A stretch of 64,000 nt of DNA. Source: Turneriella sp. (lineage in GTDB: Bacteria; Spirochaetota; Leptospiria; Turneriellales; Turneriellaceae). Below the pieces are notes generated by a model. The model saw only the letters and a list, made by a program, of their open reading frames with translations. It was not told the DNA's origin and did no database searches. Of the stretch, positions 1 through 64,000 are shown in pieces; position 1 is the first letter of the stretch; the number at the start of each line of letters is the position of its first letter. The position numbers and the translations under genes were made by a program. The stretch spans positions 2,016,001 to 2,080,000 of the forward strand of contig CBDIID010000003.1 of the NCBI GenBank assembly GCA_965279515.1, in the 5' to 3' direction.

Positions 1-372
1 TTTCTGACATCTTTCACGGGCTGGCCGCTGGGTTTTTTCCCGGGCAGCACGGATCTCTTAAAATCGTTGCGGGGTAAATTTAAGCTCGCCTTCCTTTCTA
101 ACTCGAACCCGCTGCATTACCCGCGCTTTGACCGCGAATGGGGGTTAAAAAAATATTTTGATTATCACTTTGCTTCACATGAGATGGGGTGTGCAAAACC
201 TGAGGCAAAGATTTTTGATCTGCTCTTAAAAGCCCTGCCCTTTGCGCCCAAAGAGATTCTGTTTTTTGACGATAATCGCCTGAACGTCGAGGCCGCGCTC
301 AAAGCGGGCATACCCGCACAAATCGTGCGCGGGCACGTGGAACTTAAAATTGCTCTTTCTCCTTATGCTTAG
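1..372 (+). CDS. HAD-superfamily hydrolase (5'-truncated by window edge)
   Basis: Frame is open from base 1. HAD motifs II-IV: LSN, KP, FFDDxxxNV. Confidence 0.85.
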   Translation, partial: FLTSFTGWPLGFFPGSTDLLKSLRGKFKLAFLSNSNPLHYPRFDREWGLKKYFDYHFASHEMGCAKPEAKIFDLLLKALPFAPKEILFFDDNRLNVEAALKAGIPAQIVRGHVELKIALSPYA

Positions 373-477
373 CAAACAGATTTCCGCCAGAACCCCATTT
401 AGGTAAATGTACCTAGCCCACCTTGTCGTCAGAATGCCCTCCCCAGCCGTCACACCTATTAACCAGCGAGGATAACC

Positions 478-1614
478 ATGAACAGCTCCGTTTTAAGCCG
501 CGTTAAACCCCACCCCGACGGCGGTTTCGCACACGATCTCAAAGATAAACTTCTCACTGGCATCGGCGCCACCGCAGACCATTTTCTGCGCACCTTTCTT
601 TCCAGCCGCATGCTCGTGAGTAATATTCCCGTAATCCCCGAACTCATCAGCGCCGAATACCGCAAAAAATGGGATTTCTACCGTAACCCGAGCTTTATCT
701 CGAAACCCGAAACTTTCTTCCAAAAACCGGCGAAAGCAGAACCGCTGATACGGCCGGCAGACCCCATGAACCTGCCGATTCATGACGCGATCTTCGAAGA
801 CGTTATTTTTCCCAGCGAAATGGAACCGCTGAACCCCGTCTACCACGCGGCTGACATTTTCCCGATGCCGCAGGAATACTCCGTCGCGCGCCATATACGC
901 CACAAAACCGGCGACAGACCGACACTCATTGTCGTGCACGGTTATGTACTCGACGGTTACGATTTTAACGCGCGACTCTTCGAAGTCGCGAAATTTTTCC
1001 GTCTCGGTTTTAACGTTCTCATGTATACGATGCCCTACCACGGGCCGCGCAAAAAACCCAATGCCGCATTCTCGGGCGACGGCTTTATGTTCTTCGACGC
1101 GGCGCGTATCGCCGAAAACGTACGCTGGTCGATCCACGATCTCACACGTTATGTCGATTTCCTGAGCGCACAATCGAAGCAACCGATCGGCATGATGGGT
1201 TTTTCGCTGGGCGGATTTCACACTGCGCTCATGGCCTCGCTCGACAAACGCCTGGCATTCGCGATTCCCGTCGTGCCCGTCATCACCCTGTTCGATGTCA
1301 TTCTCGACTGGCAGCCGAGCGCGGGCATCATCAAAACATTCATGGGCTTTCTCGGTATGTCGCGCGAGAGTATCAATGAAACTCTCGCCGTGGTCTCACC
1401 CCTTTCGCGACCAACCGCGATTCCGAAAGACAGGATGCTCATTGTCGCAGGCACCGCAGACCGCATGGCGCATCCCAACCATGCCCACAGCCTCTGGCAC
1501 CACTGGAAGCACCCCAAAATCTATTGGTTCCCGGGCAACCACCTGGTTCATTTCGAGAAGACACGTTACATGCGCGAAGTGGTTGCCTTTTTGAGAGGTC
1601 TCGGCCTGTATTGA
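478..1614 (+). CDS. Alpha/beta-fold hydrolase
   Basis: HG oxyanion motif (VVHGY), GFSLGG nucleophile elbow, catalytic Asp (ADRM) and His (GNH). SD-like GAGG upstream. Confidence 0.85.
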   Translation: MNSSVLSRVKPHPDGGFAHDLKDKLLTGIGATADHFLRTFLSSRMLVSNIPVIPELISAEYRKKWDFYRNPSFISKPETFFQKPAKAEPLIRPADPMNLPIHDAIFEDVIFPSEMEPLNPVYHAADIFPMPQEYSVARHIRHKTGDRPTLIVVHGYVLDGYDFNARLFEVAKFFRLGFNVLMYTMPYHGPRKKPNAAFSGDGFMFFDAARIAENVRWSIHDLTRYVDFLSAQSKQPIGMMGFSLGGFHTALMASLDKRLAFAIPVVPVITLFDVILDWQPSAGIIKTFMGFLGMSRESINETLAVVSPLSRPTAIPKDRMLIVAGTADRMAHPNHAHSLWHHWKHPKIYWFPGNHLVHFEKTRYMREVVAFLRGLGLY

Positions 1615-1617
1615 CGG

Positions 1618-2532
1618 GTGCCGCTCAGCGACGCCACCAAGGATATTCTCTCTTTCGGCGCGCATAGCCGTGTCGAAGACAAACGTGCTGAGCTTGTTGG
1701 GTTGCACGATAAACTCAGCGCAGTTTTGGCTGAACGCGATGCGGCGATCGCGCAGGCAAACACGGCGACCCAGCACCTGATCGTCGCCAAGACCCACGCG
1801 GTGGATATCCTGCGTGGTATCAGCAATATCTCAAAACATCTCAAGGCTGCCGACCGCAGTTTCAGTGAACAAAATGCCGCGATGCTGCCCGGGCCTGTGT
1901 TAGCGCGGGTTGAGGCGGTTTTGGGCGAAAGTGAAATTTTCGCCAATGCAAAAAAAGGCATGGCGGCGGGCGCATCGCTGGCGCTCGGCACCTGGGCACT
2001 CGCAGGAACAGCCGGCATCACCAGCGCGGGTGCGGCGCTCAGCGCATCGACCGCAGCGTTCGCTGGCGTAGGCGGTGCTTCGCTGATAGCAGGCGGCGCG
2101 GCTGCCGGGACATTGGCTTTAGGCAGTCTCGTACTTTTACCGGCGGCTGCGATTCTCGCGATCTTCAGCCATAACAGCGCCGACAAGAAAATACGCGAGA
2201 TCGAAACGGAGATTAGCAAGGCCCTCATCGCCATTGAAGAAAGCCGCGGCGCGCTGCTTTCGGTGAATCATCTCGAACGCCGCGCCGCAGAGATAACCCA
2301 GGCCATCGGAAAAACGGCCGCGGTCTTTGAGGCGGAAAAACAGAAATGCCTCGAGCGAATTTATCCCTTTGGAATATTTTCCCGTATGCTGAAAAACATC
2401 CGCAAGTTTCTGGGCGGCAATTTTTTCTCGAAATACGATCTCGTTATGCTGATGCCGCTCCTCAATATGGCGAGAATACTTGCTGAGCTGATCGACCAGA
2501 AGATTCTGGACGAGGAAGGCAACCTGAAATGA
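1618..2532 (+). CDS. Hypothetical coiled-coil protein with a central Gly/Ala-rich hydrophobic hairpin
   Basis: 304-aa ORF with a GTG start 3 nt after the previous stop. About 70 aa of Gly/Ala-rich hydrophobic sequence flanked by amphipathic helices. Confidence 0.75.
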   Translation: MPLSDATKDILSFGAHSRVEDKRAELVGLHDKLSAVLAERDAAIAQANTATQHLIVAKTHAVDILRGISNISKHLKAADRSFSEQNAAMLPGPVLARVEAVLGESEIFANAKKGMAAGASLALGTWALAGTAGITSAGAALSASTAAFAGVGGASLIAGGAAAGTLALGSLVLLPAAAILAIFSHNSADKKIREIETEISKALIAIEESRGALLSVNHLERRAAEITQAIGKTAAVFEAEKQKCLERIYPFGIFSRMLKNIRKFLGGNFFSKYDLVMLMPLLNMARILAELIDQKILDEEGNLK

Positions 2533-2927
2533 GCGCTGTTTCAAAAATCGGCAAACTCGGCGATCTGGCGAAAAAGATTCCCGTACCCGACCTGCTCAAA
2601 TTCTTCAACAACCTGGTCGACGCGTACAAAGAGGGTCAGGTGACCGAGCGAGAAATTGCCAAAATCAACGCCAACAAAGAAGTCATGCTCGCCGAAATTT
2701 CGGGCAAGTATGAAACTTACCGCCTGGTATTTAACCGCATTTTTGACGAGCGCAAAGAAGTGATCGATCGATTTTTCGACGTCATCGACAAGGGTGTAGC
2801 CGCCAACGATACGCAGGTGATCCTCGGTGGCCTCGAGGGACTTAGCCGCATCGTCTCTGCATCACCGTTTGCAAACACAAAAGAATTATCCCGGCTGCTT
2901 GAGTCGGGTAAAACGATCGAGATATGA
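2529..2927 (+). CDS. Hypothetical all-helical protein
   Basis: 132-aa ORF with ATGA overlaps to both neighbours. Confidence 0.75.
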   Translation: MSAVSKIGKLGDLAKKIPVPDLLKFFNNLVDAYKEGQVTEREIAKINANKEVMLAEISGKYETYRLVFNRIFDERKEVIDRFFDVIDKGVAANDTQVILGGLEGLSRIVSASPFANTKELSRLLESGKTIEI

Positions 2928-4336
2928 GAAAGTTCCTGCTGATTCTGATACCTGTATTGTCACTCATCGCCGTGAAATCTCAGGCCGAGCGCATCACCGA
3001 ATACCTGCAGGCGCAGGATTGGGCATCAGCAAACCGCGAGCTTACGGATTATCTTGCGCAAAATCCCGATAAAGCCTGGGCTTATTCTTCCCAGGCATGG
3101 GCACTAGAAAACCTGAAGCGCTACGATGAAGCCGTATCGCTCGCGCGCGCAGGTCTCGACAAATGGCCCACCGAGACGAAACTGCGTACTGCGCTGGGCC
3201 GCCTGCTCATCAAAAAGGCGGAAACTGTCTCCGCTGAAAATGCGCTTCCCTTGTTGAAAGAAGCGGTAGAGATCGACCCGCGCGAATATACCGCCTTTTC
3301 TCTCGCGCGCGCCTACCGCAATGCCGGAAATTTTGCAGAGGCGCTTCTACACATGGAAAAGGGCCTTGTCCAATATCCCGATTCGGCTAACTTTCGCGAA
3401 GGACTGCCGTTCACGCGCTACCAGTATTTCAAAGACCTGCGCACAAGGGGAGACAAGACCGGCATGCGCGCGCAGATCGAAAAAGCGCATAAACAGCTCA
3501 TCGCTGGCAGAACCTATGACCAGTATTATTATAAGTTGATTCTGCGTTTTGGCCTCAGGGAACTCGGCGACCGGAGTTTTTTCCAGACCACGTATGATAA
3601 TCTGCTGGCGGTTTATCCCGAAGAGCCGGCGCTCTATGACGATTACGGATTTCAGCTCTACGCGAATTACAGGCTTCATGACAAAGCGGATAAACAGCTC
3701 AGGGATACTGCAATCTCGTGGCGGCGCAAGGCCTATGAGCTTTACTGGAAAAACCGCGAGCTGCCGAAACCTGTCACAGGCCTCGCCTTTCCCTTAAAAG
3801 GCAGAAACATGATTTGGAGTGCATTCGGCGGCAGCGCGATGACGCACAATGGATTTTCACAGTATTGTTATGATTTTGCGGCAGTCGATGCGCAGCGCAA
3901 CATCGCGAAACCCGGTAGCAAGAAAAAGCGGAACTCCGATTATTTTATGTTTGGCAAACCCGCGTACGCCGTAGCCGACGGGGTGGTTTCAGGTACGATC
4001 ACCGGCTTTCCGGATAATGAACCGGGCGCCTTCAGCGGCGACGCCAATACAATCACCATCCGGCATAAGGGATTTCTTTCTTTCTATGCACACATAAAAG
4101 ACAAGGGAATTCTGGTGCGCGAAGGGCAAAAGGTCCGCAAAGGCGATTTGTTAGGCTATGTCGGAAACAGCGGCATGTCGACCGAATCGCATCTGCATTT
4201 CTGCATCAACGCCGACAACGCGGACGACATCACCATCCCGTTTCAATTCGTGCCGGCGGCGATCGAGAAAAAGGACGGCAAAACAATACGCAGCAGCGAT
4301 TTCTACAAAGAAGACGACGTCGTTATCTTTGAATAA
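2924..4336 (+). CDS. Secreted TPR-repeat M23-family metallopeptidase
   Basis: Signal peptide, TPR-like helices, C-terminal M23 domain (YAH...VGNSGMST ESHLHF, HxH motif). Confidence 0.85.
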   Translation: MRKFLLILIPVLSLIAVKSQAERITEYLQAQDWASANRELTDYLAQNPDKAWAYSSQAWALENLKRYDEAVSLARAGLDKWPTETKLRTALGRLLIKKAETVSAENALPLLKEAVEIDPREYTAFSLARAYRNAGNFAEALLHMEKGLVQYPDSANFREGLPFTRYQYFKDLRTRGDKTGMRAQIEKAHKQLIAGRTYDQYYYKLILRFGLRELGDRSFFQTTYDNLLAVYPEEPALYDDYGFQLYANYRLHDKADKQLRDTAISWRRKAYELYWKNRELPKPVTGLAFPLKGRNMIWSAFGGSAMTHNGFSQYCYDFAAVDAQRNIAKPGSKKKRNSDYFMFGKPAYAVADGVVSGTITGFPDNEPGAFSGDANTITIRHKGFLSFYAHIKDKGILVREGQKVRKGDLLGYVGNSGMSTESHLHFCINADNADDITIPFQFVPAAIEKKDGKTIRSSDFYKEDDVVIFE

Positions 4337-4343
4337 ACGGCTC

Positions 4344-4405
4344 AGCCTATCTCAGTAGCCATTCGGCATGGCGTTTTTTCGTACCGCGGCCTACTGAGAT
4401 AGGCT
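4344..4405. repeat. 15-bp perfect inverted repeat with 32-nt spacer (MITE-like element or bidirectional terminator)
   Basis: AGCCTATCTCAGTAG at 4344-4358 and CTACTGAGATAGGCT at 4391-4405, between convergent genes. Confidence 0.75.
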
Positions 4406-4406
4406 T

Positions 4407-7400
4407 TTAATCCAAATAGGGCCTCAGCCAACGCTCGGCTTCTTCGATCGACATGCCTTTGCGTTTTGCATAATCTTCAAGCTGGTCGCGGTCGATCTTG
4501 CCCACAGCGAAATATTTCGATTCAGGATGAGCAAAGTACAGACCGCTTACCGATGAAGGCGGCGTCATCGCAAAATTTTCGGTGAGCTTGATGCCGGTGT
4601 TTTTCTCCACCGACAACCAGTTGAAAAGGGTCGTTTTCTCCGTATGGTCGGGTGATGCCGGGTAACCCGGCGCGGGACGTATACCGAGATACTCTTCTTT
4701 AATAAGCCCCTCGATATCGAGCTTCTCATCGGCTGCATAACCCCAGGTCAGCTTGCGCACAGTCTCATGCGCATATTCGGCAAAAGCTTCTGCAAAACGA
4801 TCAGCGATAGCTTTCACCATAATGGCCGAATAGTCGTCGTTTTGTTTTTCAAAACGCGCGGCGTATTCCCCCGCCCCGTCGCCGGCAGTTACGGCAAAGC
4901 CACCGATATAGTCGTGTTCACCGATGAAGTCGGCGAGCGAATAATACACCTGTTCGTTTTCTTTCTTTTTCTGTTGCCGCAGAAAGTGCAGCTTATGGAT
5001 GACTTTGTCGCGGTTTTCGTCGGCATAGACAAGCACATCGTCACCGTCGCGTTTTGCCGGAAAGATCCCGACGACGCCGCGCGGCTGAAAGGGTTTGTCT
5101 TTCAGAATCATGTCGAGAATCTTCTGGCCGTCGTGGAAAAGTTTCCGTGCTTCAACGCCGACCACTTCATCGTCGAGAATGCGCGGGTAACGGCCGCGGA
5201 GTTCCCATGCCATAAAGAACGGCGACCAGTCGATGTAAGGCACGAGGTCACCCAGGCGCACTTTATCGAGCAAAGTAATGCCCAGCTTATTGGGAAGTTT
5301 CACAGGAGCAGGTTTCAGCTGCGGAGCCTTGGCAATGGCATCGGGGTATGACAAGAACGCGCGGTCCTTTTTGCCGCTGAGGTAATCCTCACGCAGCTTG
5401 GTCTGCGCGAGCGTGAGTTCTTTCACATAATTGCCGCGCATGTCTTCGCTGAGCAGTTTGCCGAGCACGCCTGTTACCAGCGAAGCGTCGGGTACGTGCA
5501 CGACAGGGTTTTCATACGACGGCACAATCTTGACCGCAGTGTGAGCGGCCGACGTTGTGGCGCCGCCGATCAGCAGCGGTTGTGTAAATCCGCCTTTTTT
5601 CATTTCGCTCGCGACATAGACCATCTCGTCGAGTGACGGCGTGATGAGGCCAGACAGGCCAATGACATCGGCATTGATCTCTTTCGCCATTGCGAGAATT
5701 TTATCGCAGGGCACCATGACCCCCATATCAATGACTTCGTAGTTATTGCAGCTGAGTACCACACCGACAATGTTCTTGCCGATATCGTGCACGTCGCCCT
5801 TGACCGTGGCCATGAGCACCTTCGTGCGCGCTGAAGATTCACCCATGTCAGCTTTCTCCTGCTCCATAAATGGAAGAAGATAGGCGACGGCCTTTTTCAT
5901 GACGCGCGCCGATTTGACGACCTGCGGCAAAAACATCTTGCCCGCGCCGAAAAGCTCGCCGACCACACGCATGCCGCCCATGAGCGGCCCTTCGATGACA
6001 CGAAGCGTGGGGGAATATCTCTTGCGCAGTTCTTCGACGTCCTGTTCGACGAACTGGTCGATGCCTTTGACGAGGGCATGTTTGATGCGCTCTTCCGCGG
6101 TATTCTCGCGCCAGGTGAGATCTTCTTTGATCTGCTCTTTGCCGCCGCTCTTATATTTTTCGGCGATATTCAGCATGCGCTCCGTCGCGTCGGGGCGGCG
6201 GTTCAAAATAATATCTTCGACATGCTCCTTGAGTTCAGGCGGAATGTCTTCGTAGACGGCGAGCATACCCGCATTGACGATACCCATATCGAGACCAGCC
6301 TTGATCGCATGGAACAGGAACACCGAGTGGATCGCTTCACGCACAGCGTTATTGCCGCGAAATGAAAACGATACGTTACTCACGCCACCCGAAACCAGTG
6401 CCCCTGGGCACACTTGTTTGATGCGGCGTGTCGCATTGATGAAGTCGAGAGCATAGTTGTTGTGCTCTTCGATACCCGTCGCGACAGTCAGAATGTTGGG
6501 GTCGAAAATGATATCGCTGGGGTTGACATGCGCCTTTTGCGTCAGCAGATCATAGGCCCGCTTGCAGATGCGCACCTTGTCTTCTTCCGTCGCCGCCTGG
6601 CCCTGCTCATCGAAGGCCATGACGACCATGGCAAAACCGTGCTCTTTAACGATGCGGGCCTGATCTAAAAACTTCTCTTCGCCTTCTTTAAGGCTGATCG
6701 AATTGACGATACCCTTGCCCTGCACACACTTGAGGCCCGCATAGATCACCGACCACTTCGACGAGTCGATCATGATCGGTACGCGCGCGATATCGGGCTC
6801 AGAGGCGATGAGGTTCATGAAACGTGTCATCGACGCTTCACCGTCGAGCAGGGCTTCATCGAAATTGACGTCGATAATGTTGGCGCCGGCAATGACCTGC
6901 TGGCGCGCGACTTCGAGCGCCTGGTCGAATTTGTCTTCGAGAATGAGTTTTTTGAACTTAGGCGAACCCGTCACATTTGTCCGCTCGCCGACCATAAGAA
7001 AACCAGTCGCGCCCGTGACATCGAGCGGCTCGAGGCCCGCGAGATGCAGTCCCTGCGGCTTCCCGAGCCCGGCAGGAATCACGCGCGGCTTTTCAACGGC
7101 GACACGTTTCACCATCTCTTTGATATGATCGGGCGTCGTACCGCAGCAGCCGCCCGCAATGTTGAGCATCCCCTCCTTTGCAAAAACAGCAAGGTCTGAC
7201 GCGAACATCGCCGGTGTTTCGTCGTAACCGCCGAAGGCATTGGGCAGCCCCGCGTTGGGGTAACAGGAAATCATCACATCGGAAACACGCGACAAGGCTG
7301 CGAGGTGCGGCTTCATGTCTTTCGCACCGAGTGCGCAGTTGATACCGATCGAAAGCGGGTTCGCATGGCGCACGGAATTAAAAAACGCTTCGGCAGTCTG

Positions 7401-8123
7401 CCCCGAGAGTGTGCGCCCCGAGGCGTCGGTTATTGTCACTGAAATCGATACCGGAATGCGATAACCCAACTCTTCAAACGCCTCTTCAAACGCGACGATC
7501 GCGGCTTTGACGTTCAGGGTATCGAGGTTGGTTTCCGGCAGCAGCAAGTCTGCGCCGGCTTTCATGAGCGCGATCGTCTGCTCTTTGAAGCAGGCCTTGA
7601 GCTCGTCGAAGGTCGTGGCACGGTAAGCGGGATTATTCACGTCGGGAGAAATAGACCCCGTCTTCGTCGTCGGCCCCAGCGCACCCGCGATAAAAATTTT
7701 GCGCGCGTCTCCATGCTCTTTATAAAAAGCCTCGCGCGCGTCTACGACGCATTTGACCGCGGCTGCGTTGAGTTCTTTCACGAGGTGCTCGAGCTTGTAA
7801 TCCCCCTGCGAAATAAAATTACTGCTGAACGAGTTTGTCTCGATGATGTCGGCGCCGGCGTCGATGTACTCGCGATGGATCTGCGTAATCACATCAGGTC
7901 TGGTCAAACAGAGCAAATCTGAGTTCCCCTTGAGAGGAATTGGATGATTTGTGAGATCAATGGGGGTTTCAAGGGGGGCATCGCCCCCCTTGAAAGAGAC
8001 TACTTTTCTATAATCTTTTTCTTCCAGGTTACGGCGCTGTATCATCGTGCCCATGGCACCGTCGAGAATGAGAATACGCTTGGCGAGAGCCTCGCGGATA
8101 TCAGTTTCACTGTAGCGTGGCAT
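4407..8123 (-). CDS. metH: Cobalamin-dependent methionine synthase
   Basis: [32 protein letters not shown] cobalamin-binding motif, RPAPGYP. Start at ATG 8123 (alternative 8135). Confidence 0.97.
7967..7995. repeat. In-frame palindromic hairpin inside metH
   Basis: TTTCAAGGGGGG-CATCG-CCCCCCTTGAAA, a perfect 12-bp stem encoding part of [11 protein letters not shown]. Confidence 0.7.
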
Positions 8124-8154
8124 ATATCGATACATCTATATACATCGATGCATC
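8121..8154 (-). promoter_or_regulatory. Putative operator: four tandem 8-bp GATRYATV units at the metH start
   Basis: Minus strand reads GATGCATC GATGTATA TA GATGTATC GATATATG, with the last unit ending in the start ATG. A TTGACG hexamer abuts it upstream. Confidence 0.5.
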
Positions 8155-8218
8155 GTCAAGCAGGATCAAAGTCGCGATCAGTGCTTTCCATCAGGTCCGC
8201 TCATTTCCAAGGGTAAGC

Positions 8219-9931
8219 GTGCTTACGAAGCCAGCGCAGGTGCGAAGTTTTTTCCGCGTTTTTTTCAGCAAAGATTACAGCTACATTACCCGCTTTCCCC
8301 GCGGCATCTTTATTTTCGGAGGCATTGGCCATATTGGGTTTTTCCTGATCTGCCGGGACCTCCTTCAATACCGGGAGTCCTGGCTGTTACGCTCGACCGC
8401 CGCCCTCTGGTTCCTTGTTGCTTTTTTCAGCTTCAGGGTGATGAGATCCACTTTTTCAAAAGTGCACCTGGAACTCTTTTTGTTTTTCGTTTTCCCGTTT
8501 TTGTTCTCATACCATGCGGAGATAAATCCGGGGAAAACATACTGGCTCGGCTCGATGGCTTTTTGCGGATTTACCTACGGTTTGGTGTCCCGCGCTTTTT
8601 TCGCTATCCCCGGCTATTGTGCTGCCGTCGCGCTCAGCGTCGTAGCGCACGCAAATGACACCGGCGGCTTCTCGCATGAATTATTCAAGAGCTGGACACT
8701 GCCCACACATATCGTCGGCGGCTTCACGCTGGTGGTCTCTGCAATACTGCGGGTCGTGTACGAAGGCCAGTACAACCAGGTGCTGGAATTAACAAAAAGA
8801 CTGAACGAACGCGATCAGGCAAAATCCTTATTTTTGGCGTCGATGAGTCATGAAATCAGAACTCCGCTGCATGCCGTTATTGGCATCACCCAGCTTTTGG
8901 CAGAGGAAAATCCGCGCGTCGATCAGCAGTCAAAACTGAAGATACTCAAATCTTCTTCGGAACTTCTGTTATCTCAGGTGAATGATATATTGGATTATAA
9001 CCGCATAGAGGCCGGGAAATTAGTGGCAGAAAAAACGCGATTCATTCTGCGCGAAGCGCTCGCCGAATGCACCGATCTTTTCAGGCATGCGGCGCAGGAG
9101 AAAGAAAATGAAATCACCCTGCATGTAGATTCCAATCTGCCGATCGCTGCCCTGGGCGATGTGACCCGCTTCAAACAAATCATCAACAACCTGATCTCGA
9201 ACGCAAATAAATTCACCAATGCCGGAATCGTAAAAATTGAAGCAGGGCTCGCGGCTGTATCAGCAAAGACTTTTAACATGGCTGTCGCCGTCAGCGATAC
9301 CGGAATCGGCATTCCTGCGGACAGGCTTTCGGCGATCTTTGAAGATTTTACGCAGGCTACGCCCGGGACAACCAGGGAATATGGGGGCAGCGGCCTGGGC
9401 CTCGCTATCGTAAAACGTCTGCTGGATCTTTTCGACGGATCTATCGCAGTTACGAGCACACCTTCAGTAGGCTCAAAGTTTGAAATCAGCCTGAATCTCG
9501 AGCCGGCAGACGTCACTTCCGACATGATACCTGATCCGCTCGCGCAGCCCAAAGGCAAGCAGCGAAGCCAGCAAATACTTGTAGTGGATGACAATGAAAT
9601 CAACCGGCTCATCGCAACGCAGTGGCTGCACCGTTGGAAACTGAGTTACGACGTCGCTTCGGGCGGAGAAGAAGCACTGAAGCTGTGCCAGAGATCGCCT
9701 TTTAATGTGATGCTTCTCGATCTGCAAATGCCGGGTATGGACGGCTTTGAGTTATTGGAAAAACTGAAGGACCTTCAGCAACGGACGGGCAGGTCGGTCC
9801 GTTATATCGCCGTAACGGCCGATGCAACAGATACGACACGGCAGAAGGCCTTACTCGCAGGATTCGAAACTGTTCTGGTAAAACCCTTTGCACCCGAGCA
9901 ATTGTTGTTATTGCTGCAAGGCGCTGCATAA
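8219..9931 (+). CDS. Membrane-bound hybrid sensor histidine kinase/response regulator
   Basis: TM helices, SHEIRTPL H-box, N-box NNLISNA, DTGIG and GSGLGL boxes, C-terminal receiver (VVDD, LLDLQMP, KP). Start uncertain (GTG 8219 chosen). Confidence 0.92.
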   Translation: MLTKPAQVRSFFRVFFSKDYSYITRFPRGIFIFGGIGHIGFFLICRDLLQYRESWLLRSTAALWFLVAFFSFRVMRSTFSKVHLELFLFFVFPFLFSYHAEINPGKTYWLGSMAFCGFTYGLVSRAFFAIPGYCAAVALSVVAHANDTGGFSHELFKSWTLPTHIVGGFTLVVSAILRVVYEGQYNQVLELTKRLNERDQAKSLFLASMSHEIRTPLHAVIGITQLLAEENPRVDQQSKLKILKSSSELLLSQVNDILDYNRIEAGKLVAEKTRFILREALAECTDLFRHAAQEKENEITLHVDSNLPIAALGDVTRFKQIINNLISNANKFTNAGIVKIEAGLAAVSAKTFNMAVAVSDTGIGIPADRLSAIFEDFTQATPGTTREYGGSGLGLAIVKRLLDLFDGSIAVTSTPSVGSKFEISLNLEPADVTSDMIPDPLAQPKGKQRSQQILVVDDNEINRLIATQWLHRWKLSYDVASGGEEALKLCQRSPFNVMLLDLQMPGMDGFELLEKLKDLQQRTGRSVRYIAVTADATDTTRQKALLAGFETVLVKPFAPEQLLLLLQGAA

Positions 9932-9978
9932 TTTTGCTTCCCTAGACGCGAAGAGTTACAATATGCACCGCTTAAGTT

Positions 9979-11691
9979 ATGCGGATTTCGATCGTGCTCT
10001 CGGTGTCTTTGGTGCTGCTCCTGGAATGCCGCAGCTGGGGTAAGTTCTGGCAGGCACCAACATTCAGTGATTTTGCCCCGGCCGTGAGTACGAACTATAC
10101 CGTGCGCAGCGGCTTTCTTGTCGGCAACGTGACCAACGGTGATGGCGCAGAGGGTATTGAGATCGCCTATGACTCCACTGACGACTTCAAGGCAGGCACG
10201 GGATTTCCCGCATTCAAGGTACCATTGCCGACAGGCTCGTCAACCTGGCGCCTCGACAGCCGGCATAAAATCTTCTTACGGCTGAGGTATCCGAACAACG
10301 GCTACTCCGACACCGCCGCGTATACCGTGCGCAAGGGTAATAACCGCGACATCAACGGTGACGGGTATCCTGATTTAGTCGTGGGAGCAGATCAATACAA
10401 TAACAATAACACGGGTCGCGCATATATATTCTTATCCCGGGGTAAAACCGGAATCGCAACTCAAAACGCGGCAGCAGCAAATGCCATAATAACAGGCGAA
10501 AACACCAACCATCAATTTGGGGTTAGTCTTACGCTCGACGATCTCAACGGGGACGGTTATGCGGATCTGGTCGCCGGTGCGTATCAATACAATGCCGGTC
10601 AGGGGAGAGTCTATGCCTTTCACTCGAATGGCATATCGGGCATTGCGACCCAAAGCGCCGCCTCGGCAAACACCAAGATAGACGGCCGTGTTGGAGTAAA
10701 CTGCAATCTGGGTTTTTCTGTCGCAGCGGGAGATATTAACGGCGATGGGTATGCGGATATTGTAGCAGGTGCCTACACTGACGATTATGTAGGACTTGCA
10801 GCAAATAGCGGTCACACATATATCTTTCATTCTTCTGGAAATTCCGGAATTACCATCACTTCTGCTCCGGCCGCGACTACAGATATTAGCGGAGAAAATA
10901 ACGGTTCGAAATTTGGTACGTCAGTCGCTGTCGGAGATTTTAATGCTGACGGCTTTGCCGACCTGGTTGTCGGTGCTCCGTTTTATACATCTAATACCGG
11001 TAGGGTATTTTTATTCAACGGAGCTGCCAACGGTATCACAAGCCAGACTGCTTCACCCGCGCAAAGCATTGCGGGCACGGCAACTTTGATATCGATCGGC
11101 AACTCGGTTGCCACCGGAGATTTTAACGGCGACGGCTATGCCGATATCGCGACCGGGGCGCACGGAACCGCTCCAACGAATACTGGCGCTGCTTTTCTTT
11201 TCCTGTCAAAGCCAAATTTTACCACGGGAGGCTCGATTACAACAACCTCGGCAAATTTCGCCATTAGCGGCCAGGCCACAAGCGATGCTTTTGGTTTTTC
11301 GGTTGCATTCGGCGACATGAATGGAGATGGAAAGCATGACTTATTCGCTCACGCACAGCAGGTAAGCGGCACCAGCCGGGGATATGTTTTTCATTCCCAA
11401 AACGGCGGCATTGCCGGCTCCAATGCCGGCATTGCCAATACCATTATATCCGGTGAGGGAACCCCTGATTTCCTGGGAGCCTTTTCTGGCTCATACGACA
11501 TCAATGCGGACGGCTACGACGACTTGCTCCTCGGCGCACATCAGTACTCAACAGGCGGTAACACAGGTCGCGTGTATATTTTTCTGTCTCCGGGAAACGG
11601 CGGCGTTATTGGTGGTGCCGCCACAAACGCGAATGCAATAATTACCGGAGAAGCAGCGAACAACCGCTTCGGTCGCTCGATGCCCTATTAG
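9979..11691 (+). CDS. FG-GAP (integrin-alpha-like beta-propeller) repeat lipoprotein
   Basis: Seven DxNxDGxxD Ca-binding repeats with FG...GA motifs. Signal peptide ending in LLLEC-RSWGKFW. Confidence 0.9.
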   Translation: MRISIVLSVSLVLLLECRSWGKFWQAPTFSDFAPAVSTNYTVRSGFLVGNVTNGDGAEGIEIAYDSTDDFKAGTGFPAFKVPLPTGSSTWRLDSRHKIFLRLRYPNNGYSDTAAYTVRKGNNRDINGDGYPDLVVGADQYNNNNTGRAYIFLSRGKTGIATQNAAAANAIITGENTNHQFGVSLTLDDLNGDGYADLVAGAYQYNAGQGRVYAFHSNGISGIATQSAASANTKIDGRVGVNCNLGFSVAAGDINGDGYADIVAGAYTDDYVGLAANSGHTYIFHSSGNSGITITSAPAATTDISGENNGSKFGTSVAVGDFNADGFADLVVGAPFYTSNTGRVFLFNGAANGITSQTASPAQSIAGTATLISIGNSVATGDFNGDGYADIATGAHGTAPTNTGAAFLFLSKPNFTTGGSITTTSANFAISGQATSDAFGFSVAFGDMNGDGKHDLFAHAQQVSGTSRGYVFHSQNGGIAGSNAGIANTIISGEGTPDFLGAFSGSYDINADGYDDLLLGAHQYSTGGNTGRVYIFLSPGNGGVIGGAATNANAIITGEAANNRFGRSMPY

Positions 11692-11692
11692 G

Positions 11693-12988
11693 CTATTTTC
11701 TCAAAATCACGTAAAAGTGCGCCCGGCCACGCAGCACGTGCACGAGGTGGGTTGGCTTGTCTACCGTGAACGCCGCCTTCGCCGCGTCGAGTGTATTGAT
11801 CGGCTTACCATCTGCCTCAAGCACAATGTCGCCGAGATTGAGCCCCGCATGCTGTGCCGAGCTGCCCGAATCGATGAAGCTGATGTAGGCGCCCTGCTTC
11901 TGGTCAAGCTGGTAGCGCTCGGCAAGATCATCGGTAACTTCCATGATCACAAAGCCCAGCGGTGATTGCCACTTCTTGCCTTCGACGGGCGGGCGCTCTT
12001 TGACGAGACCCGCGATCTCCTGCGTTTTGCCGCCTCTGAGGATTTCAAGTTTCACATCTTTGCCGATCGGCAGGTCAGACATTTTGCGTATAATCGGGTG
12101 CACGTCTTTTTCTTCGACCGCACTCACCGCCTCGCCATTCACGCGCATGACCACATCAAGCGGTTTCAGCTTGCCGTAAAAATTCGAGGATTTCAGTACC
12201 AGCGAAACCATGACGCCGCCGGTGTTGTTGATCCCCAGTTGCTTGCGCAATTCGAAATCGAGCGGCATGAGCTGAATGCCGAGAAAACCCCGCTTGATAC
12301 CGCCGGACTTCAAGAGCTTGTCTTTGACCTCGAGCGCGGTCTCAATCGGAATCGTGAATGCCAACCCCGAACCGCCGCGCGAATTGATACCGATGACTTC
12401 GCCGCGCATATTGAGGAGCGGTCCGCCGGAGGAACCCGGTGCGATAAATGCATCCGTTTGAATAAAATCATTGAGCACCGGCGCCTGCGGCACGTTGCGC
12501 CCTTTCGCGGAAACGATACCGAAACTCACAGTACGGTCGAGACCATAGGGATTGCCCACCGCAAGCACCCACTGCCCCACCTTGGTGGTTTTGCTGCTGC
12601 CGAGCGTCACAGGCCGCAGATTTTTTGCCAGCGCGGCGTCGACCTGAATCAGCGCGACATCGGTCGGCTCGTCGGAACCCAGAACTTTGGCCTCGTATTC
12701 GCGCGGGTCGTTATTGAATTTCACCAGGACTTTCACGTTGTTGTCAATAACGTGGTGGTTCGTCAGAATCATGCCGTTCTTATCGATGACAAAACCGGAG
12801 CCCATGCCGCTGAACTTCTTGTTGTTCACGCTGCCCTCAACCTTGATATGCACGACGCTGTTCGTAATCTCTTCGCTGACCTGCGTGATGTGATTCTCGA
12901 GCTTCTCGAGGTCGGCGGGTAACGGGGTTGCCAGAAGGGCCGTCGCAAAGGCAAAAATCAGGGGGATGGCTTTCGGTACGGAAATCAT
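11693..12988 (-). CDS. htrA: HtrA/DegP-family trypsin-like serine protease with two PDZ domains
   Basis: GSGF, TNHHV, DVAL, QTDA..PGSSGGPL, two PDZ domains. Signal peptide from ATG 12988. Confidence 0.9.
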   Translation of the reverse strand: MISVPKAIPLIFAFATALLATPLPADLEKLENHITQVSEEITNSVVHIKVEGSVNNKKFSGMGSGFVIDKNGMILTNHHVIDNNVKVLVKFNNDPREYEAKVLGSDEPTDVALIQVDAALAKNLRPVTLGSSKTTKVGQWVLAVGNPYGLDRTVSFGIVSAKGRNVPQAPVLNDFIQTDAFIAPGSSGGPLLNMRGEVIGINSRGGSGLAFTIPIETALEVKDKLLKSGGIKRGFLGIQLMPLDFELRKQLGINNTGGVMVSLVLKSSNFYGKLKPLDVVMRVNGEAVSAVEEKDVHPIIRKMSDLPIGKDVKLEILRGGKTQEIAGLVKERPPVEGKKWQSPLGFVIMEVTDDLAERYQLDQKQGAYISFIDSGSSAQHAGLNLGDIVLEADGKPINTLDAAKAAFTVDKPTHLVHVLRGRAHFYVILRK

Positions 12989-13007
12989 TCTCTCTGCGAT
13001 GTAAATC

Positions 13008-13892
13008 TCACCGTCGGCGTAAACTGCGATTCTGCCAGTAACGGCTGAGCAGTACCGTGACGATGAGCCCCAGAAAAACCAGCGCTGACCCGGCACGCTG
13101 ATAAGCAGACAGGTGTTCGTCCAAAAAGAAAGCATTGCTGGCAAGACCATAGATCGGTACGAGTGTGGCAAACGGCATCACGCGGCTGGCGGGAAATTTC
13201 AGCATCACGGTGCTAAAAAGCGTAAATGAAAGATGGGTCGCGAGGTAGGCCATAAAGAGCAACGACAGCCAGGAGCGCAGCGAGCTGTGCGTGATTTGGG
13301 TCACGATCGACTGCGGCCCGTCGACCACCAGCGCGAGGGCAACGAGCGGTACCGCGGAGATAAAACTCGTCCAGGCGATAAAGCCGGCGAAGTCTGAAAT
13401 TTTGAAAGACTTGATCAGCGTGTTGCCGAATGACCAGAACAGCGCCGAGAGTAAAATAAGGCCAAAGGCAAAAAATTCGGCGCCGAGCATGTATTCATAG
13501 CCAATCACGATAAGGCCAATCGCCGAAAGCAGAAATCCCATGATCTGAAAAAATGTGACCTTCTCGCGGTAAAAGACCCAGGCTAAGAAAATCGTGATAT
13601 AGACCTGAAACTGTATGAGCACCGAGCTCAACCCAGCGGGCAGTTTATAGTGGATTGCGAGAAACATCAGGCCATACTGCAGCACGCCGATCGAAAAACT
13701 ATAAACGACAAGGCGGGCAAATGGAACCGGTGGGCGCCTGTAGATAAGTACCAGCGGAAAACCCGCAATGGCAAAACGGATAGCGACTAAGGTAAAGGGA
13801 GAAAACGATTCGAGACCGAGCTTAATCGCAACAAAGCTGAGACCCCAGAACACCGGAGGCAGCAAAACATAGAGGTAATCTTTAGGTGACAA
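13008..13892 (-). CDS. EamA/DMT-family transporter
   Basis: About 10 TM segments, WGLSFVAIK N-terminus, duplicated EamA architecture. Confidence 0.88.
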   Translation of the reverse strand: MSPKDYLYVLLPPVFWGLSFVAIKLGLESFSPFTLVAIRFAIAGFPLVLIYRRPPVPFARLVVYSFSIGVLQYGLMFLAIHYKLPAGLSSVLIQFQVYITIFLAWVFYREKVTFFQIMGFLLSAIGLIVIGYEYMLGAEFFAFGLILLSALFWSFGNTLIKSFKISDFAGFIAWTSFISAVPLVALALVVDGPQSIVTQITHSSLRSWLSLLFMAYLATHLSFTLFSTVMLKFPASRVMPFATLVPIYGLASNAFFLDEHLSAYQRAGSALVFLGLIVTVLLSRYWQNRSLRRR

Positions 13893-13898
13893 AAGAAT

Positions 13899-13919
13899 GC
13901 AGGGTGTGTAACACCCTGC
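13899..13919 (-). terminator. Rho-independent terminator after the Cys-rich gene
   Basis: GCAGGGTGT-3nt-ACACCCTGC 9-bp stem followed by ATTCTTTT on the minus strand. Confidence 0.7.
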
Positions 13920-13937
13920 GGAAACCTTATTGAGCTG

Positions 13938-14255
13938 TCAGGTTGCGCCCTGCGGTTTCGTTTCAGCCGTTTTATCTTTCGGCTTCTTCATGTCGCAGTG
14001 GCCTTTTTTGCATTTGCCGGATTCACAGTTCTTTTTGCATTTTTCGTCTTTGCAATCTTTACAGCAATCCTTCGACATCTTTTTGTCGTCGCAGCAATCA
14101 TGCTTACCATCTTTCTGCTTGCAGTCTTTGCAGCATTCTTTCTGGTCGCAACAGTCTTCGTGACCACCTTTGTGGCCGTCATGCTGATCGGCAAAAACAA
14201 GGTTGGCGGGCAGCACAAAGGCCGCCACAGCAAGTAAATTTAATAATAATTTCAT
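13938..14255 (-). CDS. Exported Cys/His/Lys-rich metallothionein-like protein
   Basis: GGAGG SD, Sec-type signal peptide (..VFA|D), His-rich stretch, then 14 Cys in CC and CxxC/CxxxC arrangement. Confidence 0.8.
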   Translation of the reverse strand: MKLLLNLLAVAAFVLPANLVFADQHDGHKGGHEDCCDQKECCKDCKQKDGKHDCCDDKKMSKDCCKDCKDEKCKKNCESGKCKKGHCDMKKPKDKTAETKPQGAT

Positions 14256-14303
14256 AGATCCTCCGTAGTATTTTTAATGATGAGCCTTAAGGCTCGCGCG
14301 GTA

Positions 14304-14675
14304 TCAGCTGCGCCGCGGCGGAGGTAGTGACGGTAAAATGGTGAGTGAGGTGAATGGAACTTCTTCGTTTTGTAATACGACGCTGGCGACTGCCGGCGGC
14401 ATCATGACAATAAGCGCCTCGATATGCGCGGGGTTAAAACAGTGCAGGTTGCAGCAGGGTTTTTCGCTTTTTTTCTGCTCTTTGTTTCCGTGGTTTTTAT
14501 GCGCCGGTTTCGCGTGGCAGGACTTCTTTGCTGCCTGGGCAGTTTCGGCGCCTGCCGCGCAAGGGTAAAGGTTCACACCGCCAAACACGAAGATGCCGGT
14601 GACGGAACATAGGGAAAAAACCTTAACCCACGGCTTCACTGTCAGAAACCTAATAAATCCGACCGGGGCTGGCAA
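14304..14675 (-). CDS. CutF/CruR (DUF2946)-like leader protein
   Basis: Hydrophobic N-terminus, CH..H..H linker, CCxxxC motif, about 38-aa spacer, C-terminal LPPPRRS. Start may be GTG 14639. Confidence 0.6.
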   Translation of the reverse strand: MPAPVGFIRFLTVKPWVKVFSLCSVTGIFVFGGVNLYPCAAGAETAQAAKKSCHAKPAHKNHGNKEQKKSEKPCCNLHCFNPAHIEALIVMMPPAVASVVLQNEEVPFTSLTILPSLPPPRRS

Positions 14676-14687
14676 TATATTTACCGG

Positions 14688-15206
14688 TCATTTTTTCTTT
14701 GCTGCCGCTTTTTTCGCAGGTTTGACCTTCGCCGCCGGGGCGGCTTTTTTCGTCGCAACCTTTACCAGCGGCTTTAGCGGGGGCGCCCCGGGTTTGGGGG
14801 GGGCTTTTTTCATCGGCGTCACGGTGCGCGGTGGTTTAACGACGAGCTTCTTTTTCGGTGGCCGTGCTGGCTGTACCTTGTTGTACTCGAGAGTTTTATC
14901 GATCCAGAACTGAAGATCAGCTTCATTCGTATAACCTTCGGCATGGATAAAGACAAAACCCGTCATGGGTTTTCCGACGAAGTCCATCTCGCGTACGCCG
15001 GCGCGTTTTAAGGCCTCGTCGTGGAAGCCGGGACCTACGCGCGCCATGAGACGGTCTTCGCCACTGATTTTGTCGCGGCTGATACCGACGCACATCTTCT
15101 CATCGACCATGAAGGCGACACCGCCAAACATCGGCTTTTCGATGAAGGTCGCCTGCGGCGTAAGGAGCTTTCTGATCCGTACGGCCAACTCTTCGCTATA
15201 TGACAC
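14688..15206 (-). CDS. TfoX/Sxy N-terminal-domain protein with Lys/Ala/Pro-rich tail
   Basis: EKPMFGG..FMV..KM, LMARVG, MDF.GKPMTGFV motifs. Histone-H1-like KKAAPAAK tail. Confidence 0.82.
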   Translation of the reverse strand: MSYSEELAVRIRKLLTPQATFIEKPMFGGVAFMVDEKMCVGISRDKISGEDRLMARVGPGFHDEALKRAGVREMDFVGKPMTGFVFIHAEGYTNEADLQFWIDKTLEYNKVQPARPPKKKLVVKPPRTVTPMKKAPPKPGAPPLKPLVKVATKKAAPAAKVKPAKKAAAKKK

Positions 15207-15294
15207 AGGTTACTTGATAAGGTGGAGTGACCTTGGCAACGGCCTTTCTTGTTTACATTCAGGAGGCCCGATAAGTGTGGTACTCGTTATTTGC

Positions 15295-15888
15295 ATGCAG
15301 GCGCCTAATATCACAAATCTGCCTTTTCTCCTGTGGGTCGCGCGAAGCGATACCTGGCAGGTCACCGAATGCAGCAATGCACTTCTGCAGGCCTGCGCTT
15401 ACGCCGATGCATCCCCGGTTGGCGGACCGCTTTCGGCCCTGATCGGCACCCGTGGTGCCGATGAAGTAAAAAACTGGTCTGACCTTCAGAACGGCACGGA
15501 TTCACCGCTGCAACTGCGCGCGACGATCCACATGCAGGCCGGCACCGTGTTCAGCGCCGCGGTCAGCGTCGCCCGGATCAAAAACTCTGAACCGGCTAGC
15601 CTGGCATTTTTTGCACTGGCAGATACTCGCGTTGCGGCAGCTGAGCCTCAAATCGCGACGGCGACGGCCGACCAGGCAAAATTCGACGCGCTCGCGATTA
15701 TCGCGCAGGGCATGGGACATGAAATCAATAACCCACTGCAGATTATCCTGGGAAATGCAGAGTACCTGCTCACGCTGAACAAGGATGCTGCGCTCTCGTC
15801 GGCACTGCAGGATATTCTCTCAGCCGGAGAGCGCATCAAATCTGCCGTCGCTAATTTAAAGGATTTTGTGCGAACAGAGGAAAAGTAA
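15295..15888 (+). CDS. PAS-like plus HisKA (DHp) protein lacking an ATPase domain
   Basis: GMGHEINNPL H-box. The ORF stops right after the second DHp helix. Confidence 0.72.
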   Translation: MQAPNITNLPFLLWVARSDTWQVTECSNALLQACAYADASPVGGPLSALIGTRGADEVKNWSDLQNGTDSPLQLRATIHMQAGTVFSAAVSVARIKNSEPASLAFFALADTRVAAAEPQIATATADQAKFDALAIIAQGMGHEINNPLQIILGNAEYLLTLNKDAALSSALQDILSAGERIKSAVANLKDFVRTEEK

Positions 15889-15892
15889 TACC

Positions 15893-17053
15893 ATGATCGT
15901 AGTCACCTCAGAGATGCTGGCGGCAAAAATCCGCCCCGCCGCCGAGCTGCTGGGCATAGAGGTCGGTATTGCGACCTCCGCCGGTGCAGTCATGGCCCTG
16001 AACCCCCAGGTCGTCGTAACCGAAGCGGGAAATCCCACCGAACTCAATATCCTCTATAAAATCCGCGAGACAAATCCCACGCTCCCCAGGATCATCGCAT
16101 TTTCCGCGGTGGCGATCCCCATGAATGTCATGATATCGATGCGCCTGGGTCATCGTTTCATCGATCTGAAAGAGGACGCGGCAGCACTCGCCTCTGTCAT
16201 CGGCGATGCGATCAGGCTGACTGGATATTTTATGTCAGAGGACATCCAGAAGTATGTGCGCAATCTTGCGTTTTTACCGCGCCTGCCCGACCTCTACGTG
16301 CGCGTCGAAGAGGCTGTGCATTCGCCGGGCTCTTCGCTCTCGAAAGCCGCCGAGATTATCGGGCACGACCAGACGGTGACGAGCCTCGTGCTGAAGCTCG
16401 TCAACGCAGCTGCCTTTGCCGGTAAAAGACCTGTAACCAAGATCGCTGAAGCCGTAACGCGCATCGGGATTAATAACATCAAGGCCATCATACTCGCAGT
16501 CAGCATTTTTTCCGGCAAGATCGGTTACGGCGGCGGCACGGATTTTAATTCCCTGCACACCCACGCCTTCACTGTCGCGCGCTGCGCGCGACGCATCGCC
16601 GAAAGCGAAGACCTGCCCCCCTGGAGCCAGGATATGATTTTTCTCGCCGGCCTGCTGCACGATATTGGTTCACTGGTGCTCTTAACCTCGGACGGCAAGC
16701 TGTATGAAGACACGCTGGTAAGAGCGCAGACGATGAAACTCAATATGCTCGATCTTGAAAAAGAAGTTTTTGGCGTCGACCATGCCGTGCTGGGCGGCTA
16801 TATCTCACGCCTGTGGGGATTTCCCGATATTATCGCCGAACTCATCATGCACCACCACAGCGCCCCGAAAGAAGACGTGAGCTTTCGTATCATTCAGGCA
16901 GCCGACGCCATGACGCAGAAATTCCTCTACCACGGGCATGGCGAGGCCATACCTATGGCAACCGATGTCAATGAAGAGTGGGTCAAGATCTGCAAACCGA
17001 TTATCCAGGAAGTCGCCGTCGAAAATGCGGCGGCAAATAAGAACAGAAAATAA
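15893..17053 (+). CDS. HDOD-domain protein with degenerate N-terminal receiver
   Basis: LPRLP, LKLVNAA, AGLLHDIG, DHAVLG..WGFP..HH motifs. Confidence 0.88.
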   Translation: MIVVTSEMLAAKIRPAAELLGIEVGIATSAGAVMALNPQVVVTEAGNPTELNILYKIRETNPTLPRIIAFSAVAIPMNVMISMRLGHRFIDLKEDAAALASVIGDAIRLTGYFMSEDIQKYVRNLAFLPRLPDLYVRVEEAVHSPGSSLSKAAEIIGHDQTVTSLVLKLVNAAAFAGKRPVTKIAEAVTRIGINNIKAIILAVSIFSGKIGYGGGTDFNSLHTHAFTVARCARRIAESEDLPPWSQDMIFLAGLLHDIGSLVLLTSDGKLYEDTLVRAQTMKLNMLDLEKEVFGVDHAVLGGYISRLWGFPDIIAELIMHHHSAPKEDVSFRIIQAADAMTQKFLYHGHGEAIPMATDVNEEWVKICKPIIQEVAVENAAANKNRK

Positions 17054-17086
17054 CCGGCGGCGGCAAAACCTGGTCGAAACCAGATT

Positions 17087-17335
17087 TTAGAATTTCCCCT
17101 GAAAATATTCCAGCATTCCGCCCAGGGTCAGAATATGGCGGTAATCCGATTCGGGCGTCGTGTAGCCGGTATCGGCCGCGATGGCGCGCAACATGCGCAG
17201 AAGGTCCAGCGAGTCGATACGCAGCTCCTTTTTGAGCGCCCGCGCGGGATTGACTTTTTCGACGTTGATTTCGGGCGCAGCCTTTTTCATTTTTTCCTGT
17301 AAGTATTTCTTCAGCTCATCCGGTGTTTTTGCCAT
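17087..17335 (-). CDS. Acyl carrier protein
   Basis: 82 aa, IDSLD phosphopantetheine-attachment motif, PESDY..LTL. 1-nt overlap with the pdhC stop. Confidence 0.85.
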   Translation of the reverse strand: MAKTPDELKKYLQEKMKKAAPEINVEKVNPARALKKELRIDSLDLLRMLRAIAADTGYTTPESDYRHILTLGGMLEYFQGKF

Positions 17336-18558
17336 TAGCCTGTTAACTCCCCGACCTGCTCAAGCAGGTCCTTGATTTCCGAAAGAAAGAGCGCTCCGTC
17401 GCGGCCGTCTGACACACGGTGATCGGCGGCCAGCGTCGCACGGATAACCTCACGCACTTCGACTTTGCCCGCCACGACCCAGGGTTTATGCATCAGCATA
17501 CCGAAGCCGATCATAGCCACCTGCGGCGGTGTGATGATGGGGAAAATTTCTTCGACGCCCAGGTCGCCGAGACTCGTGATAGTGATCGTCGGGTCCGCGA
17601 GCTCTGCGGCTTTCAGGCCGCCTGTGCGTGTGCGTTCACCGAGATCAGAGAGTGCCTTCATGAGCTCGCCGATACCCAGGGTATCGGTGTTGTGTATTGC
17701 CGGCGCAATGAGGCCACCTTCGCGCAGCGCAAACGCCATACCGATGTGGATCGCCTCGCTCGGAACGGCGGCGTTATTTACATAGAAGCCATTCAATTGG
17801 GGATAACGCTTCAATGCGAGCGCCACGGCCCTGATGAGAAGCGTTGCGGGTAAAATGCGGTCATCGAGCGAACGTTTTTCATTTTCGCTTCTGAGCCATT
17901 TCAGTGCGTCGCTGAGGTCGATATCGGTCGCGAGATAATAATGGGGGATCTCGCGCTTCGAACGGCTCATCGCCTTGGCGATCTGCCCCCGCATCGTAGT
18001 CCGCCCCAACGACGTCCGGTTGGCTGCGGCTTTTTCGATATCTGCAATCCCAAGCGGCGCATCCCCCGCTGTGAGATCACTCTCCGAGAGACCGAGCTCT
18101 TGCATGCGGCGGCGCGCTGCAGGGCTGATGCGAATGCGGCCCGCACCCCCACCCCACCCCGGCCTTCGGCCACCCCTCCCCATTACATGGAGAGGGGTTT
18201 TGTTCTCCCCCCTCACCGAAGACGGAGACCTACGCGATTGCGCAGCAATCGCTTCGGTCGCCACGTTCGTGGGGAGGGGGGCCGGGGGGGTGGGGTTAAT
18301 CGCCACATCAGTCTTAATACGCGCGAGCGGAGTGCCAACTTTGATCTTGCGGTCTTTGTCTGCAGGAAAAAGCAATTCTTCTACGGTACCATCGACCCAG
18401 ATTTCGGCATCGATCGCCGCTTTTACGGTTTCAAGCACGGCGACGACCTGGCCACGTTTGACTTTATCACCCGGTTTTATCTTCCATTCGATGAGCGCTG
18501 CTTCGTCCATGTCGGCACCGAGCGACGGCAGCACATAGGGAAAATCAGTCGTTTGCAT
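17335..18558 (-). CDS. pdhC: Dihydrolipoamide acyltransferase (E2)
   Basis: Lipoyl domain (ETVKA), E3/E1-binding RISPAARR, catalytic DHRVSDG. Start at ATG 18558. Confidence 0.92.
18151..18296. repeat. Nested palindromic element translated in frame in the E2 linker
   Basis: Outer arms ACCCCACCCCGGCC / GGCCGGGGGGGTGGGGT. Inner stems CCCCTCCCCAT-TAC-ATGGAGAGGGG and GCGATTGC-GCA-GCAATCGC. Confidence 0.8.
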
Positions 18559-19531
18559 AGATGACCCCCTCAACAGCCGCGACGATTTTTTCGACCGTCG
18601 GCAAAGCCGCCTCTTCCATATGTTTCGCATAAGGAATCGGTACTTCTTCGCTGCAAACGCGCGCCAGCGGCGCATCGAGATCATAAAATGAAGATTCCAT
18701 AATCGACATACCGATTTCGGCCGCAAGACTGCCGCTGCGCCAGCCCTCGTCGACGATCACGGCGCGGCGCGTCTTTTGCACGCTTGCCGCGATCGCCGCG
18801 CGGTCGAGCGGGCGCAATGAGCGTAAATCGAGAACCTCGGCTGAAATGCCGGCTGCTGCGAGCTTCTCGGCCGCCGCCAGTGTACGCGGCACCATACCCC
18901 CATAAGTGATGAGCGAGATGTCTTCACCGCTACGGCGTATCTCTGCGCGATCTAAATCCACCGCTTCAAATTCGCTGCTCACTTCAGAAGCTTCACCAAA
19001 GAGCAGCGCGTGTTCAAAGATGAGCACGGGGTCAGGGTCTTTGAGCGCCGTCCATAACATACCACGGGCATCGCGCGCATTCGATGGCGCCACAATGCGG
19101 ATACCGGGAATGTGCGCGTACCAGCCCTCGAAGCTGTGCGAGTGTTGCGCTGCGAGTTGCCGGCCGGCGCCTGTCGTCATGCGGATGACCAGCGGTACGC
19201 TGTATTGCCCGCCCGACATGTGCCTGAGCGACGCCGCTGTGTTGATGATCTGGTCAAGCGCGAGGAGTGAAAAGTTGACGGTCATAATTTCGACGATCGG
19301 CAGCATACCGCCGAGCGCCGCGCCGATGCCCGCACCCGTAAAACCCGATTCAGAAAGCGGTGCATCGCGGATGCGATCTTCGCCGAACTCTTCGAAAAAA
19401 CCTTTGGTATGTCCGTAGGGGCCGCCGTACTTGCCGATGTCTTCGCCCATCATGAACACGCGCGGCTCGTTCTTAAACGCATAACGCAAGCCCTCGGTGA
19501 TACCTTCGCGGTATGTGATGTTTTTTTTCAT
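18545..19531 (-). CDS. pdhB: 2-oxoacid dehydrogenase E1 beta subunit
   Basis: [38 protein letters not shown] motifs. Confidence 0.95.
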
Positions 19532-20577
19532 TCCCCACCCCCGGCCCCTCCCCGTAAACGGGGAGGGGAGCTTAAAACTCCTCCCCCGTTTACGGGGGAG
19601 GTTGGGAGGGGGACAGGAGTCGTCACATCCTTAAGAAGGTCACTGACTTCCTCAACAGGACTTTCCTCGGCAAATTTCACCGCATCTTCAATTTCGGCGC
19701 GCACCGATGCCTCGACCTGCGGCCTGATTTTTTCCGGATCGATGCCTGCTTCGCGCATGTGTTTCTCCAGAATTAAGATAGGGTCGGCTTTCTGGTGCTC
19801 GGCGACCTCGGCTTTGTCACGGTAGAGATCGGGATCGTACATCGAATGCGCCCTGAAGCGATAGGTACGAAACTCGATAAACTGGGGATTGCCGGATTCA
19901 CGCACCTCGTTGATTGTCGCCAAAGATTCCCGCGTCGTCGCCGCAAGGTCCATGCCGTCGACACTGCGTACCTTCATATTGTAACTCGCGGCCTTGACCG
20001 TCAGTTCTTGCTGCGATTCAGAACGCGACAGGGCCGTGCCCATGGCATAATAATTGTTCTCGCAGGCAAAGAGCACGGGGAGCTTCCAGAGTTTTGCCAG
20101 ATTCATCGCTTCGTGGAACTCGCCTTCGGCCATCGCACCTTCGCCGAAAAAGACCACCGTCACGTTTTTGCGTTTCTGCATTTTGTCTGCAAGCGCCAAA
20201 CCCACCGCGAGAGGCAATCCGCCCGCCACGATCGCATTGCCGCCATAGAAGCGCAGACTCTTATCGAAGATATGCATCGAACCGCCACGCCCTTTGCAGC
20301 AGCCCGTCACCTTGCCGAACATTTCGGCCATGATGGCGCGCGCCGAAACCCCGCGCAGCAGCGCATGCGCATGCTCGCGGTAGGTGGCGACGATGGCGTC
20401 GTCGCTTTTGAGATAGGGAATCAGCCCCGTCGCCACAGCCTCTTCACCGATATAGAGATGCAGAAATCCGCGGATCTTCGTTGCATTATAGAGCTCCGCG
20501 CATTTCTCTTCGAAGCGGCGGATGAGCAACATGCGCCGCAGCCACAGGGTTGCTTCCTCCTGGGTAACTTTTATCAT
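19528..20577 (-). CDS. pdhA: 2-oxoacid dehydrogenase E1 alpha subunit
   Basis: [25 protein letters not shown] motif [14 protein letters not shown]. Confidence 0.95.
19533..19612. repeat. Double-hairpin palindromic element encoding the C-terminus of E1 alpha
   Basis: CCCCTCCCCGT-AA-ACGGGGAGGGG (19545-19568) and its inverted copy CCTCCCCCGT-TT-ACGGGGGAGG (19580-19601). Confidence 0.85.
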
Positions 20578-22334
20578 ACTTCGCCCCTCCCCCTTGCCCC
20601 CTCCAGCGTCGACAGGTCGCCCTCGGGCAACCCCAACTCGCGCGCCTTGAGTAGCCTGCGCATAATTTTGCCGCTGCGCGTGCGCGGCAGATTTTCCATA
20701 AACTTAATTTCGCGCGGCGCGACAGCGGCGCCGAGGCGCGCCCGCGCATGCCCGCGGATTTCATCGCCGAGATCTTCGCTTGCTGTAAAACCTTTGCGCA
20801 ATGAGATGAAAGCTTTCACCAATTCGCCCGCGACGTCGTCGGGCACGCCGATGACTCCCGCTTCGGCGACTGCCTGGTGTTCCATGAGTACGCTTTCGAC
20901 CTCAAAGGGGCCAATGAGGTGACCCGATGACTTGATGACGTCGTCGGCGCGGCCGATGAACCACAGATAACCATCCGCATCGCGTTTGGCGAGATCGCCG
21001 GCCAGATAATAACCGTCGGCAAAACACTTTTTATAACGCTCTTCTTCATGGATATAGGTATCGAACATCGACGGCCAGGGCGTCTTGATCGCAATCTCAC
21101 CTTCTTCGTTCGCCTCCCTAATAATTTTGAGACCGCTCTCGGTGCGTTTTACGAGTTCAATATCGATGCCAGGTACCGCCTTGCCCATAGAACCCGGGCG
21201 GATGTCCAGCGTCGGAAAATTGGCGATCATAATGGCACCTGTCTCGGTCTGCCACCAGGTATCGTGCGCCGGCAGGCCGATATTTTTTTCCGTCCAGATC
21301 ACGGCTTCGGCGTTGAGGGGTTCGCCGACACTGAGCAGGTGGCGCAGCGCTTTGAAATCAAAACCCTTGAGCTCGTCGGGGCCTGCCTTCATCATCATGC
21401 GGATGGCCGTCGGCGCGGTGTACCACACCGCGACCTTTTCGTTCTGCACAATAGTATACCAGCGGTTCAGATCGAACTCGTCTTCGTCGACGATCAGTGT
21501 CACACCGCAGGAGAGCGGCCCCAGCATACCGTACGACACGCCCGTGACCCAACCGGGGTCCGCAGTGCACCAGAAGATTTCACCGTCATGCAGGTCGAGC
21601 ACCGAGCGTGCGGTGGCGTAGTGCGCGACAATCGCTCCATGCATATGCTGGGCACCCTTGGGTTTACCCGTGGTACCGCTGGTAAAATGCAGCAGCGCCG
21701 GCGTCTGCGCCACAGTGATTTCGGTTGTATAGGTATCCGCCTGCGCTGCGATAAGTTCGTCGAAGTCAAGGGTACCGGGTATATCCGCCTTTACATTATT
21801 CTCACGCAGCAAAATAACATGCCTGAGGTCGGGCAATTTGTCGCGGATACCAGCGACCTTGCTTTCATAGAGATCGGCGGTGGTGACGAGTACCTTCGCC
21901 TTGCCGATGGTCATGCGCGTCGCAATCGGGTCGGGACCAAAGGCCGAGAATAAAGAAGAGAGTACGACGCCGTGACGAAGACTGCCCAACGCGGCAATAT
22001 AGAGACCAGGCAGGCGGCCAGAGAGCGCAAAAACGCTTTCTCCACGTTTGACCCCTAAATGCTCAAGCGCGTTGGCAAAGCGGTTGGTCTGTTTCTGTAA
22101 ATCAGCGTAACTGATGTCGATGCGTGTGTCGTCGACTCCCAGCCAGCGGATCGCCGTAACGTGCCCCTGACCGGCCGTAACATGGCGATCGATCGCGATG
22201 CGTGCCATGTTGAAATCATTTTGTTTTCCCGCGAGCTCGGTCGCAGTGTTTTCCCAGTTAAACGCGGCGCGGTAAGGCGCGTAATCCGCGACGTTAGGTT
22301 TCGTCGTCGCCTCGTCGGCATTTGAGTGCTGCAT
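20574..22334 (-). CDS. acsA: Acetate--CoA ligase-like adenylate-forming enzyme
   Basis: [53 protein letters not shown] before ATG 22334. Confidence 0.92.
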
Positions 22335-22492
22335 AGGTCTCCCCTTTTCGCAGTAGTGATCCGGGTACAAAATACGGGTGCCGATCCAGCCGACAAGCAG
22401 ATTAATGGATTCTTTTATCTACAATATCGTGCGAGATGAAGCGAAGGTGGCGGCACTGCTAGTCTATTGTAATTGATGGATCGCCAATACTA

Positions 22493-22579
22493 ACCGCAAA
22501 GTACGCAGAGTTACGCAAAGAAGAGGCGCCTAGCTTCATTGCTCGTCTTAACTCTGCGCAACTTTGCGTCCTTTGCGGT
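22493..22579. repeat. Imperfect 28-bp inverted repeat built from CGCARAG units
   Basis: ACCGCAAAGTACGCAGAGTTACGCAAAG (22493-22520) matches the reverse complement of 22552-22579 at 24/28. Confidence 0.75.
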
Positions 22580-22608
22580 GCATGAGGAATTTTCTTAAAT
22601 ACAGGAGA

Positions 22609-23313
22609 CTAGGCCTTTTCGGCGAGATAGAGGTGCCCCACGTAACCGGGAATTTCAGGTAGCATTGCGAGGCCACCCCTGACACTCCCACTGCTACGGA
22701 TTTCCATAGCCCGAGCTAAGTCAGATTTCACAAATCCGGTCCCCTGCGCTTTGAAATAAGCCTCATGTGCAGTAAAATAACGCAAAAATGCCGCGCTCTG
22801 CTCGCTCTCTGGCAGGCTATGGATTTCCATAGCTATGCTATTAGCTAATAAACCCTGGGCTAAACCGCGCCAATCCGGTATCGGGCGAATCTTTTCAAGA
22901 TCGATGCCCAGAGAATGCGAGGTGCTGAAAGCAATCACAACAAAATCCCCTGAATGAGACAGATTAAATTGTATCGATGGAAAATCCACCGCATAGGATT
23001 TGCCGCCATCACGAATGCCGATGCAGATGGCCTGTGGATTTTTCATACCGGTATAACCAGCCAGGAGTCCCCTCAGCCAACCGCGCGAAAGCGCGAACTC
23101 GGCGATTTTGTTCCGCGGATACATGTTTTCCGCACGTGCATTCTCTTCGCTGCTTAACAAAGACCGCAGCCATGCATCTTCAGCCAGCGGGCATAACCAG
23201 GCATGCGCGCCGGATTCAGGAAGCGGCGGCTGACTCATCGTTTCATGAAACTCCCCACCTTCGGGATACGACCAGAGACGCGGCCGAAGCGGGGTATTGA
23301 GCGCCAGGGACAT
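22609..23313 (-). CDS. Sfp-type 4'-phosphopantetheinyl transferase
   Basis: FNLSHSG, LGIDLE, FT.HEAYFKAQGTG (variant of WxxKEAxxKAxG). Confidence 0.85.
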   Translation of the reverse strand: MSLALNTPLRPRLWSYPEGGEFHETMSQPPLPESGAHAWLCPLAEDAWLRSLLSSEENARAENMYPRNKIAEFALSRGWLRGLLAGYTGMKNPQAICIGIRDGGKSYAVDFPSIQFNLSHSGDFVVIAFSTSHSLGIDLEKIRPIPDWRGLAQGLLANSIAMEIHSLPESEQSAAFLRYFTAHEAYFKAQGTGFVKSDLARAMEIRSSGSVRGGLAMLPEIPGYVGHLYLAEKA

Positions 23314-23316
23314 TGG

Positions 23317-23772
23317 CTAATGCCCAATAACTTTGCGAATCTGTTTATTTTCCGTGAACTGTGTGAGTGTTTCCTGAATTTTCAGATCGAGCAATTCCCG
23401 GTTCCGCGCCAGATCGGCGGCGATGAGATTGGGAAATTCCGCGTCTGCTTCACGGTAAATCAGGTCAAGCCGCGCCCGCATCACGTCCAGATCGCGCCGT
23501 TCGCCGAGCACGTTCTGCAGGCTCACCGCAAGCTCGTAGATCTCCTCAAAGCGCGCAGGCTTGATGATACCGGCATAAAGTTCAAGGACATAACGAAACC
23601 GCCGCAGCGCAATACGCAGATCATGCAGATTCTCTTCCGTGGGTTCGCGGCGGTATTGATCAGAGCGATCATAGACCCGGTCGAAATGGTGCGAAAGCAC
23701 CGGCTGGGTTGAGTCGGCGAAGGATTGTTTCGGCTTCAATCCCCTAAAATGAAATTTTTTTCGATACGACAC
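23317..23772 (-). CDS. CHAD-domain protein (short)
   Basis: LHDLRIALRRFRY.LE and LG..RDLDV motifs. Confidence 0.75.
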   Translation of the reverse strand: MSYRKKFHFRGLKPKQSFADSTQPVLSHHFDRVYDRSDQYRREPTEENLHDLRIALRRFRYVLELYAGIIKPARFEEIYELAVSLQNVLGERRDLDVMRARLDLIYREADAEFPNLIAADLARNRELLDLKIQETLTQFTENKQIRKVIGH

Positions 23773-23807
23773 GTTCGGCCCAAATCAGAAAACTGCGGAA
23801 ACGATAC

Positions 23808-25433
23808 TTATACTTGCTTACGCAGTACCTTTTTGTCGAACTTGCCGACGCTGGTTTTCGGTATCGTATCGATGATGCGTATATCCGCCATTTTCGGAAC
23901 CTGCCAGTGTGCAAATTTTTCACCCAGAAAGGCGTGGAGCGCCTTAAGATCAAACTCTGCCTTTTTCTCGGCGACGGGCGTCACAAATAATACCGCCGCC
24001 TCGCCGCGTACATCGTCGGGTCTGCCTACGACCGCGGCCTCGGCGACGCCGGGGAATGCCATTGCGGCATTTTCCATTTCAACACTCGAGAGCCATTCGC
24101 CACGTGTCTTGATGAGGTCTTTTTTACGATCAGTGATTTCCATGAATCCATGTTCGTCGACGCGGGCAACATCGCCCGTACCAAACCAGCCGTCGGCAGT
24201 AAACGCGGCATTCGCGTCTTTGTTTTCCGGTTTGTAGTACGAGGCGGCAATCCATGGGCCCTTGACCTGGAGCTCTCCCGAATTCTTACCATCCCATGCG
24301 AGTTCTTTGCCGGTATCGTCGACGATGCGCGCCTCGACCAGCGGCACAAACGCACCCTGCTTCGTCCGCTGTTTCAGCTGGTCTGCAGCAGGCCACTTCT
24401 GCATCGCCAGTTTCAGGTTCGCAACAGTCCCCAGCGGCGAAGTTTCTGTCATACCCCAGGCATGCAGAATCTGTACACCATGTTCTTTCTGGTACGCCTC
24501 GATCAGCGCCGGCGGCGCGGCCGACCCGCCGACGACCATGGCGCGTAACGACGAGATATCCGCCTTGTCTTTGCGCAGGTGCTGCAGCAGAACATTCCAG
24601 ATGGTTGGCACGCCGGCCGCGAGTGTGACCTTTTCCTGTTCGATGAGCTCGGCGATGGGTTTACCGATCAGCTGGTTACCGGGATAAATCATCTTCGCGC
24701 CCACCATGCAGGCCGCGAAGGGAATTCCCCAGCTCATGACGTGGAACATCGGTACGACGGGTAAAATGACATCGCGGCCCGACACCGCCAGCGAATCGAT
24801 CATCGAGATGCCCATCGCATGCAGAAAAATCGAACGGTGCGAATAGAGCACGCCCTTCGGCTCACCCGTCGTGCCGGATGTATAACACATGCCCGCCGCG
24901 GTATTCTCATCGAACTGCGGAAAATCTTCGACGGCGCTTTCGGCCGCAATAAGTGATTCGTAATCGGTCATACCTTTGAGCTTGAGGTTCTGATCTGGCG
25001 CGAGATCGTCCATCACGACAAATTGTTTTACGGTTTTAAACTGCGGCTCGAGGTCGGCGAGAGGCTTCATCAGCGATTTGTCACAGAAAATGAGGCCATC
25101 CTCAGCGTGATTGACGATGTAGACAAGCTGCTCGGGGAAAAGGCGGATATTGAGCGTGTGCAATACAGCGCCCAGTGCGGGCACGGCGAAGTAAAGTTCC
25201 ATATGGCGGTACGAATTCCATGCGAAGGTCGCGACACGATCGCCGGGCTTCACGCCGAGCTTTCTCAGCGCCTGCATCAGTTTAAGCGTACGCGTATAAA
25301 ATTCACCATAGGTATAGCGGTGAATATTACCGTCGGCAAGGCGCGAGACAATTTCCTGTTCGGGAAAGTTTCGTTTCGCCCGCGCGAGAATGCGATCGAT
25401 TGTCAGGGGGTAGTTCATCATCAGGCCGTTCAT
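23808..25433 (-). CDS. Medium/long-chain fatty-acid--CoA ligase
   Basis: YTSGTTGEPKG, HAWGMTE, GWFGTGD, PKTSVGKFDKK. Start at ATG 25433. Confidence 0.92.
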   Translation of the reverse strand: MNGLMMNYPLTIDRILARAKRNFPEQEIVSRLADGNIHRYTYGEFYTRTLKLMQALRKLGVKPGDRVATFAWNSYRHMELYFAVPALGAVLHTLNIRLFPEQLVYIVNHAEDGLIFCDKSLMKPLADLEPQFKTVKQFVVMDDLAPDQNLKLKGMTDYESLIAAESAVEDFPQFDENTAAGMCYTSGTTGEPKGVLYSHRSIFLHAMGISMIDSLAVSGRDVILPVVPMFHVMSWGIPFAACMVGAKMIYPGNQLIGKPIAELIEQEKVTLAAGVPTIWNVLLQHLRKDKADISSLRAMVVGGSAAPPALIEAYQKEHGVQILHAWGMTETSPLGTVANLKLAMQKWPAADQLKQRTKQGAFVPLVEARIVDDTGKELAWDGKNSGELQVKGPWIAASYYKPENKDANAAFTADGWFGTGDVARVDEHGFMEITDRKKDLIKTRGEWLSSVEMENAAMAFPGVAEAAVVGRPDDVRGEAAVLFVTPVAEKKAEFDLKALHAFLGEKFAHWQVPKMADIRIIDTIPKTSVGKFDKKVLRKQV

Positions 25434-25552
25434 AAGAGAGCTATACACCGCCACGGACACCGGCGTCAAGTTTTCACTGAGTCTCAACGCTGGCTTTTAG
25501 GCATAGGGAAACGCTGTTTACAGTCTTCGCCGAATAGGCACGATAGCGTTCG

Positions 25553-26704
25553 ATGAAGTCTGCTTCCAAATTGGTGTCCCTCTGGAACAGGCAGGCAGAA
25601 TGGAGCCAGCGGTTGGCGATGATCGATGCCGCGCGATCCTTCCTTTACCTGACGACTTTTTATGTCGAATACGACGAGTACGGCCTTGAAATGCTCAACG
25701 CCCTATTGGCAGCGCAGAACCGCGGTGTAGCGGTGACGCTGCTGATCGATACCTTCGGGCAGCGTATGGGTGGGGTTCTGATGACGGATGCCCAGCGGGA
25801 TGCACTCCATCGTGAATTCAATATCCTGCGCGCGGCGGGTGCATCTGTTATTATGTATGAGCCGCCGCGTCTGTCGCAACGGCTTTTGGGTGGCGGGCAC
25901 CATGTGAAGATTCAACTGTCTGAAGCGGGCGAAGCAATCTTCGGCAGCGGCAATATCACAAAATCTTCTTTCGAAGGGTGGAACGAGTACTCGGTTGCGC
26001 TACGCGGCCCGATAGCCTGCGCGCTACTCGAAACCGTTGAAGCTTTGGGAGTGAGGGTTGATCCCGAACACACACGACAGCTCGGCGATACTGCATTCGG
26101 TGAAAAAGCAGACATTAAATTCGACTATTGGTTCTGCAACCCGAATACGCACCAGGGATGGCTAGGTCCGTTGGCCTGGCGCTCCCGAAATACAATCACC
26201 GATCATATCATCGTTATGCTCGATTCAGCAAAAAAAAGCATCCGCATTACGAGTTTCTACTTTAAGCCTACGGAAACTCTGATGCAAGCGGTTTTACGCG
26301 CGGCCCGCCGCGGTGTCAATGTCGAAGTATTTCACTCGCACCGCTCGGCGTTACCCAGCACAGATCTCGCGTGGATCGCCGCTGCGACAAACTATTCCCG
26401 ACTTCTCAGAGCCGGCGTTGTGATTTATGAAAACCTCCATGGCGAGCATTCGAAGCTGGTTGTCGTCGACGACGAATGGGCAGCCTTTGGCAGTTATAAT
26501 TTTGAAGATGCGGCGCATGACCGGTTGGCTGAGGCCATGCTTGCCAGCCACGATCCTCACGTCGTTCAACCCCTGTTAGAAATATTCGCTCTGCTGCGTG
26601 ATGATCCGGAAAACTGCCGTGTCACACCAAAAACTATCCACCATCTGCCGATCTCAGAACGAATACGCATTCTTCGCTATGGCCGCTTCAAATGGTGGAT
26701 GTGA
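25553..26704 (+). CDS. Phospholipase D-family (cardiolipin synthase-like) protein
   Basis: Two PLD motifs: HVKIQLSE..GSGN (variant) and HSKLVVVD..GSYN. Confidence 0.85.
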   Translation: MKSASKLVSLWNRQAEWSQRLAMIDAARSFLYLTTFYVEYDEYGLEMLNALLAAQNRGVAVTLLIDTFGQRMGGVLMTDAQRDALHREFNILRAAGASVIMYEPPRLSQRLLGGGHHVKIQLSEAGEAIFGSGNITKSSFEGWNEYSVALRGPIACALLETVEALGVRVDPEHTRQLGDTAFGEKADIKFDYWFCNPNTHQGWLGPLAWRSRNTITDHIIVMLDSAKKSIRITSFYFKPTETLMQAVLRAARRGVNVEVFHSHRSALPSTDLAWIAAATNYSRLLRAGVVIYENLHGEHSKLVVVDDEWAAFGSYNFEDAAHDRLAEAMLASHDPHVVQPLLEIFALLRDDPENCRVTPKTIHHLPISERIRILRYGRFKWWM

Positions 26705-26796
26705 TTCAGCCGCTTCAAAAGCGCAAAACCCGTCGGATATGACAGATCCCCGACATAAGTGATTGGCGCAATACGTACAAACTTGCTGTTCGACCT

Positions 26797-27276
26797 GTGT
26801 ACCAAAGACGGCCAAAAAAAACGGAGGGCCAACAACCCCTGCAACAGCGCGCCCTGGCGCTCGCGGCACGTAAATTGCGCAGCGCCCTGGAATTGCGAAA
26901 CAAACTCATCACAGAGGGTTATGCGGAAGACGAGATCGATGCCGCGATTACCCGGCTACGCGAAATACACCTCATCGACGACAACCTCGTGGCACACTCG
27001 ATCAGCCGCCAATATGCCGACCGCGGCAATCGATTCATTGCGCAGAAGATGAAATCTAAGGGCATCTCGAGCGACGAGCATGAATCTGCGATAGAAGAAT
27101 TACCGGAAGAATTCGAAAGGGCCCTCGCGGCAGGCGCCAAGAAACTGAAAAGCCTAAAAGGAATCGAGCCCCGCGCACAAGCGCAAAAGCTTTACCAGCA
27201 TCTGGCACTGCGGGGCTTTTCAGGCTCGCTGGTCGGCAAAGTGGTTCGGCAGCTGACGCGTCACGAAGAAGAATAG
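26797..27276 (+). CDS. recX: Regulatory protein RecX
   Basis: L..RS..ELR.KL, IDD, RG...I.Q.M..KGI, L..RGF motifs. Confidence 0.85.
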   Translation: MYQRRPKKTEGQQPLQQRALALAARKLRSALELRNKLITEGYAEDEIDAAITRLREIHLIDDNLVAHSISRQYADRGNRFIAQKMKSKGISSDEHESAIEELPEEFERALAAGAKKLKSLKGIEPRAQAQKLYQHLALRGFSGSLVGKVVRQLTRHEEE

Positions 27277-27333
27277 GCGCCGCAGCGGCTCCGAAAAGGG
27301 TTTTCACCAAGTAAATTTAGTTTCCCGTGGCTT

Positions 27334-28329
27334 ATGGCCTTCCCGATCAAAGTTGCCTTTTTGGGTACGGGGGCGATCGGCGCCTCGCTCGTGCGCGCGC
27401 TGTGGCTCAATAAAATACCGTTCACGATTCTGGTGCGGGACAAAAAGCGTAAGGCGGATTTACTCGCACATGGCATCCGCTATCGTCTGAAAGATCTTAC
27501 CCACGTTCAACTCGGCGAAGAGTTCGAAGTGCGCACTGTTAGCGAAGGCAAGAAGTACGATTTCATCTTTCTGGGTATGAAGACCCCAAACCTCGGCGCA
27601 TCGGCAACGATCGCAAAAAAACACCTCGAAAAAAATGGCCGCATTATCCTTCTGCAAAATGGCCTGCCCGAAACCGCGGTGAAAGGTTATAAAGAAGAAC
27701 AAATCATTTCCGGCATCGTCGGCTACAACACGCAGCTCATGCCCGACGGCAGTTTTTTTCAATCGAACCCCGGGCATTTGATTCTGGGGACATCCGCCGA
27801 ACTGCCGAAAGATCTCAAGACGGCCCTTGAACCGCACCAACCCATTGTGCTGACGCATAACGCCATCGGCTTCCGCTGGAACAAACTCGCGATCAATTCT
27901 GTGATCAATGGCCTGGGTGCAGTAACAGGTCTGGCGCTGGGTCCGTTATTCTCCCGCGGCGATGCACGGCGCGCAGCGATCACTCTGATCCAGGAAGCCG
28001 CCGCCGTCATGAAGGCGCTCCGCATTGAAGAGGGGATTGTTCCCGGTGCAATCTCGGTCTACAAGCTTGCCGGATGGCCGGCGTTTTTGCAACATCTGGT
28101 GATCTACATTCTCGGGCGCAAATACGCGAAAATCAGAACCTCGATGCTGCAGGACATTGATAAGGGCATCAAAACCGAAGTCGATGAAATCCACGGCGCG
28201 ATCGTCGCTGCCGCAAAACGAGCCGGTGCGCCGGTGCCCCTGACAGCCGAGATCGTGCAGCGTGTGCATGCGCTGGAATCGGGAAAAGCAAAATCCAACC
28301 CGGATTATTTTAGGGAGGTAAAACGATGA
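27334..28329 (+). CDS. panE: 2-dehydropantoate 2-reductase (ApbA/PanE family)
   Basis: GTGAIG, LQNG, WNKL.IN, SMLQD....TEVD.I.G motifs. Confidence 0.85.
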   Translation: MAFPIKVAFLGTGAIGASLVRALWLNKIPFTILVRDKKRKADLLAHGIRYRLKDLTHVQLGEEFEVRTVSEGKKYDFIFLGMKTPNLGASATIAKKHLEKNGRIILLQNGLPETAVKGYKEEQIISGIVGYNTQLMPDGSFFQSNPGHLILGTSAELPKDLKTALEPHQPIVLTHNAIGFRWNKLAINSVINGLGAVTGLALGPLFSRGDARRAAITLIQEAAAVMKALRIEEGIVPGAISVYKLAGWPAFLQHLVIYILGRKYAKIRTSMLQDIDKGIKTEVDEIHGAIVAAAKRAGAPVPLTAEIVQRVHALESGKAKSNPDYFREVKR

Positions 28330-29138
28330 AAGCACTCATTGTCGGTGGCAGCGGCGTGGCCGGTCAGTGTGCGGTACGCGCGCTCAAAGAATTTGATGCC
28401 GGCGCAGAAATCTGGGCAACAAGTTCGCGCGACGGCGATGTGGCAGGCGCCACACACACCATCCGCAACATCGATCTGAATAAACCCGAATCATTGACGC
28501 AGCTAAAAACCTTCAAAGAAAAGTTGGATTACCTCTTTTACACGCCGGCTTTTGGCTCAGTGGGAAATCCCGTTGCCGAGGCGAGCCGCGAAGAGGTAAA
28601 GCAGGCGAATGCGTTTTGCCTCGACCCGATGGTTGTGCTCACAGAGGCAATCCGACCGAAAATGACTGTGGCTTACACCGCGTATTACTTCAAGCCGCAC
28701 CTGCTGGCTTTTTATGGCGCGCTGGCCTATGTTAAATACGCGACGGAAAAGCTCGCGGTGGAAAATCCCGCACAATACAAATGCCTGCGCATCGGTTCTT
28801 TTGTCAGCAAAGCGACGCGCGGCATCGGCCTGCTGCTGCAGCGCATGTCAAAAACCGCCCCGCATCTGAAACCGCTGATGGAACTCTATGCGCAATCGGG
28901 CATGAAATTTTCGGATTTCTTTTTTGATTATATCTCTAAGGAAGAGAAAAAGAATATCGCGGGCGACCGGCCCTACCACATGACGACGGAGGCTGACATC
29001 GTCGCGGCGCACTTGCGGCTGCTGCAAGGCGAAACGGCACCGATTATCAATGTACTGGGTGATCAGATTTGGGCTGAAAAAACTCTGCCCGCTCTGCCGC
29101 CGGAAATGGCGGGCGCTGAAGCGTTACTCGCGAAATAA
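28326..29138 (+). CDS. Divergent NAD(P)-dependent SDR, enoyl-reductase-like
   Basis: Rossmann GGSGVAG and FabI-type Y-x6-K (YGALAYVK). ATGA overlap with panE. Confidence 0.65.
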   Translation: MKALIVGGSGVAGQCAVRALKEFDAGAEIWATSSRDGDVAGATHTIRNIDLNKPESLTQLKTFKEKLDYLFYTPAFGSVGNPVAEASREEVKQANAFCLDPMVVLTEAIRPKMTVAYTAYYFKPHLLAFYGALAYVKYATEKLAVENPAQYKCLRIGSFVSKATRGIGLLLQRMSKTAPHLKPLMELYAQSGMKFSDFFFDYISKEEKKNIAGDRPYHMTTEADIVAAHLRLLQGETAPIINVLGDQIWAEKTLPALPPEMAGAEALLAK

Positions 29139-29149
29139 CACAAAGCATG

Positions 29150-29177
29150 AACCAGGGAACATCACCGTTCCCTGGTT
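29150..29177. terminator. Hairpin between convergent genes (probable bidirectional terminator)
   Basis: AACCAGGGAAC-ATCACC-GTTCCCTGGTT, perfect 11-bp stem. Confidence 0.65.
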
Positions 29178-29193
29178 AAGGTTAAATCACCCA

Positions 29194-29799
29194 TCAGAAC
29201 TGGTGATTCCACGCAAATGTGTGGTGGGCGTATTGTTCCTGGCGCGGAATCGGAATGTAGCTGGTTTTTTGCTGTAAGTCCAGCGCACGATAAAGATCTT
29301 GATTGTAGCTCTCTGTCGCCGCAACGAGTTTATTGCTTGAGATTACCGCAAATACAATTCCGACAGCCAAGCTACCGCCGCCGATCCCCCAGAAATAAGC
29401 CGGGCCGAGACTTTCTCTCGTACTTTTGGTGATATTGCCGTTTAACTGTAAACCAATCATCCAACCAAGAAAACCACCGCCAATCGTTGAAAAAATGGTC
29501 GAGCCTGTTTGCCAGCGCGAATGGCTTGAGTACAGAGAACGTGTCGGCTCGCTGGCATAACCAGCAGAAAATAATGGGTCGATTTGGAGAGGGGTAACCT
29601 GTACGGCGTTGATCTTATAACCCCGGCCTGCCGAATCAATTAAGTTTTCCTGGTATTTCTTTTCTCGTTCAGCCTGCGGCTTGCCTTTGTAAGCCTGAAC
29701 GTCTACGGGTGAAGCCGGCACAGGCAGCGACACGCAATTCGCGACGCTCATTGCCGCAAGGGCAATAGCCGCATAAAAAAATAGGTTTCTGTTTTTCAT
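29194..29799 (-). CDS. Hypothetical lipoprotein with two TM segments
   Basis: AGGAG SD, signal peptide ending VANC, two Gly-rich hydrophobic helices. Confidence 0.75.
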   Translation of the reverse strand: MKNRNLFFYAAIALAAMSVANCVSLPVPASPVDVQAYKGKPQAEREKKYQENLIDSAGRGYKINAVQVTPLQIDPLFSAGYASEPTRSLYSSHSRWQTGSTIFSTIGGGFLGWMIGLQLNGNITKSTRESLGPAYFWGIGGGSLAVGIVFAVISSNKLVAATESYNQDLYRALDLQQKTSYIPIPRQEQYAHHTFAWNHQF

Positions 29800-30014
29800 T
29801 GTTAACTCCTGATAGACAAAACTGTTTCCAAAGCCGCCTGTATTTATTCACAGCTACGGCGAAGCGTGCACATATCTGCTTGCAGACGCTGTGGCAATAA
29901 TTTTTATTATGCATCAAAAAAAGATCTAGCATCAGCATCGATTAAGCCCAGTGCTCTTAATCGATATCCACTTCCGTATATTTCCGTTTTCTTCGGGCCA
30001 CCGCTCTACATAGA

Positions 30015-30575
30015 CTAATCTGCTTTGCGCAGCGCAGTTATTGCATCGGTAAGCCATTCCTGTTCTGCCTTCACCGCCCGACGGCCGTAATCGAGGGTTA
30101 GTTGCGCATACACCTGGTGCGGCGGTGGATTCTTAACTTCGGAAAGCTGCTTTTGAATCTGCTGAAACGCCCTCTGCAACTCGATACTCTTCTGGCGATG
30201 GCGCTCGAGTTCGGCGACCAGAAATTCAGAAGCGGCTTCTTTGCCGAAAAATACCTTGAGCAGAAGTTCGTTGCGCATGACTTCGGGCTCAGTCTCGCTG
30301 GACAACCATTCGCGCAGCTCTTTGCGGCCTGCGGCGGTGATGCGGTAGGGGGTAGGCTTTGTGCCACGAGCCTTGGTTGTTACCGACACAATCTTGCCTT
30401 GCTTCTCAAGTTCTTTCAAGGTTGGATAAATCTGCCCAAAGCTTTCTTGCCAGAAAAAGCCGATGCTGCTTTCGATATACTTTCGCATCTCGTAGCCGGT
30501 GCATTCGCGTTGCGAGAGAATACCCAGCAGCGCATAACGCGTTTTCTTTTTCCGTTGGGGATTTTTTGTTTTCAT
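30015..30575 (-). CDS. PadR-family transcriptional regulator
   Basis: LLG.L...TGYE, FW..SFGQIYP.L, Y.IT..GR..L..W, and a C-terminal RNELLLKVFF domain. Confidence 0.92.
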   Translation of the reverse strand: MKTKNPQRKKKTRYALLGILSQRECTGYEMRKYIESSIGFFWQESFGQIYPTLKELEKQGKIVSVTTKARGTKPTPYRITAAGRKELREWLSSETEPEVMRNELLLKVFFGKEAASEFLVAELERHRQKSIELQRAFQQIQKQLSEVKNPPPHQVYAQLTLDYGRRAVKAEQEWLTDAITALRKAD

Positions 30576-30865
30576 GGCCTATACATGTTCCAAAGGATGA
30601 TGGAGTTTAACCCCGCGAGTAACACAACTATGGGAGTCCACAGCAGGCGTTCGCGTCGGCTCCGTGAAATGGCATTCATGATTGTCCCTAGCGCTGCATA
30701 GACCGTCACAACCCACTGTAAAGTTACCAGGGTGATACCGATAGCAGGAAGTGGGAGAAATCCACCGGAAATAAGATTGATAGCAGCAAAAGCCGTGAGA
30801 ACCATGACGGAGATGGCGCTGCCGAGATGCAGCGCGGCCGAAATGGCAGCGAGTGTTGCAATCAT
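30572..30865 (-). CDS. Small membrane protein (97 aa)
   Basis: Three hydrophobic helices from ATG 30865. ATGA overlaps with both neighbours. Confidence 0.7.
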   Translation of the reverse strand: MIATLAAISAALHLGSAISVMVLTAFAAINLISGGFLPLPAIGITLVTLQWVVTVYAALGTIMNAISRSRRERLLWTPIVVLLAGLNSIILWNMYRP

Positions 30866-31563
30866 TGGCCCGCCTCTTGCAAAAACATCGCCCCGATAAT
30901 AACCACGTCTTGCACAAAGTGGATGAGCCATGCCCAAAAAAAACCGCCGGTCTCTTGCATCGATTTCGCGAGTAGCCAGCCTAAGAATCCAGCCATGAAA
31001 ACACCGGGCGCTCCCCCCGGAGCGCCAAAATAATGCGCGGCACCGAAAAGCGCACCTGAAAACAAGGGAGCATAGCGATGCCACCGCGTGCCATCGAGCG
31101 CCGTGACAAGGGTATGGCGGTAGATGAGTTCTTCGGCCAGCGAGTTCGAAAACGACAGTAAGAGGATTGGTATTATCAAAGAAGGAAGAGTGGACAGAGC
31201 AAACTTTTTTACTGGTATCTGCAGCACGATAACGACCGCCGTGATAACCGTGATTACCCCCAGCAGCTGCCATCCCTGCCGGCTCCAGTTATCCCCGTGC
31301 CGCAGACCGAGCCAGCGCACCGGCCGAACATTGCCTGCGATGCTGTTCAATTTCAGATAGCCAAGGCTCGTTTTTGTCAAGAGCGTGAAGCTCAGAAGAC
31401 ATAGGGGCGCCGCTATGAGCCAGGCCGACTGTTGTGCATGAACAAGGCGTGAAAACGCTGATTTTTCACCAGGCGGCATCCATAAAAACGGAAGGCACGG
31501 TAACAACGCACCGCCGAAAAGATTTGCCGCAAGCATGACCCAGGTACGCGCCGGCAGCAACAT
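30862..31563 (-). CDS. CPBP (Abi/CAAX) intramembrane glutamic protease
   Basis: EELIYR, FGAAH, and H..QD motifs. Confidence 0.88.
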   Translation of the reverse strand: MLLPARTWVMLAANLFGGALLPCLPFLWMPPGEKSAFSRLVHAQQSAWLIAAPLCLLSFTLLTKTSLGYLKLNSIAGNVRPVRWLGLRHGDNWSRQGWQLLGVITVITAVVIVLQIPVKKFALSTLPSLIIPILLLSFSNSLAEELIYRHTLVTALDGTRWHRYAPLFSGALFGAAHYFGAPGGAPGVFMAGFLGWLLAKSMQETGGFFWAWLIHFVQDVVIIGAMFLQEAGQ

Positions 31564-31589
31564 ATCTACTAGATATATCTTTTAGATAT
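31562..31589. promoter_or_regulatory. Two overlapping ATATCT-N3-AGATAT palindromes (putative PadR operator)
   Basis: ATATCT-ACT-AGATAT (31562-31576) and ATATCT-TTT-AGATAT (31575-31589), abutting the start codon of the operon that encodes PadR. Confidence 0.65.
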
Positions 31590-31682
31590 GGCAACAAGTT
31601 AATTTCTGTTTTCAGGGCTGTCTCGGTGAGCCTTGAAATGGATTTCCTCTTCACCGCCTGTCTTCGCGCCCGATTTTGCCGC

Positions 31683-32852
31683 ATGAAAATCGCAAATCCG
31701 AATATGCAGGAACTCTCTGGCAAGGCGCCGGCAGACGTTTCAAAAGCCAAATACAAACAATACGGCAAATACCTCGGCGACTTCGTGGTCGGTGAAACGT
31801 ACGAGCACCCGCGCGGCATGACTGTTACTCCCGCCTTTATCCAGGACTTCTCAACAACCTTTCTCGAAGCGAACCCTCTTTATTTAAACCTCGAATACGC
31901 CAAAGCGCTCGGCCACCCGGCGATTCCCGCAAGCCCGATGCTCGTCTTTAACCTCTTGCTCTCGCTCGGTGTGCAGAACGATTCTGAAAAGGCCTATGCC
32001 AACCTCGGCTATTATAACGTGAAGTTCCTGAAAAATGTCTATCCCGGCGATACGATCACTTCTTTTACCAAGATCGTGGACAAAAAAGAACGCGGCGAAG
32101 GCAAACCCGGCATCGTCACCATCAACACCATCGGCAACAACCAGCGCGGCGAGCGCGTTGCGCAGTACATGCGCAAGATCATGGTTCCTCCAGCACCCGC
32201 GGGCTACCAGCCACCCAAATTTATTCCTTCAAAGACGGATGTCCCTCCCTACGCCGACAGCGTCGATATCGAGATTCCCGATTTTGACGCGGCTGCGTGG
32301 CCTTCGACGGTCACGCGCCCCGACACCTATTATGAGGATTTCAACGTCGGCGACATCATCGTGTCACCCAATGGCCGCACGATCACCGACGAACATTTTG
32401 CCTGGACCTACCGCGTCGGCAACACACACCCCCTGCACTTTGACCGCCTCTATTCACAGGGCATGTCAGGCGCGATGAGCGGCGACCCGATCACCTATGG
32501 CGGTCTCGTGTTTGCGTGGCTGATGGGCCTTTCGGGCCGCGACGTCTCAGAGAACGCCCTTGCCGATCTCGGCTACACCGAAGGCTACCACACACAGCCG
32601 TCAAAATCAGGCGAAACCGTGTACTGCATTCACCGTGTGCTCGCGAAAGAACCGGTGGATGGTAAACTTAAGGCGGGCGCTATTCAGTTGCAAGTGATTG
32701 GCCTCAGGGATATCAAACCCAAACCGGCGATTGAAAAATACGGCGCCGATCTCTTTATCAAAGAGAATGACAAAAAAGATCTCGGCAAAGAAAAAATCCC
32801 TGAAAAGATTTTTGAAATAGAACGGCGCCTGCTGATTCGATCAAGGGGGTAA
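31683..32852 (+). CDS. Double hot-dog MaoC-family dehydratase (mesaconyl-CoA hydratase-like)
   Basis: Two MaoC repeats: DF.VGE..EHPRG.T..NPL and YEDF.VGD...GRTIT..HPLH. Confidence 0.82.
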   Translation: MKIANPNMQELSGKAPADVSKAKYKQYGKYLGDFVVGETYEHPRGMTVTPAFIQDFSTTFLEANPLYLNLEYAKALGHPAIPASPMLVFNLLLSLGVQNDSEKAYANLGYYNVKFLKNVYPGDTITSFTKIVDKKERGEGKPGIVTINTIGNNQRGERVAQYMRKIMVPPAPAGYQPPKFIPSKTDVPPYADSVDIEIPDFDAAAWPSTVTRPDTYYEDFNVGDIIVSPNGRTITDEHFAWTYRVGNTHPLHFDRLYSQGMSGAMSGDPITYGGLVFAWLMGLSGRDVSENALADLGYTEGYHTQPSKSGETVYCIHRVLAKEPVDGKLKAGAIQLQVIGLRDIKPKPAIEKYGADLFIKENDKKDLGKEKIPEKIFEIERRLLIRSRG

Positions 32853-32857
32853 ACCCC

Positions 32858-33106
32858 ATCAAGCGTTCCGGGATACGCGTTCTTGGTGAAATTGAAGACG
32901 AAAAGACCATCGCCGTCGGTTCGCGCATTCGCGAACAAAATCGCCTTAACCGGGCTTATGGGAAGGCGCGTTGGAAAAAACGAAAAGGAATTGCCGTCGT
33001 AATGCTGGGCAACACGCTTGTCGGCAGATGTGAAATCCACTGGTATGAAGCATACAGTATCGGTAAAAAAGAAATCAAGATCAAACGGATTATCGGTGAA
33101 GACTGA
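32858..33106 (+). CDS. Small basic hypothetical protein with no canonical start (not in ORF track)
   Basis: Open frame encodes ..VLGEIEDEKTIAVGSRIREQNRLNRAYGKARWKKRKGIA..CEIHWYEAYSIGKKEIKIKRIIGED. Candidate start is ATC 32858 after AAGGGGGT, or ATA 32873. Confidence 0.6.
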   Translation: MKRSGIRVLGEIEDEKTIAVGSRIREQNRLNRAYGKARWKKRKGIAVVMLGNTLVGRCEIHWYEAYSIGKKEIKIKRIIGED

Positions 33107-33326
33107 CCTGAAAACACGTTTTGCCCTTTGCGTGGATAATGCAGATTTTCCTGCAGGTCTTGAGTTACGCAAGATTTACCGTTTAAAGACAGATAAACAA
33201 GCCGCTTCACGTGGTCTTATCCGTGTTTACGACGAGTCCCAGGAAGATTATCTTTATCCCGCACACCTATTCGTAGAGGTCGGTGTTTCATCTGATCTTC
33301 AAAAAATCCTAAACCGGAAAAATTAA
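33096..33326 (+). CDS. Small conserved hypothetical protein (DES.EDYLYP motif)
   Basis: FALCVDN..FPA.LELRKIY..IRVYDESQEDYLYP. GTG 33096 overlaps the preceding ORF's stop. Confidence 0.7.
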   Translation: MKTDLKTRFALCVDNADFPAGLELRKIYRLKTDKQAASRGLIRVYDESQEDYLYPAHLFVEVGVSSDLQKILNRKN

Positions 33327-33334
33327 TCCCCTTA

Positions 33335-34939
33335 GTGAACTTACGCACCAACAACATCGCCAAGCTGCAGAATATCCACTTCGACGTGCTCGTCGTGGGT
33401 GGTGGCATCAATGGCGCCGTTTCTGCGGCAGCGCTTTCGGGCAAGGGCGCGAAGGTCGCGCTCGTCGACCGCCGCGATTTTGCCTCGGAAACAAGCCAGC
33501 AGTCGTCGAACCTGGCCTGGGGCGGTATCAAATATCTTGAAACGCTCGAATTTGGTCTCGTGCGCAAACTCTGCAAATCGCGCAACCATCTCATCCGTAA
33601 TTACCCCTCGGCGGTTGAGGAAATCCGCTTTTTCACAACCATTGAAAAAGGCTTTCGTTTTCCTGTCTGGTTTATCTGGCTCGGCACCTGGTTCTATTGG
33701 CTGATGGGTAATTTTTTCACACGCCGCCCGCGCTATCTGACGCGCCGCCGCATCAACAAAGATGAGCCGACGGTGAACACGGCAAACGCCGTCGGTGGTT
33801 TTGAATATTCCGATGCCTACCTGCACGACAACGACGCGCGTTTTGTCTTTACCTTCATTCGCACCGCGCTCAACAACGGCTGCATTGCGGCGAATTATAC
33901 CGAAGTTCTTTCAGCCAAGCGCAGCAACAACCAGTGGCTCGTCGAAGCGCGCGATACGGTCAGCGGCAAGAAGCTGAAAATTACCGCGGATGTGCTGGTG
34001 AATGCCTGCGGCCCGTTCGCCGACGATTTCAACACTAAAACGAGCATGAAGACTGAACACCAGCACGTGTTCTCCAAGGGCATCCACCTGATCGTCAACC
34101 GCATCTCGAAGGAGCCGCGGGTGCTGACGTTCTTCGCCGACGACGGCCGTCTGTTCTTTGCGATACCGATGGGCGCGAAAACCTGTATCGGCACAACCGA
34201 CACGCGCATGCCTTCGCCTGAATCGCATGTCACGGACGAGGACCGTCAGTTTGTCCTCAACAACATCAACAAACGGCTAAAACTCGATAAACCTCTCAGC
34301 GAAGACGACATCATCGCCGAACGCTGCGGTGTGCGGCCGCTCGTCACAAAAAAGGGCAAAGGCGGTAATAAAGACTGGATGCAGCTCTCGCGCAAGCACG
34401 AGGTCGAGGCCGATCTCGATAAACAATACCTGACCATCTTCGGCGGCAAACTCACCGACTGCCTCAACGTCGGCGACGAAGTGAGCGCGTTCATCGAAGA
34501 CATGGGGATTACCCTGCGTTTCCCCAAGCGGCGCTGGTACGGCGAACCGCACGACTCGGTGCGTAACGATTATTTCCACCAGGCAAAACTGATGGACCTC
34601 GACAGTTATACCTCACCGCAGGCGCATGAAAAACTCTCCACGCGCTTCTGGCGCCGCTATGGCGCCCATGCGCTCGAACTGCTCGAAGAGATCCGCGAAA
34701 ACCCGGCAGAGGCCGAAGTCTTAATCCACGGCGCTGAATACACGCGCTGCGAAATCAAAGAGGCGGCTAGCCGTGAGATGGTGACTAAACTCGAAGACTT
34801 TTTGCGCCGCCGCTCGAAGATCGCACTCGTCATGCGCAAAGACGACATCCGCAAGTCGAAGGGCATACACGAGGCGTGTAAGATTCTGTTTGGCAAAGAG
34901 GCGAATAAAAAATTCGCCGAATATTTCGGAAAACGCTAA
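33335..34939 (+). CDS. glpD: FAD-dependent glycerol-3-phosphate dehydrogenase/oxidase
   Basis: GGGING, TS..SS.L.WGG.KYL, IGTTD, GVRPL, GGKLT motifs. Confidence 0.88.
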   Translation: MNLRTNNIAKLQNIHFDVLVVGGGINGAVSAAALSGKGAKVALVDRRDFASETSQQSSNLAWGGIKYLETLEFGLVRKLCKSRNHLIRNYPSAVEEIRFFTTIEKGFRFPVWFIWLGTWFYWLMGNFFTRRPRYLTRRRINKDEPTVNTANAVGGFEYSDAYLHDNDARFVFTFIRTALNNGCIAANYTEVLSAKRSNNQWLVEARDTVSGKKLKITADVLVNACGPFADDFNTKTSMKTEHQHVFSKGIHLIVNRISKEPRVLTFFADDGRLFFAIPMGAKTCIGTTDTRMPSPESHVTDEDRQFVLNNINKRLKLDKPLSEDDIIAERCGVRPLVTKKGKGGNKDWMQLSRKHEVEADLDKQYLTIFGGKLTDCLNVGDEVSAFIEDMGITLRFPKRRWYGEPHDSVRNDYFHQAKLMDLDSYTSPQAHEKLSTRFWRRYGAHALELLEEIRENPAEAEVLIHGAEYTRCEIKEAASREMVTKLEDFLRRRSKIALVMRKDDIRKSKGIHEACKILFGKEANKKFAEYFGKR

Positions 34940-34942
34940 AGC

Positions 34943-36871
34943 CTAATCCCGGTACGGCCGGGATTGCAGAATATAGATCTTCCCTTTCCAGATTCCCCAT
35001 TCGATATCCTGCTCGGCCTTTTCAGCGAAGGCCTCGCGGATCTTAAGCGCTAAAACCGCCAGCGAGCGGGCTTTCGCATCGTCGAGAATACGGCCGTTGG
35101 CATCGGCGCAGGTGACGGGTGTTGGTTTGAGCTCGCCTTTTTTATCAAAGCGTAACGCGCTCTCTTGCTGCGAGCGTGTCCACACGACAACAGCATTCGA
35201 TTCATAATTTACGAGAATCTGCTCCGGCATGCCGCGGTTATCGGCGATCTGTGAATTGTGCCCGCAGACTGTTGAGATCAATACGGCATCGTTCACAGTT
35301 TTGAGATAGGGATTGCGCGTAATGAGTACACCGCCGAGGTCCATATCGATCCCCGTCTGGATGATGACAGCCATGTAGATATGCGTCTGGTCGACACCAA
35401 AGTGCCGGCGGGCCTCGAAGGCCTCGAAGTTATAGAGCGAGGCCCAGACCTTTTTAACGGATGCGGAGATATCTTTCGCACTGGTCTGGTTGGCAGCCGA
35501 GAAGTAGAGCCCTGCGCCGCTAAAGTTACTGAGATCTTCGAGATTCGACGAGCTGCGTACAAAAACCGGCTTTGATTTCAGCGCGTTTTTCCAGCGCGTT
35601 TGGATTTCCTTTTGCAGGTTTGGGCTTAACGGGGCTGCTTCGAGTTTTTTTCGCAATGCGTCGAGCAGGCTTTTGCGCATGGCTTTCTCTTCGTTAAACC
35701 CTTTCGTCGCCAGCATTTGCATAAGTTTCTTATCGAGCCCGTGCTCGCGCATATGGCGCTCGAAATAGTGAAACGGGATAACGAAACCTTCGGGAATATT
35801 CACTTCACCTTTGAGTTTGTTAAAGACTTCGCCCAAATTGGCGGCCTTCGCGCCATACGCGACAGACCAGGTTTTCGATAGGTCGGTGAGAGGCAGAATG
35901 TCGTTGCGCATTATATCAGCTGCGGGCGCAACAGGCGCGACGCGGGCTTCTGTTTTCACCGCCGGTTGTGCGGATTTCCAGCTGTACTTGCGGTCGCCCG
36001 CCGTAAGCTCAATCCACTGGTTTTCTAACGGTGTAAAAATCGCCGCGGCGTCCTGGACATAGACATTGGGTATGCCCCAGCCGTGCGCGAGAATATTGAT
36101 GTGCGACAGCGGGGTCGACGGCATCGTCACGACGATGCCGCGCACGGGTGTCAGTTTCAGCGGGAGAAAATTCAGTACCACGATGTCATAGTGCTCGACC
36201 GTTTCTAAATCCGCCTCGTTCTGGATGAAACGCACGCGCCCAACCGCCTTACCGGTGTTGAGGGCGAGATAGGTTTGTTTACCTGCCAGTTCTGCCTGCG
36301 TGACATGCGCAAGATTCAGCGCTTTTGCAGACGCCTCTTGCCGCGAAGAATTCGGCTTATAGAGAAGTTTCTCATAAAAGGTAGCGGCAAGACGCTCATT
36401 CACTTCGCCGATCTGCGCTTCGGGTAAAAGGTCGCCTTCCCAGAGCTCCCATGTCCACGCGGGAATCGACGCCTGCCAGGCAATCGTGCCGATCATGAAG
36501 CGGCGCTCCTGTTTGAAGTACAACTCGTTGTCGAGCTTGGCTCCCATCGGAGCCAGCTGCGCGGCATAGAGGAAATCCTTATGGAAACGAAACTTCTGCG
36601 AATTTACAAAATGTACCTGCCCGCCGGCATTACGGTCGACGACGAACATGAGGTGCGGTATCGCATAACGCGTGCCGGCATAATACGTGCGCTGCAGCAG
36701 ATCAAAATCGGCGCGGCTTTTGATCTGCGTGAGAGCATCGCGCTCCGTCGCCGGTTTATCGGGGCGGCCATTTTTAGGCTCGCGTAATGGCGACGGCTTC
36801 TGCTGCAGCTGGGCAAAGAGGGGGATTACCCCCGCGGAAAAAAGCACACAGCGAACAAGAGCCCGCGGCAC
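34943..36871 (-). CDS. PEP/pyruvate-binding (PPDK N-terminal, ATP-grasp) domain protein with signal-like N-terminus
   Basis: GAKAANLG, VRSSSNLED..FSGAGLY, QDIEWG..ILQSRP at the extreme C-terminus. Upstream LSH.NIL motif. Confidence 0.85.
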   Translation of the reverse strand: MPRALVRCVLFSAGVIPLFAQLQQKPSPLREPKNGRPDKPATERDALTQIKSRADFDLLQRTYYAGTRYAIPHLMFVVDRNAGGQVHFVNSQKFRFHKDFLYAAQLAPMGAKLDNELYFKQERRFMIGTIAWQASIPAWTWELWEGDLLPEAQIGEVNERLAATFYEKLLYKPNSSRQEASAKALNLAHVTQAELAGKQTYLALNTGKAVGRVRFIQNEADLETVEHYDIVVLNFLPLKLTPVRGIVVTMPSTPLSHINILAHGWGIPNVYVQDAAAIFTPLENQWIELTAGDRKYSWKSAQPAVKTEARVAPVAPAADIMRNDILPLTDLSKTWSVAYGAKAANLGEVFNKLKGEVNIPEGFVIPFHYFERHMREHGLDKKLMQMLATKGFNEEKAMRKSLLDALRKKLEAAPLSPNLQKEIQTRWKNALKSKPVFVRSSSNLEDLSNFSGAGLYFSAANQTSAKDISASVKKVWASLYNFEAFEARRHFGVDQTHIYMAVIIQTGIDMDLGGVLITRNPYLKTVNDAVLISTVCGHNSQIADNRGMPEQILVNYESNAVVVWTRSQQESALRFDKKGELKPTPVTCADANGRILDDAKARSLAVLALKIREAFAEKAEQDIEWGIWKGKIYILQSRPYRD

Positions 36872-36874
36872 AGG

Positions 36875-37684
36875 TTAGCCAGTTTTCTTTTTCTGGCGCG
36901 CGGCGAAACCCTTCACCATTTCGACAAATTCTTTTGACTGCAGATAGCCACTGTTGTACAGCGCGACGAGATCGAGCGCGCGGTCGATATCCATGCCGCG
37001 CTGTTTGTTCATGATATATTTTACACCGCGCGTGACAATCGCCGAGTTCTGGCACATCTCTTCGGCTGTTTTCATCGCGGCCGCATAGAGCGCCTCTTTT
37101 TCGGGCAACACCTGCGTCACGAGACCCATGCGCAGTGCCTCTTCAGCGCCGAAATCGCGGCCCGTCAGCGCGAGTTCGCGCGTGATGCCCTCGCCGATGA
37201 TGTAGGGCAGGCGTTGCAGCGAACCCATGTCGGCGACAATCGCCACCTTAACCTCGCGGAGAGAGAAGATAGCGTCGGCTGCTGCATAACGAATGTCACA
37301 GGCAGAGATCAGGTCGAGCGCGCCGCCGATACAGTGCCGGTGGATGGCAGCGATCGAGGGTTTGGGCGAATCGCCGAGAGCCCGCATGCCCTTTTGCAGC
37401 GTCAGGATGAAATGGTGGAGTTTTTCATTCGCCTCGGCGCCGCCTGAGTCGCCTAGCCAGGCAAAACGTTCGACAAAATCGGGCAGATCGATGCCGATCG
37501 AAAAACTTGCGCCCTTCGCGGCCACGATAAAGGCTTTTACCGATTCGTCCGCATTGATCTCTTCGACGACCAAAGGCAGTTCACGCCAGAAATCCCAGCT
37601 CATAAAATTGCGTTTTTCGGGACGGTTCAGCCACAGCGTCGCAACGGGGCCTGATTTTTCGATCAGGAAAAAATTGTAACTCAC
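36875..37684 (-). CDS. Crotonase/enoyl-CoA hydratase family protein
   Basis: LNRPEKRN, FSIGID, CIGG, DIR, REV..DMG motifs. GTG 37684 overlaps the upstream stop. Confidence 0.9.
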   Translation of the reverse strand: MSYNFFLIEKSGPVATLWLNRPEKRNFMSWDFWRELPLVVEEINADESVKAFIVAAKGASFSIGIDLPDFVERFAWLGDSGGAEANEKLHHFILTLQKGMRALGDSPKPSIAAIHRHCIGGALDLISACDIRYAAADAIFSLREVKVAIVADMGSLQRLPYIIGEGITRELALTGRDFGAEEALRMGLVTQVLPEKEALYAAAMKTAEEMCQNSAIVTRGVKYIMNKQRGMDIDRALDLVALYNSGYLQSKEFVEMVKGFAARQKKKTG

Positions 37685-37992
37685 GGGCGGGCGACCTGGA
37701 ATTTGACGTAAGCGATAGCGGCTACGACAATGATAATAAAACAAACAGCCAGTATCAGCAGCATTTTTTTGAATGATGCTTCTTTCAGCACCAGGGATCC
37801 AATGAGCCCAACCACTGCACCCACGGGGGCCAAATAGATCGCGCCGATGATGGCAATCATCAACGCCCCCGGGCCATGCGGGTGCTGGTTGCCTGTCGAA
37901 CCTAGAATGAAGCCTGTGAGAAATCCGGCTATGGCAAAAAATAAAATTCCACCGCCGGTTGAAAGAAAGACAAAGCGCGCCTTAGGACTCAT
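37681..37992 (-). CDS. Small membrane protein (3 TM)
   Basis: 103 aa from ATG 37992, coupled to both neighbours. Confidence 0.7.
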   Translation of the reverse strand: MSPKARFVFLSTGGGILFFAIAGFLTGFILGSTGNQHPHGPGALMIAIIGAIYLAPVGAVVGLIGSLVLKEASFKKMLLILAVCFIIIVVAAIAYVKFQVARP

Positions 37993-38294
37993 TAATACTC
38001 CTGTTTCTTTAAGAGCGCATTCAGCTTCTTGCGGCCTGTGCGCTTCAGCATTTTGGGTGAATCGGAACAGAGATGGCCGCAGGTTTTCTGCCGGCCCTTG
38101 CCCATGAATTCCTGGCCGCAGACGACGCATTTGCGTTTTTCGCGGCGCACGCCGTTCATGACAATCTCCATGGGTTTAAGTGGGATGTCCCCACGGCTGA
38201 GAAAGCCTTTTTCAAATCTGTGGCCTTGTTTCCATTTGTATGTGACATAATCCGAAAATGCTTGCCGTGGCAGATTTTGTGTCAGCACAGACAC
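37992..38294 (-). CDS. Small basic zinc-ribbon-like protein
   Basis: CVVCG.EF...CGHLC motif, Lys/Arg-rich. Start uncertain. Confidence 0.6.
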   Translation of the reverse strand: MSVLTQNLPRQAFSDYVTYKWKQGHRFEKGFLSRGDIPLKPMEIVMNGVRREKRKCVVCGQEFMGKGRQKTCGHLCSDSPKMLKRTGRKKLNALLKKQEY

Positions 38295-38300
38295 AGGGCA

Positions 38301-38975
38301 ATGCGCCTGCGCAACTTTTCACTGCCCGTTTTTTTCATGGCCTTAACGCCACTCGTTGCTGCGCAATACCCGTCAGAGCCGGTCGTACCCACGGTTGCCG
38401 AACCCCAGGTTGAGGGTGCGACAAAGCCGACCCGCGGCAAGAAGACCACAACGCCTGTGAAATCTGTTCCGCTCGCGCAGATGCGCCTGCGGATTCACCT
38501 CGGTGACAAAAGTGTTCTTATCGCAGAGGCAGCTCTGCCCGCCACGTATTCGTTTACACACAAGAAAGGAAATATCCAGTACAACCAGACAATACGCGCG
38601 GAAGATATACGCGAGCTGATGGTTGAAAGTTACCGCGCACACAAAATCGCCGCAGAAAAAGATGGCGAGGTTTTTGAATTTGAGCCCGCGCAGGTACGCA
38701 TCGAACTCAAGGACGGCCAGGTATTCAAACTGCAATACCTTTTTAAAGAACTGCGCAAGATTCGCGCGAAAAATGCCGACGGCAATTTCAGCGTGTTCGC
38801 TTTTTTCGCCGACACCTACAAACAGAAATCGGGCTGGCAAGAGCGCCCGGGCGACAGTTTCACGATGGTCACGCGCCGGGGACACCCTGCGGCGTTCTCA
38901 AAACTCGAATACTTTGAACCCGTCGACAAAGCCGGCAGCGGCGATGCGCAGGAAAAAGAACCCGGTCACAAATGA
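38301..38975 (+). CDS. Hypothetical exported protein
   Basis: Signal peptide from ATG 38301. ATGA overlap with the glycosyltransferase. Confidence 0.7.
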   Translation: MRLRNFSLPVFFMALTPLVAAQYPSEPVVPTVAEPQVEGATKPTRGKKTTTPVKSVPLAQMRLRIHLGDKSVLIAEAALPATYSFTHKKGNIQYNQTIRAEDIRELMVESYRAHKIAAEKDGEVFEFEPAQVRIELKDGQVFKLQYLFKELRKIRAKNADGNFSVFAFFADTYKQKSGWQERPGDSFTMVTRRGHPAAFSKLEYFEPVDKAGSGDAQEKEPGHK

Positions 38976-40105
38976 TCGCCCACCTGATGACCTCGGTTTC
39001 GCACGGAGGGCTCGAGCTCTATGTGCGGGAACTCATTTTGAAACTGAACACCGCAGGCCTCAGCCAGGTCGTGATACTCGACGCGAATTCATTTATGGTC
39101 GAAGACTTGCGCGCCCGAAATATACCCGTCGAATTCCTGAAGGGTGGTTCCCGCTACAGTCTTTTCCGCATGGCACGCCTCAGGAAAATCCACCGGCACT
39201 ATGCGGTTCAGATCTGGCAAAGCCACCAGCGCGACGACATGATGGTGGTTGCTTTCGCGTTCTTCTTCAAAAAGATCAGGCACATCTTCAGCCTCTACAT
39301 GGGCTTCGCGAAAAAACGGGACCTGCTACACCGTCTCGTGTATTCACGTATCGAAAAACTAGTCACCACTTCAGAGCTGATGAACGCGCTTGCACTCGAA
39401 CGCCTGCCGGTAAGAGGTGACCAGATTGCCTGCATACGTTATGGCCGTGAAACCGCGGCATTCGAAGTGCCGGCGGCGAAGGTGAAGGCAGTGCGCAAAA
39501 TTGTCGGGGCAAAGCCCGGGCAGAAAATTGTTCTCTCACTGTGCCGCCTCGACCCGATGAAGGGTGTGCGCGAATTTGCCGACGCAGCAAAACTCATCGC
39601 CAAACAACTGCACAATAAATTCATTTTTGTACAAATCGGCGAACGCACAATTCTGGAATTCGACGCGCAGAACCATCCCGTCTACCGGCCCGAGTCTGAG
39701 GCGGTTTTTCAGTATCTGCGCGCGCTGGAAGAGAACCAGCACGGCGGATGCCGCTACGTTCTGTTGCCGTTTCAGAAAGACTTTGTTCCCTACCTCGAAG
39801 CCGCCGATTATTTTGTACTTGCGAGCTACGACGAAATGTATTCGCTTTCGCTGATCGACGCCATGATGGCGCAATGCCTGATTATCGGTACGAATAACGG
39901 CGGTACGACGGAACAACTAGCGGAAAACCGGGGCATGCTGATCGAAACGAAGAGCGCCGCCGCCATCAGCGAAGCCATCGCCCTCGCCGGGGGAAATCCC
40001 ACTGCCGGTAAAAAAATGCAAAGGGCAGCCTATAATTGGGTCATGCGGGAGCATAGCTGGAAAAATGTGCTGCCACAGTGGCTGAAGCTTTACAATCTGA
40101 GATAG
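38972..40105 (+). CDS. Glycosyltransferase family 4 (GT-B)
   Basis: GGLE, RL...KG, S..E.YSLSLIDAM, GG..E motifs. Confidence 0.88.
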   Translation: MIAHLMTSVSHGGLELYVRELILKLNTAGLSQVVILDANSFMVEDLRARNIPVEFLKGGSRYSLFRMARLRKIHRHYAVQIWQSHQRDDMMVVAFAFFFKKIRHIFSLYMGFAKKRDLLHRLVYSRIEKLVTTSELMNALALERLPVRGDQIACIRYGRETAAFEVPAAKVKAVRKIVGAKPGQKIVLSLCRLDPMKGVREFADAAKLIAKQLHNKFIFVQIGERTILEFDAQNHPVYRPESEAVFQYLRALEENQHGGCRYVLLPFQKDFVPYLEAADYFVLASYDEMYSLSLIDAMMAQCLIIGTNNGGTTEQLAENRGMLIETKSAAAISEAIALAGGNPTAGKKMQRAAYNWVMREHSWKNVLPQWLKLYNLR

Positions 40106-40129
40106 CCGCCCAATTTGCCCCCCGGCAGT

Positions 40130-41419
40130 ATGCGTTTTAGCTCGAAAGTTTTTATATTTCTGGTACCCGGTTTTATGGCAGGGGCATGCCATAAAACGAC
40201 CAGCCCCCTCAAACAACGGCTGTCGCATCTCGATAAGATCGTCGACCCTTACATTAAAGAAGAGAAAGTCGCAGGTTTTGTCGGTTTGATTCTGCACGAC
40301 GGCGAACCCGTCTATGAGCGCGCTGCAGGCTGGGCCGACCGTGAAGCAAAAAGGCCCATGCAGACAGATACAATTTTCCGTATCGCATCGCTGACCAAGG
40401 CAATGACCACTGCAGCGGCGCTGATGCTCGTCGAAGAAGGTAAGCTGAACCTCGACGACCCGCTGGGAAAATACGTTCCATCTTTTTATTACGTGAAGGT
40501 CGCTCAAAAAGATGAAACGGTGCCGCCTGACCCGGTAACGAAAAAGAATACCATGAAGCTCGAGCGGCCGCACCGCCAGATCACGATCAGGCAACTGCTC
40601 GATCATACCGCGGGCCTCTCTTATGGCATGCACCGCGATCTGCAGGACGAATTTAAAAAGGTGAATCTCGGCATCGGCGGTCTGCCGGGTTGGTACCTCG
40701 CCGGCAGCCCTGACACCATCTGCCGCACTGCATACAAGCTCGGCAAAACGCCGCTCGTCACACACCCCGGCAATGCCTGGGTTTATGGTTACAGCACAGA
40801 CGTATTAGGCTGCGTCATAGAAAAAGTCTCGGGCATGAAGCTCGATGAATTTCTCCGGAAACGTATCACCGAAAAGCTCGGCATGGTCGACACGCATTTT
40901 TACCTGCCTAAGGAAAAAAAAGACCGCCTCGCCGTGCTCTATGGCAGCAACGGCGGTGGTAAGGTATCACGCTCGCCGTACCAGGGTGCTTACGTCGACG
41001 GGCCACGGATGAATTTCAGCGGCGGCGCTGGCCTGCTCTCCACAATCCGCGATTATGCACGTTTTATCGAGATGATACGCAACGACGGCGAATACGAGGG
41101 TGTGCGCTATCTCAAAGCCGAATCCGTAAAACTCATGACAACGAACCAGGTGGGCGAACGCTACGGCAACAAAGGTTATGGCTTCAGTTATGGCTTCGAG
41201 GTCGTCGACCGTTCGTATGAAATGCCCTATGGCGAAGTTTCGTATGGCTGGTTCGGCGCCTATGGCCCTTACCTGCGTGTCTATCCGCGCGAAAAGATCG
41301 TGATGATACAGATGACGCAGCTTTTCCCCAACGGTGCTGACATGCGCGAAAAAATTATCGCCGAGGTGCAGGTCGCCGCAGCCGAACACCATCGCGGAAC
41401 TCCCGTCTCCAGCCGATAA
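40130..41419 (+). CDS. Serine hydrolase (beta-lactamase class C-like), lipoprotein
   Basis: FRIASLTK (SxxK), LL.HTAG, W.YG.S.D, GGAGL.ST. Lipobox-like AGAC. Confidence 0.9.
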   Translation: MRFSSKVFIFLVPGFMAGACHKTTSPLKQRLSHLDKIVDPYIKEEKVAGFVGLILHDGEPVYERAAGWADREAKRPMQTDTIFRIASLTKAMTTAAALMLVEEGKLNLDDPLGKYVPSFYYVKVAQKDETVPPDPVTKKNTMKLERPHRQITIRQLLDHTAGLSYGMHRDLQDEFKKVNLGIGGLPGWYLAGSPDTICRTAYKLGKTPLVTHPGNAWVYGYSTDVLGCVIEKVSGMKLDEFLRKRITEKLGMVDTHFYLPKEKKDRLAVLYGSNGGGKVSRSPYQGAYVDGPRMNFSGGAGLLSTIRDYARFIEMIRNDGEYEGVRYLKAESVKLMTTNQVGERYGNKGYGFSYGFEVVDRSYEMPYGEVSYGWFGAYGPYLRVYPREKIVMIQMTQLFPNGADMREKIIAEVQVAAAEHHRGTPVSSR

Positions 41420-41426
41420 TCGCATC

Positions 41427-42671
41427 ATGCGCATCCTGTTTTTTTCCATTACCGCGCTGGCGCTCGGCTGTAGCGACCCGTTCAGGCAGCGGCTGTTACG
41501 CATCGACGCCGCGATCGATCCGTTTGTTGCGGAAGGTAAGGTACCAGGCTTCGTGGCTCTGGTGTTGCGTGACGGGCGCCCCGTCTACGAACGCGCTGTA
41601 GGTTGGGCCGACCGGGAAGCAAAAAAACCGATGCAGATGGATACCATCTTTCGCGTGGCCTCGCATACGAAGGCGCTCACCACCGTCGCCGCGCTGATGC
41701 TGATCGAAGAAGGCAAACTTTCTCCCGATACCCGGGTCGGTAAATATCTACCCTCATTCTATTACACCCGCGTCGCCGAACCCATACCGGGCGCGCCGCC
41801 CATACCCGATAAGCCGGGCAAACACCAGACGCGCCTGGTAGGCCTGCACCGCCCGATCACCGTCCACCATCTCTTGACACACACCTCGGGCATTACCTAT
41901 GGCGGTCACCCCGATATTGCCGACCAGTACAAGCAGGCAGGCTTCGGTGGCGCGATGGGGCATGCATGGAACGTCGCCAGCCGTTACGATACGATCTGCG
42001 AAGCGGCGATGAAGATCGGCGGATTACCCCTGCTCGCGCAGCCCGGCACGCGCTGGATGTACGGCTACAGCACAGATGTTTTGGCATGCATCGTCGAAAA
42101 AGTTTCGGGGATGAAACTCGACGAATTTTTTCGCACGCGCATCATCGATAAACTGGCCATGAAAGATACCGCCTTCGACGTACCCGCGGAAAAATCCGGT
42201 CGTCTCGCGGTGCAATACGACCGCGTGAAAGGCGAACTGAAGCGCTCTGCGTTTCAGGGCAACTACACGAAGGGAACCCCGCGTAATTTTTCGGGTGGTG
42301 CGGGCCTCGTTTCCACCGTGCATGATTACGCACGTTTTCTCGAAATGATTCGCCGCGAAGGAACCTATGAAGGCGAACAGTTTCTGAAGCCGGCATCTGT
42401 ACATCTCATGACGACCAACCAGGTCGGTGAACGTTATGAAATTGGCGGCGCGGGTTTTGGTTATGGTTTTGAAATCGCCGGCCCCGTCACGGTCGAATAC
42501 CCGCAGCCCGAGGGCGCGTATGGCTGGTATGGAATCCTGGGAACCTTCTACCGTGTTTATCCTAAAGAGCGGCTGGTGATTCTGCTCTATACGCAGCTGT
42601 TTCCGCGCGACGCTGACCTCAGATCGCGCTTTCTGGCTGAAATCGACGCAGCTTTAAAACAGACGGATTAA
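41427..42671 (+). CDS. Serine hydrolase (beta-lactamase class C-like), lipoprotein; paralogue of the previous gene
   Basis: FRVASHTK, LLTHTSG, WMYGYSTD. Lipobox ALGC. Confidence 0.9.
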   Translation: MRILFFSITALALGCSDPFRQRLLRIDAAIDPFVAEGKVPGFVALVLRDGRPVYERAVGWADREAKKPMQMDTIFRVASHTKALTTVAALMLIEEGKLSPDTRVGKYLPSFYYTRVAEPIPGAPPIPDKPGKHQTRLVGLHRPITVHHLLTHTSGITYGGHPDIADQYKQAGFGGAMGHAWNVASRYDTICEAAMKIGGLPLLAQPGTRWMYGYSTDVLACIVEKVSGMKLDEFFRTRIIDKLAMKDTAFDVPAEKSGRLAVQYDRVKGELKRSAFQGNYTKGTPRNFSGGAGLVSTVHDYARFLEMIRREGTYEGEQFLKPASVHLMTTNQVGERYEIGGAGFGYGFEIAGPVTVEYPQPEGAYGWYGILGTFYRVYPKERLVILLYTQLFPRDADLRSRFLAEIDAALKQTD

Positions 42672-42715
42672 TTCCGGTAAGGCTTCCCGCCGGATCGCAC
42701 CGCGGAAAAAGAGTT

Positions 42716-43726
42716 ATGCGCTACCTTGTTTCAGGGCTATTGCTTTTATGCCAGTGCAGCGGCGGCAAAGTGAGGCCACCCGCTGCCGACGATTACGTCA
42801 TCGCCTTTTCTTCGTGCCTGAACCAGTACCAGGATACCAGCATCTGGGACCGCATCCGGGAACAGAACCCCGCGCTGTTTTTATTCATGGGTGATACCAT
42901 CTATGCGGATACGCATAATATGGCCGTTAAAAGGCAGGCCTTTGCGAAGCTCAACGCTGACAAACATTACCGCGAGTTTAAAAAGAACTCGCGTATTCTC
43001 GCCGTCTGGGATGACCACGACTACGGCCTCAACGACGCCGGTGGAAGTTATGGCGAAAAACGCCAGATGCAGAAAATTTTTCTCGATGCCTTCGACGAAC
43101 CCAAAGATTCACCGCGCCGCACGCAGGAAGGCATTTACACAGCAGAAGAACTGAACATCAACGGAAAGATCGTACAGATTCTGGTTGTGGATGTCCGCTA
43201 TTTCAGGACCAGTTGGACGTATGGGCCCAAGGACCCGCCCTACTCCCGCACCTATACCGAAGACGACAGGGAGGCATCCACCATGCTGGGCGAAGCGCAG
43301 TGGCAGTGGCTGCGCGAACAGACCAGGCGCAAGGCCGACCTGCGCCTCTTTGTCACCTCGACACCCGCGCTCTCAGACGACTACAAGGGCGAGCGTTGGG
43401 GAGCTTTTCCCAGGGAGCGCGCCCGTCTTTTTGAGACCATGGCGGCCACGAGCGGCAAATGGGTTATCATCACCGGCGACCGTCATTTTGCGCAGGTATC
43501 GAAGCGAAACGATATTCTGAATTATCCGCTGGTCGAGCTTTTGGCCAGCGGCATGAATACGGTCTGGGAAGACGGCGCGAAAGAGGCGGATCGCTACCGT
43601 GAGGGTGAGACGCTGGCCGATTACAATTTCGGCGTGCTGCGCATCAACGGCCAAAAGGGTTCCCTGCGCTATGCGCTGCACGCCGGTGACGGGCGCGAGT
43701 GGAAGACGGGCGAAATCGATTTCTAA
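42716..43726 (+). CDS. phoD: Alkaline phosphatase D family protein
   Basis: F.SC, GD.IYAD, WDDHD, D.RY.R, MLGE.QW.WL, GDRH motifs. Confidence 0.9.
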   Translation: MRYLVSGLLLLCQCSGGKVRPPAADDYVIAFSSCLNQYQDTSIWDRIREQNPALFLFMGDTIYADTHNMAVKRQAFAKLNADKHYREFKKNSRILAVWDDHDYGLNDAGGSYGEKRQMQKIFLDAFDEPKDSPRRTQEGIYTAEELNINGKIVQILVVDVRYFRTSWTYGPKDPPYSRTYTEDDREASTMLGEAQWQWLREQTRRKADLRLFVTSTPALSDDYKGERWGAFPRERARLFETMAATSGKWVIITGDRHFAQVSKRNDILNYPLVELLASGMNTVWEDGAKEADRYREGETLADYNFGVLRINGQKGSLRYALHAGDGREWKTGEIDF

Positions 43727-43735
43727 GTCAGCCCC

Positions 43736-44545
43736 ATGCGCATTCTGCTTCTGACCTGCTGCATCTCCATCTTATCTTGCGGTAAGAAACCCGCGACCCT
43801 GACTGAACTCTTTGCCGGCAAAGACGGCTGTATCTTAGTGATGAATGCAAAATCCGGCGCATTCGAACACACCTGGAATGCTGAGCGTTGCCGTGTGCGT
43901 TTTCCCGCATGCTCAACCTTCAAGGTGCCACTTGCGCTCATGGCATTCGATGCCGGGGTTTTGAAAGACGAAAAACAGGTTTTGAAATGGGATGGAACAA
44001 AGCGCATGCTCGATGCGTGGAACCGCGACCACAATGCGGCGACGTGGATGCAGGAATCGGTCGTCTGGTTCTCACAGCGCCTGACACCGATGTTGGGAGA
44101 GCCGCGCGTGAAAAAATACCTGCACGATTTCCACTACGGTAACGAAGATTTGTCCGGCGGCCTCACCGATGCCTGGCTACATTCTCCCGATTCGGGAAAG
44201 ACCGCCCTGAGTATCTCGGCCTATGAACAGGTCGATTTTATGCGTGCATTCTGGAAAAATCGCCTGCAGGTAAGCCCTGCCGCCGTAGCCTTAACGAAGC
44301 AGATTACCTTTCTGGAGAAATCACCGAAGGGATACCTGTTCAGCGGCAAGACGGGATCGAACTTTTACGGCGCGGATAAAAAGAAGCGACTAGGCTGGTT
44401 TATCGGACATCTGGAAAAGGACGATGAGGAATACATCGTCGTCACCAACTTCAGCGACACGGAAACTCCCTCAGAAACAATGTTCGGCGGAAAAAAAGCC
44501 AAAGAGATTACCAAGGCATTCCTCGAGTCTATCCGCCTGTGGTAA
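43736..44545 (+). CDS. Class D beta-lactamase-like protein, lipoprotein
   Basis: STFK, SVV, YGN, KTG, GWF.G motifs. Lipobox ILSC. Confidence 0.9.
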   Translation: MRILLLTCCISILSCGKKPATLTELFAGKDGCILVMNAKSGAFEHTWNAERCRVRFPACSTFKVPLALMAFDAGVLKDEKQVLKWDGTKRMLDAWNRDHNAATWMQESVVWFSQRLTPMLGEPRVKKYLHDFHYGNEDLSGGLTDAWLHSPDSGKTALSISAYEQVDFMRAFWKNRLQVSPAAVALTKQITFLEKSPKGYLFSGKTGSNFYGADKKKRLGWFIGHLEKDDEEYIVVTNFSDTETPSETMFGGKKAKEITKAFLESIRLW

Positions 44546-44546
44546 C

Positions 44547-44882
44547 TTAGGTTGCGCGCAGCTTGCGGATAGCCTCGTCGCGCGAGGCGACAAAGAAGAT
44601 ATTGCCGCGTTTGTTGCTTTCGTAGATAAAGTCACGCAGGCTCTTGCTTTCCGGATTCGCAAAATCTCCGATCACCGCTATGCGGCGGCGGTAGTTGACG
44701 AGTTTCTGAACGACATCTCCGGCCACACCTGTCGAGAGGTCGAAGAAGGCAGGTGCAAGATTCTTCTGCGCGAGAATAATATTATCCTCCTCATAACTAT
44801 AGATCAGCCCCAGCACATCGGCGCCGTTTGAAACCAGGATTTCATCGGATGCAACTTCGGCAATCCCCGGTTCAGTCGGCAT
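44547..44882 (-). CDS. DUF4180-domain protein
   Basis: FFDLSTG.AG...QK..NY...A..GDF....SL.DFIYESN.G signature. Confidence 0.85.
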   Translation of the reverse strand: MPTEPGIAEVASDEILVSNGADVLGLIYSYEEDNIILAQKNLAPAFFDLSTGVAGDVVQKLVNYRRRIAVIGDFANPESKSLRDFIYESNKRGNIFFVASRDEAIRKLRAT

Positions 44883-45768
44883 TGTTATACTGTGCTATAA
44901 AAGTAATAAACCGCATCGCTTCGATGATATCCTTGCCGATAAAACGAATCGTCGCACCGTCGATGCGCTCGACGATCGGCAGCAGCGAAAGAATCTCGGC
45001 GTTCAGCATATTCTTAAAGGCAATTTCGAGTTTCACCGGTTTAGCCAGCGTATACGGCTTGAAATCCCCGAGGCGCATCAGCGCCGCCTTGGTCTGCGCC
45101 GCAATGAGGGCCCGCGCCGCCTGGGGCGAAATGTTATCGGCAGAATGGTAGCCAATCGCGCGTTTCACAACCACGCCGGCAATCTTCGGATCGATCGTTT
45201 TCTGAATTTCTTCGACCGCCTTGTCGTCGCCCGAGACCAGTACCACGGGCACACCATAATGCCCTGCCATCGCCGCACTCAGCATCGCTTCGCTTGCATG
45301 TTTGCCGTTGAGGCGCATGTCATAAAAGCGCTTCGACGACATCGTGTGCGCGCGCACCGCGCCGGGCGTACCGATCGAAGCATGATAACCCAGGAGAATC
45401 GCCGCGTCGAAGCCGCCATCGATGCCATCCATCATTTCGAGCGGGCGTGGCCATGAACGGATAAGCCGCACTTTCGGATTTAATTCTTCGGGCAAAAGCG
45501 AAAGTCCATTGCCATGCGAATCTGAAACCGTGATCTTTGTCGCTCCCGCAGCGAATGCGCCTTCGATGCAGGCATTGGCTTCGGCAGTCATCAGGCGACG
45601 GAATTTTTCGTATTCGAATTCACCCGGCGCGAGCTGTGCGCCGTTGACAACGCCGGCGATCCCTTCCATGTCGACAGAGATGAAGACGCGTAACTCCTTT
45701 GCCTGCAATGATGAAACCGGAATTATGCACAGATAGAAAGCAGCGAGGGGCAAAAATAGGATTTTCAT
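44872..45768 (-). CDS. M55-family D-aminopeptidase (DppA-like), exported
   Basis: SVDMEG, DSHG, GYH, HT motifs. Signal peptide from ATG 45768. Confidence 0.9.
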   Translation of the reverse strand: MKILFLPLAAFYLCIIPVSSLQAKELRVFISVDMEGIAGVVNGAQLAPGEFEYEKFRRLMTAEANACIEGAFAAGATKITVSDSHGNGLSLLPEELNPKVRLIRSWPRPLEMMDGIDGGFDAAILLGYHASIGTPGAVRAHTMSSKRFYDMRLNGKHASEAMLSAAMAGHYGVPVVLVSGDDKAVEEIQKTIDPKIAGVVVKRAIGYHSADNISPQAARALIAAQTKAALMRLGDFKPYTLAKPVKLEIAFKNMLNAEILSLLPIVERIDGATIRFIGKDIIEAMRFITFIAQYNNAD

Positions 45769-45845
45769 CCCGTTAACCATGAGGGTTTTCAGCGCATACA
45801 AGAACATAAACGTCAGCGCAATATACCAAGCTCCGCTGTAAACCG

Positions 45846-46601
45846 ATGTACACCTTTGACATGAGAATCATAATGCCGCTGAGTATGCGATCCAATCCCG
45901 TAACCCTTTCAGAAAAAATTATCGAGGTTGCAAACAAGACCATCGCCGCCGAAGATCGCCTGATTGTGAAAGCTTATGGTTTTATTCCCGTCACCGAATT
46001 TTTCATGCGCGATTTCATCAAGAAGATACTCACTAAATTCAAACGCCCCGAACTCGCATCGGCCGTTTCGATGCTCATCAAAGAGCTCACGGTGAATGCC
46101 GCAAAGGCGAATTTTAAAAAACTTTTATTTCTCGAGAACAGCATCGACGTTGAAAACCCGACGGATTACGAACGCGGCATGAAACTTTTCCGTGAGGCTA
46201 TCACCGATACGATGCCCTTCGAATACGGCGCGAAGGCGAAACAGGCCAGCCTCAACGTGCAGACGTCCTTTGATTTTGACGCCGACCGCATCATCATCGA
46301 GGTCAGAAATAACCTGCCGATGTCTGAGATCGAAGAGACCCGCGTGCGCGAAAAACTGCGCCAGGCGATGGAATGCGAAGATATTGCAGATTTTATGATG
46401 GAAAATGTCGACGAAACCGAAGGTGCGGGTCTCGGTATTATCCTGAGTCTTATGGCGCTCAAATCTTCTTCCATCGACCCACATGCCTTGACGATATCCA
46501 CCGACTTCAAAAATGAAACGATTGCCCGCGTAGAGATTCCGCTTACCGGCAGCTATAAGCCGAACACGCGGCGCGCACACGACGCCACGGTCGCGAGCTG
46601 A
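45846..46601 (+). CDS. Stand-alone histidine-kinase-like ATPase (GHKL) protein
   Basis: N-box KEL..NA.KAN and EGAGLG box, no H-box. Start uncertain (45846-45885). Confidence 0.75.
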   Translation: MYTFDMRIIMPLSMRSNPVTLSEKIIEVANKTIAAEDRLIVKAYGFIPVTEFFMRDFIKKILTKFKRPELASAVSMLIKELTVNAAKANFKKLLFLENSIDVENPTDYERGMKLFREAITDTMPFEYGAKAKQASLNVQTSFDFDADRIIIEVRNNLPMSEIEETRVREKLRQAMECEDIADFMMENVDETEGAGLGIILSLMALKSSSIDPHALTISTDFKNETIARVEIPLTGSYKPNTRRAHDATVAS

Positions 46602-46625
46602 TAGGTCTATACTTCGCAGCCGCTT

Positions 46626-47210
46626 TCAGGCTGCGGTGTGCATTAAATCCCAAATTTGCATGGGCGATAACCCGATTTTGTAGATAATTTCTGTTTTTTG
46701 CGAATATTCGAGATTGGCCACCCGATTATGGTGTGTCTTACATCCATAGTTAATGAAAAAGTCAGAATACTTGCGCCCTCTCTTGTCATAACGAGCCGCC
46801 CAATATTTAGCATTTAAGGGCCTGGGGGTAGCTGGGTGCGACGCGCGCAAAAGCTCCTCGACAAGCCGAGGCAAATAAACCCGAATCGCCACATCCAACA
46901 TGCGCGAAACAGACTCACCCGAATGGAGCGCACGCTGCCAAAGCGCCGCATAAAGCACCTGATTGATATACAGCGGGTGAATTTCATAAGCTTTCCCACC
47001 AGCATTATAGCGGCGCAGGCCGTTGGATTTCTTCCCGCTCCCCCGCCAGTTCTTCAGGAATAGCTTCAGGAGATGACGATAGATTTCTTGTTCCGAAAAC
47101 TGAATACCATTCCTGGCAAAGATCTTCCTGGCCGCGCATAAGCGACGATATGAGTGAGCCGGCAGGGAAACAGATGTTTTCCGATGCGTTAAGGGATGGA
47201 TGTTTTTCAA
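46626..47210 (-). CDS. DUF1564-like (Leptospiraceae) hypothetical protein
   Basis: RRYN...Y.I..LY....Y..LW..A...G.SVSR..D.AIR.Y pattern, recognised from memory. Confidence 0.65.
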   Translation of the reverse strand: MKNIHPLTHRKTSVSLPAHSYRRLCAARKIFARNGIQFSEQEIYRHLLKLFLKNWRGSGKKSNGLRRYNAGGKAYEIHPLYINQVLYAALWQRALHSGESVSRMLDVAIRVYLPRLVEELLRASHPATPRPLNAKYWAARYDKRGRKYSDFFINYGCKTHHNRVANLEYSQKTEIIYKIGLSPMQIWDLMHTAA

Positions 47211-47349
47211 ATATGCCTCTATAGCTAAATACCAGAATCCTCCGTTTTTTTCTCACTTTCAATAACTGATCCAAAATTTCTCATTGGTAGCAAGCGAACA
47301 CATCAGCCACTTCTCCTTGACACGGCCTCTTTGCCTCTGATTTAGATTT

Positions 47350-47673
47350 ATGGCTGAAAGACACGAAGGTACTGTAATCTCTGACGACATGATTTTTCGC
47401 GGTACCGTCGAAACAGACCACGCGGTGACCGTCGAAGGCAAACTTTCAGGCACCCTCATCGCCCGCGGCAAGGTGAGCATCGTCACCGGCGCGGAAGTCA
47501 CGGCCAATGTTAGTGCCCGCGAGCTCGATCTCGAAGGCATGCTGCAAGGTAACGTCCTCCATGCAGACACGGTTGTGCTGCATAGCGCGGCGCGCCTCAC
47601 CGGCGACATCAGCTGCGCGCAGCTTGAAATACAGCGCGGCGCCAAGCACACCGGCACCACGGTAATGAAATAA
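47350..47673 (+). CDS. Bactofilin (polymer-forming cytoskeletal protein)
   Basis: TVI....F.G...V.G...G beta-helix repeats and GDI....L.I..GA...G. Confidence 0.88.
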   Translation: MAERHEGTVISDDMIFRGTVETDHAVTVEGKLSGTLIARGKVSIVTGAEVTANVSARELDLEGMLQGNVLHADTVVLHSAARLTGDISCAQLEIQRGAKHTGTTVMK

Positions 47674-47681
47674 GGTCAACT

Positions 47682-49748
47682 GTGGCTAATGCAGAGCCGG
47701 GCGCCGGGTCGGTGGCCGAATGGTATAGCCTCGTTTTCGAACGCAAATCGCCCTACGCTGAAACCATCTACCGCCGTTTTCTCGAACGCCTTGAAACCTA
47801 TACCGAAGGCCGTTTAACGGGTGACCTGAGACGCCAGCATGCGCTACGCTATCTTGCCCCGTCGCTGCATCTCTTAAAAAGCCCTTTTGAGTTCCCTGGC
47901 ATGGCGACGGCTGTCGACCTCATGCGTGAGCATGCTGCTAAAACGGATGCCCGCGTGGTCATCTACGGCGACCGCGACGCCGATGGCGTGACCTCTGCCT
48001 CACTCCTGACGTTGTTTTGCCGCGAGCAGCTGAAAATTGGCCGCGAACGGCTTGTGACACTCGTGCCGCGCGAAGAAGATAAATACGGCATTACTCCCGA
48101 GGTCGGCGCGCGTATCATTGCCGAAAAACCCGATCTTCTGATCACCCTTGACTGCGGTTCATCTAACCGAACCGAGCTACTCGAGGTGCAAAAAGCGACG
48201 GGTTGCAAAACGATTATCATAGACCACCACTTTATTCCGCCCGATGCCGCCGACTACCCTGCCGTCGAAGCGTTTATCAACCCGAAATTACTGGCCGAAT
48301 TTGAATTTGCCCGCGACTATTGTACCGCGGCAATCACGCTGCGCTTCGTGCAGGCCATACTCTACTCTTACAGCCGCGAATACAATGAGAGTATTGGCAT
48401 CAAGACAGACACCGGTGAAATTATCATCCGTAACGGCATATTGGTTGAGGGGGATTTCCACAAGTGCGCGCGGCATTATACCCTGGCGCAAACCCACGCC
48501 GATGAGGTGCATGTTGAAAAACACGATCTCGTAAAAATTTTCGAGCACACAGCCCGGGAAAATTTCGAAATGAAACGGCTCTGGAGTTTATACAGTAAAA
48601 AACCTGAAGCGCTTTCTGCGCTTGAGATTTTCAACGCCATTCAATCTGCGAGCTTCCGCAAGTCGCATGCCGTGCTGGCGCAGTACATTCCCTTCGCAGC
48701 GATCGGTCTTGTCGCCGACCTCATGCCCGTCTATGCCGATAACCGCATTCTTGTGCGCGAGGGGCTTAGCGTCATGGCCCGGCAGATGGATACGCTGCCG
48801 ATGGGGCTTGCGGCGCTGCTCAAAAAACTCAACCTTGCGGGTTCTGTTGCAGAACAAGATCTGGGTTTTTCCGTCTGCCCTGTCATCAACGCTGCAGGCC
48901 GCATGGGTAATGCCACGCTCGCGCTCACCGCACTCACGGAAACCGATCCATTGGCCGCGGCAAAGGCTGTCTTTGCGCTGACCCAGATTAATGAGGCGCG
49001 CAAAGAGGCGTCACAGTCATCGCTCGACCTTCTGGACGAAGCGCTCGACGCGCGATCGCATGACGCGCCCGTCGCGGTGGCGGTCCATGAGAATTTCCAC
49101 CGTGGTATTTCAGGGCTCATTGCCTCGAAGATCGCCGAGCGGCTGACGAAACCGGCCCTGGTTCTCGTGCCCGACGGCGACTGTTACCGCGGCTCAGGGC
49201 GCGCCTTCCGCAATGAAAATGTGCACGGGCTGATCGACTCCCTGGGCGCGCACCTGATCCAGTATGGCGGGCACCGCCAGGCCGCGGGCTTCTCGGTCGC
49301 GAAAGAAAACATCGGCGCATTCGTCGATGCCATCTTTGCCGCCGCTGCCGGACATTTTGCCGCAGCTGGGGGAGAGTCCGGGCAAACGGCTGTCGATCCT
49401 TTCCGCAATTTTAATCCGCCTTTGGAAATTGAGGCCGCCAGCATGCGTATGCCGCTTTGGGATGAACTGCTGCTGCATGCCCCCTATGGCGTGATGAACC
49501 CCCACCCCGTTGTCGCCGTGCAGAAGCCCGGTAAGGTCGAGGTCGCAAACCTCGGCAAAACGGGTGCGCATGTTAAAATCAAGTTCAGCGCACCGGCCGA
49601 CCGCAACATCGAAGGTGTCTGGTTTTTCCACGGCGGTGCAGCAGAGGGCGTTGGTGAGCGCACCGACCTCGTGGTCAGCGGCGAGCCGCAGGTCGGCAAA
49701 TTCATGGGGCGTACGCAGTACCGGCTGAAAATTACGAAGATCACATAG
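47682..49748 (+). CDS. recJ: Single-stranded-DNA exonuclease RecJ
   Basis: YGDRDADG, LDCG, DHH, G.VAD, INAAGR, GSGR, GGH..AAG motifs. Confidence 0.92.
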   Translation: MANAEPGAGSVAEWYSLVFERKSPYAETIYRRFLERLETYTEGRLTGDLRRQHALRYLAPSLHLLKSPFEFPGMATAVDLMREHAAKTDARVVIYGDRDADGVTSASLLTLFCREQLKIGRERLVTLVPREEDKYGITPEVGARIIAEKPDLLITLDCGSSNRTELLEVQKATGCKTIIIDHHFIPPDAADYPAVEAFINPKLLAEFEFARDYCTAAITLRFVQAILYSYSREYNESIGIKTDTGEIIIRNGILVEGDFHKCARHYTLAQTHADEVHVEKHDLVKIFEHTARENFEMKRLWSLYSKKPEALSALEIFNAIQSASFRKSHAVLAQYIPFAAIGLVADLMPVYADNRILVREGLSVMARQMDTLPMGLAALLKKLNLAGSVAEQDLGFSVCPVINAAGRMGNATLALTALTETDPLAAAKAVFALTQINEARKEASQSSLDLLDEALDARSHDAPVAVAVHENFHRGISGLIASKIAERLTKPALVLVPDGDCYRGSGRAFRNENVHGLIDSLGAHLIQYGGHRQAAGFSVAKENIGAFVDAIFAAAAGHFAAAGGESGQTAVDPFRNFNPPLEIEAASMRMPLWDELLLHAPYGVMNPHPVVAVQKPGKVEVANLGKTGAHVKIKFSAPADRNIEGVWFFHGGAAEGVGERTDLVVSGEPQVGKFMGRTQYRLKITKIT

Positions 49749-49782
49749 TGTTGTGGCCCGGGGCATTCGGCAGGCAACGAAC

Positions 49783-50643
49783 ATGAGTCTTGTTCGTATC
49801 TGGAGCTTTACCTTTTTTGCAGTCGGCGCTTTCGCCGCAAATTCTGTCATCTGCCGTCTCGCGTTAGGGCAAAAGGCCATTGATGCCGGCAGTTTTACGG
49901 CGATTCGTCTGATATCCGGTGCGCTGACGCTGATCCTCATCACCTCTTTGCGCGCGAAGCCATATGCTGCGCTCAAACATGGCAGACTCGTCTCGGCGAT
50001 CGCACTCTTCGTCTATGCCATCGCTTTTTCCTTCGCCTACCTAACTCTCGACACGGGTACGGGCGCTGTCATCCTCTTTGGCTGCGTGCAGATCACGATG
50101 ATTTTCTACTCACTGTTCAAAGGAAACAGGTTAACTATTCTGGAATGGTTAGGTCTGTGCACAGCGCTCGCTGGTTTCATCTATCTGGTTTCACCGCGTA
50201 TCTCAACACCTGCAGCTTTCGGATTTATGCTGATGGCACTCGCTGGCCTCGCATGGGCCGTGTACACACTGCGCGGTAAAACTGCGCAGAACCCGCTGCT
50301 TTCTACAACAGGGAATTTTGTTCTTACTGTACCGCTGGCTATGGTACTATTTTTTCTGGTGCGCGACAATTTGCAATTTTCACAGGCGGGAATTCTACTC
50401 GCCATACTCTCGGGCTGCGTTGCTTCGGGCTTAGGCTACACCATTTGGTATCATGTTCTGCCGCACCTCTCGGTGACGGAGGCCGCCGTCGTCCAGCTGG
50501 CCGCCCCCGCGCTCGCTGCACTCGGCGGCATTGTCTTTATGTCCGAAGTAGCGACGCTGCGCTTGGGTATTTCATCGCTGGCGATTCTGGGCGGCATATT
50601 TGCGGTGATCTTAGGTCGGCGCAGCACGAACCGCAAAGCCTGA
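49783..50643 (+). CDS. DMT/EamA-family transporter
   Basis: AFAANS..CRLAL N-terminus, about 10 TM segments. Confidence 0.88.
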   Translation: MSLVRIWSFTFFAVGAFAANSVICRLALGQKAIDAGSFTAIRLISGALTLILITSLRAKPYAALKHGRLVSAIALFVYAIAFSFAYLTLDTGTGAVILFGCVQITMIFYSLFKGNRLTILEWLGLCTALAGFIYLVSPRISTPAAFGFMLMALAGLAWAVYTLRGKTAQNPLLSTTGNFVLTVPLAMVLFFLVRDNLQFSQAGILLAILSGCVASGLGYTIWYHVLPHLSVTEAAVVQLAAPALAALGGIVFMSEVATLRLGISSLAILGGIFAVILGRRSTNRKA

Positions 50644-50734
50644 AAACCGCTTGCCACAAGGCGGCGGCGCCTGGTGCTTGTGCCGTCAGGAAACTGGCAT
50701 ACAAATAGCTGAACACTTCATAAGCCGATCAAAA

Positions 50735-52300
50735 ATGCCTATCGATTCATTTAAAAAGAAGAAGATTTTCCAAATTTTTGCAATTCCCGTTATACTTATA
50801 CCCTTAATTGCGGCGACAGATGCAATGGCAGTCTCGCCCGAAAGCGCAGGGCAGCCAAAACCTAAAATCTTCAATGGTCAGATAGAATTGCGGCCCTTTA
50901 AAATCTCAATACAAAATCCGCGCGATAACTGGCTCGTCGAATATGTCACGCATAACCTGCGGCGCGACCTTTCGCGCATTCCCGGTATTCTCTTTCAGGC
51001 TCGCGAGAACAAAGCAGGGATTCCCGCAAACGAAACTGAATACGGTGGTTCTGTTGAAGGCACCATCGACATCGATGCCGAGGAAATCAAGGTTGAAATC
51101 CTCGTGCTCGATGCCACCACACAGAAACTGCTTCTGCGGGAAAAGGGGCAGTGGAAAAAGGACGAAGGCTTGTTCAAAAAAATGGATCAGCTTTCGACCC
51201 GTATAGTGGGTTTCATGGAGAAAAGCCTCCCAGAAACGAAAAAGCCGGCTCCGGGTGGCGAGGTAAAACCGCAGGCGCAGCGCCAAATCCGCATGCTGCT
51301 TTTGCCATTTGAAAATCTGACCGGACAAAAAAAATACGCATGGCTGCGCAGTTCGCTTCGCGACTGGATGCGTCGCCGGCTTGAGGGCGACGACAGATTC
51401 CGCGCTTATTTTCTCAGCAAAGCACAGAAAAAAGCCCTCGATGCGGGTGAAAATCCACTGATCATCGCACGGGGCGCGGGGTATGACGGCATCATCGTCA
51501 CCAAATATGCCGTGATCGGCAAAACGATGCGGATGGAAACCACGGTGATCGCTGTCGACGAAGGACAGGTGCTGCATGTCGAAGTTGTCGATGGCCCTGT
51601 CGACAGCGACATTTTCAGTAAGATCGACAGCACATCAACGGTGCTTATTACCGAAATTCCGAAAAAAATCCGCATCAAGGCAAAACCTGAAACTGTCGAA
51701 GAAGCAGACGAGGACGATAGCGACGTTGCCGGGACGCCGCCCCCGCAGGCTGAGATTCCACCCAACCCCGTGAAACCCACCGTTGCGGAAGAAACGCCAG
51801 CTGAGCCCGCTGCGGAAAAAAGCAAACGCAGTTTTCCCGAATTGCCGGTTAACTTTTATCTCACCAACGCGCTGCCGTTGGCAGAAGTTTCAAACCATTT
51901 GGGTTACAGCATGGGGCTGCGCTCAGATGCGCGGCTACGTCCCTTTAACTGGATGGGAAACTTTTATTCCTATGCCGCGCTGCAGGGTTTTTATTCCGGC
52001 GGCAAAACGGTGAGTGGCATGTTCTTTTTTGCCGCGAACCTGGGCCTCACGTATCCCGTGCGAATCGAACAGAAATATGCCCTTTTACCGCACGCAGCCA
52101 TCGGCTATTCAACGGGCCGTCTGTCTTACGAAGCGGGATATCCCTTTCTTTTACCCTCGCTCGACCTGGGTGTTACCGGCGAGATGCCGCTCTTCAAAGA
52201 CTGGCACCTTGCCGTTTCGCTTACCTATTACAAGCTGCTCGATAAATACATGAATATATCCTTCGTGCAACTGCATATCGGGCTGGGGATGGTTTTTTGA
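50735..52300 (+). CDS. Hypothetical exported protein: two TolB-N/CsgG-like domains plus C-terminal beta-barrel
   Basis: Signal peptide, two (L)PF...WL repeats, acidic/Pro linker, amphipathic strands ending in terminal Phe. Confidence 0.65.
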   Translation: MPIDSFKKKKIFQIFAIPVILIPLIAATDAMAVSPESAGQPKPKIFNGQIELRPFKISIQNPRDNWLVEYVTHNLRRDLSRIPGILFQARENKAGIPANETEYGGSVEGTIDIDAEEIKVEILVLDATTQKLLLREKGQWKKDEGLFKKMDQLSTRIVGFMEKSLPETKKPAPGGEVKPQAQRQIRMLLLPFENLTGQKKYAWLRSSLRDWMRRRLEGDDRFRAYFLSKAQKKALDAGENPLIIARGAGYDGIIVTKYAVIGKTMRMETTVIAVDEGQVLHVEVVDGPVDSDIFSKIDSTSTVLITEIPKKIRIKAKPETVEEADEDDSDVAGTPPPQAEIPPNPVKPTVAEETPAEPAAEKSKRSFPELPVNFYLTNALPLAEVSNHLGYSMGLRSDARLRPFNWMGNFYSYAALQGFYSGGKTVSGMFFFAANLGLTYPVRIEQKYALLPHAAIGYSTGRLSYEAGYPFLLPSLDLGVTGEMPLFKDWHLAVSLTYYKLLDKYMNISFVQLHIGLGMVF

Positions 52301-52310
52301 GGACGCCATT

Positions 52311-53681
52311 ATGAAACTATCGATTCTGATGCTTCTTGCACTACCAGGATTTCGCTGCGTCTATATCGGTGATAAGTTTCCAAAAAATGGTTCGTCGGAT
52401 AATGGAACAGCGAACGTGGCCGCGCAGCTCATTACCAATAACGGTGTAAAGCAATGGGCCGCACTCGACGGGGTTGCGGCAAAGAACACGAGTGGTTTTG
52501 CAACGGCAACGGATAGTACCGGTAACGTATTCGTAACCGGAAGCACGGCTGGAGGCGGCGGTCTCGGCGGCCAGGCAGGAGTTTCCTCCGCGGGTGATAC
52601 CTTTATTGCAAAATACGATACGAATGGCACGCCGTTATGGACGCGTCTTTTCGGAGCTGCCCCAAATAGTCTCAGTACACCCAGCGGAATCTGTACCGAT
52701 TCTTCCGGAAACGCATATATTACCGGAGTTTCACTCGGGGATTTTCAAGGGGAAATTAAAACCGGAGCACAGGATACCTTTGTGATGAAGGTCGATGGTA
52801 GTGGCACCATGGCCTGGGCACGCATGCGCGGCGTCACGGGACAAATCATGCCCGGAAACGGACTCGCCTGCGACGGCGCGGGTAATACCTATATCGTCGC
52901 AACGCTAAATGGTACGGGTTTGACACTCGATAGCTACACCAGCGTCGGCTCTCAGGATCTGATTCTGCTCAAATATGATACAGCGGGAACCTGGCTCTGG
53001 ACTCAGGGCGAGGGAGTTGTAGGGAACGCAACCGTTGGCAGTGGCGTTGCCCTCGACGCAGCGGGCAATATCTATGCGACCGGATCTACCCGCGGCGCCC
53101 TGAACGGCGAAACCTATACGGGTGGCGGTGGAGATAATCCCTTTATTATCCAATACGATTCCGCCGGCAGCCGCCAATGGACCCGATTAAGCGCCTTGAC
53201 TGCCGCAGCCTCTGCGAACGCAATCGCCGTGGACGCCGCGGGTTATCCGGTAATGGCCGGATCGACAACCGGTAATATGGACGGCGTTGCGCTGACGGGC
53301 AGTACCGATGTTTTTGTTTCGAAATACTCCCCTACCGGTGTAAGGCAGTGGACCAGTCTCAGCGGTGTTAGTCCCGCAAACACACAGGGCACAGGCATCA
53401 TAGCGGATGCAGCGAATAATGTCTATGCCACAGGTTCCACGACAGGCAATTTGGGGGGAAGCACGAAGACGGGCACTCAGGATCTATTTGTTCAGCGTTA
53501 CGACTCCACTGGAGCGCTGCAATGGACTCGCCTGCTCGGAAAGACCGGCTCTACGATCCAAACCAAAGGTTCGGCTTACCATGCAAGCGGAGCGCTCTAC
53601 GTGACGGGGTCCGCAAATCTGGGAATCGATACCGCGAATAGCATAGGTAGCATGGATTATTTTGTTACGGCTTACCGTTGA
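52311..53681 (+). CDS. SBBP beta-propeller repeat lipoprotein
   Basis: Repeated D..GN.Y.TG.T....D.F..KYD..G...W units. GAGG SD. Signal peptide ending FRC. Confidence 0.88.
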   Translation: MKLSILMLLALPGFRCVYIGDKFPKNGSSDNGTANVAAQLITNNGVKQWAALDGVAAKNTSGFATATDSTGNVFVTGSTAGGGGLGGQAGVSSAGDTFIAKYDTNGTPLWTRLFGAAPNSLSTPSGICTDSSGNAYITGVSLGDFQGEIKTGAQDTFVMKVDGSGTMAWARMRGVTGQIMPGNGLACDGAGNTYIVATLNGTGLTLDSYTSVGSQDLILLKYDTAGTWLWTQGEGVVGNATVGSGVALDAAGNIYATGSTRGALNGETYTGGGGDNPFIIQYDSAGSRQWTRLSALTAAASANAIAVDAAGYPVMAGSTTGNMDGVALTGSTDVFVSKYSPTGVRQWTSLSGVSPANTQGTGIIADAANNVYATGSTTGNLGGSTKTGTQDLFVQRYDSTGALQWTRLLGKTGSTIQTKGSAYHASGALYVTGSANLGIDTANSIGSMDYFVTAYR

Positions 53682-53729
53682 TCTCCGAAAAGTGGATTTC
53701 GCCCTGATTTCTTCATAGATTATAGACCC

Positions 53730-56135
53730 GTGCCAGAAAATAAACAGCCACTGATTGTCCCGATTAACCAGCTATTGCCCCCCGAGCTGTTTATACTGCC
53801 TGTGCGGCACCGCCCGGTTTTTCCCGGCATGGTGACGCCGCTGGTCATTGCCGAGGGTAAGCTCGCCGAGGCGATCGAGACCGTACACAAATCGAACCAG
53901 TACCTGGGCCTCGTCATGCAGCACGACGACACGCAGAGCGAGGTCGGGCCCGAGAATCTCTTCAAGGTCGGCACTGCTGCGAAAATCTTAAAACGCATCA
54001 ATCTGCCCGAGGGGGGGATGCACCTGCTCGTCAACTCCCTCGAACGCTTCAAAATTCATTCTTTCCTGCAGACGCAGCCGCAACTGCAGGCGAAAGTCGA
54101 ATACCAGATCGAACAGACCGAGGTGCGCGACAAAGAACTCATCGCGCTGATGCGCAGCGTTCTCAACCAGGCAAAAGAGATGATGGCGGAGAACCCCTAC
54201 TTCACCGAAGAGATGAAACTCACGCTCATCAACGTCGAAGAACCCGGCAAGATCGCCGATTTCGTCTGCAGCGTACTCAATCTTAAACGCGAAGAGTTCC
54301 AGGAAATTCTCGAAACCTTTGACATACGCCGCCGCCTCGAGCGCACACTGCAGTTTCTCGCGCGCGAACTCGATCTCGTCAAGCTGCAACGCAAGATTCA
54401 GGGCAAGGTTAACCAGAGCGCCGAGACCAACCAGCGCGAATATTACCTGCGCGAACAACTCAAAGCCATCAAGACTGAGCTGCGCGGTCCTGAGACCAAA
54501 GACAAGGACGGCGAGTATTACCGCCAGAAAATCGAAGCGGCCAAACTGCCCGCCGAAGCGAATGAGAAGGCGCTCGACGAATGTTCGAAGCTTGATTATG
54601 TCGAGCCGAGCTCGCATGAATACACCGTCATCCGTAACTATCTCGATACCTTGCTCGACCTGCCATGGAATGTCGAAGCCGTCGATCACATCGACCTTCC
54701 CCATGCGCGCCAGATTCTGAACCGCGACCACTACGGCCTGGGCGATGTCAAAACGCGCATTCTCGAATACCTCGCCGTGCGCTCTCTTAAAAAAGATGTC
54801 AAAGGGTCGATTATCTGCCTCGTCGGTCCGCCCGGCGTCGGCAAGACCTCGCTCGGCCGCTCGATCGCCGCAGCGATGAAAAAGAAATTTTTCCGCTTCT
54901 CATTGGGTGGCATGCGCGACGAAGCCGAGATCAAAGGCCACCGCCGTACCTATATCGGCGCGATGCCCGGCAAGATTATCCAGGGCCTCAAAACCACCAA
55001 GGCGAAAGACATGGTGCTGATGCTCGACGAAATCGATAAGCTCGGTCGTTCTTTCCACGGCGACCCTGCATCCGCACTGCTCGAGGTGCTCGACCCGCAG
55101 CAGAATTTTGAATTCCGCGATCATTTTCTTGATCTGCCCTTCGATCTCTCGAAGATCACGTTTATCACCACGGCAAATACGCTCGATTCCATTCCCGAAC
55201 CGCTGATCGACCGTATGGAAATCATCCGCCTGCCGGGTTATATTCTCGAAGAGAAGATGCAGATCGCAAAAAAATACCTGGTCGGCCGCGCAGTGGCCGA
55301 TTCGGGCCTCACGAAAAAAAATGCCCCGGCACTTTCGACAGCCGGCCTGCGGTTTGTCATCGATTCATATGCCCGCGAGGCGGGTGTACGGCGCCTCGAA
55401 AAAGAAATTCAGAAACTCTACCGCAAGGCGGCGACGGCGCTTGTCGAAAAGAAATCCTTCCCGAAAACCCTGACACCGAAAGAAATCCCCACCTATTTGG
55501 GTAAGCCTGTTTTCACGAAGGCCGACGATTTTACCACGCTCGCCATCGGCAGCGCGATCGGCCTCGCCTATACTTCGATGGGCGGCGCGACTCTGACCAT
55601 CGAATCGCGCAAGTTTCCGGGTCGCGGCCGCGTTAAATTTACCGGCCAGATCGGTAAGGTCATGAGTGAAAGTGCAGAGATCGCCGTGACGTACGCGCGC
55701 TCGCTCGAACCCGATGACAAGTTCTGGTCCAAACACGACATCCACATCCACGTACCTGACGGAGCAACACCCAAGGATGGCCCATCGGCCGGCATCACGA
55801 TTACGACCGCGCTGTTGTCGCTGCTACGCGATAAGAAAATCAAGGCCGGCTATGCGATGACCGGTGAAATTCGTCTCTCGGGCGATGTGCTGCCCATTGG
55901 CGGCCTGCGCGAGAAGATTGTCGCGGCGCGCCGCGTCGGCATCCGTAACGTGATTTTCCCGTTCGATAACCTGCGTGATTTTGAAGAACTGCCCAAGGAA
56001 CTCAAGACCGGGCTGAAGGTTTTTCCGACAAAACACTATAGCGAGATCGAAGCGTTATTGTTCGGCGCTGCGAAGCCAAAAGCCGCCCCGAAAAAGAAGC
56101 CCCGCATCCTGCTGAAAAAATCCCGGGCGGCGTGA
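53730..56135 (+). CDS. lon: ATP-dependent protease La
   Basis: GPPGVGKTS, GHRRTYIGA, LDEIDK, PKDGPSAG catalytic Ser, IGG..EK. Confidence 0.97.
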   Translation: MPENKQPLIVPINQLLPPELFILPVRHRPVFPGMVTPLVIAEGKLAEAIETVHKSNQYLGLVMQHDDTQSEVGPENLFKVGTAAKILKRINLPEGGMHLLVNSLERFKIHSFLQTQPQLQAKVEYQIEQTEVRDKELIALMRSVLNQAKEMMAENPYFTEEMKLTLINVEEPGKIADFVCSVLNLKREEFQEILETFDIRRRLERTLQFLARELDLVKLQRKIQGKVNQSAETNQREYYLREQLKAIKTELRGPETKDKDGEYYRQKIEAAKLPAEANEKALDECSKLDYVEPSSHEYTVIRNYLDTLLDLPWNVEAVDHIDLPHARQILNRDHYGLGDVKTRILEYLAVRSLKKDVKGSIICLVGPPGVGKTSLGRSIAAAMKKKFFRFSLGGMRDEAEIKGHRRTYIGAMPGKIIQGLKTTKAKDMVLMLDEIDKLGRSFHGDPASALLEVLDPQQNFEFRDHFLDLPFDLSKITFITTANTLDSIPEPLIDRMEIIRLPGYILEEKMQIAKKYLVGRAVADSGLTKKNAPALSTAGLRFVIDSYAREAGVRRLEKEIQKLYRKAATALVEKKSFPKTLTPKEIPTYLGKPVFTKADDFTTLAIGSAIGLAYTSMGGATLTIESRKFPGRGRVKFTGQIGKVMSESAEIAVTYARSLEPDDKFWSKHDIHIHVPDGATPKDGPSAGITITTALLSLLRDKKIKAGYAMTGEIRLSGDVLPIGGLREKIVAARRVGIRNVIFPFDNLRDFEELPKELKTGLKVFPTKHYSEIEALLFGAAKPKAAPKKKPRILLKKSRAA

Positions 56136-56159
56136 TTTAATGGTCCCGGCGGCATAACG

Positions 56160-57122
56160 GTGGATTTCCCCTGGGAAAAAGTTTCTATTGCACCGATGAT
56201 GGATATCACCGACAGGCGTTTCCGCTACTTCATGCGCCTGATCAATCCGCGCGTGCGCCTCTATACCGAAATGATCGTCTGCCACGCAATTGTGCGCGGC
56301 GACCGCAACCGCCTGCTGCAATTCGACGCCAGCGAACATCCGGTGACGCTGCAACTGGGCGGGGATAATCCGCAGCTTGTCGCTGAAGCCGCAAAGATCG
56401 GCGAAGATTTCGGTTATGACGCGATCGATCTCAATTGCGGCTGCCCGTCTGACCGCGTCGAGAGCGGCAATTTCGGCGTCTGCCTGATGCGCGAACCGCA
56501 AAAAGTCGCTGCCATTGTTGAAAGCGTGCAGGCCGCCTGCAAAATTCCGGTAAGAGTCAAATGCCGTATCGGCATCACAGGCGAAGAGAGCGAAGTGGGA
56601 TTGCTGAATTTCGCGACCCTGGTATTCGATGCCGGGGCGGCTTCACTGACTGTGCACGCGCGCACGGCGACACTGGGAGGATTTTCCCCGAAGCAGAATC
56701 GTGAAATTCCACCGCTCGACTATGACATCGTATACCGCTTGAAAGAAAAATTTCCGCAGAGACCGATCGAAATCAACGGTGGTATCAAGACCCGCGAACA
56801 GATTGTATCCCATTTGGATAAAGTCGACCGCGTGATGATCGGCCGCCTCGCGCACGAAGATCCTTTTTTCTTCGCGACGGGCGATACCGGGTTGGACGCC
56901 CGGCTGGCCGTCCTGGACGCCATGGCTGAGTATGCCGGCCGTTTCGAAAAACCGGATATCACCGCCGCAAAATTCTATCCGAACATGCTGAACATTCTGC
57001 ACGGCTTACCGGGTGCGCGGCTGATGCGGCGATTTTTGTGCGAAGATGGCAGAAAACTCTCTCCCGCCAAAGCGATGGCGGCGCTCAGGGACCAGTCACA
57101 CAACATATTCCAGCCGGCATAG
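56160..57122 (+). CDS. dusA: tRNA-dihydrouridine synthase A
   Basis: APMMD.TD, QLGG, LNCGCPS.RV, VHAR, SPKQNREIPPL, INGG, MIGR motifs. Confidence 0.93.
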   Translation: MDFPWEKVSIAPMMDITDRRFRYFMRLINPRVRLYTEMIVCHAIVRGDRNRLLQFDASEHPVTLQLGGDNPQLVAEAAKIGEDFGYDAIDLNCGCPSDRVESGNFGVCLMREPQKVAAIVESVQAACKIPVRVKCRIGITGEESEVGLLNFATLVFDAGAASLTVHARTATLGGFSPKQNREIPPLDYDIVYRLKEKFPQRPIEINGGIKTREQIVSHLDKVDRVMIGRLAHEDPFFFATGDTGLDARLAVLDAMAEYAGRFEKPDITAAKFYPNMLNILHGLPGARLMRRFLCEDGRKLSPAKAMAALRDQSHNIFQPA

Positions 57123-57159
57123 CGGTAGTCGTTATGTCTCATTACGCTGTAATGGCGCG

Positions 57160-57891
57160 GTGCGCCGATCGTCGCTGTCCATTCCGCTTTTTCTTCTAGG
57201 TATCCTTTTTACCGCTACCAGGTTGAGAGCCGAAACACGCAGCTTTGCCTGCAAAGCCACAGACCCGGCGAGTAAAAAAGCTGTCTTTAAGTGCACCGGG
57301 GCAGAAATGCGCCACAATGGCAAACTGATCAGCGCTGAAATAACATACCGCCTGCCGAATGGCAAAATTCTCGGCCGGGAAAAAATCAACTTCCGTAAAA
57401 ACGCGAAATCCCCCGACCTGTCGCTGTCCGATGAGCGTGACGGCAGGCGTGAAATGATTGAACGCACCGGCGCCGGCTTTAACATTCTGATGCAGGATAA
57501 CAAAAAAGCAACACCGGAATTCACCAGGCTCAATCATAACGATCAGGATCACGAGGCCCTGACGATTCCCGGTATGCCCCAGTACATCGCCGAAAACTGG
57601 AATAAAATTCTCTCCGGTGAGCGATTGATATTTTTTTGCGCTTTCCCGGCGCAGAAAAAGCTGCTGCGGCTGAGGGTGCAGTTTGTCCACAAATTCAAAT
57701 ACGGCAAGACCGACGCCGTGTTACTGCGCATTCAGCCCGATAATTTTGTCTACCGCTGGTTCTCTGACCCGGTCTTTCTGACCTTCCGGTTGCGCGATCA
57801 GAAATTATTGCGCTACCAGGGATTGCATTATATCCGCGACGGGAAAACCGGCGGCGGCAGTATTCTCGATCTTGCCTTCGAATGGTATTGA
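57160..57891 (+). CDS. Hypothetical exported protein
   Basis: Signal-like segment from GTG 57160. Beta-rich, with L..Y.G motif near the C-terminus. Confidence 0.65.
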   Translation: MRRSSLSIPLFLLGILFTATRLRAETRSFACKATDPASKKAVFKCTGAEMRHNGKLISAEITYRLPNGKILGREKINFRKNAKSPDLSLSDERDGRREMIERTGAGFNILMQDNKKATPEFTRLNHNDQDHEALTIPGMPQYIAENWNKILSGERLIFFCAFPAQKKLLRLRVQFVHKFKYGKTDAVLLRIQPDNFVYRWFSDPVFLTFRLRDQKLLRYQGLHYIRDGKTGGGSILDLAFEWY

Positions 57892-57893
57892 GA

Positions 57894-57916
57894 CGCCGCT
57901 CCCAAAGGGAGCGGCG
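57894..57916. terminator. GC-rich hairpin between convergent genes
   Basis: CGCCGCTCCC-AAA-GGGAGCGGCG, perfect 10-bp stem. Confidence 0.7.
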
Positions 57917-57927
57917 CGTTATACCGG

Positions 57928-59061
57928 TCAGGCAGACGCCAGTTGAAAAACTTCTCTTTCGACGGCAAGTTCGGCTTCACCCAGCGTTGCCTCGGCATCG
58001 AGAAATTCGCGGTGCACATGGCCTTCGCGCGTCGCACTGCAATAAGCGTTGAACAGGAAGTTGATCAGCTGTTTCATTTTCTCCTGCGGTAACGGCAGGT
58101 TAAAACCCACGCGGTATGACAGGTTAATCACCTTGCGCACCAGCGAACCGCCGAATTCAAAGACATCGATACCGAGTTCTGCAAAATCCGGTTCCATCTT
58201 CATCGCCAGGGGAATCGCGGGCAATACCAGCATAAAACGTTTAACCGTCGCTGCGGGATTATTTTTCTCCCACCATGTCAGCGGCTGCGTTTTGAGATAA
58301 TTCGTCGGCAGCGCGCAATGGCGCGATTCATCGAGGTGGAACATCTGCAGAATCTCAAGGCCGGGAAATTTACTGAGCGCGCCGAAGATACTCAGTGCAA
58401 TCCCTTCGACCAGGACATTCATGCCAAAGAATTTTTCGAGCCCCTTGGAGCGCAGCGTGCCTTCGAGAATGACATATTCCCAGACCGGAAGCCGCGGAAT
58501 TTCCATGCCGAAGGCATGGATCAGTTCGCGCAACACCACGAAGTGTTTGGCTTCTTCAAGCACCTGCATGGTCAGCGCCGCCTTGGCGCCCGTGCTTTTC
58601 ACGTCGCGCAAGACTTCGTTCGACACCAGCCAGGCATAGGCCTCACCATGGCCGATCATCGCCAAAATATTGACAATCGCCTGTTTCTGCGCCGGTGTGT
58701 ATTCACGGTCGAGCAGCGCACGAAATTCTGCGGACTGCATTCTTTCCATCTGCGTCCGTTCGGCTGCATTCAGGGATTGATCCGCCATCTGCGCCAGCAA
58801 CTCTTCGTCTTTGCTGAGATCGTGGAAACTTGACCAGGAAGCATGCTGCTCCGCCTTCCACAACAGGCGCAGGCTCTTGTCATAATGCTTTTTGCGCAAT
58901 TCATCGTTGGGGCCGCCGATAAACTCGTAGTGTTCATCGTCATAATCGGCCTTTCTGCCCCGCACCATGTCGAGGCCGCGGATGGCGGAATTCAGGTATT
59001 TCTCAATCGTGTCATTCCATTGCCCCGCGGCGGCATTGGTTTTAAGCTTATTCAATTTCAT
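57928..59061 (-). CDS. Ferritin-like diiron protein
   Basis: E...EEAKH...E...DESRH ligand pattern. GGAGG SD. Confidence 0.8.
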   Translation of the reverse strand: MKLNKLKTNAAAGQWNDTIEKYLNSAIRGLDMVRGRKADYDDEHYEFIGGPNDELRKKHYDKSLRLLWKAEQHASWSSFHDLSKDEELLAQMADQSLNAAERTQMERMQSAEFRALLDREYTPAQKQAIVNILAMIGHGEAYAWLVSNEVLRDVKSTGAKAALTMQVLEEAKHFVVLRELIHAFGMEIPRLPVWEYVILEGTLRSKGLEKFFGMNVLVEGIALSIFGALSKFPGLEILQMFHLDESRHCALPTNYLKTQPLTWWEKNNPAATVKRFMLVLPAIPLAMKMEPDFAELGIDVFEFGGSLVRKVINLSYRVGFNLPLPQEKMKQLINFLFNAYCSATREGHVHREFLDAEATLGEAELAVEREVFQLASA

Positions 59062-59136
59062 TTTTCCTCCTAACCCGGGTCCCCCCGGGTTTAAACTAGG
59101 GATAAAATGATCTTTTTATAATCTATTATATCTTGT

Positions 59137-59176
59137 CTAGCAGAAAACTATACTCTGATGTATAGTTTTCTGCTAG
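59137..59176. repeat. Perfect 17-bp inverted repeat (operator or terminator)
   Basis: CTAGCAGAAAACTATAC-TCTGAT-GTATAGTTTTCTGCTAG. Confidence 0.75.
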
Positions 59177-59205
59177 GTGCCATCGCTTTTCTGACTTTGT
59201 TGCGG

Positions 59206-60531
59206 TTATTCCGGCTTTCTCAGATCCCGCGATAAAGGGATAAACAAAACCTTATCGATTCGCGGGCCATCCATATCGAGAATTTCCAGCCTGCCTTGCG
59301 GAATATCGATATCTTTCCCTTCAGCGGTGATACTTTGAAGCTCAGCCGCCAGAAAACCAGCGACAGTTGAAAAAGGTAAGGCTATCCCGGTATCTTTAAC
59401 GAGACCGAAACCGAAGGCGGTATGGAACTCACCGAGCGGCAGGGTACCATCGAGCACAAAATTTCCATCGTCGCGGCGGCGAATGCGTTGTTCCATTGTT
59501 CCTTCCATCGGCGGCAAATCGCCCACGATCGCTTCGAGTATATCATGGAGCGTTGCGACGCCCTGTATCCCGCCGAATTCATCGGTGACGATGGAAAAAT
59601 GTTTTTTCGTCTGTTTGAACACTTCGAGTAATTTCGAAGCCTTCATTGTTTCGGGAACAAAGAGTGGCGCGATCAGGTATTCGCGCAGGTTTTTTACGGA
59701 ATTCTGGCTGATATCAACAAGAAGGGGGCGCACAGGCAAAACCCCGACGATGCTATCCAACGAGCCCCTTGCCACCGGAAAATAGGAATGACTCTTTACC
59801 CGGATAACATCCAGGTTCTCCGCGAGATCCGCCGAAATGTCGAGCCAGACCAGGGCGGGCCGGGGTGTCATGAGGGTAACCACTGCAATATCATTAAGGT
59901 TGAATACATTCTCAACCATATGTTTCTCGGAAGATAACACTGCGCCGGTTTCATGCCCTTCGCGGATCATCATGCGGATTTCCTCTTCGGTAACCTTTGT
60001 TCTCGCCATCTTCGGAACGCCCATAAGTTTTAACAGTATTTTTGCCGAAAAGCTGAGTATTGCTGAGAACGGCATTAAGAGTGTGGTAACCATTTTCAGG
60101 GGGTGGGCAAGGACTACCGCGATGGCCTCCGGGTGTCTCACCGCGAGGCTCTTGGGCACAAGTTCGCCGATAACGACGGAAAAGTAGGTGACAATAAACA
60201 CGACGAGAAGGAATGCCGACGATCCGGCATGGTCGGCAAACGCCGGGAATTTGTCCTTCAAAAACCCGGCGAGCGCTTCGGCGGCGGCGGCACCACTCAA
60301 TACGCCCGTCAAAATGGACATAAGGGTAACCGCAATCTGGATCGTGGAAAAAAATCGCTCGGGATCCTTGAGAATCCGCAGAACAACCTTTGCGCCGCTT
60401 CTGCCCTTATCGGCCATGACCTGCAGGCGCGCCGTGCGGCACGACACCACCGCCATTTCAGCCAACGAAAAAATACCGTTCAATAGGATCAGAACGGGGA
60501 TAAGAATGAGTTCAAGGAGTGCCTGATTCAC
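59206..60531 (-). CDS. Hemolysin-family/CNNM protein (DUF21 + CBS + CorC)
   Basis: NG.F...E.A, GELVPK, MTPR, DEFGG..G..T..D..E.IVG motifs. Confidence 0.92.
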   Translation of the reverse strand: MNQALLELILIPVLILLNGIFSLAEMAVVSCRTARLQVMADKGRSGAKVVLRILKDPERFFSTIQIAVTLMSILTGVLSGAAAAEALAGFLKDKFPAFADHAGSSAFLLVVFIVTYFSVVIGELVPKSLAVRHPEAIAVVLAHPLKMVTTLLMPFSAILSFSAKILLKLMGVPKMARTKVTEEEIRMMIREGHETGAVLSSEKHMVENVFNLNDIAVVTLMTPRPALVWLDISADLAENLDVIRVKSHSYFPVARGSLDSIVGVLPVRPLLVDISQNSVKNLREYLIAPLFVPETMKASKLLEVFKQTKKHFSIVTDEFGGIQGVATLHDILEAIVGDLPPMEGTMEQRIRRRDDGNFVLDGTLPLGEFHTAFGFGLVKDTGIALPFSTVAGFLAAELQSITAEGKDIDIPQGRLEILDMDGPRIDKVLFIPLSRDLRKPE

Positions 60532-60568
60532 GTTTAATCCACCTGATCAATGGATTACCATCAGGTGC

Positions 60569-63500
60569 TTAAACGCGCCGCTTTTTCCGTTTCTTTTTCG
60601 GCGACTCTTCAGCGTCTTCGGCAAAGCCAATTTCAACCGTAGCAGCCGGCAACGCGGGATACGCCGGTGCTGAAGACGTAAGCGGCGGCGGAACCGGGCC
60701 GCGTCTGGAGAAAATCATCGTGTAGAGTGCAGGCAGAAGCAGCGCAGTGAGCATCGTCGCAATAATAAGACCGCCGATCACCACACTCGCCAGGGGTTTT
60801 TGAACCTCAGAACCCAGTCCCGAGTTGATCGCCATCGGCAGAAAACCGAGGCCGGCCACAAGAGTTGTGATGATCACGGGCCTGAAACGATCGAGAGTGC
60901 CTTCGAGTACGAGTTTCTTTACATCCGCGTCGGGGAATTTCTCTCGTTGTTCATCATAATGGCTTACGAGAACGAGACTGTTGAGAATCGCAATGCCCAT
61001 AAGAGCAATAAATCCCACACCCGCTGAGATACTGAAATTAATACCGATCGCGTTGAGAGTCAAAACCCCGCCAACGATCGCCGTCGGTATGCCCATAAAA
61101 ACGAGCAGCGACTGCTTATAGCTGCCGAAATAACGGATCAGCAGCAAAAAGATGGCGGCGAGCGTAATCGGAACGATGATCGCGAGGCGAGCCTTGGCGC
61201 GCTGCAAATTCTTAAACTGCCCGCCCCAGGTGATCTGATAAAACTCGGGCAACTGCAGTTCCTGGCTGATCGCCGCTTTGGCATTTCTCACAAATGTCTC
61301 AACGTCGATGTCGCCGAGGTTAATCGACAGCGCAGCATAACGACGTCCCTGGCTGCGCGCAATCGTTGAAACCTGATCCCGTTCTTCAATATTCGCGACC
61401 TTGTAGAGCGGCACGCTGCCGCCGGCATCGAGGCCAACCGGAATATTACGGATCTGTTTCACATCGTTGCGCAATTTAGGATCGAGCCGCGTGATGATGG
61501 GAAACCGGAACGCCCCCTCGTAGAGATTGCCGATCTTATGCCCGCTCATCGCCATTTCGACGACCCGGTTGACGTCTTGTAAGGCGAGGCCGTAGTATGA
61601 AATCGCGTTATAGTTGAGCTCAATGTCGAGTACCGGGCTTTTTGTCAGCGCAATAATCGGGTCGGATTGTACGCTGGCGACACCCTTGATTTTTTCGACG
61701 ATCGCTTTTCCCTTATCGGAAAGTTCTGCGAGTTTATCGATGTCGAGACCATAGATCCTCATCGTGACATCAGCGCGCGAGCCCTCTAGCATTTCGTTGA
61801 AACGCATCTCGATGGGCTGGGTTTTTGAGGCTTCCTGCTGGCCGATAGATTTATCGGCTGCGATGGCATCGATCATTTCCTGGTATAACGCGTCTTTGCT
61901 GATAGTTTTTCCGTTTTTCTTTCTCCACTTAGAGAGATCTTTTTCGAGAATAACGAAGGTGTCTGAGAAAAACACACCCGCGGGGTCGGTTGCCGACTGC
62001 GGAGTACCAAAGCGGCTAAAAACCTCTTTCACCTCGGGAAAACTCTTGATGATGTCGTCGGATTTTTTCTGCGTGGCCAGAACAGAATCATAGCCCGCAT
62101 AGACCGGCCGGCTGAAGTTGATGACCATATCACCTTCGTTGAGCTGAGGAATAAAATCTCCACCCATGCGGAAAAACAAACCGACCGAAAGGACAGTGAG
62201 TGCCAGGGTGGGTAAGATAATCGGCCAGGGCCGGTTCAGGGCAAAATTCAGCAGCGGCTCATAACCCTTAAGTATATAACGCAGGATAAAGGGGGTCGGA
62301 TGCCCACCGGTGTGGGAATCTTTATGCACTTTCAGCTTGAAAAACATGTACCCGAGTACGGGCATCAGTACAATTGCCAGCACGAGACTCGCCGCAATCG
62401 CGAGCAGCACCGTCTGCGCCATGGGCCTGAACATTTTGCCTTCGACGCCTTCGAGCGCAAAAAGCGGAATGAACACACCCATGATGATGACAAGCGCAGT
62501 AATAATAGGCTTCAATACCTCGATTGAAGATTCGAGAATCAGGTTGCGCTTTCGGTGTCCCTCGAGCGGCAGCGACCAGTCATGCTCTTCCATGCGCCGT
62601 ATCATGTTTTCGAACATCACCACGGAACCATCGACCAAAAGACCAAAGTCGATGGCGCCAAGGCTCATCAGGTTACCCGAAACGTTAAAGTAGTTCATCC
62701 CGATCACGGCAATCAGCATTGAAATCGGAATCGCCAGCGAAACGAGAATCGCGGCCCGCACATTGCCGAGAATCATTAATAATACAACAACGACAAACCC
62801 GGCACCCTCGGCGAGATTCTTAAAGACGGTCTTGATTGTTGCATTCACGAGGTAGTCGCGCGAATAAAGCGCACGTACCTGGACATCCTGAGGCAGATCG
62901 AGCTCCTTGAAGGCTTCGCCGATCGCCGCGGCAACGTTGCGGCTATTGGCACCGGCAAGCATCATCGGCATACCGATCACGGCTTCTTCACCGCGGTAAG
63001 TCGCACCGCCGAGCGGCTGCGGATGATGAATGGTCACTTCGCAAATCTCGCCCAATTTAACAGGTGCACCAAAAAACGAGCGTTTGACCGGCACTTTTCG
63101 GATTTTGTCGAGATCGGTCACACGCCCGAGCGTACGGATGACAATCTGCTTTCCGTCGCGCTGGATATAGCCGCCGCCATAATTCTCACCGATCGTGTTG
63201 AGACGTTCTGCCACCTGTTCAATCGTCAGGCCGTATTGCTCGAGCTTCTTGGTATTGATGTTAACGTGGATTTCTTTCGGATAGCCGCCAAAGGTATCGA
63301 CATCGGCCACACCTTTGACGCCTTTGAGCTGCCGTTTAATCGTGTAATCCTGAACGGTTCGCAGGTAGATGAGGCGATCTTTCGCCGGCTTTTTCGCCAT
63401 CTCGCTGCCGGGCTTTGCTTCGACAACGTAGAAAAAAACTTCCCCGAGGCCTGTCGAAAGCGGGGCAAGCTCAGGTACGATGCCGGCGGGCAGTGAATCC

Positions 63501-63853
63501 TGAACCTGGTTCAGGCGTTCGCTGATTTGTTGCCGGGCTAGATAGACATTCGTGTCTTCTTCGAAAACGATTGTAATCAGGGAGAGACCATACTTGGAGA
63601 TCGAACGTATCTCCTCCACTTTGGGAATCCCCTGTAATTCGGTTTCAATGATATAGGTAACGGTGGATTCCACCTTTTGCGGATCGAGCGCGCCTGTTTT
63701 TGTAATCACCATCGACTGGACGTTCGTGATATCCGGCACCGCATCGACGGGCAGCCGCAGCGCCGAAAACACGCCGGCGATACAGAGCATGACAACCGCG
63801 CCGAGCAGAATCGGGCGGTTATTCAGCGCGCCATCAATGATTTTGGAAAACAT
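60569..63853 (-). CDS. CusA/CzcA-family heavy-metal efflux RND transporter
   Basis: DAVPDIT, GNLMSLGAIDFG..VDG, EGKMFRPMA, RFRPV..T, G.EVQKPLA motifs. Confidence 0.95.
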   Translation of the reverse strand: MFSKIIDGALNNRPILLGAVVMLCIAGVFSALRLPVDAVPDITNVQSMVITKTGALDPQKVESTVTYIIETELQGIPKVEEIRSISKYGLSLITIVFEEDTNVYLARQQISERLNQVQDSLPAGIVPELAPLSTGLGEVFFYVVEAKPGSEMAKKPAKDRLIYLRTVQDYTIKRQLKGVKGVADVDTFGGYPKEIHVNINTKKLEQYGLTIEQVAERLNTIGENYGGGYIQRDGKQIVIRTLGRVTDLDKIRKVPVKRSFFGAPVKLGEICEVTIHHPQPLGGATYRGEEAVIGMPMMLAGANSRNVAAAIGEAFKELDLPQDVQVRALYSRDYLVNATIKTVFKNLAEGAGFVVVVLLMILGNVRAAILVSLAIPISMLIAVIGMNYFNVSGNLMSLGAIDFGLLVDGSVVMFENMIRRMEEHDWSLPLEGHRKRNLILESSIEVLKPIITALVIIMGVFIPLFALEGVEGKMFRPMAQTVLLAIAASLVLAIVLMPVLGYMFFKLKVHKDSHTGGHPTPFILRYILKGYEPLLNFALNRPWPIILPTLALTVLSVGLFFRMGGDFIPQLNEGDMVINFSRPVYAGYDSVLATQKKSDDIIKSFPEVKEVFSRFGTPQSATDPAGVFFSDTFVILEKDLSKWRKKNGKTISKDALYQEMIDAIAADKSIGQQEASKTQPIEMRFNEMLEGSRADVTMRIYGLDIDKLAELSDKGKAIVEKIKGVASVQSDPIIALTKSPVLDIELNYNAISYYGLALQDVNRVVEMAMSGHKIGNLYEGAFRFPIITRLDPKLRNDVKQIRNIPVGLDAGGSVPLYKVANIEERDQVSTIARSQGRRYAALSINLGDIDVETFVRNAKAAISQELQLPEFYQITWGGQFKNLQRAKARLAIIVPITLAAIFLLLIRYFGSYKQSLLVFMGIPTAIVGGVLTLNAIGINFSISAGVGFIALMGIAILNSLVLVSHYDEQREKFPDADVKKLVLEGTLDRFRPVIITTLVAGLGFLPMAINSGLGSEVQKPLASVVIGGLIIATMLTALLLPALYTMIFSRRGPVPPPLTSSAPAYPALPAATVEIGFAEDAEESPKKKRKKRRV

Positions 63854-63998
63854 AGAGATCCCCTTGATATATCACACTGTCGCCCATAAGATAAATCATC
63901 TGCGCAATGACCTTGACGAGTTCGAGCTGGGTTTCATAATAAGAACTAAGCGCTTCATGCGTTTTCAGCTCCAGTTCAAGATACGAAAGCAGGTCGAT
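63834..63998 (-). CDS. TolC-family outer-membrane protein, C-terminal fragment (truncated by window edge)
   Basis: IDLLSYLELE..HE..Y..Q..L...G helix typical of TolC C-termini. Overlaps the RND gene start. Confidence 0.6.
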   Translation of the reverse strand: MDLLSYLELELKTHEALSSYYETQLELVKVIAQMIYLMGDSVIYQGDLYVFQNH

Positions 63999-64000
63999 GC

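Follow-up and report, generated by a model that had tools for sequence, protein, structure and literature searches.

The window analysed here, a 64,000-nt stretch of a Turneriella sp. genome (contig CBDIID010000003.1, positions 2,016,001 to 2,080,000), holds a unit of approximately 750 nt made up of a promoter, a leader ORF, a gene for a Cys-rich protein (hereafter the target) and a terminator. We here document the anatomy, conservation, linkage and predicted RNA fold of this unit. All of its parts lie on the minus strand, and the leader stop at 14304 is followed after a gap of 48 nt by the target ORF (14255-13938). Its features, in the direction of transcription, are:

14670-14675 (-): -35 hexamer TTGCCA of a putative sigma-70-type promoter; TTGNC is invariant in 7/7 aligned loci
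14647-14652 (-): -10 hexamer TAGGTT, spaced 17 nt from the -35 and 7 nt from the start codon
14304-14639 (-): leader ORF, CutF-type by motif, 111 aa from GTG 14639 (homologues, pN/pS, invariant residues)
14570-14618 (-): putative hydrophobic signal or anchor segment, about residues 8-24 (Kyte-Doolittle, AlphaFold)
14514-14561 (-): putative upstream ligand set C27 and C41-H42; C27 and H42 invariant, C41 in 14/15 sequences
14439-14456 (-): C62-C63-x-x-H66-C67 motif (CxxHC as in CutF); H66 in 14/15 sequences
14313-14324 (-): PPPR, putative arrest motif, with CCT CCG (14324-14319), the first two of its codons, as predicted anti-SD (anti-Shine-Dalgarno sequence)
14297-14317 (-): stem CGCGG (14317-14313) / CCGCG (14301-14297) around the leader TGA (14306-14304), in the MFE structure
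14282-14295 (-): intergenic hairpin GAGCC-TTAA-GGCTC (RNAfold)
14260-14265 (-): Shine-Dalgarno (SD) region CGGAGG(A) of the target gene
13938-14255 (-): target, a predicted exported Cys-rich (metallothionein-like) protein of 105 aa (composition, orthologues, pN/pS)
13899-13919 (-): intrinsic-terminator-like hairpin closing the unit (sequence scan of the window)

The initial annotation had extended the leader to a TTG at 14675, but homologues begin at the position of GTG 14639, and we rejected the TTG as a start codon: its three letters begin a conserved -35 hexamer. A -35 box stands at the equivalent place in 11/11 leader loci, and the fuller pattern (TA...T at 16-18 nt from TTGNCN and 6-8 nt before ATG or GTG) in 10/11, counted on the same loci from which it was derived. 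Its background frequency is 54 in 200,000 random positions, and 24 of 4,424 long ORFs have it upstream. The promoter of L011 has a perfect TTGACA and that of L027 has lost its -10, while a consensus promoter scan missed the one in the window because it scores only 8/12. With the TTG assigned to the -35 box, the mRNA is expected to start 0-2 nt before the leader start codon, and from the geometry generally ascribed to sigma-70 promoters it is probably leaderless or carries a 1-nt leader. The SD before the leader start is weak or absent, and leaderless mRNAs have been described as common in Leptospira interrogans (PMC5243855). No known RNA family or riboswitch matched at E up to 1 within 12800-15400.

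Judged by conservation, leader and target are both true genes, and purifying selection acts on them in Turneriella-like spirochetes. A search of the protein collection gave 8 homologues of the leader (E 3e-57 to 2e-26), and a profile of 15 leader sequences retrieved 7 representatives with E no higher than 1e-10, plus 4 weak matches, of which 2 come from clusters labelled outside spirochetes or unlabelled. The source labels read on homologues are Turneriella sp., Leptospiraceae bacterium and Spirochaetota bacterium, which upholds the assignment of the unit to spirochetes. Against genus-level orthologues pN is 0.22-0.40 and pS 0.66-0.80 for the leader (7 pairs), and 0.16-0.21 and 0.53-0.87 for the target. 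The frames, starts and stops of both ORFs are kept across three genera, and C27, H42, C62, C63, C67, P103, P107 and P108 are invariant in the 15 leader sequences.

The hydrophobic segment of the leader reaches a best 12-residue Kyte-Doolittle mean of 2.2 (1.8-2.8 across 11 loci) and is followed by an A-G-A site. It is also the sole helix in a low-confidence AlphaFold model (pLDDT 57), which is unstructured beyond it. As a lipoprotein site, LYPC was considered and not adopted, given that a Pro before the Cys does not suit the usual lipobox. The CCxxxC motif, the 38-residue spacer and the terminal PPPRRS read in the initial annotation are all present, with P107-P108 invariant in 15/15 sequences. 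From the last Cys of CxxxC to the last Pro-Pro there are 39 residues in 10/11 loci and 38 in one, using a locating pattern that permitted 35-46 residues, whereas the N-terminal linker varies. C27 and C41-H42 precede the last Pro-Pro by 80 and 66 residues, a distance that ranges from 59 to 96 residues among loci.

By motif the leader is CutF-type, because its CxxHC, spacer, PPPR end and two upstream Cys match those of CutF, which has C69xxH72C73 and the end P109EPEGPPPRL118 (PMC8456105) as well as an upstream Cys5 and Cys12 with proposed disulfides (bioRxiv 10.1101/2025.02.05.636593). Like the 118-aa CutF of Rhodobacter capsulatus, the 111-aa leader has a putative N-terminal export signal and a short gap to a downstream gene with a predicted masked SD, and its 39 residues from last Cys to last Pro-Pro compare with 41 in CutF. 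It differs in an extra Cys (CCxxHC) and in having no significant sequence match to DUF2946. Under the rules for CutF-like proteins given in PMC9973294, it is shorter than 150 aa, has Pro-Pro within its last 15 residues and a central Cys/His motif, and is followed on the same strand within 1,000 nt by another gene, here at 48 nt.

It had been proposed that the leader is of a CutF/DUF2946 type. The CutF part of this stands, on the motifs and the CxxHC-39-PP arrangement, but the Pfam DUF2946 model (PF11162, threshold 23.7 bits) has no match to the leader. Among 15 relatives the model reaches 2, with E 0.031 at best, in 20 genomes of the family it finds none at E 0.001, and a profile comparison of the leader with 7 class-level DUF2946 matches gives a probability of 0.5%. 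The motif rule of that family, CxxC and RAPP 45 apart, does not describe the leader either, which has CxxxC and PPPR at 39 residues. DUF2946 membership was rejected on the HMM and profile-comparison results. The nearest language-model neighbours at 0.95-0.96 include a putative DUF2946 cluster, one that is 25% DUF2946 and one that is 61% DUF6660, and nearness to DUF2946-named clusters is treated as a lead from one source. The further description of the unit as an undescribed spirochete version needs qualifying, given that CutF-like proteins, at 5,334 copies with efflux, TonB, PCuAC and HupE neighbours, are already listed in Spirochaetota in PMC9973294, although as scarce.

The target begins with a signal-peptide-like stretch (residues 1-22); the remaining 83 residues include 14 Cys and 5 His, and a terminator-like hairpin comes after the gene, much as first read. 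The same 83 residues hold 22 Lys and 19 Asp/Glu. The mature chain, of which Cys make up 17%, contains a duplicated CC-x(4,8)-CCKDC unit and four CC pairs, is 49% charged (41 residues) and lacks a hydrophobic core. Across orthologues there are 5-11 His, and the Cys count is 14 in 14/15 and 15 in one. No family match was found in Pfam (17 members), NCBIfam or PDB sequences, and no metallothionein family model or solved structure matched the target. Its composition is that of a metallothionein: small, with Cys in CC/CxC/CxxC clusters and few hydrophobic residues. The AlphaFold model is of low confidence (pLDDT 55), and an empty Foldseek search of the PDB carries no weight. From this composition, and from the company that the leader class keeps, we infer that the target binds metal. 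Of 190 genomes of the class, 10 have the target, and these belong to three genera of the same family as the window; language-model matches in Acidobacteriota (0.85) are a lead only.

Like bacterial metallothioneins, the target is small, Cys-rich and His-containing and has no hydrophobic core. SmtA/BmtA and MymT differ from the target in that they are not known to carry a signal peptide and that their regulation is transcriptional, and PmtA is reportedly a further bacterial metallothionein (PMC11237414). The copper storage proteins Csp1/2/3 and NGO1701 share with the target many Cys and CxxC/CxxxC spacing; Csp1/2 are exported, and some copper storage members are periplasmic. These proteins are four-helix bundles, to which the target has no sequence or structure match.

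VKOR, DsbA-family and DsbD-family genes are present in the genome, and DsbB had no match there. With VKOR and DsbA-family genes at hand the exported Cys pairs may be disulfides, and the target may be a disulfide-rich product. VKOR and DsbA-family domains also occur together in one 497-codon frame (G000:C3:824,527-825,648(+)).

We compared 15 distinct loci with readable upstream DNA, drawn from 10 genome loci, 9 metagenome loci and one further record after merging near-duplicates (L017 with L009, L021 with L013, L024 with L023, L025 with L015) and leaving out L028, which is cut inside the gene. Conservation of the leader upstream of target homologues, as initially expected, holds for 10/15 loci, where it lies directly upstream, and fails for five without a leader. 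The leader profile matches 7/20 genomes of the family, each time abutting the target, and none of the other 13; since six of the seven were already in the profile, the informative part is the absence of matches elsewhere, including three genomes with the target. Repeated loss of the leader is likely, since both other genera have it and 3 changes are needed on the tree, which is weakly supported.

The leader-target gap is 42-161 nt across the 10 loci and 42-59 nt in 8/10. G+C-rich hairpins, read by eye, lie 3' of the target in 8/10 leader-bearing loci, the exceptions being L012 and L027. Flanking genes vary among loci; tfoX, eamA and an htrA-like gene are changing neighbours and were excluded from the unit, and no copper gene was found among the neighbours in any locus read. 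The tfoX gene in the window (14688-15206(-)) encodes a TfoX_N protein whose C-terminal tail is long, histone-like and rich in Lys, Ala and Pro. In the window, L007 and L020 the unit follows immediately on tfoX, giving the order tfoX-leader-target in the window. In L009 and L022, which have no leader, the next gene after tfoX is the target itself.

On the RNA level, CCTCCG (14324-14319, Pro106-Pro107), CGGAGG (14265-14260) and the two small stems were found where they had been described. The suggestion that the stems bring anti-SD and SD together is borne out by prediction: a three-way junction of the Pro-codon/SD helix and the two stems is both the RNAfold MFE and the centroid structure (-23.9 kcal/mol, z -1.97), with a stability reached by 5/200 shuffles. 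Stems across or just 3' of the leader stop, differing in sequence, are also predicted in L007, L020 and L023; the stem of the intergenic hairpin recurs, with another loop, only in L007 and L020. In the MFE structures of 7/10 orthologous loci the SD pairs with the leader Pro tail. RNAalifold, run on 8 of the 10 loci (L010 and L011 were omitted for long gaps), finds a CC.CC/GGAGG helix unprompted, with its free sixth pair kept in 7/8 as G-C, G-U, A-U or U-A and the A-U pair that makes CCUCC perfect in 3/8 aligned rows. GGAGG precedes the target in 9/10 leader-bearing loci versus 1/5 leader-less loci.

With the leader tail held single-stranded, as by a modelled ribosome, opening the SD is predicted to cost 0.75 instead of 8.06 kcal/mol; 3/110 control genes show a drop this large. 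As a set the 10 orthologues drop more than the controls (p 0.012, overstated given that the sequences are related). Absolute SD masking is exceeded by 14/110 controls and is not significantly higher across the 10 leader loci (p 0.10). The opening cost barely changes in L012 and L027. In L010 (genome G011, leader 1986-2336(-)) it rises from 3.3 to 8.1 kcal/mol with the ribosome, the opposite polarity; this locus has a 161-nt strongly folded gap whose intergenic anti-SD is held by the last codons of the leader, and closing of the SD is the predicted effect of a stalled ribosome. An inversion of polarity at L010 is possible on these models.

The exact complement between Pro codons and SD, to which the initial annotation drew attention, is there in the sequence. 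As evidence it is weak by itself, because Pro codons (CCN) resemble an anti-SD, and synonymous recoding of the leader tail masks the SD at least as strongly in 16/60 cases (29/150 with a longer window). Across the 10 loci, tests for codon-level selection gave Fisher p values of 0.20 and 0.61, and the covariation score between anti-SD and SD is borderline, being reached by 30/500 shuffles. Codon-level selection for an anti-SD is hence unsupported by the recoding and covariation tests, and the exact complement in the window is not evidence for function. The helix may nevertheless be real and used without such selection, because Pro codons are natural partners of GGAGG.

Our preferred reading, to which we assign a probability of roughly 55%, is that a metal, probably Cu(I), prolongs a stall at PPP, which frees the SD of the gene for an exported metal buffer with 14 Cys. 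Export of the leader, stalling, the metal and the polarity are here argued by analogy with CutF. The leader would be translated from a near-leaderless mRNA and exported co-translationally. Without metal the ribosome would pass PPP, helped by EF-P, for which the genome has a gene, and by the pulling force, and terminate; the Pro codons would then re-pair with the downstream SD and keep the target low. A thiophilic metal, most likely Cu(I), would bind Cys and His of the nascent chain and lengthen the pause at PPP. The paused ribosome would sit on the anti-SD and free the SD 60 nt downstream, because its footprint on P106-P108 takes in the anti-SD and leaves approximately 40 nt up to the SD. The exported 14-Cys protein would then be made and would buffer or store metal in the periplasm. 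Considering the lengths of the ribosomal tunnel and the translocon, a CxxHC approximately 40 residues from the arrest site would be too close to be periplasmic at the stall, and the conserved Cys 66 and 80 residues away are candidate reporters of periplasmic metal.

The predicted release of an SD by a stalled ribosome recalls the arrest peptides SecM, MifM and VemP, where a stalled ribosome opens the structure hiding the next SD. Those peptides respond to translocation force, carry no Cys motif and act on Sec/YidC genes. CruR of Bordetella pertussis (DUF2946, PF11162) follows a similar plan: an upstream ORF, exported in CruR and putatively so here, whose Cys motif keeps a set distance to a Pro-Pro arrest motif, with control of the next gene in cis. 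CruR differs in having CxxC-45-RAPP, a 162-nt gap, Rho-dependent termination and an operon turned off by Cu, where the leader has CxxHC-39-PP and a 48-nt gap. In cutFOG, an intergenic stem-loop still represses with cutF deleted (PMC9973294); the anti-SD predicted here lies instead in the Pro codons, on an mRNA that is probably leaderless. The CutF target is a Tat multicopper oxidase, unlike the small Sec-type Cys-rich protein of the present unit.

In CruR, with CxxC and RAPP 45 apart, metal relieves a default stall (PMC9426467), and the unit could work with the same sign, making the target a scavenger or chaperone under metal limitation; alternatively the ligand could be Zn, Cd, Ni or Hg. We regard this as unlikely. 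Other leaders in the genome precede uptake-type genes (MbnP/MbnH, TonB receptor), and L010 models with inverse polarity. However, the leader motif is the CxxHC/PPPR of CutF and not the CxxC/RAPP of CruR, the gap in 8/10 loci is far from the 162 nt of CruR, and a sponge-like product suits induction by excess.

Somewhat less probable is plain translational coupling or a secreted partner, in which any ribosome finishing the leader melts the helix, CCN codons give rise to the SD pairing incidentally, and the leader product acts in the periplasm as a metal-binding partner rather than a sensor. The non-significant recoding and covariation tests, SD masking within the range of the genome and the persistence of the target without a leader in 5/15 loci all fit this explanation. 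It leaves the strict CxxHC-to-PP spacing and the terminal PPP without obvious use to a free protein, the leader model is unstructured beyond the signal helix, and CutF itself is described as inactive in trans (PMC9973294).

A monitor of redox state or secretion, with the leader reading Cys oxidation or Sec pulling speed and the target acting as a disulfide-bonded secreted protein or thiol buffer, seems improbable to us. It would draw on the even Cys counts (14 or 12) with CC pairs lost together, on the VKOR, DsbA and DsbD families in the genome, on a thioredoxin-like gene 3' of the target in L014 and on a 2025 CutF model that invokes disulfides (bioRxiv 10.1101/2025.02.05.636593). However, high charge, the lack of a hydrophobic core and 5-11 His suit a metal-thiolate protein, the predicted fold of the target is of low confidence, and the leader class is tied to metal genes (PMC9973294). 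That one or both ORFs are untranslated is very improbable, since the near-saturated synonymous sites with low pN in both, the kept frames, starts and stops and a promoter placed for leaderless initiation outweigh the poor SD before the leader and a language-model recognition score of the target of 2084, under the usual 2300.

Building on metal-prolonged stalling, a bolder proposal can be put forward, tentatively and with real doubt. The unit would be a transcription-factor-free periplasmic metal thermostat, in which a leaderless nascent-chain sensor uses its Pro codons both as arrest signal and as anti-SD and turns on an undescribed exported metallothionein. Any Pro-Pro run half-matches GGAGG, and poly-Pro arrest motifs would therefore carry a built-in anti-SD. 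Leaders could then come to stand before new targets with few changes in the RNA, which would account for the genome having five to seven of them.

Metal-sensing leaders dissected so far comprise only CutF and CruR, which act in opposite directions, and the 750-nt unit offers a compact third test case from another phylum. Natural variants are at hand in the leader-less orthologues, the one orthologue predicted to switch oppositely and sister leaders before uptake or efflux genes. Hence, it can be asked what sets polarity, and how a Cys motif 40 residues from the arrest reports periplasmic metal. If the target binds metal, it represents an exported bacterial metallothionein-like family not found in the literature searched. 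That literature, which covers few subscription papers, likewise holds no leader-controlled exported metallothionein, and the terms 'metallothionein', 'Turneriella' and 'leptospir' are absent from the main text of PMC9973294 and from the supplements examined of PMC9973294 and PMC8456105.

Six further candidate Pro-tailed leaders were found in the genome, five of them before MbnP/MbnH, TonB-receptor, cytochrome or RND genes. Such repeated use of leaders, mostly on metal genes, raises the prior for the present unit. Four of the candidates form one group approximately 35-45 kb before the window:

L018 (G000:C3:1,966,000-1,985,999), 4251-4673(-), 10746-11156(-), 14175-14642(-) and 15956-16327(+): four leader-like ORFs

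Each has a hydrophobic start, CxC motifs and a PPPR end, and they head an outer-membrane/MbnP/MbnH block, a tandem-MbnP/MbnH block, two cytochrome c genes and a TonB receptor. Their SDs are predicted to be masked by the leader ends, with opening costs that fall under the ribosome model from 5.2 to 3.5, 6.8 to 1.8, 4.2 to 3.0 and 6.9 to 1.1. This leader family occurs in 15/190 genomes, including 13/13 of the genus. Homology to the leader in the window was rejected: only the last 30 residues align, at a probability of 4.6%, and the L018 leaders are therefore a separate family of the same design.

Two of the candidates lie elsewhere. In L072, a His-rich ORF with a RAPPVA end (4111-4653(-), G000:C3:1,598,110-1,598,652) lies 58 nt before an AcrB/CusA-family RND gene. 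In L073, an ORF that begins with a hydrophobic stretch, has two Cys and ends in RAPPAL (3967-4413(-), G000:C3:1,218,466-1,218,912) lies 102 nt before a gene for the inorganic-carbon transporter DabA and is a possible arrest leader on a target outside metal homeostasis. Around G000:C3:1,614,300-1,614,700(-), in L019, a Cys-rich ORF whose start is hydrophobic and whose end lacks PP precedes a small lipoprotein-like ORF with CPMH and CPQCGM motifs and resembles the PP-less CzcI type (PMC9973294). DUF2946-like leaders with RAPP or RGPP are found before MbnP-like and transporter-like ORFs in L037-L042, from another family of the class; L036 is unlike these and may be a foreign contig. Finally, paralogous secreted four-Cys peptides with the pattern PDPKKKK.GEECK..DECQ.HH.C...GVC and Pro-rich tails are encoded at G000:C3:629,772-631,063, 2,764,268-2,764,708 and 3,737,175-3,737,456.
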